Shown: positions 1-64,000 of the stretch, piece after piece
Layout of the letters: each line of letters begins with the position of its first letter
How positions within the stretch are numbered: the stretch's first letter is position 1
Origin: Octopus sinensis
Lineage: Eukaryota
Length of the DNA: 64,000 nucleotides
Direction: 5' to 3'
Assembly: GCF_006345805.1 (NCBI RefSeq)
Contig: NC_043011.1
Location: 40,374,464 to 40,438,463, forward strand
Notes under the pieces: generated by a model
Told to the model about the DNA's origin: nothing
The model's input: only the letters and a program-made list of their open reading frames with translations
Databases searched by the model: none
Made by a program: the position numbers and the translations under genes

Positions 1-261
1 ATTTGACTGTCACAGTTTGGTGACATAGGCCAACAAGTAAGCATCTATGTTGTTGATCAGCCTTTTAGAAATAGCAGCCCAATCTCCCTCAGATCACCCT
101 ATTGTATTAATAAAAAGATAGACATTTTATCTACACTCAGAGAAAGTGAGAATGCAGCCTTTCATCCATTCATGCATGGGGTCCCCAAACTTAGGAGAGA
201 AAATTTCACAATGCGCAGTATTTAATTGTTGTAATTAATTGTTGAATTAAAATTAATGCAC

Positions 262-640
262 AGGCATGACTGTGGTAAAGAAATTTTGTTTCCCAACCAG
301 ATGGTTGAAGGTTCAGTCCCACTACATGGCACTTTGTGCAACTGTCTTCTTCTATGGCCTCAGGTCGACCAAAGCCTTCTGAGTGGATTTGGTAGGTAGA
401 AACTGAAAGAAGCTCATCATGTGTGTGTGTGGTTTTGTTTCTGTTTCCTAACTGCCACTTGACAGCTGATGATTGTATGTGTAGTACATCCCTGTAACTT
501 AGCGTTTCAGCAAAAAGGACTGAGAGAATGGGCCTGGCATTAAAAAAATAAGTTCTGCGGTTAATTCATCTGTGTAAAAGTCTTCAAGGTGGTGCCCCAG
601 CTTGGCCACAGTCTAATGACTGAAACAAGTAAAAGATAAA
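262..640 (+). mobile_element. tRNA-headed SINE family A, diverged copy
   Basis: Head ...ggttcagtcccact, body gaccaaagcctt..gagtggatttggtag..gaaactgaaagaag, internal (GT)n, tail gccccagc..ggccacagtc..gactgaaacaagtaaaaga. Confidence 0.85.
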
Positions 641-1459
641 GGCAATGGGTTAACTTTGAACATGCCTTCATTCAAAGAAGGTATGTTGTATGTGTGTATT
701 CTTGCATATGGATACATGTTTGCTTTGCAATCACGCTAAAGTTTGCAGATGTAAACTCTATGTGGTCACTAAAACCACTAGAAATGGCAGCCAAATCTCC
801 CTTATAATACACCCTATCATCTTTAGAAAAAAAAAAGAAAGGACATTCAATAATATTTTGGATTAGGGACTACACATTTATGACACTTGTCAGCTGTGAT
901 GTGCTGCAGGCTTTTAAGGGTTGTACAAGAGGCTTTGCTAAAAAAAAAATATCCCCAAAATATTATAAAAGAGCTTATGTATAAACATTTACTAAGACCT
1001 AAATTTTATATGTATGACATTACAATAACAGCATTATTAGAGAATGGTTGGTCATGGTTGGAATGCATTGAGTATAGGCCTCCTTGATCAGTCATCTGCT
1101 GGCTAAAACAATAACACTCAAGTAGATTTGATAGAAGGAAACTATGTGGAAGCCAGTTTATAATTGTGTGTGCTTCTGTTTGTTTCCTCTCCGACCTTTT
1201 GAAATCCGGTGTAGGTTTGTTTATGTCTCCGTAACTCAGCAGTTTGGCAAAAGAGATTGATAGAATAAGCACCTAACTTAGAAAACAAAATACTGTTCGA
1301 CTTAAAAAAAAAAAGCTCTTTCAAGGCATTGCCCCAGCATGGCCATAGCTGAATGGCATACTAGTAAAAAAAAAAAAAAAGTATCATTAATTCAGGAGTC
1401 GTAAAACAATTCCCTTTGTCTCTCAACCTCTTTCACTCGTCTGAATGGATTCTGGGTTA

Positions 1460-1504
1460 TCACACTGGTAAACTAATGTCTCCTGTCATCACTTGCTCAC
1501 TCGC
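1460..1504 (-). CDS. Duplicate copy of the putative terminal exon (ASEQVMTGDISLPV*)
   Basis: Identical to 2726-2770, inside the other unit of the tandem duplication. Confidence 0.35.
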   Translation of the reverse strand, partial: ASEQVMTGDISLPV

Positions 1505-2725
1505 CTGTTGGTGCAAATAATGTGGTATCATTATTTATTTATTTTTACATGTATTTCGTGATATGTGATTATATTCAGAGGTTTATATTCTGCTATGCTT
1601 TATCCTTTTTCATGTTGAGAAATGTCAATATTCTCAGTATTATTTCAATATTTTGGTGTCCTGTCGTGTGAAGTGTGTATGTATGTGTGTGTGTGGTTTT
1701 GTTTCTGTTTCCTAACTGCCACTTGACAGCTGATGATTGTATGTGTAGTACATCCCTGTAACTTAGCGTTTCAGCAAAAAGGACTGAGAGAATGGGCCTG
1801 GCATTAAAAAAATAAGTTCTGCGGTTAATTCATCTGTGTAAAAGTCTTCAAGGTGGTGCCCCAGCTTGGCCACAGTCTAATGACTGAAACAAGTAAAAGA
1901 TAAAGGCAATGGGTTAACTTTGAACATGCCTTCATTCAAAGAAGGTATGTTGTATGTGTGTATTCTTGCATATGGATACATGTTTGCTTTGCAATCACAC
2001 TAAAGTTTGCAGATGTAAACCTCTATGTGGTCACTAAAACCACTAGAAATGGCAGCCAAATCTCCCTTATAATACACCCTATCATCTTTAGAAAAAAAAA
2101 GAAAGGACATTCAATAATGTTATTTTGGATTAGGGACTACACATTTATGACACTTGTCAGCTGTGATGTGCTGCAGGCTTTTAAGGGTTGTACAAGAGGC
2201 TTTGCTAAAAAAAAAATATCCCCAAAATATTATAAAAGAGCTTATGTATAAACATTTACTAAGACCTAAATTTTATATGTATGACATTACAATAACAGCA
2301 TTATTAGAGAATGGTTGGTCATGGTTGGAATGCATTGAGTATAGGCCTCCTTGATCAGTCATCTGCTGGCTAAAACAATAACACTCAAGTAGATTTGATA
2401 GAAGGAAACTATGTGGAAGCCAGTTTATAATTGTGTGTGCTTCTGTTTGTTTCCTCTCGACCTTTTGAAATCCGGTGTAGGTTTGTTTATGTCTCTGTAA
2501 CTCAGCAGTTTGGCAAAAGAGATTGATAGAATAAGCACCTAACTTAGAAAACAAAATACTGTTCGACTTAAAAAAAAAAAGCTCTTTCAAGGCATTGCCC
2601 CAGCATGGCCATAGCTGAATGGCATACTAGTAAAAAAAAAAAAAAAGTATCATTAATTCAGGAGTCGTAAAACAATTCCCTTTGTCTCTCAACCTCTTTC
2701 ACTCTTCTGAATGGATTCTGGGTTA

Positions 2726-2770
2726 TCACACTGGTAAACTAATGTCTCCTGTCATCACTTGCTCACTCGC
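2726..2770 (-). CDS. Putative terminal coding exon (ASEQVMTGDISLPV*)
   Basis: Acceptor atttgcaccaacAG; phase 0 matches the end of the 4865 exon; 45 nt ending in TGA. Confidence 0.5.
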   Translation of the reverse strand, partial: ASEQVMTGDISLPV

Positions 2771-2950
2771 CTGTTGGTGCAAATAATGTGGTATCATTAT
2801 TTATTTATTTTTACATGTATTTCGTGATATGTGATTATATTCAGAAGTTTATATTCTGCTATGCTTTATCCTTTTTCATGTTGAGAAATGTCAATATTCT
2901 CAGTATTATTTCAATATTTTGGGTGTCCTGTCGTGTGAAGTGTGTATGTA

Positions 2951-2985
<35 letters not shown>

Positions 2986-4864
2986 GTATGTATAAAATCA
3001 TTGCGTATCTTTCATAATCTTGTTATTCTCCACTGATATGTTTTAAATTCTGCACACATCCATGTGGGAGAAAGCATGTGGCTTAATGGTTTGGGTACCC
3101 AGCTCCCAATTGTACGGTCATGAGCTTGATATCTGGCAGCATGTGTCCTTGAGCAAGGCGCTTTCTTTTTCTCCGTTACTCCAGTCCCACACAGCTGGCA
3201 GTAATGAGTTGTACCTGTAGTCTTGTCATCTTGATTGTCAAGCTGAAGATCCCCGAGAACCACACTGATGGTATGCATGTCTGTGGAGTGCTCAACCACA
3301 TACATGTTAATTTCACAAGCAGGCTGCTCTGTTGATCAGATCACCTGAAACCTTGGTTGTCATAACTAATTGAGTGCCAGAAAGAAGGATGTATAGACAC
3401 AGACATGGCTTCATGATTAAGAAGTTCACTTCCCAACTGCATGGTTTCAGGTTCATTCTCATGCACAACACCCTGGGCAAGAATCCTCGACTATGGCCCC
3501 AGGTCAACGAAGCTTTGTGAGTAGATTTCGTAGATGATGGAAACTAAAAAAAGCCTGTCGTGTTTGTGTTTGCATTTGTGCTCTATGAAAGTCACTTGCT
3601 ACAAGCGGACGTTTTGTCATTGTCAAAACTAGCATCAGTTTGCTTCACAGCTGTGAAGATGTATGAAATGGGAGATCCCTTACTTGAAAAACATGCTACG
3701 GTTGGTAACCAGAAGGGCATCCAGTTACAAAACAATACCTTAATAAGATAGACATAATAAACTGATGTAAAATGAATAAAGGTTACATAATTATCATTTA
3801 ATGTCTGTTTTCCATGCTGGCACTGGTTGGGCAGTTTGACAGGAACTGGCAAGCCTGGAGAGCTGCTCTAGGCTCCAATTGTCTGTTTTGGCAAGGTTTC
3901 TATGACCAGATGCCCTTAACACCAACCACTTCAGGGTGTAATGAGTGCTTTTTATGTGAACTGATATCCTGGTGAATGGGGAATGTTGAGTTACCCACAC
4001 AGCCTGTCGGGTATCACCATTTGAAAGCTACTACAATAATACATGGTTACACATTGTGACAGTGGCATATAACAATACCTGATAGTCTGGTTGATACAGT
4101 GAAATGTGTGTGTCTGTGTGTATATATATATATTTATAAAATTTTACTGGCATTGGCTGACAGAATCATTTATGAAGGCTGAAAAGCTGAACAAGTTGAT
4201 GGTAACTTGGGTTGGATGATGAAGACAAAACTTCAAATATTGATCTGTCTGTCCACTTTTGCCTATTGGTTCCTATTTCATTTTTAGTAACTAACTGTCT
4301 GTCTGTCTGTGTGTTTGTATATATAATACATACATATATATTCACACACATATACCTCTCACTCCCCCCACACCCTGCTTTCTCGGTGTGTGTGTGTGTT
4401 TGTGTGTGTGCACATACGTATATGTATGAAAAGGAGACAAGTTATCAATTTCATAACGAACAGTTTTTGACAAAACGAAACAAAAAAAATGAGCAAAACC
4501 ATTTAATAAATATAAATGAAGTATAAAATAATAGTAATAATAATAATCATAATAATGGACAGTGGGTTTTTTTTTGGTTTTTTTTTTAATTATTTAACAC
4601 AAAGAGACAACCTTTTGAATATATTTTTCACTGTCTTTCTCTCATGCCACCCTATCCTCTCCCAGCCATTCCATTTTAACAACTACAACAGCAGCAGCAA
4701 CAACAACCCCACACCCCTATCAAAAAGGAAAAAAAAAAATGTTTGGAAATCCCTACAACCTTGTCTATGTATGTATGTATGTATGTATATGTGTATATTT
4801 ACATATGTGTGTGTATGTATGTAAGAGTGTATGTATGTATGTATGTTTCTCTCTGTCATTTTAC

Positions 4865-4928
4865 CATAGTCAGAACTGCTCCATATTTGACAATGTATTC
4901 TTGCAATGATGTCACCAACCATTCTTTC
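4865..4928 (-). CDS. Internal coding exon (KEWLVTSLQEYIVKYGAVLTM)
   Basis: Strong pyrimidine-rich acceptor ttttttttgtttctttcAG and donor ATG|GTAAAA. 64 nt = 1 + 21 codons, in phase with both neighbouring exons. Confidence 0.62.
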
Positions 4929-5399
4929 CTGAAAGAAACAAAAAAAAAGAATTAAAAAGAAAAAAGAAACAAAATACAACCTTTGTTACTGCTGCAAAGA
5001 ATTGCTGCTAAATTCTATGGTTTATTGTTTGTGTGTTTGTGGTTGTTGTTGTTGTTATTATTATTATTAATATTATTATTAATATTAATTTTTTTTTTCC
5101 TTTCAAATAATAATTGTAACTTTTTATTTGTTTCTATTTTTGTTTTTGTTTTTTGTTTTATTTTATAATTATTTTTCAAATTTTTTGGCAGCAACGTAAT
5201 ATTAATAATAATAATAAAATTTGCCAGATGTTGATTCCAAAAAAAAAAAAATCTTTGGAAAATTTCTTAGTTCTTGGAATTCTCTTTCCCATGCGTTATA
5301 TTCTCCTTCTTTCACTCTCTCCTTCCCCCCTCTCTTTTGCATGCACACATTTATATACATGCTTTCTCTCTCTCTTTTCTTTTTCTCCTTCATGCAGAT

Positions 5400-5870
5400 C
5401 AGTGGTTCTCAACTGGTGTGTGTATGACCCCTGAGGGTCTATATAAGATGTGGGGGCGGGGTTTGTGCAACGAAATGGTAAATTTGGGATCCTGAAAAAA
5501 AATCTTGCTCTAGATATATGTATTACAAGAAACAGCTTGGCTCCTTTCTCTAACATTTTGCACAGTTCAACTGACATAAGTTGACGTCATCATCATCATC
5601 ATCATCATCGTTTAACATCCGTTTTCCATGCTAGCATGGATTGGACTGTTTGACTGAGGTTTGGAGAGCTAGCGGCTGCACCAGGCTCCAATCTGATCTG
5701 GCAGTGTTTCTACAGCTGAATGCCCTTCTTAACGCCAGAGAATTAAAATAGGAATTTTGAAAAAAATTTCTGGAAAACTAGTTTTTAAAGATCGAATGGC
5801 GAAGGGGTCCACCAGAATAAAATAGTAATCAAATGAGTCTATGGATACAAAAAATGGTTGAGAACCCCTG
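5400..5870 (+). mobile_element. hAT-like non-autonomous element (MITE)
   Basis: TIRs CAGTGGTTCTCAAC / GTTGAGAACCCCTG; flanking 8-mers atgcagat / atatagat (6/8, decayed TSD). Same family as 29223-29997 in opposite orientation. Confidence 0.8.
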
Positions 5871-6369
5871 ATATAGATAATGAGTAGTTAAAGCTAAGCT
5901 AAGCCATACCATAGTACTAATCATGACCCTGATTGTTTAATGTCCTTGTTCCATTCTAGCGTGGGTTGGATAGATTGTCCATACCCAAAGCCTGCATTGT
6001 GCTCCAGTTGTCTGTTTTAGCATAGTTGGGTGACCTTTCTAACACCAACCACTTTGCAGTATGTATTGAGTACTCTTTTTCATGCCACCAGCACCACTGA
6101 AGGTCACCATGCAATTTGCAAGACTATGAACCCTTGAAGGATGCAGCTTTATACTAAGAGATGAAGAGTAGAGAAGGGTAAAGTATGAGAGGAAAGGGCC
6201 AGAGCAGAACAGGTTCCTTGCTGTAGAGGAGGTGCACAACTACTTGCATTTTAGAAGAGAGAGTGTTTGGGGTGATTAGGTGGAGCTGGAAATTAATAAA
6301 AATGGGGTGTACAGATATTTAAAAAGAAAAAGAAGTGGGCAGGGGATCAGATTTGACAAAATACAGGTA

Positions 6370-6712
6370 CAGGCAGGGCTGTGTGGTAAGAAGTTTGGTT
6401 CTGGGTTCATTCCCACTGTATAGCACTTTGGGGCAAGTGTCTACTATAGCTTCAAGCTGACCAAAGCCTTGTTAGTGGATTTGGTAGATTGAACCTGAAA
6501 GACGTCCATTGTATTTGTGTTTGATTCCAGCACCACTTGACAACTTGTGTTGTTTTAATGGCCCTAAAACTTAGCAGTTCAACAAAAGAGAATGATAGGA
6601 TAAGTACAATGCTTTTAAAAAATAATTATTGGGGTTGATTCATTCACCTAAAATCATTGAAAGTGGTGCCCCAGCATGGCTACAGTCCCACGATTGAAAC
6701 AAGTGAAAAATA
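6370..6712 (+). mobile_element. SINE family A, diverged copy
   Basis: Same head, body and tail motifs as the other family A copies. Confidence 0.8.
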
Positions 6713-7489
6713 AGCAACAGAAATATAATGCTGTCACAGAATCCATTATTTCCTTAGAAATAGTGACCAATTTCTTACATCACAAATGAAGGTCAATGTC
6801 ATCAAGAATCATTTAACTGAAATATAGATTTGATTGAGTTTGTATGCCATGGAGAGACAAAAGGTTTTAAGTGAAGAGGTCCCTTGCCAGAGAGACAAAT
6901 ATTCTTGGTGCTTCTTTAGACATTAAAATAAGTACCCTTTCTCCAAAAATCTTTAACTGTAAATGTCCAGGTTTTATATTCATCCACTATATACGAACTT
7001 ATCCTAATTTATAATATATATACATATATATATATATTAGTGCAAACAGGAAAAATAAAACTCAAAATATGAGTATATGTATATTTTTATTATATTAAGG
7101 GCATTACTACATGTAAATGCCTCACACTATAAGGGACTTTTAAAGTAAATACTACCTTAATAAATATACAGCGTACCGACAGCGAGGGAATGCAGCTTGG
7201 AAGTCATCTCTTAAAAACAGATTCAGCCACAAATCATATGATTTCATAGAGTACATGATCTACTTTCTAATCGTCAGTGCAGGCATTATCAGAGCACATG
7301 AAAATGAACAAAATTCACAAACCAGACGAACACCAAATGTATCCAACAAAGCACATGGATATTTTCACACTGACTACTTGATAAATTCTTATATAGATTT
7401 TCTCCTTATTTTTAATTATGTACATTTTTATTAATATTTAGCAGAAGCAACAGAGTGACTCTAGGTCTGAGAGTTTTGAGTGTTGGCAA

Positions 7490-7838
7490 TGCGCAGGAGT
7501 GGCTATGTGGTAAGAAGCTGCTTCCTACTGACATGGTTCTGGGTTCAGTCCCACTGCATGGCACCTTGGGCAAGCGTCTTCTACTACAGCCTCGGGCTGA
7601 CCAAAGCCTTGTGAGTTGATTTGGTAGATGGAAACTGAAAGAAGCCCAGCGTATATATGTATATATATGTGTGTGTGTTTGTCCCCCACTCCATCACTTG
7701 ACAACTAATGTTGGTGTGTTTATGTCCCCTGTAACTTAGTGGCTTGGCAAAAGAGGCTGATGGAATAAGTACTAGGCTTACAAAGAATAAATCCTGGGGT
7801 CGATTTGTTCGACTAAAACCCATCGCAAGTAAAAGAGT
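7490..7838 (+). mobile_element. SINE family A
   Basis: gcgcaggagtggctatgtggtaag...ggttcagtcccactgc...gaataagtactaggcttacaaagaataa. Confidence 0.85.
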
Positions 7839-8872
7839 ATGTATGTCCAACCCATGTCAGCCTGGAAAACGAATGTTAAATGATGATAATATACACACAT
7901 CATCATTATAACGTCCACTTTTTCATGCTAGCATGGGTCAGCTGGAATTTGTTGAGGCAGATTTTCACTTGTCAGATGCCCTTTGTGTCACCCATTCTCA
8001 CCTGTTTCCAAGCCAGGTAGTATTTCTCCAAGGTCAGATATATTTTTTGTCCACATAAGATTGGAAACGAAACAACATTGAAAGCAGATAAGATTCTCGT
8101 TTATTACTATCACATGATATTAGGACAATGTATCCAGCCACACACTCAACTGGCTTCTTTCGGTTTCCTGCTACCATATCTGCTCAGAAGGCCTTGGTTG
8201 ACCTGAGGCTACAGCTGAAGACATTTGCCGAAGGTGTTCTGCAATGGGACTGAACCCAAAACCACATGGTTGGGAAGCAAGTCTCTTAACCATTCAGCCA
8301 CACCCGTGTGCATGTACAGTTGTAATATTTGCAAATAATTAAGAAATTCTGTCTTTGCATGGCTCCAGTCTGATGACTAAAACCATCGATACAACATTGT
8401 TGCTTAACCTCAGGTCAAACCTTGATTGAGCTGACTTATGATTGAAGACATTCTGCTCGGTGAAGATTTGGCTTTCATCCTTTTGGGGGGTTGATAAAAT
8501 AAGTACCAGTCAAATACTTGGGGGTTAGTATAATTGACTAGCCCCCCTCTTCCCAAAATTTCAGGCTTTGTACCTTTATTTGAAAAGATTATTTACAACA
8601 GTAAGATGTATTTTGAGGAAGATGTGCCTGCTATTTCTAGGAAGTTAAACAACCGAATAAAGACGAGATGGTGACTGGTATTGATATGACAGACGTAGAC
8701 CTAAAATACTATTTGCTGTACCGTGTTGGCACTCGGGATCTTGTTGAAGTTTGTAGAAGGGGACAGTATGCAAAATGGGCAAATGTGGATGCAGAAATAT
8801 AACACCTGGCTGGGGTTTTATTGACAGTCTTCTTTCCATGTATTCACCTTCCTCTTCCTCCTCCTCCTCCTC

Positions 8873-8907
<35 letters not shown>

Positions 8908-9199
8908 TGCCTTTTCTCTCTGATGGTGATGCTTATTTCTGAAATGCTTTCCTTCTTATTACAGAACTACCAAACAGCATTACTAAATATTACTTCACTC
9001 TTTACCTAATGATAATTTGGATAATAATGATTCTAAATTTTGGCACAAGGCCAGTAATTTCAGGCGGAGGGGAACAAGTTGGTTACTTCAACTCCTGTAT
9101 GTAACCAGTACTTTATTTATCGACCCCAAAAAAGACGAAAGCAAAGTCAACCTTGGCAGACAAAACATTACTACTAACAACTCTGCCAGCTTACCCCTG

Positions 9200-10860
9200 T
9201 AAATAATAGCAATAATCCTTTTTTATTATAGACACAAGGCCTGAAATTTTGGGGTGTGGCTGGTCCATTACATTGACCCCAGTTTTCAACCCTGAAATGA
9301 TAAAAGGCAGAGTTGATCTTGATGGAACTTTGGACTCGGAATATGAAAATGGGCAAAATGCCACGAAACAATTTTTCAGGTGTACTACTTATTCTGCCAG
9401 CTCTCTGCTTTTTATATTTCAATGTTTTGCCATTATTTATGATCTTCAAGGCAATGAGCTGGTGGAATCATTAGCATGCTGGACAAAATGCTTAGCGGTA
9501 TTTCGCCTGTCGCTACATTCTGAGTTCAAATTCTGCTGAGGTTGACTTTGCCTTTCATCCTTTCAGGGTTGATAAAATAAGCACCAGTTGACCATTGGAG
9601 TCACTGTAATCAACTCATCGCCACCTTCACCAAGCTGCCTTTGTGGCAAAAATTTGAAATAATTATTTATGTCTAATTGTTCTCGCGATAATTACTATTA
9701 TTGTCATTATTTAGGGAAAGGGTTACTCTCTTTACTCTTTTACTCTTCTACTTGTTTCAGTTATTTGACTGGCGGCTATCCAGGACCACCGCCTTTTAGT
9801 CGAGCAAATCAACCCCAGGGCTTATTCTTTGTAAGCCTAGTACTTATTCTATTGGTCTCTTTTGCCGAACCACTAAGTTACGGGAATGTAAACACACCAG
9901 CATCGGTTGTCAAGCAATGTTGGGGGGACAAACATATGCACACACATATATATATATACGACGGGCTTCTTTCAGTTTCCGTCTACTATATCCATTCACA
10001 AGGCTTTGGTCGTTCCAAGGCTATAGTAGAAGACATTTGCCCGAAGTGCCATGCAGTAGGACTGAACTCAAAACCATGTGGTTGGTAAGCAAGCTACTTA
10101 CCACACAGCCACTCCTGCGCCAATACTATCAATACAAGTATTTGACAAGTACTTTGTTTTATTGACCACTGAAAGAACAAAAGGCAAAAATTTCAACCCC
10201 AAATGAGAAGAATCAGAAGAAATACTTGAAGATATTTTGCTAGGAATTCTAACAATTCAGCAAGCTCATTAAAGAGAGGGGAACAGTTAATTATATCAAC
10301 CCCAGTACATGACTGGTAGTTTATTTAATCAACCCCTGAAAATATTAAAGGTAATGTTGATCTCAGCAGAATTTAGTCATGTTTTGTAAAATAATAGCAA
10401 TAATCCCTTTTATTTTAGGCACAAGGCCTGAAATTTTGGGGTGTGTCTAGTCCATTACATTGACCCCAATTTTCAACTGGTACTTATTTCATCAACCCTG
10501 AAATGACGAAAGGCAGAGTTGATCTTGGCAGAATTTTAACTCGGAACATGAAGATGGACAAAATGCCACTACACATTTTGTCAGGTGTACTAATTATTCT
10601 GCCAGCTCTCTGCTCTTTATATTTCAATGTTTTGCCATTATTTATAATCTTCAAGGCGAGCTGGCAGAATTGCTAGGATGCTGGATGAAATGCTTAGCGG
10701 TATTTCACCTGTCCCTACATTCTGAATTCAAATTCCTTTGAGGTCGACTTTGCCTTTCATCCTTTCGGGGTCGATAAAATAAGTAACAGTTGAATACTGG
10801 GGTCACTGTAATCGACTCATCCTCACCTCCCCCACGCTGCCCTTGTGGCAAAAAGTTTAG
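9200..10860. repeat. Older local duplication (9200-9660 and 10388-10860), each unit carrying a head-to-head pair of family B SINEs
   Basis: Shared non-SINE junctions aaataatagcaataatcc and ctctctgct..ttatatttcaatgttttgccattatttat.atcttcaaggc in both units. Confidence 0.8.
9724..10121 (-). mobile_element. SINE family A, full length
   Basis: Reverse complement of the family A consensus, with a (GAGTAAAA)n-like tail at 9724-9750. Confidence 0.9.
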
Positions 10861-11519
10861 AAGGATAGACTCATTTGTATTTCTCTAAAGTTCAACTAAT
10901 ACCAGTTTCATAAATTAAGTAGCTGTTATGTATTTGAGTTGATGCATTTTGTTGTATATCTTTCTTTTACAAAACATGACTAAATCCTGCCGATATTTTA
11001 TATATATATAACTATATATATAATATATATATATATATATATCTATATATATATATATATAACTATATATCTCTCTATATATATATATAACTATATATAT
11101 ATATATAACTATATGTATCTATATATATATATAACTATATATATATATATATATGTATCTATATATATATATATAACTATATATATATAACTATATGTAT
11201 CTATATGTATCTTCACTCAGCTGTAGAAATGAGTTGCGACGTCACAGGTGCCAAGCTGTATCGACCTTTGTCTTTCCCTTGGATAACACTGGTGGCGTGG
11301 AGAGGGGAGGCCGGTATGCATGGGCGACTACTGGTCTTCCATAAAACAGCCTTGCCCAGACTTGTGCCTCAGAGGGTAACTCTCTAGGTGCAAACCCATG
11401 GTCACTCATGACCGAAGGGGGTCTTTATCTATATATATATATAACTATATATATGTATCTATATATATAACTATATATATCTATATATATATATGTATCT
11501 ATATATATATATAATTAAA

Positions 11520-12031
11520 TAACAAGGGTAGAAATTGGTATTAATCAATTTAAACCAGTGGCTTAGCATATTTAAAAATCCGAAGATTAAAAATTGTGTT
11601 ACACACAAAATTAAGTGGAATGACCACTAAAGTGGACACCCTATATGCTAAACATAGACGTCAAATCACCATTACCACGAAGAGTGTGTCCTCAAGAAAA
11701 AAATCTCAGCAAAACACCAAAATGTGAAAATGAGCAAGACAAATGAAAATATACGAAATAAAAAATTATTACCTACGTACCAATTGATTTCACTTGTTAA
11801 TTATCTACATATGCAAACATGCAGATATCTGTAAGATCGTCCTTGTAGTCTGTCGTTTACAAAATACAGAACTTTATACATGCTCAATTTCGTTCTGTAT
11901 CTAGTTCTGGAAGTTGTGTTTTGTAAGCGACAGACTACACTGACGATCCTGCAGATATCTGCATGTTTGGATACGTAGATATTAACGAGTGAAACCAATG
12001 GTACCTAGGTAATCGTTTTTTATATCGTATA
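11520..12031. mobile_element. Penelope-like terminal-repeat remnant with ~120-bp foldback (arms 11750-11875 and 11911-12031), set in (TA)n
   Basis: The arms are reverse complements (tatacgaaataaaaaattattacctacgtaccaattgatttcac... vs ...gtgaaaccaatggtacctaggtaatcgttttttatatcgtata) and carry a hammerhead-like core. Confidence 0.6.
11934..12010 (+). ncRNA. Type-I hammerhead ribozyme-like motif with enlarged helix II
   Basis: CUACA-CUGACGA-(~44 nt including the GCAGAUAUCUGC palindrome)-GAAA-CCAAUG-GUA-CCUAG. The inverted copy reads ...CAAUUGGUA-CGUAG, restoring most of helix I. Confidence 0.45.
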
Positions 12032-12228
12032 CACAAACACACACACTAGCATAGCTAGAGCATGTGTGTGTGTGTATATATATATACATATATATATACA
12101 CACACTAGCATAGCTAGAGTGTGTGTGTGTATATATATATATATACACGCACACTAGAGTGTATGCCACCCAGGGTGGCCTTTCTGTTTGCCTACCCTGG
12201 ACCCCTCAAATGATACAAAAGTGCTGCA

Positions 12229-12794
12229 TTAGGTTGTCTGGAAAGTTCGTGCTGATTTTTAAAGGAAAGAAAAAGCTCAATAAATACTTGCTATTACATT
12301 TTTCATCAACCAAATATGAGCCGTTTTGTTGCACAATGCGCCTCCATCTTTCCTTTAACTTGAAAATACCCTCTTCCCAGAATTGAAGTGGTTTCATGGC
12401 AAAGAATTCATCCAGGTATCTTTTTACATTATCCAAGGAATTGAAATTTTTACCATTAAGACTATTCTGCAGAGACCTGAATAAGTGGAAATCCGAAGGA
12501 GCAATATCTGGTGAATATGGAGGGTGGAGTAACACATCCCAGCTGAGCAGCAGCAATTTTTGTCTGGTTCCCAAAGCATCAAGTGCTGAAAATGAACTTT
12601 CTTATCTTCCATTTTAAAGGGTTACAGAATTAACACAGGTTATTGGAACATAAACCTTCTTCCACAAAAAGATAGCTTAAACTGTGCTCTAAATGGAGGT
12701 GTAGTAAAATCCTATTTTATGGACTCAACCATGTTCTAAAATAAGTCGAAAGGTAAGCTGCTATAAATCGGCATGAACTTTCCGGACAACCCAA
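12229..12794 (-). mobile_element. Internally deleted mariner (DD34D-type) element
   Basis: TIRs ttaggttgtctggaaagttcgtgc / gcatgaactttccggacaacccaa. Transposase N-terminus MEDKKVHFQHLMLW is fused to the C-terminus HPPYSPDIAPSDFHLFRSLQ...KLKERWRRIV. Confidence 0.95.
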
Positions 12795-13211
12795 TACAAT
12801 ATAAAGACATGTGGCTTAGTGATTAGAATTTGATTCCCACCAAAGAGTTGTGTCCTCGAGCAAGACACTTTATTTTGTGTTGCTGCAATCGACTCAGCTG
12901 GCAAAAATGAGCTGTACCAGTTATTGAAAAGGGTCAGCTTTGTCACCAGTTGTATCACACTAAATCTCCCTGAGAACCACATTAAGGATCTGCATGTTTG
13001 TGGAATGCTCAGCCACTTGCATGTTAACTTCATGAGCAGGCTGTTCCATTGATCAGATAAACTGGAACCCTTGTCTTTGTCTTTGTCATAACCAATGGAG
13101 TGGCAGTATGTACAAATAGATGTATGGCTATTACTGTTACAACCCATATATATCCCTGGTTGCATTTTCGTAATGCAAAACCTGCTCCTACTTGTATGAA
13201 CTTCAACTCAC

Positions 13212-13325
13212 CAGGAAGCATCTGACCAAGGATATGAAATGTTCAGTAGGTCGTCAACACCCATAGCTAACAGTTGCATACTGTCCTTCTCTTCCAGATT
13301 GTGAAAGCTTACCATAACGTTTAAT
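13212..13325 (-). CDS. Internal coding exon of an unidentified spliced gene (LNVMVSFHNLEEKDSMQLLAMGVDDLLNISYPWSDAS-W)
   Basis: Acceptor ttcactgtattcAG and consensus donor TG|GTGAGT. 114 nt = 1 + 37 codons + 2, open. Its final TG plus the first G of the 4928 exon gives TGG. Unique sequence among repeats. Weak resemblance to the GDPD-family C-terminal motif (l.v.vw..n....l...GVD.i.tdyP). Confidence 0.6.
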
Positions 13326-13502
13326 CTGAATACAGTGAAATTTTAAGACTTCATTTTTTTAATGGGTATATATGGATTAAAAGCTCCACGTAGATTATCA
13401 TAATCCAGTCTGCTTTCTGTAAAGTTGTTAAGTAACTTCTATACTGAATAGTATTACTAGTGATAAGCTACAGTACAAGTGTAGAACTAAGGATCAACAC
13501 TA

Positions 13503-13828
13503 GTTACCTCCGCCCTAGTGAAGGTGGAGGTATTGTATTCAGTCATGTTTGTTTGTCTGTGGACAAAATATCTCAAGAACCACTGAATGGATTCGGATGA
13601 AACTTCAGGGATGTTTGGCCACGTGACTGGCACAACCTGATTAGATTTTGGAATCGATACAATACCGGACAAGGATTCTGGATTATTTTTCCTGTTGTTT
13701 CACTTAATTTTTGAGAGCAGCCATGTTCATTTTTAGTATTCTTGTTTGTGAGTGCAGTCGATTTTATTTCCATTATTCTCATTTAAAAATCATCTTGGCA
13801 GAGGTTTGCCCTCTCTGAGTGCTCTTGT
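13503..13828 (+). mobile_element. Helentron-associated (HINE/DINE-like) non-autonomous element
   Basis: Subterminal inverted repeat acctccgcc / ggcagaggt, (GTTT)GTCT run near the 5' end, short 3' hairpin-like gccctctctgagtgc. Confidence 0.55.
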
Positions 13829-13835
13829 GTATATC

Positions 13836-14092
13836 ATGGTTCCTTTGTGCATTTCACGATTGTGGTTGTTTGGAACCCTGCTATGGATGTTCCGAGTGCA
13901 TTTAGATGCTCAACCACAATGAATCATCAGGAGACACTTTATTGCAGTAAGTTACAGGGACAGTGTTATCTGTAAGTTACTACAATAAAGAGTTCCCTGA
14001 TGATCCATTGTGGATGAACGTCTAAATGTACTTGGAACATCTGTTGCAGGGATCCAAACAACTATAACGGTCAAACATATATAGGAACCATA
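13836..14092. repeat. Long imperfect palindrome (~123-bp arms, ~10-bp spacer) containing a hammerhead-like core
   Basis: 13836-13958 is the reverse complement of 13969-14092. CTGATGA-TCCA-ttg-TGGA-T-GAAC-GTC at 13997-14022. Confidence 0.85.
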
Positions 14093-14184
14093 ACATAATC
14101 TTGTGCTTATCCTTATTTTTCAAATATGTATGTATGTATGTATGTGTGTATGTATTTATGTATGTATGTATTTATATATGTATG

Positions 14185-14215
<31 letters not shown>

Positions 14216-14399
14216 TTATGTATGTATGTATGTATTTATGTATGTATGTATATATGTATTTATGTATGTATATGCATGCAATTTGGAAAATGATACTTAG
14301 TTTGTAGCTAGTGTATTGAAAGGAAAGTTAGGTGAAATGCACAAAGGCACTCAGACAAGAGCATTCAGAGAGCACAAACCTCTGCCAAGGCAATACCAA

Positions 14400-14660
14400 T
14401 GTCCTCTCAACGATTAGCCAAATTTAGGAAATGGATGTAACGTGCTAGAGAGAAGATTGCACTGGTTCAGTCACATGATGTGTATGCACGAGGACAGTTG
14501 CATAAATAAAGTGGATGAAACTTGTGGAAGAGAGAGATCCAAGGAGACATGGGTCAAAGTATTGAGGGCTGGTCTCAAGATGCTGAGCTTTAAGGAGGAG
14601 AGGACAAAGGATCGAGATATCTGGTGCCTTGCTGTGCTTGAGAAAACTTGCCCACCACAA
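14400..14660 (+). mobile_element. Decayed RTE-type LINE C-terminal fragment
   Basis: RRLHWFSHMMCM...GRERSKETW matches the RTE-clade pattern RRL.W.GHV.RM...RGRP...W. Confidence 0.65.
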
Positions 14661-14891
14661 CAGAATTCATATCCTAAAATCACTTCAGTAAATGCTTGTA
14701 CATGTAAAGCTCTGCCCCACCTCCATTCTCATTGCCCTATCGAGCTTTCCCAATGTCTCATTCCCTACCTTTATCACTTCTTTATCTGATATTATTCCAC
14801 TACTATAACCACCTGAGAGCAGAATAGGTGCATACTATGCTCATATACTCCTTTCGTTAATGTCCCCTTTCCTCCCCTCTTCAGAATCACA

Positions 14892-15332
14892 AGGCAGCGA
14901 CCTGGCAGAAACAGCACGCCAGAGGAAATGCTTAGCGGTATTTCGTCTGTCTTTATGTTCTGAGTTCAAATTCCGCCAAGGTCAACTTTGCCTTTCATCC
15001 TTTCAAGGTTGAGAAATTAAGTGCCAGTTGTATACTGGGGTCGATCTTATCGACTGGCTCCCTCCCCCAAAATGTCAGGCCTTGTGTCTAGAGTAGAAAA
15101 GAATATTTATTTTTTGTGAGGTGGTGATCAGGAAGAAATGTTAGCATGCTGGGTGAAATGCTTAGCAGTATTTCGTCTGTCTTTACGTTCTGAGTTCAAA
15201 TTCCACCAAAGTTGACTTTGCTTTTCATCCTTTCGGGGTCAATAAATTAACTACCAGCTGTGTACTGGGGTCGATCTAATCGACTGGCCCCCTCCACAAA
15301 AAATTTCAGGCCTTGTGCCTAGAGCAGAATAG
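14892..15332 (+). mobile_element. Two tandem family B SINEs
   Basis: ggcagcgacctggcagaa...gagttcaaattcc...ctttgcctttcatcctttc...aagtaccag, present twice. Confidence 0.85.
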
Positions 15333-16569
15333 ATTATTTTTCTTCATCCATGTTCTCTCCTTTGCTAGACTCCATCCTTAGAACCACATCCATTCCTCCA
15401 GCCATGCTCTCTCCTCTTTGCTCCATCCTTACTCCCAATGCCGTCATGTATCTAACATAACCTTCATCTCCCGCTGAGCCAATCCTATATCTCCCACCTT
15501 CAATTTCTACAGCCACCTCTGACCTATCTAATTATCTCCTCTCACATTCTTATGAAATTTTCCTCAGTGTACCCACCCACAAGTCCATCCTCTCTATAAC
15601 TTCACCTATATCCTTTCCCACACTGTGCCTTAAGAGTACACTCTCCATCTCTATCTTTCTCTCTTAGTCTACTTCTCCCTTTTTTTCCAACTGGGATATC
15701 CTTGTATCTCTTCTACAGTAAAGCACCTATCTCTATCCCCCTATTATTCTTTTAACCCTTCACAAAGCCTTACCACTCAATACTACTCCCACCAGTTGAG
15801 GGAACTTTGCCTTTTCTTGCAAGTTACTTGGTGACCCCATTGGTGCTGGTGCACAAAGAAAAACACTCAGTACACTGGTCAAGTAACCCACCCTGCTCAA
15901 AAGGTCCCTGAATAAGGGTTGTTTAAGGATGTTGAACGAAACACCCATGTTCCCAGAGGTGAATTATTCAAACCCCAAAGAATCTCTCTCAACACATGGC
16001 CATGGTGCTCCCCCACTACTTCTGCTCGTGATCAGAGATGCACATTTCGTCAGCCACCAAGGGACATGCTCAACTGGTTAAAGTGAAACAACTGACAAGC
16101 AAATCTGTGGCATTGAGCAGAATATTTGCTGTAGCCCATCTTTTATACGAAGACAAAACAATGTACATGATAACACTTCCAATCAGTTAAGATCAGAAGC
16201 CATGAGAGCCAGGGCATGGTACTGCATCAAGGACAGGCAAAATGCTTAGCAGCATTTCATCTGACCTTACGTTCTGAGGTCAACCTCTGTTGAAGTCCAC
16301 TTTACCTTTCTTACTTCCTTTCGGTGCTGATAAATTAAGTACCAGTGTAACATTGGGGCTGATGTAATCGACTAGTCTCCTCCCACAAAATTTTAGCTTT
16401 TGTGCCTTTAGTAGGAAGGATTATTTATTAATTTGGCTCCTTGCAACTTAATGTTTGATAGGCCCACCACACAAATTTAGCTTTTCAGGCTAGGTTTGTA
16501 TGACGAGCTTATGAAACTAAGTTGCGTGGAGCTGAATGAAATTCTTATTAATAAAAAATAATACATATA

Positions 16570-17071
16570 GGCACAGGAGTGGCTGTGGTAAGTAGCTTGC
16601 TTACCAGCCACATGGTTCCAGGTTCAGTCACACTGTGTGGCACCTTGGGCAAGTGTCTTCTACTATAGTCTCAGGCTGACCAAAGACTTGTGAGTGGATT
16701 TGGTAGATAGAAACTGAAAGAAGCCCGTCGTATATTATTATTATTATCATTATTGTTTTACGTATTTTCGTATTCTCATTCGTGTTATCATTATTATTTT
16801 TATATATTTTTGTATTCTTATTCGTTCCCGTCCTTGTTTTGTATACATTCGAGGCTTTCTTCCAAGGAATCTAATGCGCTTGGCTTAGATTTTCCTTTGG
16901 GGCTGGCCAGGTTGGAGCAATCTCAAAATTAATCAGCCGAAATTGCGAAGATGATCCGGTTTTTGACTGAAGATCAAAGGCTTCGAATGTCCCGTCCGTT
17001 TTTTTGTATCGTCTTCTAAATGTTTTGCGTTCTTGTCCCAGTTTGTGTTATTTTACATTTATCCTACACAC

Positions 17072-17126
<55 letters not shown>

Positions 17127-17305
17127 TGTATGTATGTGTGTCTGTGTTTGTCCCCTCATCATCGCTTGACAACTGATGTTGGTGTGTTTACGTCTCTGTG
17201 ACTTAGCGGATTGGTCTAAGGGACCAATAGAATAAGTATTTGGCTTACAAAGAATAAGTCCTGGGGTCGAATAGTTCGACTAAAGACGGTGCTGCAGCAA
17301 AAGAA
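16570..17305 (+). mobile_element. SINE family A interrupted at its microsatellite by a ~300-bp PLE-like insert (16745-17065)
   Basis: Family A head 16570-16732 and tail 17130-17305. The insert contains gaCTGAAGAtcaaaggcttcGAAtgtc. Confidence 0.7.
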
Positions 17306-17595
17306 TGTAATGCCTACCAAATGCTTTGAGTGTCACTTCCTTTCATTTGTCCACTCATTCATATTTTATATACATACATACGCACCATCATCATTTAACA
17401 TCCGTTGTCCATGCTGACATCAGTTGGATGGTTTGACCAGAGCTGGCAAGCTGGGCAGGCTGCATCAAACTCCAGTCTCATTTATTGGGTTTCTATGGCT
17501 GGATGCCCTTCCTAATGCCAACCACTTTACAGAGTGTGCCGGGTGCTTTTACATGGCACTGCTCAGGCTCTTTTACGTGGTGCTGCACAATAAAA

Positions 17596-17643
<48 letters not shown>

Positions 17644-17649
17644 TTAAGG

Positions 17650-18060
17650 TCTGTAGAAACTTGTCAGATGCACTGTGCTTGCTCTAGGATGCTGGAGAAA
17701 ATCAGTTGCCCAGTTTAAATCTACTGCAAGACCATACTTTGTGCCCTTAGCAGGATCCTATTTTCGTAAACATTCCAGGTCAGGTCTCCAGGAGCTGTGG
17801 ATTCCCCAACCAATCAAAGAAGAGTTGCAGAAAGAGATCATATTGTTCCAATGGTAAAGTCTGATCCACCACTTTTTGGTGAAAGCACTGTTGTGTCTCT
17901 CTGGACATTGGCAAAGCTTTTGGCCACATCTGGTACGCAACAATGGATTTCACTTCAGAATGAATCAACTGGACACAGTTGAGTTGTTGGATGTTGATTT
18001 CACACAGCTGACTGGACACTTACTTGACCTGCTTTGTGGCAGTAGCTTATGCCATTGGAT
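17650..18060 (+). mobile_element. Decayed LINE reverse-transcriptase fragment (Jockey/CR1/L2-type)
   Basis: Frameshifted FGESTVVSL / SLDIGKAFGHIWY matches the RT motif LD.SKAFD.V.H. Confidence 0.6.
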
Positions 18061-19126
18061 ACAAACACACTCACACACACACGCACGCACACACACACAC
18101 ACACGCACACACACAAACACACATGCGCACACACACACACAAACACACACACAGAAATACACACCCACACACACAAACACTCACACACAAACACACACAT
18201 ACACATACACTCACACACAAACAAACACTCACACACAAACACATGCACACACTCACAAACATATACACATACAAATACAAAGAGTGAATGAGAAAAAGAG
18301 AGCAAGCTGTTCCGTTGATCGTATCAGCTGGGACCCTCGTCGTCGTAACCGGCGGAGTCTTTTTAATTTCATGTCAACTTTGAAGAATTCTTGATTCTCA
18401 AGCTTATCATTTCTCCTGTTCCGATGGAGCTGTTCTAAATTGCCATTCGTTTATTGCGACACATCTTCTGGAAAAAAATTTCTGTTGCACAGTATTTGTT
18501 ATACGCATATGCATGTATATTTTCAAAGTATAGATGGTGAGGTTAAGTGGTTGTCACAATACATCAATAGTTTGTATCTGGTGACATGTTAAACAGTACA
18601 CTTAGAAGGATGTACAATAAGGAGGTGTCAAATTTCAGTATTAAACAATAGTAGCATTATAGAATTCGGTAAGTGTTTAGCTGGCTTATTCAACTATGGT
18701 TAGTTCTTTTGACAGACTCTGCGTTTACATGGATAGAGTGAAATTTACAAAGAAGACTGCAACTTACAAATATAGTAATTTCACAGCTAGATATAACAGC
18801 TGAATTTCCCATGGGTCACTGTTTACTGTCATAAAAATATATATCTTTGTGTACACAATACAAGACAAAATGGAGTGCTTGTAAAAGAAACAGTTTTGAT
18901 AATAGGTTTGATAAATGATTAAACAACATAATAGACCTGTTATTACTTTAATGAAAAACCAAAGAAAATAGGAGTGGCTGTGTGGTAAGTAACTTGCTTA
19001 CCAACCAGATGGTTCCAGGTTCAGTCCCACTGCGTGGCACCTTGGGCAAGTGTCTTCTACTATAGCCTCGAGCTGACCAAAGCCTTGTGAGTGGATTTGG
19101 TAGATGGAAACTGAAAGAAGCCCGTC

Positions 19127-19165
<39 letters not shown>

Positions 19166-19553
19166 TTGAAAAAAACATTGTAAATTTCTTTTTTCCCCTT
19201 TATCAATTTAAAAAAAATTTCTTTTCCTCTTCCAAATCTTGAAAATTTGCCTTGCGATAAAAACTGGTTTGATTTATTATTTTTTCTTTTTTAATTTTCC
19301 ATACACCCATTTTTATTATAATTTACTTTCAATTTAGCATTCTACTTTATTATAATTTTTCCTCTTCTATCATTTCTCCATGTGCGGTCAACACAACCCC
19401 ACCATTTACTGATTTATATATATATATATATAAATATATGAATGTACATATATATATATATATAGTTTAAATTTACAGAAAATAAAAGAACTAAGACAGG
19501 TAAGGGAACAACAAGCAGGTGTATTAGATTCAAGCTTGGGAAGAATGGAAAAG

Positions 19554-19592
19554 TTTTTGATGTTTCGGAACTATGCTCTTTGACAGAAAGAG
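19554..19592 (-). ncRNA. Decayed minimal hammerhead-like motif, same family as 46479-46516
   Basis: Minus strand ctcttt-CTGTCAA-agagc-atag-ttcc-GAAA-catc-aaaaac, inside a ~200-bp element flanked by (TA)n. Confidence 0.35.
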
Positions 19593-21283
19593 ATGAGAGG
19601 GAAAAAACAGGAGAGAGAGAGAAAATGCATAAGGATTAACACTTCAATATGAGGTATGTGTGCGTGTGTGAGTATACACACACACACACATATATAATAT
19701 ATATATATGCAATATTTCCAAAATTACCTGTCATTTGACAGGTAGCACTATTTTAACTTTGTATATGATCTTCTAGGGCTGTAAGTTGAGAGATTTTTAA
19801 GCATCACTATGGGAGTTTCTGTAGGGTAGTGAGCTGGCAGAAACGTTAGCACATTGGGCGAAATGCTAAGCAGTATTTTGTCTGTGTTTATGTCCTGAGT
19901 TCAAATTCCACCAAGGTTGACTTTGCCTTTCATTCTTTTGGGATCGATAAATTAAGTACCAGTTGCATACTAGAGCCGATCTAACCAACTGGCCTCCTCC
20001 CCCAAAATTTTAGGCTTTGTGCCTCGAGTAGAAATAAATATGTGAGTTTTTGTGTATACTTCTAATAAACATTGCAATTAACACATGCTTTATTTTGAAT
20101 GAAAACAGAAAATGAGGTTCTTTTCATAGCATCGAGATTTTCTCTTAACTTTTAAAAAATTCGTTTTAAAATAATTCTAGACAGTTGGAATTTGGCCTTT
20201 TGTGCCTCTTAAGCCCATGTTTATCTTTGCCATCTCTTCTCAGTTTTTCACACTCAGTGAAATAGGTTTTCTATTACATCCTTCCTATGAAGTTTTTTTT
20301 TTTTCCCAGTTTTAATCATGTCAGACAGACACACCCACCCATCCACACATGCACGTGCATACACACACACACACATACAAAAACACACACATTCACACAC
20401 ACAAACACATGCATACATACACCCACACACGTAAATACACCTCCCCCCACACACCACTTACCACACACACCACTTACCACACACACCACTTACCACACAC
20501 ACCACTTACCACACACACTCACACACACACACACACACACATACACACAAACACATGCATACATACACCCACACACGTACATACACCTCCCCCCACACAC
20601 CACTTACCACACACACTCACACACACACACACACACACATACACACAAACACATACATAAACTCAAGCACACACACATACACCTCATCCCCCCACACATA
20701 GTCTTCTATTCATATCTGGTCACTAGCTGTCAATCCTCATCCACTTAACTTTATCTGATATATTTATAAACACACAACACTGTCATTTACACACATAACG
20801 CATAACTTTATAAGTCAGCCATTATGTTTATCATGTTTGAACATTCAGTCTAATTTATTTTATTGAAGAGGCAGAGACAATAAGAGTTTAGAATATTAAC
20901 CTGCTAAATATTGCAGTCAATTTTCCCGTAAATCTATGTATAATGTTTTAGGAATATAAATCTTAATCTACACGATACTGAAAAAATGAAATGGTCATCG
21001 ATGGAATGTTTTTAATCACAGCTTTGATCATCTACAATTGTATTGTTAATAGAAGAGTTCTTTCTCTCTCTCTCTCTCACACACACACACAATATATATA
21101 TATGTATATATCATCATCATCATCATCATCGTTTAACGTCTGTTTTCCATGCTAGCATGGGTTGGACGGTTCAACTGGGGTCTGGGAAGCCAGGAGGCTG
21201 CGCCAGGCCCAGTCTGATCTGGCAGTGTTTCTACAGCTGGATGCCCTTCCTAACGCCAACCACTATCTATCTATCTATCAACT

Positions 21284-21382
<99 letters not shown>

Positions 21383-21957
21383 GCATCTTGGGCAAGTGTC
21401 TTCTGCTATAGCCCCGGGCCGACCAATGCCTTGTGAGTGGATTTGGTAGACGGAAACTGAAAGAAGCCTGTCGTATATATATATATATATATATAAATGT
21501 ATGTGTGTGTGTGTGTTTGTGTGTCTGTGTTTGTCCCCTAGCATTGCTTGACAACCGATGCTGGTATGTGTTTACGTCCCCGTCACATAGCGGTTCGGCA
21601 AAAGAGACCGATATAATAAGTACTTGGCTTACAAAAAATAAGTCTCGGGGTCGATTTGCTCGACTAAAGGCGGTGCTCCAGCATGGCCGCAGTCAAATGA
21701 CTGAAACAAGTAAAAGAGTAAAAGAGTAAAAGAGTATATATATATACGAAAGTAAGTATATGAATATGACATAAGGCGGAGAAAAACAGAGCTCGAATAT
21801 CGGTGGTAGAATAATACGCCTTATTATTAAAGCTGTAAAAACCGCACACAAAGTCACAAAAACTGCTGCTCGTAGTTTCATGTTCCCGTCTCATGGACGA
21901 GAATTTGAAAATTGATGTTTGTGATGTTTTCGCAGCTTTAAAAATAAAATATATACA

Positions 21958-22358
21958 GGCGTAGGAGTAGCTGTATGGTAAGTAGCCTGCTTACCAACCA
22001 CATGGTTCTGGGTTCAGTCTCACTGTGTGTGTGGCAACTTGGGCAAGTGTTTTCTACTATAAGCCTCGGGTTGACCAAAGCCTTGTGAGTGGATTTGGTA
22101 GACGGAAACTGAAAGAAGCCCGTCGAATATATGTATGTGTGTGTATATGTTTGTGTGTCTGTGTTTGTCCCCCCCCCCCCCAACATTGCTTCACAACCGA
22201 CGCTGGTGTGTTTACGCCCGCGTAACTTAGCGGTTCGGCATAATGGACTAGAGAATAAGTACTAGGCTTACAAAGAATAAGTCCTGGGGCCGATTTGCCC
22301 GACTAAAGGTGGTGCTCTAGTATGGCCGCAGTCATATGGCTAAAACAAGTAAAAGAGT
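21958..22358 (+). mobile_element. SINE family A, full length
   Basis: Complete head, body and tail. Confidence 0.9.
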
Positions 22359-23061
22359 ATTTATGGCGAGAACTGGATATTATTAATAAAATCCTAGATT
22401 TGTATGTTGTCTGTTACATTATGCAAGGGAAGCTATGCAAATTGTCATTTTAGAGTTATCTCCCGTGGTGAAAGGGAGATAAGTAAAGCCTTACATTCCA
22501 TTCAAGAAGTCTGTGGGCCGGTCTTAAACTCAGTAAAACTTGATATGAACCAAACGATTTAATTTCAATGTTCACTATCATTTATTTTTCTTAAATATTC
22601 CTTCAATTAAAAATACTTCTGTCCAATGATTTTTTTTTTATTTCTACAAATATTTTGATTCACTCAATGAATTCGTTATTTATGGTTTAGTCGGAGATTA
22701 GCTGTGGTCGTACAAATTTATGACGCTAAACGTTCTAACTATTATTGTTCAGCGTTAGCTCCAAACATAGTGTTTTTTTTAGTTCTGACTATACTAATCA
22801 CTATGTCCACTCGTTTTCCTTAAGGCAAATAAGGGTGGAATTTGAAGCAGATTTGATTATTGTTTCTAACCGGTCGATCTTATCACGTAGCAGTTCCATT
22901 GCTTCAGCCGCAGTTTTATTTGTGTTCAAAAGAGAAATGAAATATGTACATGTTAGATCTAAAATTATTGTTATACACTTTAACCTACAAAAAAAGGGTA
23001 AATTTTTTTCGTAGGGTAAATCGTGCGGGTGAAAGTATCAAAATTTACCAAAGAAAGTATT

Positions 23062-23436
23062 TACTCTTTTACTTGTTTCAGTCATTTCACTGTGACCATG
23101 CTGGAGCACTGCCTTTAGTCGAGCAAATCGACACCAGGGCTTATTCTTTGTAAGCCTAGTACTTATTCTATCGGTCTCTTTTGCCGAACCGCTAAGTTAC
23201 GGGGACGTAAACACACCAGCATCGGTTGTCAAGCGATGTTGGGGGGACAAACACAGACACACAAACATATACACGATGGGTTTCTTTCAGTTTCCGTCTA
23301 CCAAATCCACTCACAAGGCTTTGGTCGGCCCGAGGCTATTGTAGAAGACACTTGCCCAAGGTGCCACGCAGTGGGACTGAACCCGGAAACATGTGGTTGA
23401 TAAGCAAGCTACTTACCACACAGCCACTCCTACGCC
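23062..23436 (-). mobile_element. SINE family A, full length, CpG-intact
   Basis: Close to the family consensus as seen across this window. Confidence 0.92.
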
Positions 23437-25012
23437 TGTGGTAATAAGATTTTATTTTTCTTTGTTTTGATGTGTATATTATATCGAGATCATTGCTCGC
23501 TTTCGACAGACATCACCATGCTTATACTGACGAGCCAGATAGTCTCCTTTATATCGCGTTCTAAATTATCTAGAAATAGCAGCCAGATTCCACTCTTACT
23601 CAGTCTGTCGCAGTTGAGCTGCAAGATGCAGGAGGAAAGAGTGAGAAAAAAGTTGTGGCGAAAGAGTCAGCAGAAGTTCGCCATTATCATCTGCCGGAGC
23701 CGCGTGGAGCTTAGGTGTTTCGCTCATAAACACACACATCGCCCGATCTCAGATTCGAATCCACGATCCCTCAACCACGAGCCGCTGCTCTAACCATGTG
23801 CTTCTACATAATGTAACATAGAATAATATAATATTTTAATTAAATGGTGTCGATGGACGTTATGCCTTCTATACGTGGCAATATATTGGTATTTTACTAT
23901 AGATTCAATTAAGCACGTTTCTCATAAATATATCGTTGAAATTCTTATAATAATTTATAAAACTAAATTCGAGATAAATCATAATTTGAGATAAACCATG
24001 AGAACCATGGTTTAGAGATTGGCTCCACATTCTTCCTTTGCTCTGTGCCATTCTGCTTGGTCTTTGATTAGTCCTCTGACAATCTCTATTGGATCTTTGA
24101 GGGAAGCTGAGTCTAGTTCCTCTTCTGTGTATAGTCGAAAGTTTGAGTTTCTGTGATTGATCTTTGTTTCGTGAAAATCCTTGACTTCTTTTAATGTTGG
24201 AGATATTTTTCAGGCCTTGGTCAGTATCAAGGATTTATTGGTTCCGAGCCATAATTCTTTTCCTACTTTTGCAGCCAGAATGTTCTTGAATCTAAAATCT
24301 TTTATTTCTTATTTTATTACTTATCTTATCTTATTTTATTACTTATCTGCTCGTGTCATTTTCTCCATAAGTCAACACCAATACTTCTTTTATTGATTTC
24401 TCCGCGTATGGCGGTCTCGCGTCTTTCATATTTCTTTTAGAAATTTGTTACTCTAAGGCGAAGCAGTATAATTTCAGCTTCAAATCATTAAAATGCTAAA
24501 ATAAGACGAGTTTTTTTTTGTGTTTTGGTTTCGTTCTGATATTACTTCTTCAATTCAAAATCTTTTCGAAAGAATTATTCTCTACACATCCATCTATCGT
24601 ATGTGTTGGATTGGTTTTTGTTCATGGCTTTCCAGAAAGCTTCCTTTCTTTTATTTAATAATGTTCTATGCAAGCGTGGCTGTATGGTAAGAAGTTTGTT
24701 TCCCAACCACTTGGTTCCTGGTTCAGTACCACTGCATGGAACCATGGGCAAATATCTTGTGCTATAGCTTCGGGCCGACCAAAACCTGAATGGATTTAAT
24801 AGACCGAAATCGAAAGAAACCCGCCTAAAATAAATGAATATATATATACACAAATATTTACATGCGCTCGTACATACACTCATACGCACACACACACACA
24901 CACACACATACATACATACACAGACACAGACATATATACATAAACATATATTCACACACATGCACACTCACTTGTGCATTGAAAAATCTAACCATATGAA
25001 TAGCTTAATGTG

Positions 25013-25049
<37 letters not shown>

Positions 25050-25058
<9 letters not shown>

Positions 25059-26099
25059 GTGAAATATGAAAAATCAACGAAAATGCACATTGCAAATAAA
25101 AAAAGACTATTTATGACAGGTAACGACAAATATATACATTTAGATTGACTGAGGTAGTAATACGAGTCATAAAAGTCATTATTATGAGATGATTATAAGA
25201 TGATAATAAAGAGAGAGAACAAAACGGACCATGGTTACGCAAAGCTATTCATCGTTTGAAAAACACCGGCTAATATACGGTGTCAGGTCTAATAGTTCAT
25301 GAGAAAAAAGATTATTTGTAAGGGAGGTAAGTAGTTCTGGATTATTTGTAAGGGATGTAAGTAGTTCTGGATTTAGGGATGTGAATGGTGTAGGAAGTGT
25401 ATAAGGGTTAGTGGTTTCAATTGAAGAGTTAGTGGTGTTGTGTATTGAGTTGTGTATTCATATTTAGTTGGGGGAGAAATTTATTGATTAAAAATGCCTC
25501 TTTATTCAACCTTTGTTGCATTGTGGTGTTCTGTGAGCATTGGTAAAAGGGAAATATTTGGAAATTGGGATTAAGATTCCTGGCACACCTTTCTATGTGT
25601 TCACTCACCTTTAACTGTCTGTATTGTGGGTGGCGGATTTTCTCTTTGTGAATGGTGATTCTTTGACGGAGCGAAATTCCTGTTTGTCCCATTAAGAGTT
25701 TACCACATCCTATGCATGTCATGACATAGATTACATTTGCTGAGGCGCAGGTGAAATTTGATTTGATCTTAAATATTTCTCCTTGTTTGAATTGGAATTC
25801 TGAACCCTCCAGAAGGTGGGGGCATGTTCCACAGTTAGAACGTCCAAATTTTGTCACTTTTGGCTCTGTTGTTAGTGGATACAGTCTAGCGCTGGTTAAT
25901 ATTTTTTTCAGTGACTTCGGTTGCTTTTTCTTTTTATAATTTTAAATGAGCTTAAGATTTCGTTCATTGTTTTGTCTGCTGTGAGGATGGGAAGGTTTTG
26001 GGTAATGATGTTGAAGGCTTCGTTGTTTCTGGGGGTTATGTGTGGAAATGTACGGGAGTATTTTTAAGACCCCAGAAACAACGAAGCCTTCAACATCAT
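25050..26099 (-). mobile_element. 5'-truncated Penelope-like retroelement: GIY-YIG endonuclease domain plus 3' terminal repeat
   Basis: ORF 25857-25429 NCGTCPH...FTCASANVIYVMTCIGCGKLLMGQTG..LRQRI..H...VSEH...E...I..F.P.LN is the PLE GIY-YIG pattern; it ends in (TA)n. Confidence 0.9.
25222..25257 (-). ncRNA. Degenerate minimal type-I hammerhead in the PLE terminal repeat
   Basis: AAACG-aUGAAuA-GC-uuu-GC-GuAA-CCAUGG-UC-CGUUU: all three helices are present, with three core substitutions. Confidence 0.55.
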
Positions 26100-26495
26100 C
26101 AGAACCATGTGGTTGGTAAGCAAGCTACTTACCACTCATTGGGGGTTTTTTTTCGTTTTTAAAATTGAAATACGAAGACAGCCAATCTGACAATAGAAAT
26201 AAATACAGCTTGTCATCTTAAACGCAATAGTGGCACTGCAAAATATTCTATCGTAAATTGTTGTAATGCTAAGCACTCTGACATGTCACCATTTTAACAG
26301 AGAACTGTTGCGGTGATTTTCAACTGTTTCGAGAATTTCCATGTTTCTTTTGATCGCTTACACATAGGACGGAACAGAATTGCAGTTGTTTCCAAAACAT
26401 CTTCACTGGTTGGCAGGCATGTAGGAACGTGTACCTTTATTAATGGAAGTTTTGCTAGAATGTCTGTATCATTTCGTTCAATTGCTTGCACTCTA

Positions 26496-26678
26496 CGAGG
26501 GGCTTCGTAGGAGGTGCAACATTCCGATTTTTTTTTTTTTTGACATGGCTCAGAAAAACTGAAGGACCGTTGAAGCAAGCGTGTTAATCTTAGAGAGAAA
26601 TGTTGAATAAAACCATAATTAATTGATTCCCCTGCATTTTCTTTTACCCAAAGCCTGGAACTTTTCAGTACCCCTTCG
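26496..26678 (+). mobile_element. Short decayed mariner derivative
   Basis: Ends ta-cgagggggc / gtaccccttcg-t; internal remnant resembling the mariner C-terminus KL..RW.KC....G.YVE. Confidence 0.5.
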
Positions 26679-27449
26679 TCTGTACCAATTATTTTCGCCC
26701 AACTAGAAGAATCGTTAGCTCGCTAGACAAAAATTCTAAATGGCACTTTTTCGGCTCTTTACGTTGTGAGTTCGAATGCCGTTGAGGTCGAATTTGCCTT
26801 TCATACTTTCAGTGTCGATAAATTACGAACCAGTTTAGCATTAAGGATCGGCATAATCAACTTCCTAATCCCATCAAAATTGCTGGCCTTGTGCCAAGAT
26901 TCGAAAGAATTATATTCATCTCTACAAGGCGCCTTTAACCTAGCAACTACATTGTGGTAACTATAGTCACGTGAAATAAGGGTCATAAGCAATTGTGTCA
27001 GCATATTAAGTTTGATGCCGAAGCCTGGTTTTACATAAATCCTTCGTTTAACAGACATACCCTACAACTTCGAATTGAAAATCTACATTTCGTTTGGGAA
27101 TGACAACTAGAATACAGTCCAAGGGCTATGGGAAGGTTCCTACGTGGAGAAGCACGATAATCTGACCACATATTCCCCAGATGCTGTATATGATTGAATT
27201 ATACATTTACTTTCTAAATTTCCTTCTACCTCAATTATATGTTTACTGTCTTAACATTGGACAACCGTTAGACTTCACCAAGTGGGTTCAACTACACTTC
27301 GTAGTGGTCTTTCGTAGTTTCCTCTTTTCCTGAACGGAAAGTTCCTTGACAAAAGAACTGGGAAATTTAGACGTTAAAAAACTATCGCAGGTTTCCAACA
27401 TTGACGTACGTGGACGTATTGATTATATAAGGGAATCATTTTGGACATA

Positions 27450-27820
27450 GGCGCAGGCGTGGCTGTGTGGTAAGTAGCTTGCGTGGCACCTTGGGCAAGT
27501 GTCTTCTACTATGGCATCGGGCCGACCAAAGCCTTGTGAGTAGATTTGGTAGACGGAAACTGAAAGAAGCCTGTCGTATATATGTATATATATGTAGGTG
27601 TGTGTATATGTTTGTGTGTCTGTGTTTGTCCTCCCCGACATTGCTTGACAACCGATGCTGGTGTGTTTTCGTCCTCGTAACTTAACGGTTCGGCAAAAGA
27701 GACAGATAGAATAAGTACTAGGCTTACAAAGAATAAGTCCTGGGGTCGATTTGCTCGACTAAAGGCAGTGCTCCAGCATAGCCGCAGTCAAATGACTGAA
27801 ACAAGTAAAAGAGTAAAGAG
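27450..27820 (+). mobile_element. SINE family A
   Basis: Consensus-like, with a short deletion in the head. Confidence 0.9.
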
Positions 27821-27909
27821 TATAATTTATGTTGAATTTACTCTTCCATTTGATTTAGCCCAAAGTTGGCTGATTTTAAAACTACAGTCAGTTTTCTTCT
27901 ATCACGTCA

Positions 27910-28210
27910 AGGCGCATGGCTTAGTGGTTAAAGCGTCGGGTTCAATCATGAGGTAATGAGTTCGATTCCCGGACCGGGCTGTGCGTTATGTTCTTGAGCA
28001 AGACACTTTATTTCACTTAGCTGTATAAATGAGTTGCGATGTCACTGGTGCCAAGCTGCATCGGTCTTTAACTTTCCTTTGGACAACATCGGTGGCATGG
28101 AGAGAGGAGGCTGGTATGCATGGGTGACAGCTGGTCTTCCATAAACAACCTTGCCCGAACTTGTACCTCTGAGGGCAACTTTCTAGATGCGATCCCATGA
28201 TAATTCACGA
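27910..28210 (+). mobile_element. tRNA-headed SINE family D
   Basis: A box tggcttagtgg, B box gagttcgattccc; body shared with 61933-62265, 63143-63415 and 11210-11425. Confidence 0.8.
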
Positions 28211-28307
28211 CAAGCACAATTGTATTGTCTGTCTATAAGTTATAAGACTGGTCAGTGCTCTCATTATTTTTTTTGATTATTTATTATTTTACTGATAACT
28301 ATAGTGC

Positions 28308-28646
28308 TTTACTCCTTTAGTCGAGCAAATCGACTCCAGGACTATTTCTTTGTAAGCCTAGTACTTATTCTATCGGCCTCTTTTACCGAACCGCTAAGTT
28401 ACGGGGACGTAAACACAATGGCATCGGTTGTCACGCGTTGTTGGGGGGACAAACACAGACACACAAACATATACGCACGCATACGTATATATACATATAT
28501 TCGACGGGCTTCCTTCAGTTTCCGTCTACCAAATCCACTCGCAAGGCTTTGGTCGGCCCGAGGCTATAGTAGAAGACGCTTGCCCAAGGTGCCACGCAGT
28601 GGGACTGAACTCAGAACCATGTGGTTGGTAAGCAAGCTACTTACCA
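28308..28646 (-). mobile_element. SINE family A, 5'-truncated
   Basis: Reverse complement of family A. Confidence 0.88.
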
Positions 28647-29222
28647 CTCATTTTTATTATGTTTTTAAAATTGAAATACGAAGACAGTGGGGCACTTTAA
28701 ATCGATACTTTACATCAACCGACCAAGAAAATATGTATTTCTTTACTGTCCAGAATGGACTAAACATAGAGGGGACAAACAAGGACAGACGAAGGGATTG
28801 AGTGGATTATATCGCCCCCAGTGCGAAACTGGTACTTTATTTATCGACCCCGAAAGGATGAAAGGCAAAGTTGACCTCGGCGGAATTTGAACTCAGAACG
28901 TGACGGCCAAGAAAATATAAGCGGTAAAAGATATTTGGACATTCATATATCGAGTCCTTCGACTCATTGGACCGGTTATCAGGTTTCTGTGGCGTTTAAG
29001 TGATCAAGAACACAACACTGGCCCTGAACGAAGTGTCAGACAATCGCAAGGACTCATTTACAACTGGACAGGAGTAACATGAAATGAATTGTTTTGCTAA
29101 AACACAAAACAAAAAAAAAACAGTTCAACGTCCGGAAATCGAAATTACAATCGTAAGTGCAACACGTTAACCACTCGGCCATGCGTCCTCACAATTAAGG
29201 ATAACGTCACCTTAATTTACAC

Positions 29223-29997
29223 CAGGGGTTCTCAGCCATTTTTTATATCTATGGAGCCCTTTAATTACTATTTTATTCTGGTGGACCCCACCGCCATTTG
29301 GTGTTTAAAAACTAGTTTTATAGATACTCCTTTTAAAATTCCTATTTCGTTTTCCACACAATTAACTTGTGTAGGTTGAACTATGTAAAATGTTAGAGAA
29401 AAAAACCTAGCTGTTTCTTGCAATACATACATTTAAAACAAATTTTTTAAGGGGCCCTTAAACTACTATTGGGAATCCCCAATTTACTATGTTGTCACGT
29501 GGACCTCAAAAATCGGATCTTTTCGGTTTGAACGGCAGTTTTTAAAAATAATTTCCACGTAACTAAACACTTTTAAACTTCGTATACTGGTAGAATGTGT
29601 TTATAAAACATCTTTTTCTCTTGGCTTTATTGAGAAAATTCTATGGTTTGTAAGATATTTGTTGTTTCTTTTCTTCAATTTCTTCAATTTCAACCAATCA
29701 ATGACGTCTATTGAAATGACAACATTCTGTGCCGTATGAATATGTCCCTTGTTTAAGAAACAGATTGGGTTTATTTACATTTGTGAAGAAAAAAAGATAC
29801 CCTTCCCCCCACCCCTAACCCTAACTAACCATAACCCTAAAACAGATTGAAATGCAAATAAATCGATACTAGGGTCATAATTATGAGTGACAATTTCATA
29901 TGACACCGCGAGAAAAAACTGCCGTTCAAACCGAAAAGATCCCAAAAATCTTATATAGGCCCTAAGGGGCCATATGAAGCCCGGTTCAGTACCAGTG
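29223..29997 (-). mobile_element. hAT-like MITE (family of 5400-5870) hosting a nested insertion
   Basis: caggggttctcagccatttttt... is the reverse complement of the 5870 end; decayed right TIR ggttcagtaccagtg. Confidence 0.75.
29515..29942. mobile_element. Young non-autonomous DNA transposon with 29-bp perfect TIRs and 8-bp TSD (Merlin- or MULE-like)
   Basis: GGATCTTTTCGGTTTGAACGGCAGTTTTT / AAAAACTGCCGTTCAAACCGAAAAGATCC; TSD CAAAAATC at 29507-29514 and 29943-29950. Confidence 0.9.
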
Positions 29998-30384
29998 GGT
30001 TATATCATCAAACCATCACACTACAGGCAGTAAATGATAACAGTCACAACAGAAACGGATTCCAAAGGAGCCTATCTTACCAAATGAGCATATTCTACTC
30101 CAAAGACAAATATCTTATATAAAACCCGGGTTTAAAAGTCTCCAGGAGCAGATCAATGTTAATTTGAAAACTTATTGGGAAATTCAGAAGTGAGACATTG
30201 ATTGAAATAATTTAATCATTAAAGCGTTGTTAATTAAATTATATTTTATAGTAAATATTATTTCTGTTATGAACTGCCTATGGTCACAGACGTTTGCATT
30301 GCACTTCTGTGCGTGCATATGTATACATGTGTGTGTATAAATTTTTGTAAAACATTCATGTATGTGTGTGCATATATACATACG

Positions 30385-31025
30385 CACACAGACACGCGTA
30401 TACACACATGTACGCCCATACACATATATGTATATATACACACACAGACACGCATATACACATGTACGCCCACACACACACATATATGTATATATACACA
30501 CACAGACACGCATATACACACATGTACGCCCACACACACACACATATATGTATATATACACACACAGACACGCATATACACATGTACGCCCACACACACA
30601 CACATATATGTATATATACACACACAGACACGCATATACACATGTACGCCCCACACATACACACATATATGTATATACACACACAGACACGCATACACAC
30701 ATGTACGCCCATACACATATGTATATATACACACACACAGACACGCATATACACATGTACGCCCACACACACACACATATATGTATATATACACACACAG
30801 ACACGCATATACACATGTACGCCCACACACACACACATATATGTATATATACACACACAGACACGCATATACACATGTACGCCCACACACACACACATAT
30901 ATGTATATATACACACACAGACACGCATATACACACATGTACGCCCACACACACACATTTATGTATATATACACACACAGACACGCATATACACACATGT
31001 ACGCCCATACACACATACACATATG
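30385..31025. repeat. ~60-bp minisatellite, about 10 copies, built from compound dinucleotides
   Basis: Unit cacacacacacatatatgtatatatacacacacagacacgcatatacacatgtacgcc. Confidence 0.95.
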
Positions 31026-31324
31026 TATTCATACACACACAACAACATATCATATATATATATATACATGAATGTAAATACACAAACATATGTAGATATA
31101 CAAAATTATGTGTGTATGTGTGTGTGCGTACGTATACGCACGCAAATATATGTATATAAGAACGCTCACGTGAAAATTGCAAACTATAGCCAGTATGATG
31201 ATGAAAAAAAAAAACCCCAAAATTTCTACAACGCTTGCATGGGAATACAAACTAAGACTGCAAGATTGGACAACAATGCAACACTGATGAACGATAAAAA
31301 GGCACAGAATACGAATCCCAACAC

Positions 31325-31434
31325 CCCTACCAATAGCACCACCACCACCATTTGCCTAGTAGTGCAATTTTCTGTATGTTATATATAGTTGTAAGTTCTG
31401 GTGTTTTTGTTATGTATTTGTCTGAATATTATTA

Positions 31435-31509
<75 letters not shown>

Positions 31510-32672
31510 GGTAGTCTTATTTTTATCACGTGCTTTCATTGCACTACCGAGTACAGCTCTGTGTGCCTTGAGTGTGTACTGTGGTTTGTTGTGGTGATCT
31601 TATTGTCCCTGTATTGAATGTGTTTTGTGAAGGATGTGTACGGTATATAGTAGTGCTATTTTCTGTATGTTGTATATACTTGTTAGTTCTGGTGTTTTTG
31701 TTATGTATTTGTCTGAATATTTTTTTATCATACCTAATGCGCCCACTATGATAGGAATTGTTTCTGTTTTTAGACTCTACATTCGAGTTACCTCTATTTC
31801 CAGGTCTTTGTATTTTGAAAGTTTCCCCATTTCTTTTAGAGAAACATTGTCATCTGTTGGTATTGATACATGATTTGGAAAGCATTTTTTTGTTGGTGAT
31901 CTCTGACAACTATATCCGGCCTATTGGCCTTAATATCTCCATCTGTGTGAATTGACACATCCCAGTGTATGGTTGCTTTCTCATTTTCTGTGACCTTTTC
32001 TAGCGTGTGCCTATACCATCCTTTTTCTGTTGTTATTTTATAGTGTTGGCATAGCTTCCAGTGTATATTTGTCCCAACTCTGTGATGTCTGTGTATATAT
32101 TCTTTCTTAGCCAGGACTGGGTAGTCAGAGACAATATAAGTTATTGCTTCTTCTCCATCTCCACATATTCTGCAGTTACTTGTATTTTTTTACACTATGT
32201 GTTTTTTGGTAATTTCTGGCGGGGAGGCTTTCATCTTGTGCTGCAATTAAAAATCCTTCAGTCTCTGCTTTGAGTCATGAGCTTCTCAGCCATTGTTAGG
32301 ATTTTTACTTTGTCTATTTCTTTTCTGTTTAGTTTAGTCCAGTGTTTGCCATGAAGGGGTTTTTCTTGCTATCGTTTTATCACGATCCATTGCTGTTCCG
32401 CTTTTAGTTTGGATTCCAGTTGTTTTGCAACTTTCGTTGTCTCTTCGTTTTCTTCATACTTGTTAGGTCCTATGGCTTCATTTTTGTATTTGTCAGCTTC
32501 CTTAAAGACTGAAAACAGCTTTTTGGTTTTGCTCATGCTTTGCGGCTATTTGTATCAGTTTTCCTTGCTTGTGATGTAGGTATTTCTGTAGATCTATGGT
32601 GGTTATTTTGTAATAGTTTCCTAGCTGTATAAGGTCTCTACCACCTTCCATACGTTGTATATATACCCTTTC

Positions 32673-32759
<87 letters not shown>

Positions 32760-32890
32760 ATTTGTACAAGTTGGCTCCAAGTCTCACCCAGAGACCTCAA
32801 GAGACAACAGGTTGGAAGTTCATGCTGTTGTTATGCCTAGTGTGCCATATATTTGGTTTTGTATTTAGTGTTGTACTAGTGAATGTCTAA
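31325..32890 (-). mobile_element. Cluster of R4/Dong-type (restriction-like endonuclease) non-LTR fragments in (TAA)n tracts
   Basis: Minus-strand remnants RVGTNIHWKLCQHY, IHWDVSIHTDGDIKANRPDIVVRD and KLSKYKDLEIEV...IPIIVGALG, with stops. Further 3' fragments at 31325-31430 and 32757-32890 abut (TTA)n. Confidence 0.85.
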
Positions 32891-32957
32891 AAAAACCATA
32901 CGAAAGTTATGTTTGTTTTAAAACTTGAGATTACATAGAAATTATTTATTATTATTA

Positions 32958-33011
<54 letters not shown>

Positions 33012-33061
33012 TATCATCATCATCATCATCATCATCATCATTATCATCATTATCATCATCA

Positions 33062-33092
<31 letters not shown>

Positions 33093-33625
33093 CATTATTA
33101 TTAGTATGGCGGCGAGCTAGCACTTTTGGTGCCACGCAGTGATTGAACCTAGTGGTTGGGAAGCAAGGTTCTTTAACCCCACGGCCATTCTGTACATTTA
33201 TTACAGAGATCCAACTAGAAGCGTATAATTTTAGTTATTTCGGCCTGTACTTTTTGCAATCTATCCTTAAGATGGTAGGATGCGATAAGCCTGCTATTTC
33301 AAGCAGTACCACATAGAAAGGAACCCCTTCACCTCCGTTGCCCGCATTGGATCTAATTTTCATCATACACCCTTAATTGGTCAATCTCCTCCTAATCTTA
33401 CTTCCTTCCACCCACCAGGTCCTTCCCCCACGTCGTACCGCACCCCATCCCATATACAGAAAGACTTGCAATTGTTTCACGCCACCAAGGCTACTGGTCA
33501 TCACAAAGGCCTTTCCATTACACTCAATCAATGGACCCCAGGACTGGCCACTCTCTTCTGTCTTTTGCTTTTTACTTACTTGTTTCACACACGCTTACAT
33601 ACGATTACACATACATATACATATA

Positions 33626-33855
33626 CGGCGAGCTGGCAGAAACGTTAGCACGCCGGGCGAAATGCGTGGCCGTATTTCGTCTGCCGTTACGTTCTGAGTT
33701 CAAATTCCGCCGAGGTCGACTTTGCCTTTCATCCTTTCGGGGTCGATAAATTAAGTACCAGTTGCGCACTGGGGTCGATGTAATCGACTTAATCCCTTTG
33801 TCTGTCCTTGTTTGTCCTCTCTGTGTTTAGCCCCTTGTGGGTAGTAAAGAAATAT
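33626..33855 (+). mobile_element. SINE family B, CpG-intact
   Basis: cggcgagctggcagaaacgttagcacgccgggcgaaatg...gagttcaaattccgccgaggtcgactttgcctttcatcctttcggggtcgataaattaagtaccag. The central block resembles the Meta/Sauria-type SINE domain. Confidence 0.9.
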
Positions 33856-34021
33856 ACATATACATATACTGACAGCTTATATATACAAATACGGAAATAT
33901 ATACGTGACTACGAATTGATATACCTGCAAGGCAGAGTACATATACATAGCTACACAGACGTGCATGTACACACATACACATACACATACACATGCACAT
34001 ACACACACATGTACACAAGTA

Positions 34022-34403
34022 CAGGGTGATTCAAAAATTGCCATACATAGGAACAATTTATCTCTTTATAAGAAACAGTTTATAAGAACAGTTTCTTCTT
34101 TTTTATTATTATTTAACAGGCTCTCTATGGTTACCCTTGTTTTGAATACCCATTGCAATACGTTTACCCCACTCATTGTAAACTCGTAATAACACATCTG
34201 GTGATACATGTGCAAATTGAGTTGGTGATGCGTTCCTGAATATGATTTAGGTCTTTTGTCTTTCCGCGATACACCATGCCTTCCAAATGTCCCCAAAGAT
34301 AGAAATCAAGAAGGGATAGAAATCAAGGGACCTAGGGGATCTTATAAATTGTTTCTTATAAAAAAAACATTTTCCTATGTATGGAGACTTTTGAATCACC
34401 CTG
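34022..34403 (-). mobile_element. Internally deleted Tc1/mariner-superfamily element
   Basis: TIR CAGGGTGATTCAAAA at both ends, extending imperfectly to ~60 bp; TA flanks; minus-strand remnant LDFYLWGHLE of the WP..SPDL.P.DF.LWG motif. Confidence 0.88.
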
Positions 34404-34475
34404 TATGTAACCCAGAAAATTACTATTTGTAAATCTCACAACGAGAGATATTCAACAACAGTACTTTGGAGTAAA

Positions 34476-34660
34476 GATTATTTGCCAATATAACACGGTA
34501 GTCCTGGTTTAGCACAAATGTTGCTGTAATTTAGCCCCAGCAGGCATCGTCTCTAGCTGGCTATCGTGTCGTACAGCCAGCTGGAGACGATGTCTCCTGG
34601 GGCTAAATTACAGCAACATTCGTCCTAAACCAGGACTGCCGTTTATGTTGGCATAATCTA
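34476..34660. repeat. Palindromic hairpin element (MITE-like), ~85-bp arms and ~11-bp loop
   Basis: ...gtcctggtttag..caaatgttgctgtaatttagccccag..catcgtctctagctggct vs agccagctggagacgatg..ctggggctaaattacagcaacatt..ctaaaccaggac. Confidence 0.9.
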
Positions 34661-35332
34661 TGTAACCCAGTTCTCCAAAAAGAAAGTTCGCAATGGAATA
34701 TTTTACAGATAATAATTATTTTTTTATTATTTATTTTTTTTTTGTAGAAGAGGAAAAAACTGAAATAAATTCCAACTAAATGAAAATAATCAATAGTTCT
34801 TTATTAAGATAATTAATTTCATTTATTGTATTTGTTTGTTTCTTAAATATTTCATTTTTTTTTTGACGATTTCCTTATTTTAAAGAATATTTATATAATA
34901 CGTGATCGCTTTATGGAATTTTACGTTTTCCATGTCTTTTTGAAAACTTGACATTTTAATTGTTTTAAAAATTGAAACAAATATTAAAAAACAGAAAAAC
35001 AATAATAATAATAATAACACATCAAGCAACAACAAAAACAAACCGAAGGATATGAAACGAGAGAAAAAACAAATCAAGAAAACAACAATAAATAATGCAT
35101 TTTTTTATTTGTTGTTGTTTTTGTTTTGTAATAAATGTATGTTTTCATAAATGTTATAGTATGTTGCTGTTTAGCTCTGAGTCAATTCTTAACTAAGAAA
35201 AGAAGGAAAAAAAACACCTTGAGAAAAGGCTTTCCAGCTGTGATCGCTCTTTGTGTTTTGTTCCACACACATACACACACTCAAACACACATAGTTATCT
35301 TGGACTACATCGTCAATGTGTCCATTATTGTT

Positions 35333-35900
35333 GTTACTCTGCGCGCGTATGCGAAAGCAGGGCATTATAATCACTCGTCTTGGTCTGTTTGTCTGTGTGT
35401 TTGCAAAATTACAGGAAAACGGCTGAATGGATTTTCACCAAATTTGGCAGAAATATTCATAGGGTGAGTGGCTCGAAATGAATAAAATTTGGTTTGAATA
35501 CCTTCAAACACACATAAATACATACATAGACATGCGACTGTGTGTGTGTGTGTGTGTGTGGTCTGCGCGTGCTAACAGTGATGGATTTCTTAATTTCACC
35601 GCTTACAAAGCTGAATTTAGTTCAATCAAAAAGCATGGGTAAGCAAAGCATTGTAAGCAGCGCAGACTCAAGGCACCGGCAACAGGGGCAGTGGTCCGGG
35701 GCGCCATGTGCTACGGCACGTCATGAAGGACGTGGTAAAGATGAGGAAATTTCCCCGACCGTCAGCTTGTACACGCCGAAGTTCAGCTTGCCCGGGGCGT
35801 CAGCAAACCTAGGGCCGGCCCTGACTGTAAGCTACACTAAAATTTGCGAAAATATTTATCTGCATGCAGGGTATGCCTTGTCCTTCCGATGCCTTTTTTC
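35333..35900 (+). mobile_element. HINE/Helentron-like non-autonomous element with a nested GC-rich insert (~35660-35825)
   Basis: ttactctgc ... gcagggta subterminal inverted repeat, gtctgtttgtctgt run, and a ctgaatggatt motif shared with 13503-13828. Confidence 0.45.
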
Positions 35901-35918
35901 CTCAATATTATTATTGTA

Positions 35919-36123
35919 AGGTGGCAGAGTCGTTAGCACGGCGGGCAAAATGCTTCACGGCATTTTGTCAGTCTTTACGTTCAGAGTTCAAATTCCGCTT
36001 CGGTCGACTTTGCCATTCATCATTTCGGGGCCGATAAAATAAGTACCAGTTGAGTACTGGGGTTGATATAATCGACTTGCCCCCCTCCCCAAAATTTCAG
36101 GCTATTGTAGAAAGGATTATTAA

Positions 36124-36180
<57 letters not shown>

Positions 36181-36410
36181 GAAGGCAGCGAGCTGGCAGA
36201 ATCGGTAGCACGCTGGACGAAATGCTTAGCGGTATTTCGTCTGCCGCAACGTTCTGAGTTCAAATTCCGCCGAGATCGACTTTGCCTTTCATCCTTTCAG
36301 GGTCGATAAATTAAATACCAGTGAAACACTAGGGTCGATGTCATCGGTTATCCCCCTCCCCTAAATTTCAGGCTTTGTACCTATAGTAGAAAGTATTATT
36401 ATTATTATTA

Positions 36411-36466
<56 letters not shown>

Positions 36467-36772
36467 GAAAGCGGAGAGCTGGCAGAATCGTTAGCAGTAT
36501 TTCGTCGCCTTTACGTTCTGGGTTCTAATCCTGCTGGGGTCGACATTTTCTTTCATCCTTTCAGGGGTCGATAAAATAAGTACCACTTGAATACTGGGGT
36601 CAATGTACTTGACTTCCCACTAAATTGCTGGCCTTGTGCCAAAATTAAAAAATCATCATTATTATCGTTGAGGCGGTGAACTAGCAGAATCATTGACACG
36701 CCGAACAAAATGCTTAGCGATATTTCGTCCGTGTTTAACGTTGTGTGTTCGAATTCCACCGAGGTCGATTCT
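35919..36772 (+). mobile_element. Four tandem family B SINEs separated by (TTA)n
   Basis: Repeated head plus Meta-like block at ~35919, 36183, 36470 and 36670. Confidence 0.85.
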
Positions 36773-37223
36773 GTTCCCATTTACCAAACATTCTTTTACT
36801 TGTTTCACTTGGAGCACAGCAATGAAGGTTTTAGTCGAACAAATCGAATCGAGTGCATATTTTAAAGTTTAGTATTTATTCTATCAGTTTCTTTTTGCCG
36901 AACCTGTAAGTCACGGGGATGTAAACAAACCGATACCCAGTTCCGATCAACGACTTCATCACATCCCTGAAGATACTGATCACATCAAACGGTCGGCCGC
37001 AGTAGCGTGGACACCGCAGCTGCAGTCGTCATTCGCTCTTGACGTGTAGAGTTCGTGTTCGTTGTTTCAGTGGGAATATAAGTTCACATGTGGCCTCCAG
37101 TCACATGCATAGATGCTTTGGGATAGCACGATCCGTTGCAGCTCATTTTGCCGCCGGTTATAAAAGCAGCCATAGCCTGGGCTTGGAGCGGGTTGTGTAG
37201 ACATGCTTCAACAAAAGTTAAGA

Positions 37224-37660
37224 AGCGCAGGAGTGACTGTGTGGTAAGTAGCTTTCTTACCAACCACATGGTTCCGGGTTCAGTCCCACTGCGTGGCACC
37301 TTGGGCGAGGGTCTTCTACTAGAGCCTCGGGCCGATCAAAGCCTTGTGAGTGGATTTGGTAGGCAGAAACTGAAAGAAGCCCGTCGTATTTATGTATATA
37401 TATATATAATATATATATATATATTATATATATATATATATGTACGTGTGTATATATGTTTGTGTGTCCGTGTTTGTCCCCCCAACATCGCTTGACAACC
37501 GATGGTGGTGTGTTTGCGTCTCCGTAACTTAGAGGTTCGGCCTAAGAGACCGATAGAATAAGTACTAAGCTTACAAAGTATAAGTCCTCGGGTCGATTTA
37601 CTCGACTAAAGGCGGTGCTCCAGCATGGCCGCAGTCAAATGACTGAAACAAGTAAAAGAG
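37224..37660 (+). mobile_element. SINE family A, full length
   Basis: Complete, with internal (TA)n. Confidence 0.92.
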
Positions 37661-38084
37661 TCAAATAGGTACTTCACTCCCAGTGGGTCCTTCGGCACGC
37701 CGGGCATCAACCCCAAATTTCTGGTTTCCTTTCCAAGGTATTGACCTTCCAGATCGTTTCTGTTTACTAAATTTCACTTCTGATGCTTTGGTCAATTCGA
37801 GGCTATAGCAGTAGAAACATGTCAAAGGTGCCGCTGAAAGTCCCAGAACTCATAGGGCTGGTTACCCGGTTTCCATGGCATATAAATAACCGAGAGCACA
37901 AATTTCCTTCTGAATGGAACGCAAATCCATTGCAAGGTCACTTATTTAAAGCTGAGTGGACGATAACAACGTGAAATGAAGTGCTTTGGTCAAGAACACG
38001 ACGCACGGCCTTACCCGAGAATCGAAACCATGATCTTACGATCGTGGGTGCAACAACACAATCTCTAGGCCCTGTGCTTTCATA

Positions 38085-38695
38085 TTCTTTCCTACTCTAG
38101 GCACAAGGCCCGAAATTGTGGGGGAGGCGATCAGTGAATTAGATCGATACCAGTACTCAGCTGGTACTTAATTTATCGACTTCGAAAGGATGAAAGGTAA
38201 AGTCGACCTCAGCGGAATTTGAACTCAGATCGTAGCGGCAGACGAAATACCTATTTCTTTACTGCCCATAAGGGGATAAACACAGAGAGGACAAACAAGG
38301 ACAGACAAACAGATTAAGTCGATTATATCAACCCAGTGCGTAAATGGTACTTATTTAATCGACCCCAAATGGATGAAAGGCAAAGTCGACCTCGGCGGAA
38401 TTTGAACTCAAAACGTAGCGGCAGACGAAATACCGCTAAGCATTTCACCTGGCGCGCGCTAACGTTTCTTATTTCTTTACTGCCTACAAGGGGCTAGATA
38501 CAGAGGGGACAAAGAAGGACAGACAAAGGGATTAAGTCGATTACACCGACCCAGTGCGTAACTGGTACTTAATTTATCGACCTCGAAAGGATGAAAGGCA
38601 AAGTCGACTAAGGCGGAATTTGAACTCAGAACGTAACGGCAGACGAAATACCGCTAAGTATTTCATCCGGCGTGCTAACGTTTCTGCCAACTCGT
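38085..38695 (-). mobile_element. Three tandem family B SINEs
   Basis: gaaaggatgaaaggcaaagtcgacctcggcggaatttgaactcag-like block present three times. Confidence 0.88.
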
Positions 38696-39687
38696 TACCT
38701 TACCTTACCTTCATATTGTCCTTACGGCGCAAGGCTATAGTAGAAGACACTTGCTCGAGGTGTCCTGCAGTAGGACTGAACTCAGAACCATGTCTCCCAC
38801 TACCATTTCACAGCGGGTGTTGGTTTGTTTACGTTCTCGTAGACAAGCAGTTCAGTATAAAGAGACCGATAGAATAAGTATCATGGTTTAGAAAAACAAA
38901 AAAAGTACGGTGGCTCCAGCATTGGCGCAGTCTAATGACTGAAACAAGTGAAAAATAAACGATAAGCCCTTTTCCCACCAAAAAAAATTCCCTCCAAAGA
39001 ATTTGGTAATTTGGAATTTTTCATCATATTAAGTAGAACAATTTTTCTCCATGTTGATTGAAGATCAAAGTATTGTTAAATAAAGGGAAGAAAAAAACGA
39101 CGCCATTTTTTTTCTCTTGCCGACATCTGTTCGTCGACAATTTCGGAAACATCTAAGTAAAGGAAATCTACATAGATGTAACGCAATTACTTCTAGATGT
39201 TATCGGCTGCAGGTTAAGATCAAAGGGAATTCTGTAGATTCTGGTTATATAACTAATATTGGTTTGAACGTTTGCAATTATAAATATAGGTTACTTCGAC
39301 CTCTGGGTGATTTGAACACGAAATGGAAAAAAAACAAAAAAAAAACGGAAAGAATTACCTTCATGACGTATGCACCAAGTTATGAGTCGAAATAGGTTGA
39401 CAAGTTTACATCCAGACCACCTGGTTTCGGGGTCAGTCCCACAGCGTGCCATCTGATTTTAGCGTTTCCTACTGCATCACTTGGACAGCCAAAGCGTCGT
39501 GGGAGGATCTGTTAGAGGGAAACTGTAAAAAGCTCGCTGCTTATATGTATGGCTGTGTGTACATATATATAAAAAGCGGTAAACCAAGGGAAGATGAAAT
39601 AAGCTAAATCGGCTAAGCAGGAGCGGACTACAATGCATACATACATTCATACACACACACACATATATATATAATCACCATCACTAT

Positions 39688-39975
39688 CACGTGACCGACC
39701 AGTCCATCAGATGTAGTTACACATCGCTGGTCACAATGCGTTCGCATTGTTTTAGCGTTCGAATGACGCCACCCCGCTGGCTAAGCGAGCAGGCCAACAG
39801 AAGAAAGAGTGTGAGAAAGAGTGGTGAAAGAGTACAGCAGGGATCACCACCCCCTGCCGGAGCCTCGTGGAGCTTTTAGGTGTTTTCGCTCAATAAACAC
39901 TCACAACGCCCGGTCTGGGAATCGAAACCGCGATCCTACGACCGCGAGTTCACTGCCCTAACCACTGGGCCATTG
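39688..39975 (-). mobile_element. tRNA-Arg-headed SINE (OR-type head) with an alternative 3' part
   Basis: Head caatggcccagtggttagggcagtgaactcgcggtcgtaggatcgcggtttcgattcccagaccgggcg; the 3' half differs from family C and matches 54720-54830. Confidence 0.85.
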
Positions 39976-42900
39976 TTTCGGTGAAAATTTTCGAAAAATT
40001 TTCGGTGAAAATTTTCCAAAGATTTTTGGGTAAAATTTTCGGTGAAAATTTTCGAAAAACTTGCGGAAAATTTTCGGTGAAATTTTTGGGAAAAGTTTTG
40101 GGGAAAATTTTCGAAAAATTTTTGGGGAAAGTTTTCCATGAAAATTTTCGAAAAGTTTTCGGTGAAAATATCTGGTGAAAATTTTCGAAAAATTTTTGGG
40201 TAAAATTTTCGGTGAAAACTTTCGAAAGATTTTTGGGTAAAATTTTCGGTGAAAATTTTCGGTAAATTTTCGAAAAATTTTTGGGAAGAATTTTCGGCAA
40301 AAATCTTTTTAAAAATTTTTGGGAAAATTTTCGGTGAAAATTTTGGAAAAATTTTTGGGTAAAATTTTCTGTGAAAATTTTCGACAACCCATATAACGAA
40401 TATGCTCCATATGCTGAAGTCTATAAAAGTCGATATCGTCATAGTTGTTAAGTGTAAAGCAGAATCTGGTGTATCGGGGATGGTGAGGCATCTTGACTAA
40501 TATTAAACCAGAATTCACTCTATACACAGAAAGCAGCAGCTCGGGGAAAATTTTCGACAAATTTTTGGGTAAAATTTTCGAAAAACTTTTGGGGAAAATT
40601 TTCGGTGAAAATTCTCGAAAAATTTTTGGGTAAAATTTTCGGTGAAAATTTTCGAAACATTTTAGGGTAAAATTTTCGAAAAACTTGGGGAAAATTTTCG
40701 GTGAAAATTTTCGAAAAATTTTTGGGAAAATTTTCGGTGAAAATTTTCGAAAGATTTTACCTGAAAATTTTCGGTGAAAATTTACGTTAAATTTTTGGGG
40801 AAAATTTTGGAAAAACTTTTGGGAAAAATTTTCAAAAAATTACAAAGCCAGCGGTGCCAGAATCTGAAAGTATGGAAGACGAGCGGTGCCAAAATCATAA
40901 AGTATGGAAGCCAGCGATACCAAAATTAAAAAGTATGGAAGGCCAGCGGTGCCAAAATCAAAAAGTATGGAAGGTCAGCGGTGCCAAAATCAAAAAGTAT
41001 GGAAGGCCAGCGGTGCCAAAATCACAAAGTATGGAAGGCCAGGGGGGGCTAAAATCGGTGAAAATCGAAAAATTTTGGGAAAAGTTTTCAGTGAAAATTT
41101 TCGAAAAATTTTTGGAGAAAATTTTTGGTGAAAATTTTCGAAAAATTTTTTGGTAAAATTTTCAGTGAAAATTTTCGAAAAAATTTTAAGGAAAATTTTC
41201 GGCAAAATTTTCTAAAAAATTTTTGGGGAAAATTTTCGGTGAAAATTTTCGAAAAATTTTTTGGGGAAAATTTTCGGTGAAAATTTTCGAAAAATTTTGG
41301 AAAAAATTTTCGGTAAACATTTTCGAAAAAATTTTTGGAGAAAATTTTTGGTGAAAATTTTCGAAAAACTTGGGTAAAATTTTCGAAAACCCATATAACG
41401 AATATGCTCCATATGCTGAAGTCAATAAACGTCGATCACGTCATAGTTATTAAGTGTAAAGCAGAAATTGGGGTATCGGGGATGGTGAGGCATCTTGACT
41501 GTAGTAGAACACCAGAATTGACGCTATATATACACAGAAAGCAGCAGCAGCAGCCACCTAAAACTCTATTTTTAACTATGACATCCATTTTTTGGAAAAA
41601 TTTTCGGTGAAAATTTTGGAAAAACTTTTTGGAGAAAATTTTAGAAAACTTTTTGTTAAAATTTTCATGAAATCCTTCGAAAAATTTTTGGAAAAAATTT
41701 TCGGCAAACATTTTCGAAAAATTTTTGGGGAAAATCTTCGTAAAATTTTTGGGTAAAATTTTCGGTGAAAATTTTCGAAAAATTTTTTGGTAAAATTTTC
41801 AGTGAAAATTTTCGAAAAAATTTTAAGGAAAATTTTCGGCAAAATTTTCTAAAAAGTTTTGGGGAAAATTTTCGGTGAAAATTTTTGAAAAATTTTTGGG
41901 GAAAATTTTCGGTGAAAATTTTCGAAAGATTTTTGCTGAAAATTTTCAGTTAAAATTTTCGGTGAAAACTTTGGAAAAATTTTTGGGGAAAGTTTTTGGT
42001 GAAAATTTTCGAAAACCCATATAACGAATATGCTCCATATGCTGAAGTCAATAAACGTCGATCACGTCATAGTTATTAAGTGTAAAGCAGAAATTGGGGT
42101 ATCGGGGATGGTGAGGCATCTTGACTGTAGTAGAACACCAGAATTGACGCTATATATACACAGAAAGCAGCAGCCACCTAAAACTCTATTTTTAACTATG
42201 ACATCCATTTTTTGGAAAAATTTTCGGTGAAAATTTTGGAAAAACATTTTGGAGAAAATTTTAGAAAACTTTTTGTTAAAATTTTCATGAAATCCTTCGA
42301 AAAATTTTTGGAAAAAATTTTCGGCAAACATTTTCGAAAAATTTTTGGGGAAAATCTTCGTAAAATTTTTGGGTAAAATTTTCGGTGAAAATTTTCGAAA
42401 AAGTTTGGGGAAAATTTTCGGTGAAAATTTTCGAAAAATTTTTTGGGAAAATTTTCACCGAAAATTTTCGAAAAACTTGGGTAAAATTTTCGGTGAAAAC
42501 TGGAAAAATTTTTGGGGAAAGTTTTTGGTGAAAATTTTCGAAAACCCATATAACGAATATGCTCCATATGCTGAAGTCAATAAACGTCGATCACGTCATA
42601 GTTATTAAGTGTAAAGCAGAAATTGGGGTATCGGGGATGGTGAGGCATCTTGACTGTAGTAGAACACCAGTGAAATTTCGGTGAAATTTTTGGGAAAAGT
42701 TTTCCATGAAAATTTTCGAAAAGTTTTCGGTGAAAATATTTGGTGAAAATTTTCGAAAAATTTTTGGGTAAAATTTTCGGTAAATTTTTGGTGAAAATTT
42801 TCGGTAAATTTTCGACAAATTTTTGGGGAGAATTTTCGGCAAAAATTTTCAAAAAATTTTTAGGAAAATTTTCGGTGAAAAGTTTCGAAAAATTTTTGGG

Positions 42901-45352
42901 TAAAATTTTCGGTTAAAATTTTGGAAAGATTTTTGGGTAAAATTTTCGGTGAAAATTTTCGAAAAACTTGGGGAAAATTTTCGGTGAAAATTTTGGAAAA
43001 ATTTTTTGGTAAAATTTTCGGTGAAAATTTTTGGGAAAAGTTTGGGGAAAATTTTCGATGAAAATTTTCGAAAAATTTTTGGGGAAAAGTTTTCCATGAA
43101 AATTTTCGAAAAAGTTTTTGGTGAAAATATTTGGTGAAAATTTTCGAAAAGTTTTGGGTAAAATTTTCGGTGAAAACTTTCGAAAGATTTTTGGGTAAAA
43201 TTTTCGGTGAAAATTTTTGGGTAAAATTTTCGAAAAATGTTTGGTGAAAATTTTCGGTAAATTTCAGCAAAAATTTTCAAAAAATTTTTGGGAAAATTTT
43301 CGGTGAAAATTTTTGGGTAAAATTTTCTGTGAAAATTTTCGGAAACCCATATAACGAATGTGCTCCATATGCTGAAGTCTATAAAAGTCGATATCGTCAT
43401 AGTTGTTAAGTGTAAAGCAGAATCTGGTGTATCGGGGATGGTGAGGCATCTTGACTGTAATATTAAACCAGAATTCACTTTATACACAGAAAGCAGCAGC
43501 AACATAACATCTATTTTTAGCTCGGGGAAAATTTTCGACAAAGTTTTGGGTAAAATTTTCAAAAAATTTTTGGGTAAAATTTTCGGTTAAAATTTTCGAA
43601 AAACTTTTGGGGAAAATTTTGGAAAAATTTTTGGGTAAAATTTTCGGTTAAAATTTTGGAAAGATTTTTGGGTAAAATTTTCGGTGAAAATTTTCGAGAA
43701 ACTTGGGGAAAATTTTCGGTGAAAATTTTGGAAAGATTTTTGGGTAAAATTTTCGGTGAAATTTTTGGGAAAAGTTTTGTGGAAAATTTTCGATGAAAAT
43801 TTTCGAAAAATTTTTGGGGAAAGTTTTCCATGAAAATTATCGAAAAGTTTTTGGTGAAAATATTTGGTGAAAATTTTCGAAAAAGTTTTGGGTAAAATTT
43901 TCGGTGAAAACTTTCGAAAGATTTTTGGGTAAAATTTTCGGTGAAAATTTTGGGTAAATTTTCGAAAAATGTTTGGTGAAAATTTTCGGTAAATTTTCAG
44001 CAAAAATTTTCAAAAAATTTTTGGGAAAATTTTCGGTGAAAATTTTTGGGTAAAATTTTCTGTGAAAATTTTCGGAAACCCATATAACGAATGTGCTCCA
44101 TATGCTGAAGTCTATAAAAGTCGATATCGTCATAGTTGTTAAGTGTAAAGCAGAATCTGGTGTATCGGGGATGGTGAGGCATCTTGACTGTAATATTAAA
44201 CCAGAATTCACTTTATACACAGAAAGCAGCAGCAACATAACATCTATTTTTAGCTCGGGGAAAATTTTCGACAAATTTTTGGGTAAAATTTTCGGTCAAA
44301 ATTTTCGAAAAACTTTTGGGGAAAATTTTCGGTGAAAATTTTCGAAAAATTTCTGGGGAAAATTTTCGGTGAAAATTTTCGAAAGATTTTAGGGTAAAAT
44401 TTTCGGTGAAAATTTTCGAAAAAGTTGGGGAAAATTTTCGGTGAAAATTTTCGAAAAATTTTTGGGTAAAATTTTTGGTGAAAACTTTGGAAAAATTTTT
44501 GGGGAAAGTTTTTGGTGAAAATTTTCGAAAACCCATATAACGAATATGCTCCATATGCTGAAGTCAATAAACGTCGATCACGTCATAGTTATTAAGTGTA
44601 AAGCAGAAATTGGGGTATCGGGGATTTTGAGGCATCTTGACTGTAGTAGAACACCAGAATTGACGCTATACATATACAGAAAGCAGCAGCAGCAGCCACC
44701 TAAAACTCTATTTTTAACTATGACATCTATTTTTTTGAAAAATTTTCGGTGAAAATTTTGGGAAAAGTTTTTGGAGAAAATTTTAGAAAATTTTTTGTTA
44801 AAATTTTCATGAAACCCTTCGAAAAATTTTTGGAAAAAATTTTCGGCAAAAATTTTCGTAAAATTTTTGAAAAATTTCTGGGAAAATCTTCGAAAAATTT
44901 TGGGGGATAACTTTCGTAAAATTTTTGAAAAATTTCTGGGAAAATTTTCGAAAAATTTTTGGGGATAATTTTCTGTGAAAATTTTCGAAAGATTTTTGGG
45001 TAAAATTTTCGGTGAAAATTTTCGAAAAACTTGGGGAAAATTTTCCGTGAAATTTTTGGAAAAGTTTTGGGGAAAATGTTCAGTGAAAATTTTGGAAAAA
45101 TTTTTGGGGAAAGTTTTCCATGAAAATCTTCGAAAAGTTTTTGGTGAAAATATTTGGTGAAAATTTTCGAAAATTTTTTGGGTAAAATTTTCGGTGAAAA
45201 CTTTCGAAAGATTTTTGGGTAAAATTTTCGGTGAAAATTTTGGGTAAATTTTTGGGTAAAATTTTCGGTGAAAATTTTCGAAAACCCATATAACGAATAT
45301 GCTCCATATGCTGAAGTCTATAAAAGTCGATATCGTCATAGTTGTTAAGTGT
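39976..45352 (+). repeat. Composite array: GAAAATTTTC-based spacers with eight co-oriented conserved cores
   Basis: Cores begin aacccatataacgaat at 40386(A), 41388(B), 42014(B), 42543(B, truncated), 43344(A), 44077(A), 44530(B) and 45283(A, truncated). Confidence 0.97.
40846..41045 (+). repeat. 32-bp tandem repeat, 6 copies plus a partial, inside the array
   Basis: Consensus gccagcggtgccaaaatcaaaaagtatggaag. Confidence 0.95.
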
Positions 45353-45354
45353 TT

Positions 45355-46082
45355 AATACACAAAAAGAGATATATTTAGTTTACAAAGAATTTGGAATGA
45401 ACTGACCTGTTTCACAATTTTATCGTAAAAGACTATTTTCTATTTCAAGGGACAGTTTAGGAGGTGTGTTTGGGTGGGGGGAAGGAAGAGCAATGTGGAA
45501 TTGAAAAGAAGTTTTTGCTTCTCTTTCATGGTTGAGTGGTTATGGGGATCGGTCTTTAGAGGTCAGAATGGTGTGAGTGTCTGTGTCTGTGTGTATGTAT
45601 ATACATACGTGTTTGTGTTTGTGCGTGGGGCCGTTTTTGATTGGTCCCAGGGTTTTTTTAGGCACAAAATACGCCGTCACGTGACACTAACGGACAGACG
45701 AAGCAGGAAACGTACATAAGTTTCTATACTTAATCACGTGTTCATTCTCTAGAAACACTTGACAGAAAACATTCAGCCTTAACTTACGACGCCAAACATC
45801 GTCACTTGATGCTAACACACGGACGCAGTGGAGAACCTACAAATATTTCTAAGACTGGTCATATGACTATCCTCTACCAATCAAATCCTATTCAAAACAT
45901 ATACTAGTCTGAGTCATGAACTCCCTATAAAAAAAGGGCAAGCTTCAAACACTGGTCAGAAACAAAACAGTTGCGACATAAGCCACGTCTCTCTATTTCA
46001 ACTTTTTGAAAATCAGTGTATACTGTGAAACCGGTTAAGTCTTTTACGTATTCTCAGTGCATTTTCAAATCCTCTTTTTCCT
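45355..46082. mobile_element. PLE-like remnant with a degenerate hammerhead near its right end
   Basis: actt-ttTGAaaA-t-CAGT-gtat-ACTG-t-GAAA-CCGG-TT-aagt at ~46000-46040; inverted related motif gacctgtttcac at 45404; ends in (TA)n. Confidence 0.45.
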
Positions 46083-46083
46083 A

Positions 46084-46122
<39 letters not shown>

Positions 46123-46124
<2 letters not shown>

Positions 46125-46398
46125 TTAAATCCTTAAATCCTTAAAAATGTTTCAGCCCGAAAGCTGTGGCCGTGCTGGGGCGCCACCGTTGACTGTGCTA
46201 CACTAGCATGTGAAACCACCTCTGATACGTGGCACTTGGTCAACAAGGGAGTTCGACGCCGCTTCCCGCATCTGTGTTTCCTGCCGAGATGTAGGTTCAT
46301 CTGGAACCCCTGACAAGAAGAGATCGAGTTTAGTTTTAAAGAAACCCACATCCACACAATGCAGGTCTCTCGCATTTAGGAAGGATATTGAAGAGCTG
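46123..46398 (-). mobile_element. 3' end of a CR1-type LINE with (TTTAAGGA)n tail
   Basis: Minus-strand remnant LFNILP / DLHCVDVGFFKTKLDLFLSGVPDEP (CR1 ORF2 C-terminal pattern), then ggtggcgccccagcacggccacagc..gctgaaaca. Confidence 0.8.
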
Positions 46399-46478
46399 TA
46401 TATATATATATATATTCGCTAGCTTCTGCACGCATTTTTTTTCTCTCCTTGTTTCTCTCCGTGTTTCTTTTCTGTGTA

Positions 46479-46516
46479 TCTTTCTGTTGAAGAGCGTAGG
46501 CTCGAAACGTAAAAGA
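46479..46516 (+). ncRNA. Minimal type-I hammerhead ribozyme-like motif in a ~200-bp (TA)n-flanked element (46416-46614)
   Basis: UCUUU-CUGUUGA-A-GAGC-guag-GCUC-GAAA-C-GUA-AAAGA: helix I 5 bp, helix II 4 bp, palindromic ACGU helix III. Departs from consensus by A6 to U and one extra A. Confidence 0.6.
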
Positions 46517-46622
46517 CTTGTTTTATTTATATTCCCGAGCGCCATACTAATACAATTGTTTGTTTGTATTCCACTTGCCTTCGTCTTTTGTTTATTTTCA
46601 TAAAGCTTCCCGTTATATATAT

Positions 46623-46654
<32 letters not shown>

Positions 46655-47293
46655 ATATATATATATATATAAAACACATACACATATGTATTTATATATT
46701 TGATAGCATTGCATTTGAAGGTTATGTTTTTTGCAATCCAAGATCCGGAGATCGTTACAAATACACCTAACGAACAAAAGAATGTAGCGAAGCCCTTAAA
46801 CTCTAAAGATTTGACCGAAAATGTCGATTATCTTACAATTCTATGAAAGATATTACAGGCATTGCTTCGAAGTGTCACCAAGGTAACGCCATTACGATAT
46901 GCGATTATTCCTGAAACATTGTACAATGCCGTCCATAGGTAAGACTAATTTAGAATACATACATACATGTGTACGTACGTAGTATATACATACATACATA
47001 CGTACATACATACATACATAAATACATACATACGTACGTACATACATACATCAATACATAGGTACATGCATACATGCACGCATTCACACATACATAAATA
47101 AATGCATACATACATAAATACATACATACATACGTACGTACGTACATACATACAAACAAAAATAACCAGTTGTTGATGTTGAAATTCTAATGAAAGAAAC
47201 TGGGATGTAGGTTAGAAACCGGTTCTTTTTCTATTGGCAAGAAATCTTGAAATAAACTGAATAATGACATACATACATACATACATACATACA

Positions 47294-47327
<34 letters not shown>

Positions 47328-47433
47328 GCGTTTTGATGTTGAAATTGCAATGAAAGAGTCTTGGATCTAGGTAAGAAACTGGTTCTTTCTCTATTGGCAA
47401 GAAATCTTGAAATAAAACTGAACAATGACATAT

Positions 47434-47466
<33 letters not shown>

Positions 47467-47669
47467 CATATACATACATACATACATACATACATACATA
47501 CATACATACATACATACACATACATACATACATACATATACATATATATATATACATACGTACATATACATACATACATACATACATACATACATACATA
47601 CATACATACTACATACATACATACATACATCATACATACATACATACAGGCATGTATACAGTACACAGA

Positions 47670-48110
47670 AATAATCTGCGAAAGCGAGTATATCAAGGTT
47701 TTTGTGCAAATTTGTTGGTACATAATCTAATGCACCAACGACGATAGGTATAAATGAGAATTCGTAGTCAGGGTACAAGAGCAGAAATTACAGCTTTTGT
47801 ACCCCGTCTGAATTCTCATTTGTACCTACCATCAAAGGTACATTAGGTTATGTACCAACAAAGTTGCACAAACACCTAGAAATACTCGGTTTCATGGAGA
47901 AAGTGCAAAAGAAACTGATGCGATTTCTCTAAATCCAATCTATTAGTGGCACAATGAAGATATGTAAGACATTCCAAAATTTCTGCTTTTGAGATTCTTA
48001 TGTGAGTAGATGCGCACACTTTGGTGCATGTATGGCCAGTTTCATCAACACAACACCGGGAGCTGTCTTAACTCAAGATATCTTGTCGCTCTGTTAGCAA
48101 CCGGCTTGAA
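47670..48110. mobile_element. Head-to-head inverted pair of RLE-type non-LTR 3' fragments (47670-47778 minus, 47797-48110 plus)
   Basis: LYPDYEFSFIPIVVGALDYVPTNLHKNL on minus; homologous ttgtacccc..gaattctcattt.tacct...cattag.ttatgtaccaacaaa.ttgcacaaa.acct on plus. Confidence 0.7.
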
Positions 48111-48717
48111 ATCTCTCTAGAAGAACTGAAATTAATCTCAAAGAAAAATCGTACGAAATACATGTATGTGTGTGTGTGTGTGTGTGGTGTGTGTGTGTGT
48201 GTGTGTGCCTTTCAGCTAAGTTGCTAGGTTTGTCTCGACCCCGCATCGCAACCTGTGTTGGTTTGTTTATGTTCCGATAAGCTAGCCCTTTGGCAAAGGA
48301 AACGCAATAGAAGTAGTACCAGACTTAAAAAGAAAAAAGAAAATGAAAGATAAGTACGACTAAAACACGATGCTCCAGCATGGCCACGCTCCAGCGACTG
48401 AAATAAGTATGACAATAGCTAATGACAATAGACAAGTTCCCAAAATATAGGTTGTTGGTGGAAACATCAACAGTCAATCAACGATTAAAGACCTTTTTTG
48501 TTGAAGAGCCCCTTGGGAGGATTTCGGTAAAAATCTAAATTGAGATCTTGTATAAAATTGACCAGTTAACTACCAATTAACGTCTTCCAAATCTCTGAAC
48601 AGCATAACAACACTGTTATATAATGATATAATAGGCATTCATTCGGTACTACGATACGATATCACCGTGACCTTATACAAAAATAATAAAGTAAAACTGC
48701 ATATTATGTCGTTTTAG

Positions 48718-48770
<53 letters not shown>

Positions 48771-48814
48771 GTGTGTGTGTGTGTGTGTATGTATATATAA
48801 ATATGCATATGTAT

Positions 48815-48873
<59 letters not shown>

Positions 48874-49050
48874 ATATATATATATATTTGTTTGTATATA
48901 TATGTAAGTATATGTGTATTTATTTTTACGCATATATGAATGTATACAAAGACATGTATATGCATGTATATATATATATAAATATATATATATATAAATG
49001 CATATACGAGTGCGTGTATGTGCGTGCATTTATAAATATATATATGTGTG

Positions 49051-49086
<36 letters not shown>

Positions 49087-49499
49087 GTGTACGTTAGGCA
49101 ACATTGATTTTATTAGTCAGTCTTGCTTCTCATCTGACCTTTTGCTCAAAACTGATCAGTTAATGTCCAATTAACATGTCTCACACGCTTCAAACAAAAC
49201 TACTGCGCTCAAAAGTAATCTTTTATTTTCACCTTAAATGACGTTCAATCTGCTGACAGCCATACAATGCCATTCATTATTTCTAGTTAGCATGCACACA
49301 CACACACAAACACACACACACACACACACAGAACCACACACACACACAGAACCACACACAGGTGCCCGCTGACACACACACATACATACACACATACATA
49401 CACACACATACATACACACACACACACACACACACCACACCACACACACACACAGAACTACACACAGGTGCCCGCTGACACACACACATACATACACAC

Positions 49500-49531
<32 letters not shown>

Positions 49532-49680
49532 TCTCTCTTTCTCTCTTGCCCTCTCTTTCACTCTTCTTCCTTCTCGATCTTGCTATCTCAGTCTGACTGT
49601 CTCTCTCCTTTTCTTTCTTTCTTTCTTTCTTTCTTTGACTCTCTCACTCTATGTGTATGTATGTATGTACACACACACAC

Positions 49681-49716
<36 letters not shown>

Positions 49717-50239
49717 CCACACACAGGTGCCCGCTGACACACACACACACATACATACACACACACACACACGTTTACATTCTTCCATCTAGCTTTTCTC
49801 TTTGGTCTTGTCGTTTAATTAGCGTTTTCTTTCTATCTATCTTCCTCTCTTACAATTTTCTTTTCTTTCTTCCTTCCTTCCTTTCCGTTTATCTATCCAT
49901 CTTTCTTTTTTTTCTTTCGTTTCTTCGTTTCTTTTTCTCTTATCTCTCTCTCTCTCTCTCTCTCTATTTGTTTTTCTCATTTCTCTTTGTTTCTTTGCTT
50001 TCCCCCTTTTGTTTGTTTGTTTGTTTGTTTGTTTGTTGGTTTAGTGGTTTAGTGGTGTTTCTTTCTTTTATTCTTCCTTCATCCCCCCCTCTCTCTCTCC
50101 CCACAACTCCCCCCCGTCTCTCTCTCTCTCTCGCTTCCGTTGATTCACGTTTTTATTCTCATCATTATCGAGGCTCTGGTCTATTAACGTAGTATTACTG
50201 GCGTTACAGTGCTGTAACGGTCATTACTGTTCTTGTTGT

Positions 50240-50906
50240 TCGATGGTGATGATGATGATGATGATGGTGGTGGTAGTGATGATGATGATGATGATGATGA
50301 TAATGATGATGGTGGTAGTGATGATGATGATGATGTTGGTGGTAGTGATGATGATGATGATGATGATGATAATGATGATGGTGGTAGTGATGATGATGAT
50401 GATGATGGTGGTAGTGATGATGATGATGGCGGCATTATTGCTGATGTTGCTGTTGTTGTTGTTGTTGCTATTGCCCCGCCCATCCACCCACATAACACCA
50501 GGGTATGACTTGATTAATCTCGTCTTGACTGTTGAATCATTCCAGCTTTAACTGATCATAATTGTGTAACGACAGCAACGATGTCATGACCGTCGCCATC
50601 GTCGTCGTTGCCCTCCTTTTCATCATCGTCTTCACTCTCCTCTCCTCTTCCTCTTCCTCCTCTCCTCTTCCTCTTCCTCCTCTTCCTCTTCTTCCTCCTC
50701 TTCCTCCTCTTCCTCCTCTTCCTCCTCCTCCTCCTCTTCCTCTTCCTCTTCTTCCTCCTCCTCCTCTTCCTCCTCTTCCTCCTCTTCCCTCTTCCTCCTC
50801 TTCCTCCTCCTCTTCTCCTCTCCTCCTCTTCCTCCTCTTCCTCCTCCTCCTCCTCCTCCTCCTCTTCCTCCTCTTCCCCTCCCCTCCCCTCCTCCCCTTC
50901 CTCCTT

Positions 50907-50958
<52 letters not shown>

Positions 50959-50965
50959 CTATCAC
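50240..50965. repeat. Compound (GAT)n / (CCT-CTT)n / (CAT)n microsatellite block
   Basis: Read directly from sequence; includes a ~265-bp pure-pyrimidine tract at 50635-50905. Confidence 0.95.
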
Positions 50966-51164
50966 CAACATTATTATTACTTATTTCTTTATTGCCCACA
51001 AGGGGCTAAACATAGAGTGGACAAAACAAAGGGATTAAGTCGATTACATTGACCCCCAGTGCGTAACTGGTACTTAATTAATCGACCCCGAAAGGATGAA
51101 AGGCAAAGTCGCGGCATACGAAATACCGCTCAGCATTTCGCCCGGCGTGCTAACCTTATTATTG

Positions 51165-51196
<32 letters not shown>

Positions 51197-51288
51197 TTCG
51201 ACGTTGTTATCATCATCGTCACCACCACCGCCACCAGACATTCATACATACATTCATACATACATACATGCATACATACATACATACA

Positions 51289-51320
<32 letters not shown>

Positions 51321-51382
51321 CATGACAGAAAAAACAAACAAACAAACAAAGAAACAAAGAACAAAAAGGAGAGTAGAACTGA

Positions 51383-51417
<35 letters not shown>

Positions 51418-51568
51418 AGAAGAGCTGAAAGAAGAGAAAGGAGAAATGCGTAGGAGGACAAGGAGGACAAGGTCATTATGAGCAGAATCGCAGCTATCTT
51501 TTGATTTTTATCCTTTCAAGCGTTGAAGAAATTAAGTTCCAGTCTTTGATAGAGTATTGGATAAAATG

Positions 51569-51946
51569 TGGAGGCGCAATGGCCCAGTGGTTAGGGCAGC
51601 GGACTCGCGGTCATAGGATCGTGGTTTCGATTCCCAGACCGGGCGTTGTGAGTGTTTATTGAGCGAAAACACCTAAAAGCTTCACGAGGCTCCGGCAGGG
51701 GATGGTGCTGATCCCTGCTGTACTCTTTCACCACAACTTTCTCTTACTTCCTGTTTCTGTTGTACCTGTATTTCAAAGGGCCGGCCTTGTCACTCCCTGT
51801 GTCACGCTGAATATCCCCGAGAACTACGTTAAGGGTACACGTGTCTGTGGAGTGCTCAGTCACTTACACGTTAATTTCACGAGCAGGCTGTTCCGTTGAT
51901 TCGGATCAACCGGAACCCTCGTCGTCGTAACCGACGGAGTGCTTCC
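51569..51946 (+). mobile_element. tRNA-Arg-derived SINE family C (octopus OR-like), young copy
   Basis: A box tggcccagtgg, anticodon-like gac-TCG-cggtc, B box ggtttcgattccc; 13-bp TSD attggataaaatg. Confidence 0.95.
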
Positions 51947-52719
51947 ATTGGATAAAATGCCGGGCACTATTTATTCCGAGGCGTTGCGTTCTACGTTCAA
52001 ATTCTACTGAAGCCACTTTTTGATTTTCCACCTTCGATTCTCCGGAGTTGATGAAATTAAGTTCTACTCTAGAATGATAGCATTGTGAAAGTGTTGAATA
52101 AAATGCCTTGTAGTATTTGTAACGGATCTTTACGTCCTGAGTTCAAATCCTGCAGATGTCACCTTTGATTGAAATTAAGTATCAGTCTCCAATGGCAATA
52201 TTGTAAGAGTGTTGAGTAAAATGCCGTGTGTTATTGGTTCCGGACCTTAATCTTCTGAGGAATTTTTTTTTATCAGCGACACCGGTGCTAAATTGCATCG
52301 TGCGTTAGTAAAGGTAAAAGATAAAGACTCCTAAGGGCCAGTTTCCCGGTTTCCATGGCGATTATATATTCCCTACTTGGACATGACGCCGGTCCGGTAC
52401 AAGATTACTCATTTTTGCCAGCTGAGTGGACTGGAGCAACGTGAAATGAAGTGTTTTGCTCAAGAACACAACGCATCGCCCGATCCAGGAATCGAAACCA
52501 CAACCTTATGATCATGAGTCCAACACATTAACCACTATGCCACGCGCGTTCACACATCGTGCGTTGCCCTTTTCTTGGACAGCAACGCTGAGATGGAGAT
52601 GTGAAGTATGCTACGTGAAAAGTTGCTGGTCCTCTATAATAATTATTACCCGATTTTGTACCCTGGATAGCAATACTCAGGTGCATATGAACGATTAAAT
52701 CAGACCGATGATGGACATG

Positions 52720-54055
52720 GTAATTTGAGGGGAATTTGACTCCTATGTCAAGCAGGTCGTGCTTCCCCACTCCGCAACAGGTTCCTTGGTATGCTGAAAA
52801 TGGTTTCTGTTATATCACTTATTCCAGTTGAGTTGTATGTATTAGATTGTTTTTCAGGTGTTCATGCTAAGGACGAAGACCGCAAAGGAATTCGAGGGAG
52901 ATTTGCCTACAATATCTATCAGGTCAAAACATCCTCATTGAGATTTTCTCTTTGACTGCATGGTGTTGATATATTGTTTTCTGAGATCGTCTCTTATCTA
53001 AATCAGTCTGCTGAGTTGTGTGTGTTTGGTCGTTTCTTGGGTGCGTATACATAGCTAAAACAATTGACGAATACCGTAAAGGAATTTGAGGGAGATTTGA
53101 CTCTTATATCTAACAGATCAAGCTACCTCTCCCCCACCATTGACTGCATGCTGTTGATAAGATGTTTTGTGATTGACTCTTGTTTACATCACGTTTTGTA
53201 TTCGAATTCCGAATATTTGATGGTACTTTCAAGTGTACATGCATTATATTGGGTTGTCCGGAAAGTTCGTGCCGATTTTTAAAGGAAAGAAAAAGCTCAA
53301 TAAATACTTGCTATTACATTTTTCATCAACCAAATATGAGCCGTTTTGTTGCACAATGCGCCTCCATCTTTCCTTTAACTTGAAAATACCCTCTTCCCAG
53401 AATTGAGGTGGTTTCATGGCAAAGAATTCATCAAGGTATCTTTTTACGTCATCCAAGGAATTAAAACCTTTTCTATTAAGACTATTCTGCAGAGACCTGA
53501 ATAAGTGGAAATACGAAGGAGCAATATCTGGTGAATATGGAGGGTGGAGTAACACATCCCAGCCGAGCTGCAGCAGTTTTTGTCTGGTTCCCAAAGCATC
53601 AAGTGCCGAAAATGAACTTTCTTATCTTCTATTTTAAAAGGTTACAGAATTAACACAGGTTATAGGAACATACGTCTTCTTCCACGAAAAAATATCTTAA
53701 ACTGTACTCTAAATGGAGGTGAAGTCAAATCTTATTTTATGGACTCAACCATGTTCTAAAATAAGTCGAAAGGTAAGCTACTATAAATCGGGACGAACTT
53801 TCCGGACAACCCAATATAATAGATCGACGAAAGCCGTGAAAGAATTTTCCGGGCGCTTTGACTCCTATTACTACCAGGTCAAGCTACTCCTCGCTGGTTG
53901 CATGGGGTTGGTATGTTTTTGAGATTGGCTTTTCTATATATCAATGTGGCTGTGTGGTAAGACTCTTGCTTCCCAACCACATGGTTCCAGGTTCAGTCCC
54001 CACTGCGTGCATCTTGGGCAAGTATTTTTTACCCTAGCCCTGGGTTGACCTATAG

Positions 54056-54124
<69 letters not shown>

Positions 54125-54176
54125 CATATATATATATATAATAGTATATATATATACATAAATACATATATATATA

Positions 54177-54213
<37 letters not shown>

Positions 54214-54505
54214 ATCCCTCACCATATCGTGGTTTTGTGTGTGTGCGAGTGCGTGTTTGTCCCCCATCACGGGTGGTTCGATTTGTTCGACTAAATTCTT
54301 TAAGGCGGTGCCCCAGCCTGGCCGCAGTTCAATGACTGAAACAAATAAAAGACAAAGGATTTCTACATGGTTAAACCAACCGACGAAGCCGTATAAAAAA
54401 GAAGGTCACTTTGACTGCTATAACTAGCAGATCAAGGTACCTCTGTTGAGGCTTCCTGATTGGTTGGATGGTGTTGGTATGTTGTTTTTGAGACTGGCTC
54501 TTCTT
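52720..54505 (+). repeat. Old degenerate tandem repeat (~170-190 bp, about 5 copies) interrupted by a mariner and a SINE
   Basis: Motif aagga.tt.gaggga.atttgactc.ta...cag.tcaag...ttg..tgcatg.tgttg.ta...tttt.gagat near 52727, 52886, 53078, 53838 and 54395. Confidence 0.65.
53249..53814 (-). mobile_element. Internally deleted mariner element, second copy
   Basis: TA-flanked TIRs ttgggttgtccggaaagttcgt; same 566-bp length and deletion junction as 12229-12794. Confidence 0.96.
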
Positions 54506-55355
54506 TATATCACGTTCTTTTCGTTGTGTATGTTGGGTGTGTGAAGGCGCGTGGCACAGTGGTTAGGGTATTGCACTCACGATGACTAGATCATGGTTTC
54601 AATTCCCGGACCGGGTTGTGTCATTGATCAAGGCACTTCATTTCCCATTGCTCCAGTTCACTCAGCTGTAAATGAGCAGCCCGGTGACGGAGTAACTTTT
54701 GATCAGGGGAAATATAGGCCTGCTCGCCTAGCCAGCGTGGTGGCATCAGTTGAAAGCTAAAAGTATGCAAAGCGCGTAGTGACCAGCGATGTATAACAAC
54801 CTCCTATAGTCAGGTCGATCACGCGATCACGTGATATTGGGTTGTATTTTTTTCATGATGTCTTGCGTAGTATATCCTATTTTCTTTTATGGGAAGGGTC
54901 TACAATTATTTTGTCGAATGTGTGTACTGCAATCTCCGTACTGTTAATTGTAGTCTCGCTTAATTCCTTAGGCATTAATTCTGTTTAGTGATGGAAACAT
55001 TTTCGCTTTATTAATCGATGCGTGTGTGATACGATGAGTAAAAACTGGCCGTTAAAGAGCTGGACGATTGACATGATGTACTGGCTAGTTATACAGTGCA
55101 AGGTCTGAATCTCATGAAGGAGGAATCAGTCATCTCGATGAGGCAATATGTGGGCGTATAAGTGTGGCTTGTTTACGATATGATCGTAATTTAAATGTGA
55201 ATGTTGTCGCGTCACCTCTTGTGTTATTTGCATTGTTTATGAACCGGGACGTTTGATGTTCAGGAACGCTTTAAAGTAACGTAGATGGAATAGGTAACTG
55301 GGTGGCACAGTTGGGAAGGCTGGTGAGTATATGTATATGCTTGTTATAGCGATAG

Positions 55356-55725
55356 TGGAGGCACAATGGCCCAGTGGTTAGGGCAGCGGACTCGCGGTCA
55401 TAGGATCGCGGTTTCGATTCCCAGACCGGGTGTTGTGAGTGTTTATTGAGCAAAAACACCTAAAAGCTCCACGAGGCTCCGGCAGGGGATGGTGGTGATC
55501 CCTGCTGTACTCTTTCACCACAACTTTCTCTCACTCTTACTTCCTGTTTCTGTTGTACTTGTATTTCAAGGGGACGGCCTTGTCACTCTCTGTGCCACGC
55601 TGAATATCCCCGAGAGCTACGTTAGGGGTGCACGTGTCTGTGGAGTGCTCAGCCACTTACACGTTAATTTCCGTTGATTCGGATCAACCGGAACCCTCGT
55701 CGTCGTAACCGACGGAGTGCTTCCA
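55356..55725 (+). mobile_element. SINE family C
   Basis: Same as 51569; 12-bp TSD tgttatagcgat. Confidence 0.93.
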
Positions 55726-56441
55726 TGTGTTATAGCGATGCTTTTCGTGTTGCTGATATATAATTTTTTATGCTTGCATTCATAGCCTGAGTCGAATTAT
55801 ATCTGAATATTTGAGCATCGGCATTCGTACCCACGTAATGGATTCAAGGGTCTGGTTATGTTACGAAATATCTATCATGGTTTAGTCTGTATTGTCTTAC
55901 TGGGATACTAATTTGTAATTTGTAATTTGAAGTGTTCTGTAGTGGGGCTATAGGATTGTCTTCCGTATGATTGCAATACGAATGACCTGTGTGGTTGATG
56001 AAATATATTTAGTTTCATAAAAGTGATAAGCCGAGCAGCTCACGCGCAAGCGAACGAGTGAGCACGAGAGAGAAGAGAAAAAGAGAGAGAGAGAGAGAGA
56101 GAGGCAGACAAACAGAAGGTGAGAAAGAGAGAGGCGGAGGGGGGATTGAGAGCGAAATATACTGAGATAGACAGGCAGAAAATAAAATAGTGTTGAAGGG
56201 CCTCGAGGTACCGATAAGATTGGATAGGAATCTGATAATTGTGTGGAAGAAGTCGATAAATATGCCTGAAATAGTTCCTAATTGAACATTTAATCAATCT
56301 GGTTAAACAGCAAGAGAACAAATATAACTAGAGACATGGTCGTTTTACAGTTCCTTTCGCTCGTTACATTTGCAGATTAAACGTTATACAATTTTGATTA
56401 GTTTGCTTTGAACATGCGTTGGTGTGTGAATATGTAGTGCG

Positions 56442-56479
<38 letters not shown>

Positions 56480-56901
56480 GTGTCTGTGTGTGTAGGTAGT
56501 ACACCAACGTCATCAATGTCTGTGTGAGTTTGTGTGCGCGCGCACACGTTTATATTGTGCATGTATGTACTTAATTATATACAAGATTTGTTGCATTGTA
56601 TGTATGTACGTATGTATGCACCATGTTATATTTATGTACATACGTATAGATACACACACACACATGTATAAGAAAAATGTCCAGTTCCTTGGGTTTGTGT
56701 CTATGTTTTCGTTTCTCATTGTGTTCGACGTCTTTTTGGTGTCCTGTACACATATATGCGTGTATATATACATGTAGAGGTTGGTACGTACATATATGTA
56801 TATATATATGCATATGTTTTATTTATTAATATATATATTATATATATCATACATATATATATATATATACACATATTCACACACATACAACATATATACA
56901 T

Positions 56902-57059
56902 AGGCATGGCTGTGTGGTAAGAAGCTTGCCCCACCACCACACGGTTCTGGGTTCAGTCGCACTGCGTGGCACCATGGGCAAGTGTCTTCTACTATAGCTT
57001 AAGGCCGACTAATAACTTGTGAGTGGATTTGGTAGACGGAAACTGAAAGAAGTCCGTCG

Positions 57060-57091
<32 letters not shown>

Positions 57092-57093
57092 TA

Positions 57094-57130
<37 letters not shown>

Positions 57131-57358
57131 ATGTATATATGTGTGTGTGTGTGTGCGTTTAGGTCTGGTGTCTTTGCTCTGTGTGTCCCCCACTCACCTT
57201 CGCTCGTCAACCCGTAACTTAGCTGTCCGACAAAATAGACCGATAGCATAACTACCGGGCTTACAAAGAATAAGTCCTGGGTTCGACTTCTTAGACTAAA
57301 AGGCGGTGCTCCAGCATGGCCGCAGTCAAGTGACTGAAACAAGTAAAAGAATAAAAGA
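56902..57358 (+). mobile_element. SINE family A
   Basis: Head, internal (TA)n/(TG)n and tail all present. Confidence 0.85.
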
Positions 57359-57506
57359 ATACATACACACACACACATATATGCATTTGTATGTATATAT
57401 ACACGCATGTTTGCAAGTTCTCGCTCCATCTTGCGAATTTCTCACAATTAGACAAGCTTCTAACCCCAGGAAAAGGCTCAGGGGGAGTTAGACATCAACA
57501 ACAAGC

Positions 57507-57710
57507 TATGTATGTATGCAGGTATGTATGTACGTATGTATGTATGTATGTATGTATGTATGTATGTATGTCTGTATGTATGTATGCATGTATGTACGTA
57601 TGTATGTATGTATGTACGTATGTATGTATGTATGTATGTATGTATGTATGTATGTATGTATGTATGTATGTATGTATGTACGTATGTATGTATGTATGCA
57701 TGCATGTATG

Positions 57711-57744
<34 letters not shown>

Positions 57745-58290
57745 TGTATGTATGTATGGATGGATGTATGTATGTATGTATGGATGTATGTATGATGGAT
57801 GGATGTATTATGTATGTATGTATGTTATTGTATTTATGTATGTATGTATGTATGTATGTATGTACGTATGTATGTATGTACGGATGTATGTATGTATGTA
57901 TGTATGTATGTAGTATGTATGTATGTATGGATGTAAGTAGTATGTATGGATGATGATGAGTGATGTATAGATGTATGTATGTATGTATTTATACGTATGT
58001 ATGTAGTACGATGTATGTATGTATGTATGTATGTATGTATGTATGTATGTATGTATGATGTATGTATGTACGTATGTATGTATGTACGTATGTATGTATG
58101 TATGTATGTATGTATGGATGTATGTATGTATGTATGTATGTATGTATGTATGTATGTATGGATGTATGGATGGATGGATATATATATGTATGCATGTATG
58201 TATGTATGTATGTGTATGTATGTATGTATGTACATATGTATGTATGTACGTACATATGTGTTCATGTATGAATGTACGTATGTATGTGTG
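57507..58290. repeat. Long (TATG)n microsatellite; similar tracts at 14125-14275, 46955-47650 and 59290-59770
   Basis: Read directly from sequence. Confidence 0.97.
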
Positions 58291-58391
58291 TGTTGTGTGC
58301 ATGTTGTGTGTGTGCGTGTGTGCAAGTGTGTGTGCTCGCGCAAGTGCGTGTGTACGTTTGTATACATAAATGCATGTATAAATAATTAAGT

Positions 58392-58763
58392 GGAAGCACT
58401 CCGTCGGTTACGACGACGAGGGTTCCGGTTGATCCGAATCAACGGAACAGCCTGCTGGTGAAATTAACGTGTAAGTGGCTGAGCACTCCACAGACACGTG
58501 TACCCTTAACGTAGTTCTCGGGGATATTCAGCGTGACACAGAGAGTGACAAGGCCGGCCCTTTGAAGTACAGGTACAACAGAAACAGGAAGTAAGAGTGA
58601 GAGAAAGTTGTGGGAAAGAGTACAGCAGAGATCAACCACCATTCCCTGCCGGAGCCTCGTGGAGCTTTTAGGTGTTTTCGCTCAATAAACACTCACAACG
58701 CCCGGTCTGGGAATCGAAACCGCGATCCTATGACCGCGAGTTCGCTGCCCTAACCACTGGGCC
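58392..58763 (-). mobile_element. SINE family C
   Basis: Reverse complement of the 51569 copy; 10-bp TSD ataattaagt. Confidence 0.94.
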
Positions 58764-59731
58764 ATAATTAAGTACACACACATGCAAGCATGAAACCGAC
58801 GATACAACTGCATCTGTATATCCGAATGTTTCAAGTTACGTACATATACGCATGCGAATACATTTCCTTGTCAACACCTCTACCTGTGCACTTATCCCTT
58901 TCGTAACGTCTCATATATTTTCACAGGGACTTTAATGTCCTATCGCAATAATTTTCTAAATACGTAAGCATATTCTTTCAGGTTTTATGCAACCCATCTT
59001 CACAGCATCAGGGCTTAAGTTGTTGGATACGTACACGTAATTACAGGTATGTAATAATTATACTTATTTATAGGTATATATTTATACCTGTCTATGGGTT
59101 TAGATTTGAAACTAGAGTCTTTGTGGGTCATTACCAGATTTCTCTCATTAGTTCGGCCGTTGATGTTTTTATTTTGCACTAATCTTTAAGTATTAAGTTA
59201 ACGATTGATTTCCATTCGTACTGTGTTCTTTCTTCCGATCTAGGTTGTCGTTTCCTTTGATATGCTTTTGTGTACGCACGTATATTTATACATACATAAT
59301 ACATACATACATACATACATACATACATACATACATACATACATACATACATACATCCATCCATCCACCCATCCATCCATACATACATACATACATGCAA
59401 ACATACATACATACGTACGTACATACATACATACATACATAGATGCATACATACATGCAAACATTCATACATACATACATGCATACACAAATGCGTACAT
59501 ACATACATACAAACATTCATACATTCATGCATACATACATTCAAACATTGACACATTCATACATAAACACCTATATGCATAATAGTCATACATACATTAA
59601 TACATACATACATAGATTCATACATGCATGCATACACACGTATATTTTCAAACATACATACATATACATACATACACATACATCCATGCACATAATTCAT
59701 ACATTCATACATTCATACATACATACATACA

Positions 59732-59765
<34 letters not shown>

Positions 59766-60594
59766 CATATAGACAGACAGACAAACACACACACATCAAA
59801 TAATTAATAGTAACAAAAGCTGTATGAATAACAAAAACTCTAATATTTATCGCTCACTCAAAGTGGATGTTGTATTAGAGCACTGAATACTTCGTTATTT
59901 ACTATAAGAGACCATCTCATATAGTTTGTGGTGCATAAAGGCACTTCTGTTCATATCGTCAACGGGCGATAACCGTCTGCTGCGGTTGCTGGAACCACCA
60001 AATCACGTGATTTCGCCCTCTCTTGTGCTTGTCATAAAACCATTACATGCAAACCGCCAGCTAATCGGTTAAAATAAAGGCGGGATCAACGCCAATAATA
60101 TTGGTGCACCCGGCAAACCGTGACGTTTAAAATGCATGCTGATTGGTGAAAACCGTATTCGAAAAATTCAGCTTGTCGATCCCTTCTAAAAGGTATAAAA
60201 AGAAAGAATTCTGTCATTTTACTACAGTACTCAAGAACTCAACTGTCAGTTAAATACATCTTGATATCTGATGATCACTACGAACGTATGAAAGCGCTAA
60301 TTGAACTTAATGAACACAATAAGATATTTTTTAATGTTTAACACACTTCAACGTTGTAAACATTAAAAAAAAGAATACAATAAAAAGCGTGAAAACCAGA
60401 CCACTTATATATTATATATATATATATAATTAATATATATAACCAGACCATATATATATATATATATATATATATACAACACATACATGCATAATTGAAT
60501 AAGTTGATAGATAATGGAAGATAGAGGAGTATGGAGGCAGTGTGGAAATTACAATTCTTCGAGCGAGTATGGAGGGCCCTGACATTTGATGGTG

Positions 60595-60627
<33 letters not shown>

Positions 60628-60854
60628 ATACATATATACATATATATATATGTGTCAATATGTGTTTGTGTGTGTATGTGTGTTTATACGTGGGTGTATG
60701 TGTGTGGGTATGTGCAAGAGAAGGTTATTAGAACTTGGATAAATGTTATTTATTGAACGCTTATGGACACACGCACATGCCCCCCCACCACGTTTATAAA
60801 TTGAGAGAGATTATACACTTTACACACTTGTACATTGTAAATTTAAGTATACAC

Positions 60855-60898
<44 letters not shown>

Positions 60899-60906
60899 TT
60901 ATATGC

Positions 60907-60945
<39 letters not shown>

Positions 60946-61056
60946 TATGTATAATATATATATCTATATATAAATACCTACACACAAATTTTATATATAT
61001 ATTATATATATTAATATGTATTATACTTATATAAATAATCTTACACACACACACAT

Positions 61057-61088
<32 letters not shown>

Positions 61089-61131
61089 TTGTGTGTATGT
61101 ATTTATATAAGTATATATATATATATATACA

Positions 61132-61167
<36 letters not shown>

Positions 61168-61932
61168 AAATAATTATATAAATACATACTTACACACACA
61201 CACACACACACATATATATAATTATATATATATATATATTTATATATTATATATATATATACTTATGCACACACAAAATTAAAAGATTTTACAATTCCTA
61301 TGAGGTACTTTATACTGTAATTACTTGAAACAATAGCTTTGAAAACAGAGTTAGAATCTGTTTAATATCTGTCATTAGAAGACAACAATAAAAGGGTTTT
61401 GTTGTTGACGATTGGGCGTTTCAGTCAAGTGTTTTATTTGTTCTCAAGTGAGCAAAACGAAGATACCAGGAAGTACTAAGTACATATTTCGCGATAGTAA
61501 TAAAGAAGAAAGAAAAAGAGAGAGAGAAGAGGAGAGGAGGCGGAGGAGGAGGAGGAGGAAGGAGAAGAGGAGGGGAAGAAAAGAGGAGGATAGGAGGAGA
61601 AGAGGAAAACATACATCTGGCACACAAAAATATAACAAAGCAAAATTAAAAAAAAAAACAATACGATGATATCCGTTTTAGCTAATGTTTAAATTAAGTT
61701 ACATTTATATGTGTACACACACATACACACACACAAACTCACACACACACACACACACACACGCACACACACACACACACACACAGACACACATATATTA
61801 TACATATATCACTACGCATACACTACATGCATATATATTTACATATGCATTATGAGTGCGTCTGTGTGAGCACTTTATACATATATAATATATATAATAT
61901 ATATCATAAGATATATATATATAATATAAAGT

Positions 61933-62265
61933 AAAGACCCCCTTCGGTCATGAGTGACCATGGGTTTGCACCTAGAGAGTTACCCTCTGAGGCACAAGTC
62001 TGGGCAAGGTTGTTTTATGGAAGACCAGTAGTCGCCCATGCAATACCGGCCTCCCCTCTCCACGCCACCAGTGTTATCCAAGGGAAAGACAAAGCCGATA
62101 CAGCTTGTCACTTGTGACGTCGCAACTCATTTCTACAGCTGAGTGAACTGGAGCAACGTGAAATAAAGTGTCTTGCTCAAGAACACAACACGCAGCCCGG
62201 TCCGGGATTCGAGCTCAAACCTCACGATCGTAAGCTCGACGCTCTAACCATGAGCCATGCGCCTC
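61933..62265 (-). mobile_element. SINE family D, full length, inserted in (TA)n
   Basis: tRNA-like head gaggcgcatggctca..tggttagagcg...gagctcgaatcccggaccggg and tail catgaccgaagggggtcttt. Confidence 0.88.
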
Positions 62266-62282
62266 AATATATATATATGTAT

Positions 62283-62423
<141 letters not shown>

Positions 62424-62426
62424 TAT

Positions 62427-62465
<39 letters not shown>

Positions 62466-62858
62466 CATATATATATATATTTCTATATATATGTATATAT
62501 ATGTATATATATATGTGATATGTATATATATATTATATATATATATATAGATATACATAATGCATACATACAACACATACACACAAATATATATATACAC
62601 TCACACATACGTAGGTCCATTATTGTTAGCTTTTACTCTTCATTATTCCTTTCAAAATCGTGAATTCGAATTGATTCTGTCTTAATTACCAAAGAACGTG
62701 ATACGCATGGTGGTGCAACATTAATTGAACTGTAGCAGCGGGCTGTGGGACTGCATTGTTGCTTCTGAGCCAACGACGAAACCTCAACGCAGCCACTCTA
62801 CCTGCTAGAAGTAGCAGCCGATGCTCCTCTCTTAAAAGGCACCCTACTATGTTGCTTT

Positions 62859-63088
62859 GGCGGCGAGCTGGCAGAATCGTTAGCACGCCGGGCGAAATGC
62901 GTAGCAGTAGTTCGTCTGCCGCTACGTTCTGAGTTCAAATTCCTCCCAGGTCGATTTTGCCTTTCATCCTTTCGAGATCGATACATTAAGTACCAGTTAC
63001 GCACTGGGATCGATATAATCGACTTAATCCGTTTGTCTGACCTTGTTTGTCCTCTCTGTGTTTAGCCCCTTGTGGGTAGTAAAGAAAT
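62859..63088 (+). mobile_element. SINE family B
   Basis: Same as 33626-33855. Confidence 0.9.
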
Positions 63089-64000
63089 ATATTATAATTC
63101 CTTGTACATTTGGTTGGCAATGTAGAAATAGTAAATCCATTCTGAGACCCCCTTCGGTCACGACACAGAGCATGGAATAGCACCTAGAAAGTTTCCCAGG
63201 CACAAGTCTGGGCAAGGTTGTTTATAGAAAACCAGCAGTCGCCCATGCATACTGGCCTCCTCTCTCCACGCCACCAATGTTTTCCAAGGGAAAGGCAAAA
63301 GCCGATACAGCTTGGCACCAGTGACGTCGCAACTCATTTCTACAGCTGAGTGAACTGGAGCAACGTGAAATAAAGTGTCTTGCTCAAGAATACAACACAC
63401 AGCCCGGTCCGGGATTAGTAAATCCATTAAAGAAGTGTTAAATCAGCCCAAATATTTCAATGGTTCTTAAGGCGGCGAGCTGGTAGAATCGTCAGTACGC
63501 CGGATGAAGGGCTTAACGGTATTTCATTTGTCTGCACGTTTTGAATTCAAATTCCGCCCAGGTTGACTTTAATCTTTCAGCATTTCGGGATCGATAAAAT
63601 AAGTACCAGTTGAGCACTGGGGTCAGTGTAATCGACTCACCCCATTCCCAGAATTTGCTGGACTTGTGCCAAAATTTGAAACCGATATTTGAGTGGTTCT
63701 TTATTTTATCGACGCATGAAGAAAATGAAAAGTAGAGTTAATCTCGGATGGATTTGGACTAAAAGTGTATGGAAGTGGACCAAATATATCGCAAAACATA
63801 TTGTTCTTGTGCTGTAACGATTCTGCCAACCACGACAACCAATGTCGCAGTAAGCTAACGAAGACGTCTTTTTGTGGTCGTTTGCCTTGCTAGAAATAAT
63901 AGGCAAATCTTCTCTTTCGAATCATACCATATCGTTTTATAAGGCAGATAGCGTATAAGGAAAAAAGGACAAAACACACACACAAAAAAAAAAAAATTTA

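What the first reader, a model, noticed from the sequence alone, without database searches (positions are those of the whole stretch)
39976..45352. 5.4-kb core-and-spacer array: eight conserved cassettes separated by variable GAAAATTTTC spacers
Seen: eight co-oriented cores in the order A-B-B-B'-A-A-B-A', with start-to-start distances of 1002, 626, 529, 801, 733, 453 and 753 bp. Cores within a subtype are almost identical while spacer length varies widely. Spacers carry subtype-linked landmarks (aagttttccatgaaaa...gaaaatat[c/t]tggtg before A cores; ttttgttaaaattttcatgaaa[t/c]ccttcg after complete B cores), so there is a higher-order grammar. Nothing else in the window resembles it, and it encodes no credible protein. 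Inference: an undescribed complex satellite, a tandem ncRNA gene array, or the internal array of a large mobile element. Fixed cores with elastic spacers suggest that the core is the constrained unit.
Basis: partly seen in the sequence, partly recalled or inferred. Interest (0 to 1): 0.8.

Follow-up and report, generated by a model that had tools for sequence, protein, structure and literature searches.

The report
Virus gene fragment turned mobile satellite
Each 'core' of this repeat array is the first 35 codons of a circular single-stranded DNA virus replication (Rep) gene fused to short tandem repeats, and such mosaic arrays sit at dozens of sites in this (likely octopus) genome, likely spread by DNA-break-repair copying rather than by a transposase.

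Summary
The array is real: eight cores with the stated spacings. On the minus strand each core is a short leader plus codons 1-35 of a CRESS-DNA-virus Rep gene (motif I CFTLNNY). It is 65% identical to a longer endogenous Rep lying beside a capsid-like ORF elsewhere in this genome, and a profile of 104 environmental Reps ranks all eight cores first in the window. Genome-wide, 192 cores lie in 36 of 84 hit-chosen regions; none passes codon ~35, and 139 of 143 truncation points abut the AAAATTTT repeat, pointing to one founding fusion. Cores evolve near-neutrally (pN/pS 0.82-0.88), so they are not shown to be constrained. Arrays mix five or six repeat modules and invert internally. Their ends are ragged, target damage is mixed (14-bp duplication; 22- and ~60-bp deletions), and they carry host flanks and rDNA pieces between loci. 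No viral origin hairpin is present. Best reading: a virus-derived composite satellite spreading by break-repair or template-switch copying; rival: Rep-mobilised defective replicons. The closest known case is the Nicotiana GRD repeats; no animal equivalent turned up in the searches run.

The parts
39976..45352 (.). Whole mosaic array: AAAATTTT-type spacers (S), one 32-bp minisatellite block (M) and eight Rep-derived cores (C)
40387..40491 (-). Core A1: Rep codons 1-35, open; leader with TATA-like tract runs on to about 40548
   Evidence: E 1.4e-5
40847..41042 (+). 32-bp minisatellite (M module), 6.2 copies
   Evidence: 97 exact 35-bp hits genome-wide, control 0
41389..41493 (-). Core B2: Rep codons 1-35 with a stop at codon 24; leader to about 41590
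42015..42119 (-). Core B3: near-exact duplicate of B2; leader to about 42210
42544..42648 (-). Core B'4: Rep codons 1-35 with the codon-24 stop; leader cut off at about 42671
43345..43449 (-). Core A5: Rep codons 1-35, open (motif I CFTLNNY); leader to about 43528
   Evidence: 22/34 identical to L023 Rep; E 1.9e-6
44078..44182 (-). Core A6: identical duplicate of A5; leader to about 44261
44531..44635 (-). Core B7: Rep codons 1-35 with the codon-24 stop; leader to about 44732
45285..45352 (-). Core A'8: only codons ~13-35; the array breaks off inside the core against host repeat DNA
   Evidence: E 0.22
39976..40387 (+). First S spacer; S is built from 11-13-bp units around the palindrome AAAATTTT (commonest unit 33 times), in a loose 24/37-bp higher period; the same repeat fills all inter-core gaps
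42790..44531 (+). Recent internal duplication (42790-43809 vs 43524-44531, 92% over 1026 bp) that made the A5/A6 pair; a second one (41068-41927 vs 41706-42543, 92%) made B2/B3
39700..39975 (-). Left flank: interspersed host repeat (24 hits in other fetched loci); SINE-like head is a recalled label; not part of the array

Best explanation
The array is one of dozens of mosaic tandem arrays in which a 5' fragment of a CRESS-DNA-virus Rep gene (leader plus codons 1-35) is fused to AAAATTTT repeats, likely founded by a single truncation-fusion event and likely spread as non-coding DNA by break-repair and template-switch copying from existing chromosomal arrays. Shown: Rep origin of the core, one shared truncation point, near-neutral decay, mosaic and inverted layout, ragged ends, mixed target damage, host flanks shared between loci, two core lineages (A, B) that co-occur at other loci on the same chromosome, and local duplications. 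Inferred: (1) a virus of this host integrated, or left a defective molecule, and its Rep 5' end was joined to the S repeat once; (2) the palindromic, slippage-prone S and the other minisatellites let a polymerase switch templates between arrays, or let extrachromosomal pieces of arrays be patched into double-strand breaks, taking neighbouring host DNA and rDNA along; (3) unequal exchange and slippage then lengthen each array and reshuffle spacers. The core rides along as a passenger with no protein role. I put the Rep origin at about 0.97 and the spreading mechanism at about 0.6.
For: Rep origin: 22 of 34 residues identical to the L023 Rep, which scores 82.5 bits on PF02407 and matches solved circovirus-type Reps. 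Differences by codon position are 11/5/17, with 12 synonymous codons. A profile from 104 environmental Reps ranks the eight cores as the top eight hits in the window, E 1.9e-6 to 0.22, while the reversed-window control's best is 2.3. Real CRESS insertions exist in this genome: Rep plus capsid-like ORF at L023 and an ambisense genome with TAGTATTAC in a 9-bp stem at L047. Single founder: none of 192 cores extends past codon ~35, and 139 of 143 truncation points abut S. Neutral: pN/pS 0.82-0.88 over 102 cores; only 68 of 131 full-span cores are open. Copying from chromosomal donors: window B cores are up to 99% identical to cores at L092 and L094 (97.5% at L093) and A cores 96-99% to L042 and L092, in separate starred clades. 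Host flanks of L085 recur beside arrays at L068 (1547 bp, 86%), L084, L074, L040-41 and L099-118. L101 and L104 share an inserted hairpin element. Break-repair signature: no general TSD (mean longest shared repeat 6.3 versus 5.8 in mismatched pairs, 48 loci); three sites readable against intact SINE copies give a 14-bp duplication, a 57-66-bp deletion and a 22-bp deletion; 21 of 76 spans hold modules in both orientations. rDNA pieces sit at array junctions in L066, L092, L143 and L165.
Against: No intermediate (circle, concatemer, new insertion) was observed; the mechanism is read from end products. Only 3 of 48 loci had readable empty-site proxies. Flank transduction, tandem arrays and same-chromosome clustering are also what rolling-circle transposition would leave (recalled Helitron behaviour). 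The founder locus joining a longer Rep to S was not found, and the origin of S, M and N is unexplained (no alignment to viral intergenic DNA beyond shuffles). Regions were picked from search hits, so counts are lower bounds and not a random sample; three region pairs are near-identical duplicates (L064/L090, L062/L119, L116/L117). Column-wise pN/pS counts shared ancestry more than once. No listed contig piece bridged the window's own right junction, though most pieces were not displayed.
Confidence: 0.6

Rival explanations
1. The arrays are integrated concatemers of defective or satellite replicons of a CRESS virus: small molecules that kept the Rep promoter end, replaced the rest by repeat filler, were amplified by viral Rep in trans through rolling-circle replication, and integrated repeatedly or still hop with Rep help.
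For: The unit is core plus filler of 450-1000 bp in head-to-tail order. There is one shared truncation and a star-like core tree with many open basal forks. At least ten Rep-bearing and four capsid-like viral remnants in the genome show repeated infection. The same idea is discussed for plant endogenous geminiviral repeats (PMC5014472, Conclusion read).
Against: No origin: TAATATTAC occurs in only 20 of 150 cores, in one nested clade, and does not fold (z 0.66 versus -3.25 for the L047 origin). S and M are absent from the longer viral insertions and S, M and N from 79 of 79 metagenomic Rep contigs. 40 of 76 spans have no core. Shared host flanks and shared inserted elements show copying from chromosomal donors.
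Confidence: 0.22
2. The arrays are cargo or eroded remnants of a Helitron-like or other rolling-circle transposon that captured the Rep fragment and the minisatellites.
For: No TSD at most sites, flank carriage, tandem arrays, clustering on the same chromosome.
Against: No conserved terminus in 48 pairs of ends, which fall inside any module. Target deletions of 22 and about 60 bp and a 14-bp duplication occur. No shared flanking element or transposase ORF was seen around most arrays.
Confidence: 0.1
3. The arrays are host-maintained antiviral templates: repeated Rep promoter ends in both orientations that are transcribed into small RNAs (or a short Rep peptide) against related viruses.
For: The retained part is the leader and start of Rep; inverted copies within arrays could give double-stranded RNA (21 of 76 spans). 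siRNAs from tandem endogenous geminiviral repeats are reported in yam (PMC5014472, passage seen).
Against: Near-neutral codon evolution and many stops or frameshifts; more than half of the spans carry no viral sequence. This would be a use of the arrays, not a way of spreading them.
Confidence: 0.08

Closest known systems
Geminivirus-related DNA (GRD) repeats of Nicotiana; EGV1 tandem repeats of yam (PMC5014472, passages and Conclusion read)
   Same: Direct repeats of a truncated, degenerate ssDNA-virus rep 5' part with upstream DNA in a host genome, reported as neutrally evolving in Nicotiana.
   Different: GRD keeps an origin-like sequence and sits on one or two chromosomes of a plant. Here there is no origin hairpin, the Rep is of an unclassified circovirus-like CRESS virus, the host is an animal, arrays are spread over 10 large and 6 small contigs, and each core is embedded in several minisatellite modules.
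Endogenous circoviral/CRESS elements of invertebrates (PMC6069186, passages and part of Table 1 seen)
   Same: Rep-derived sequences in mollusc genomes (bivalves, gastropods).
   Different: Those are listed at 1-4 per mollusc genome, with no occurrence of 'octopus' or 'cephalopod' in the main text. Here one fragment is amplified to at least 192 copies.
Dragonfly larvae associated circular virus-10 Rep (closest named virus to the L023 Rep)
   Same: Motif I, HLQG, YCxK and Walker A align; 40% identity over residues 8-270.
   Different: Only distantly related; the window's core holds motif I alone.
Replitrons (PMC10288648, passages read) and Helitrons (features recalled)
   Same: Eukaryotic mobile DNA linked to Rep HUH endonucleases; fuzzy ends and carried flanks.
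   Different: Replitrons encode a helicase-less transposase and have short terminal direct repeats. The parent Rep here has a helicase and a capsid-like neighbour, and the arrays have no fixed termini.
Dispersed complex satellites / minisatellite networks (general class, recalled)
   Same: Tandem units, higher-order duplications, slippage, spread to many loci.
   Different: One module is demonstrably a viral gene start, and five or six unrelated repeat modules travel together.

Membership tests
Endogenous CRESS-DNA virus element | Homology to a CRESS Rep (RCR motif I) | tested here: met
Endogenous CRESS-DNA virus element | Motifs II/III and SF3 helicase | tested here: not met
   No core passes codon ~35; present only in separate insertions such as L023
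Endogenous CRESS-DNA virus element | Capsid gene | tested here: not met
   No capsid-like hit in any array region; capsid-like ORFs at 4 other places (identity as capsid inferred, no Pfam hit)
Endogenous CRESS-DNA virus element | Nonanucleotide in a stem-loop (origin) | tested here: not met
   TAATATTAC in 20 of 150 cores, no stem
Endogenous CRESS-DNA virus element | Integrated in host chromosomes | tested here: met
   On a 68-Mb contig among host repeats; core with S-type loose ends in runs X3 and X7; long-read spanning not testable
GRD-type tandem rep repeats | Direct repeats of truncated rep with upstream DNA | tested here: met
GRD-type tandem rep repeats | Origin-like sequence in each unit; geminivirus source | tested here: not met
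   nearest Reps are unclassified CRESS and circovirus-type
Helitron (non-autonomous) | Fixed 5' TC and 3' hairpin-CTRR termini (recalled) | tested here: not met
   48 end pairs inspected, ends fall anywhere; by eye, no motif statistics
Helitron (non-autonomous) | No TSD, flank transduction | tested here: inconclusive
   Flank carriage seen but target deletions and one 14-bp duplication
Replitron | Helicase-less Rep transposase and short terminal direct repeats | tested here: not met
   Parent-type Rep carries Walker A/B region; no terminal repeat excess
TIR transposon / MITE / foldback element | Terminal inverted repeats and constant TSD | tested here: not met
Tandem ncRNA gene array | Rfam family or conserved fold | tested here: not met
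   0 of 61 matches at gathering score; core leader does not fold
Tandem ncRNA gene array | Discrete transcripts from cores | not testable with these tools
   No stranded or small-RNA data could be laid
rDNA intergenic-spacer subrepeats | S, M or N repeats inside rDNA spacers | tested here: not met
   0 M, background S in 8 rDNA-bearing regions; N only as one array abutting 18S in L165; full-length spacer may be missing from the assembly
Catalogued satellite or repeat (Repbase/Dfam) | Match to a library entry | not testable with these tools
   No such library is offered

The most novel reading that the evidence does not exclude
An animal genome carries a family of non-coding rolling-circle parasites descended from a defective CRESS virus: arrays of Rep promoter ends and repeat filler that viral Rep amplifies in trans and that reintegrate at breaks together with rDNA pieces, a living link between ssDNA viruses, satellites and HUH transposons.
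Probability: 0.2. Interest if true: 0.85.

Novelty: new variant of a known kind. Interest (0 to 1): 0.62.

Why it matters
It traces a satellite-like repeat to a viral gene start, with parent-type viral insertions in the same genome, so the birth and spread of a satellite can be followed from a datable founder. It extends amplified ssDNA-virus repeats, so far found in my searches only in plants (GRD, EGV), to an animal, and it gives fossil evidence that CRESS viruses infect this lineage: at least ten Rep remnants, one near-complete ambisense genome with an origin, and an Octopus vulgaris 'hypothetical protein' that is a Rep half. The arrays are also a natural record of how repeats jump between loci without a transposase, and they make the question of virus-derived small-RNA defence in cephalopods directly testable.

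Tried and rejected
Rfam scan: nothing at gathering score. PDB search with the 35-aa core: one chance hit, E 2. Pfam on the core alone: PF02407 only at E 0.07, below cut-off. The M pattern was not found in viral contigs or metagenome contigs; the core had no match in plasmids. Rep relatives: 1 viral contig at 41% and 79 metagenomic loci at 27-48%, none with S, M or N arrays. The TAATATTAC in A cores as an origin was rejected (one clade, no stem). Derivation of S, M or the core leader from the intergenic DNA of the longer insertions: scores within shuffled range, so the shared TATA-like and ACTACTA tracts remain by-eye only. rDNA-spacer origin rejected for the regions seen. Automated empty-site search gave usable pairs for 1 of 49 regions; hand-placed junctions gave 3. 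The sigma-70 scan is not suited to a eukaryotic promoter and found nothing. A search for a closer full-length parent of the core in the large protein database stays open. Earlier scan notes: none found. Literature searches without a describing paper; these cover only CC-licensed PMC and bioRxiv main texts, and no supplements were read, so an entry in a supplement or repeat library is not excluded.
Full report
Observation. The eight cores and seven spacings are exactly as reported, as are the subtype order and the two landmarks. The spacer (module S) is built from 11-13-bp units around the palindrome AAAATTTT, with loose 24- and 37-bp periods, and occurs nowhere else in the window. The first spacer also contains a 32-bp minisatellite (module M, 40847-41042). 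No Rfam family reaches its gathering score (0 of 61 weak matches).

What the core is. On the minus strand each complete core gives a 35-codon frame starting MPHHPRY and containing CFTLNNY. Alone it touches Pfam Viral_Rep only weakly (E 0.07). A search of the genome with that family found 2 matches over cut-off. One, L023 (C3:47.24 Mb), is a 272-aa Rep ORF (82.5 bits) followed on the same strand by a 234-aa ORF with an arginine-rich start, which I infer to be a capsid (no Pfam hit). The core is 22 of 34 residues identical to this Rep; nucleotide differences fall 11/5/17 on codon positions 1/2/3, with 12 synonymous codons. Independently, a profile built from 104 environmental Reps (of 150 hits; the five closest or partial ones and those without motif I were left out) ranks the eight cores as the top eight hits in the six-frame window, E 1.9e-6 to 0.22, with the reversed-window control at best 2.3. 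The L023 Rep matches solved circovirus-type Reps (7LAR is named as PCV2 Rep in PMC10288648, passage seen). Its closest named virus is Dragonfly larvae associated circular virus-10 at 40%, and an Octopus vulgaris hypothetical protein matches its C-terminal part at 86%, from which I infer an octopus host. The L023 ORF ends earlier than its relatives. A second insertion, L047, has Rep and capsid-like genes in opposite orientation and a duplicated intergenic region with TAGTATTAC in a 9-bp stem. In all, 10 Rep and 4 capsid-like places were listed.

The family. The core peptide matched 150 of 150 scored candidates (223 found) on 10 large and 6 small contigs. In 84 regions chosen from search hits, 192 cores longer than 50 bp lie in 36 regions; none extends beyond codon ~35 and 139 of 143 that reach the truncation point continue directly into S. 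Of 76 array spans (median 2.1 kb, up to 13.4 kb), 28 are M+S, 26 C+M+S, 10 C+S, 8 S and 4 M; 21 hold C or M in both orientations. Three pairs are near-identical duplicates. Further modules join the same arrays: a 22-bp repeat N (202 exact 45-bp hits), a 9-bp repeat and a 10-11-bp repeat. The longer viral insertions contain no S or M arrays, and neither do 79 of 79 metagenomic Rep contigs. Of 24 listed public runs, 13 from 9 studies hold part of the array; in the 4 laid, under four organism labels, contigs cover the core, and in X3 and X7 loose ends at the truncation point are S-type. X1 may be the assembly's own sample, and no displayed piece bridged the window's own right junction.

Evolution of the cores. 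Across 102 near-full cores from 17 regions, divergence from each column's commonest base is 6.6, 5.6 and 5.9% at codon positions 1-3 and 10% in the leader; pN/pS is 0.88 by copies and 0.82 by distinct variants. Only 68 of 131 full-span cores are open; the window's B cores stop at codon 24. Identity is 89% within and 86% between regions, the base of the tree is largely unresolved, and 62 of 102 nearest neighbours are in the same region. The window's A and B cores fall in separate starred clades. B is up to 99% identical to cores at C15:34.27 and 43.58 Mb and 97.5% at 36.42 Mb; A is 96-99% identical to cores at C8:7.78 Mb and C15:34.27 Mb. A and B co-occur in L092 and L094. Two internal duplications of 0.9-1.0 kb made B2/B3 and A5/A6. 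In such pairs cores differ by 0-3% and spacers by 0.4-6% plus small indels, some of which could be sequencing error. The apparent grammar is therefore inheritance of duplicated blocks.

How it spreads. Ends are ragged and fall inside any module; the longest repeat shared by the two flanks averages 6.3 versus 5.8 for mismatched pairs in 48 loci. Three insertions lie inside SINE-like repeats whose intact copies serve as empty sites: a 14-bp duplication (20 of 21 copies), a 57-66-bp deletion, and a 22-bp deletion (29 of 34). Host flanks of L085 reappear beside arrays at five other regions, up to about 1.5 kb at 86%. L101 and L104 share a 380-bp hairpin insertion next to the core, and L094-95 repeats SINE pieces inside its units. 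rDNA pieces sit at array junctions in L066, L092 and L143 of 96 regions, and L165 shares the N-18S junction of L143. S, M and N are not part of the rDNA spacers examined. No origin is retained: TAATATTAC precedes the ATG in 20 of 150 cores, only in the A clade, without a stem. I infer copying from chromosomal arrays into breaks, by template switching or via extrachromosomal pieces, followed by local unequal exchange (0.6). Rivals are Rep-amplified defective replicons (0.22), Helitron-like cargo (0.1) and a maintained antiviral template (0.08). None of the intermediates was observed.

Comparison. The nearest described case is the GRD repeats of Nicotiana, direct repeats of truncated rep plus an origin-like fragment on one or two chromosomes (PMC5014472; passages and Conclusion read). 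This family works like GRD as a fossil repeat but fails membership on origin and virus type. Mollusc CRESS elements are listed at 1-4 per genome, with no cephalopod named in the main text (PMC6069186; passages seen). Replitrons differ in having a helicase-less transposase and terminal direct repeats (PMC10288648; passages seen). PMC6011040 has no mention of viruses (find result only). Other papers were seen as search listings only. Eight searches found no description; subscription papers, supplements and repeat libraries were not covered.

Verdict. A real feature: an endogenous CRESS Rep fragment amplified into a dispersed composite satellite. New variant of a known kind; interest 0.62.

Noticed in passing
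L023 215-1770 (G000:C3:47.24 Mb): Endogenous CRESS virus with Rep (272 aa, ends earlier than relatives) and an Arg-rich capsid-like ORF on one strand; candidate origin stem at about 1865-1890 and an 86-nt near-perfect palindrome at 1915-2000 (z -12.9).
   Followed up: partly
L047 25-2340 (G000:C16:4.80 Mb): Slightly more than unit-length ambisense CRESS insertion with a duplicated intergenic region and TAGTATTAC in a 9-bp stem; both genes are broken.
   Followed up: partly
L024, L048, L049, L051-L055, L057, L059: Further Rep or capsid-like remnants (40-88% to L023 proteins), pointing to several independent integrations.
   Followed up: partly
P0005 (CAI9729859.1): An Octopus vulgaris 'hypothetical protein' is the C-terminal half of a closely related Rep (86%).
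   Followed up: no
L080, L090, L100, L101, L104, L110, L136-L145: A dispersed 22-bp minisatellite (N), up to 9 kb long, and a 9-bp repeat join S/M/core arrays; N and M share a GGTGCC word. Origin unexplained.
   Followed up: partly
L066 5137-5361; L092 6069-6160; L143 5584-5793; L165 5027; L116 1560-2661: rDNA fragments inside, abutting or about 1.2 kb from arrays; the same N-18S junction occurs on two chromosomes.
   Followed up: partly
L101 4600-4985; L104 4565-4945: A 380-bp element with long terminal inverted repeats and TA-rich ends (MITE-like, label recalled) next to the core leader at two loci.
   Followed up: partly
L078 1600-1860 and 7840-8000: The host flanks on the two sides of this array are inverted copies of each other; M blocks form repeated large inverted pairs here and in L088.
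   Followed up: no
L064/L090, L062/L119, L116/L117: Near-identical array loci including flanks (95-100%): haplotype or segmental duplicates in the assembly.
   Followed up: partly
window 12209-12601 (-): Frame with HPPYSPDIAPSDFHLF, resembling a mariner transposase remnant (motif recalled, not searched).
   Followed up: no
window 25432-25941 (-): Frame resembling the GIY-YIG end of a Penelope-like element (recalled, not searched).
   Followed up: no
window 30375-31041: 60-bp minisatellite, 11.3 copies, 90% matches; unrelated to the array.
   Followed up: no
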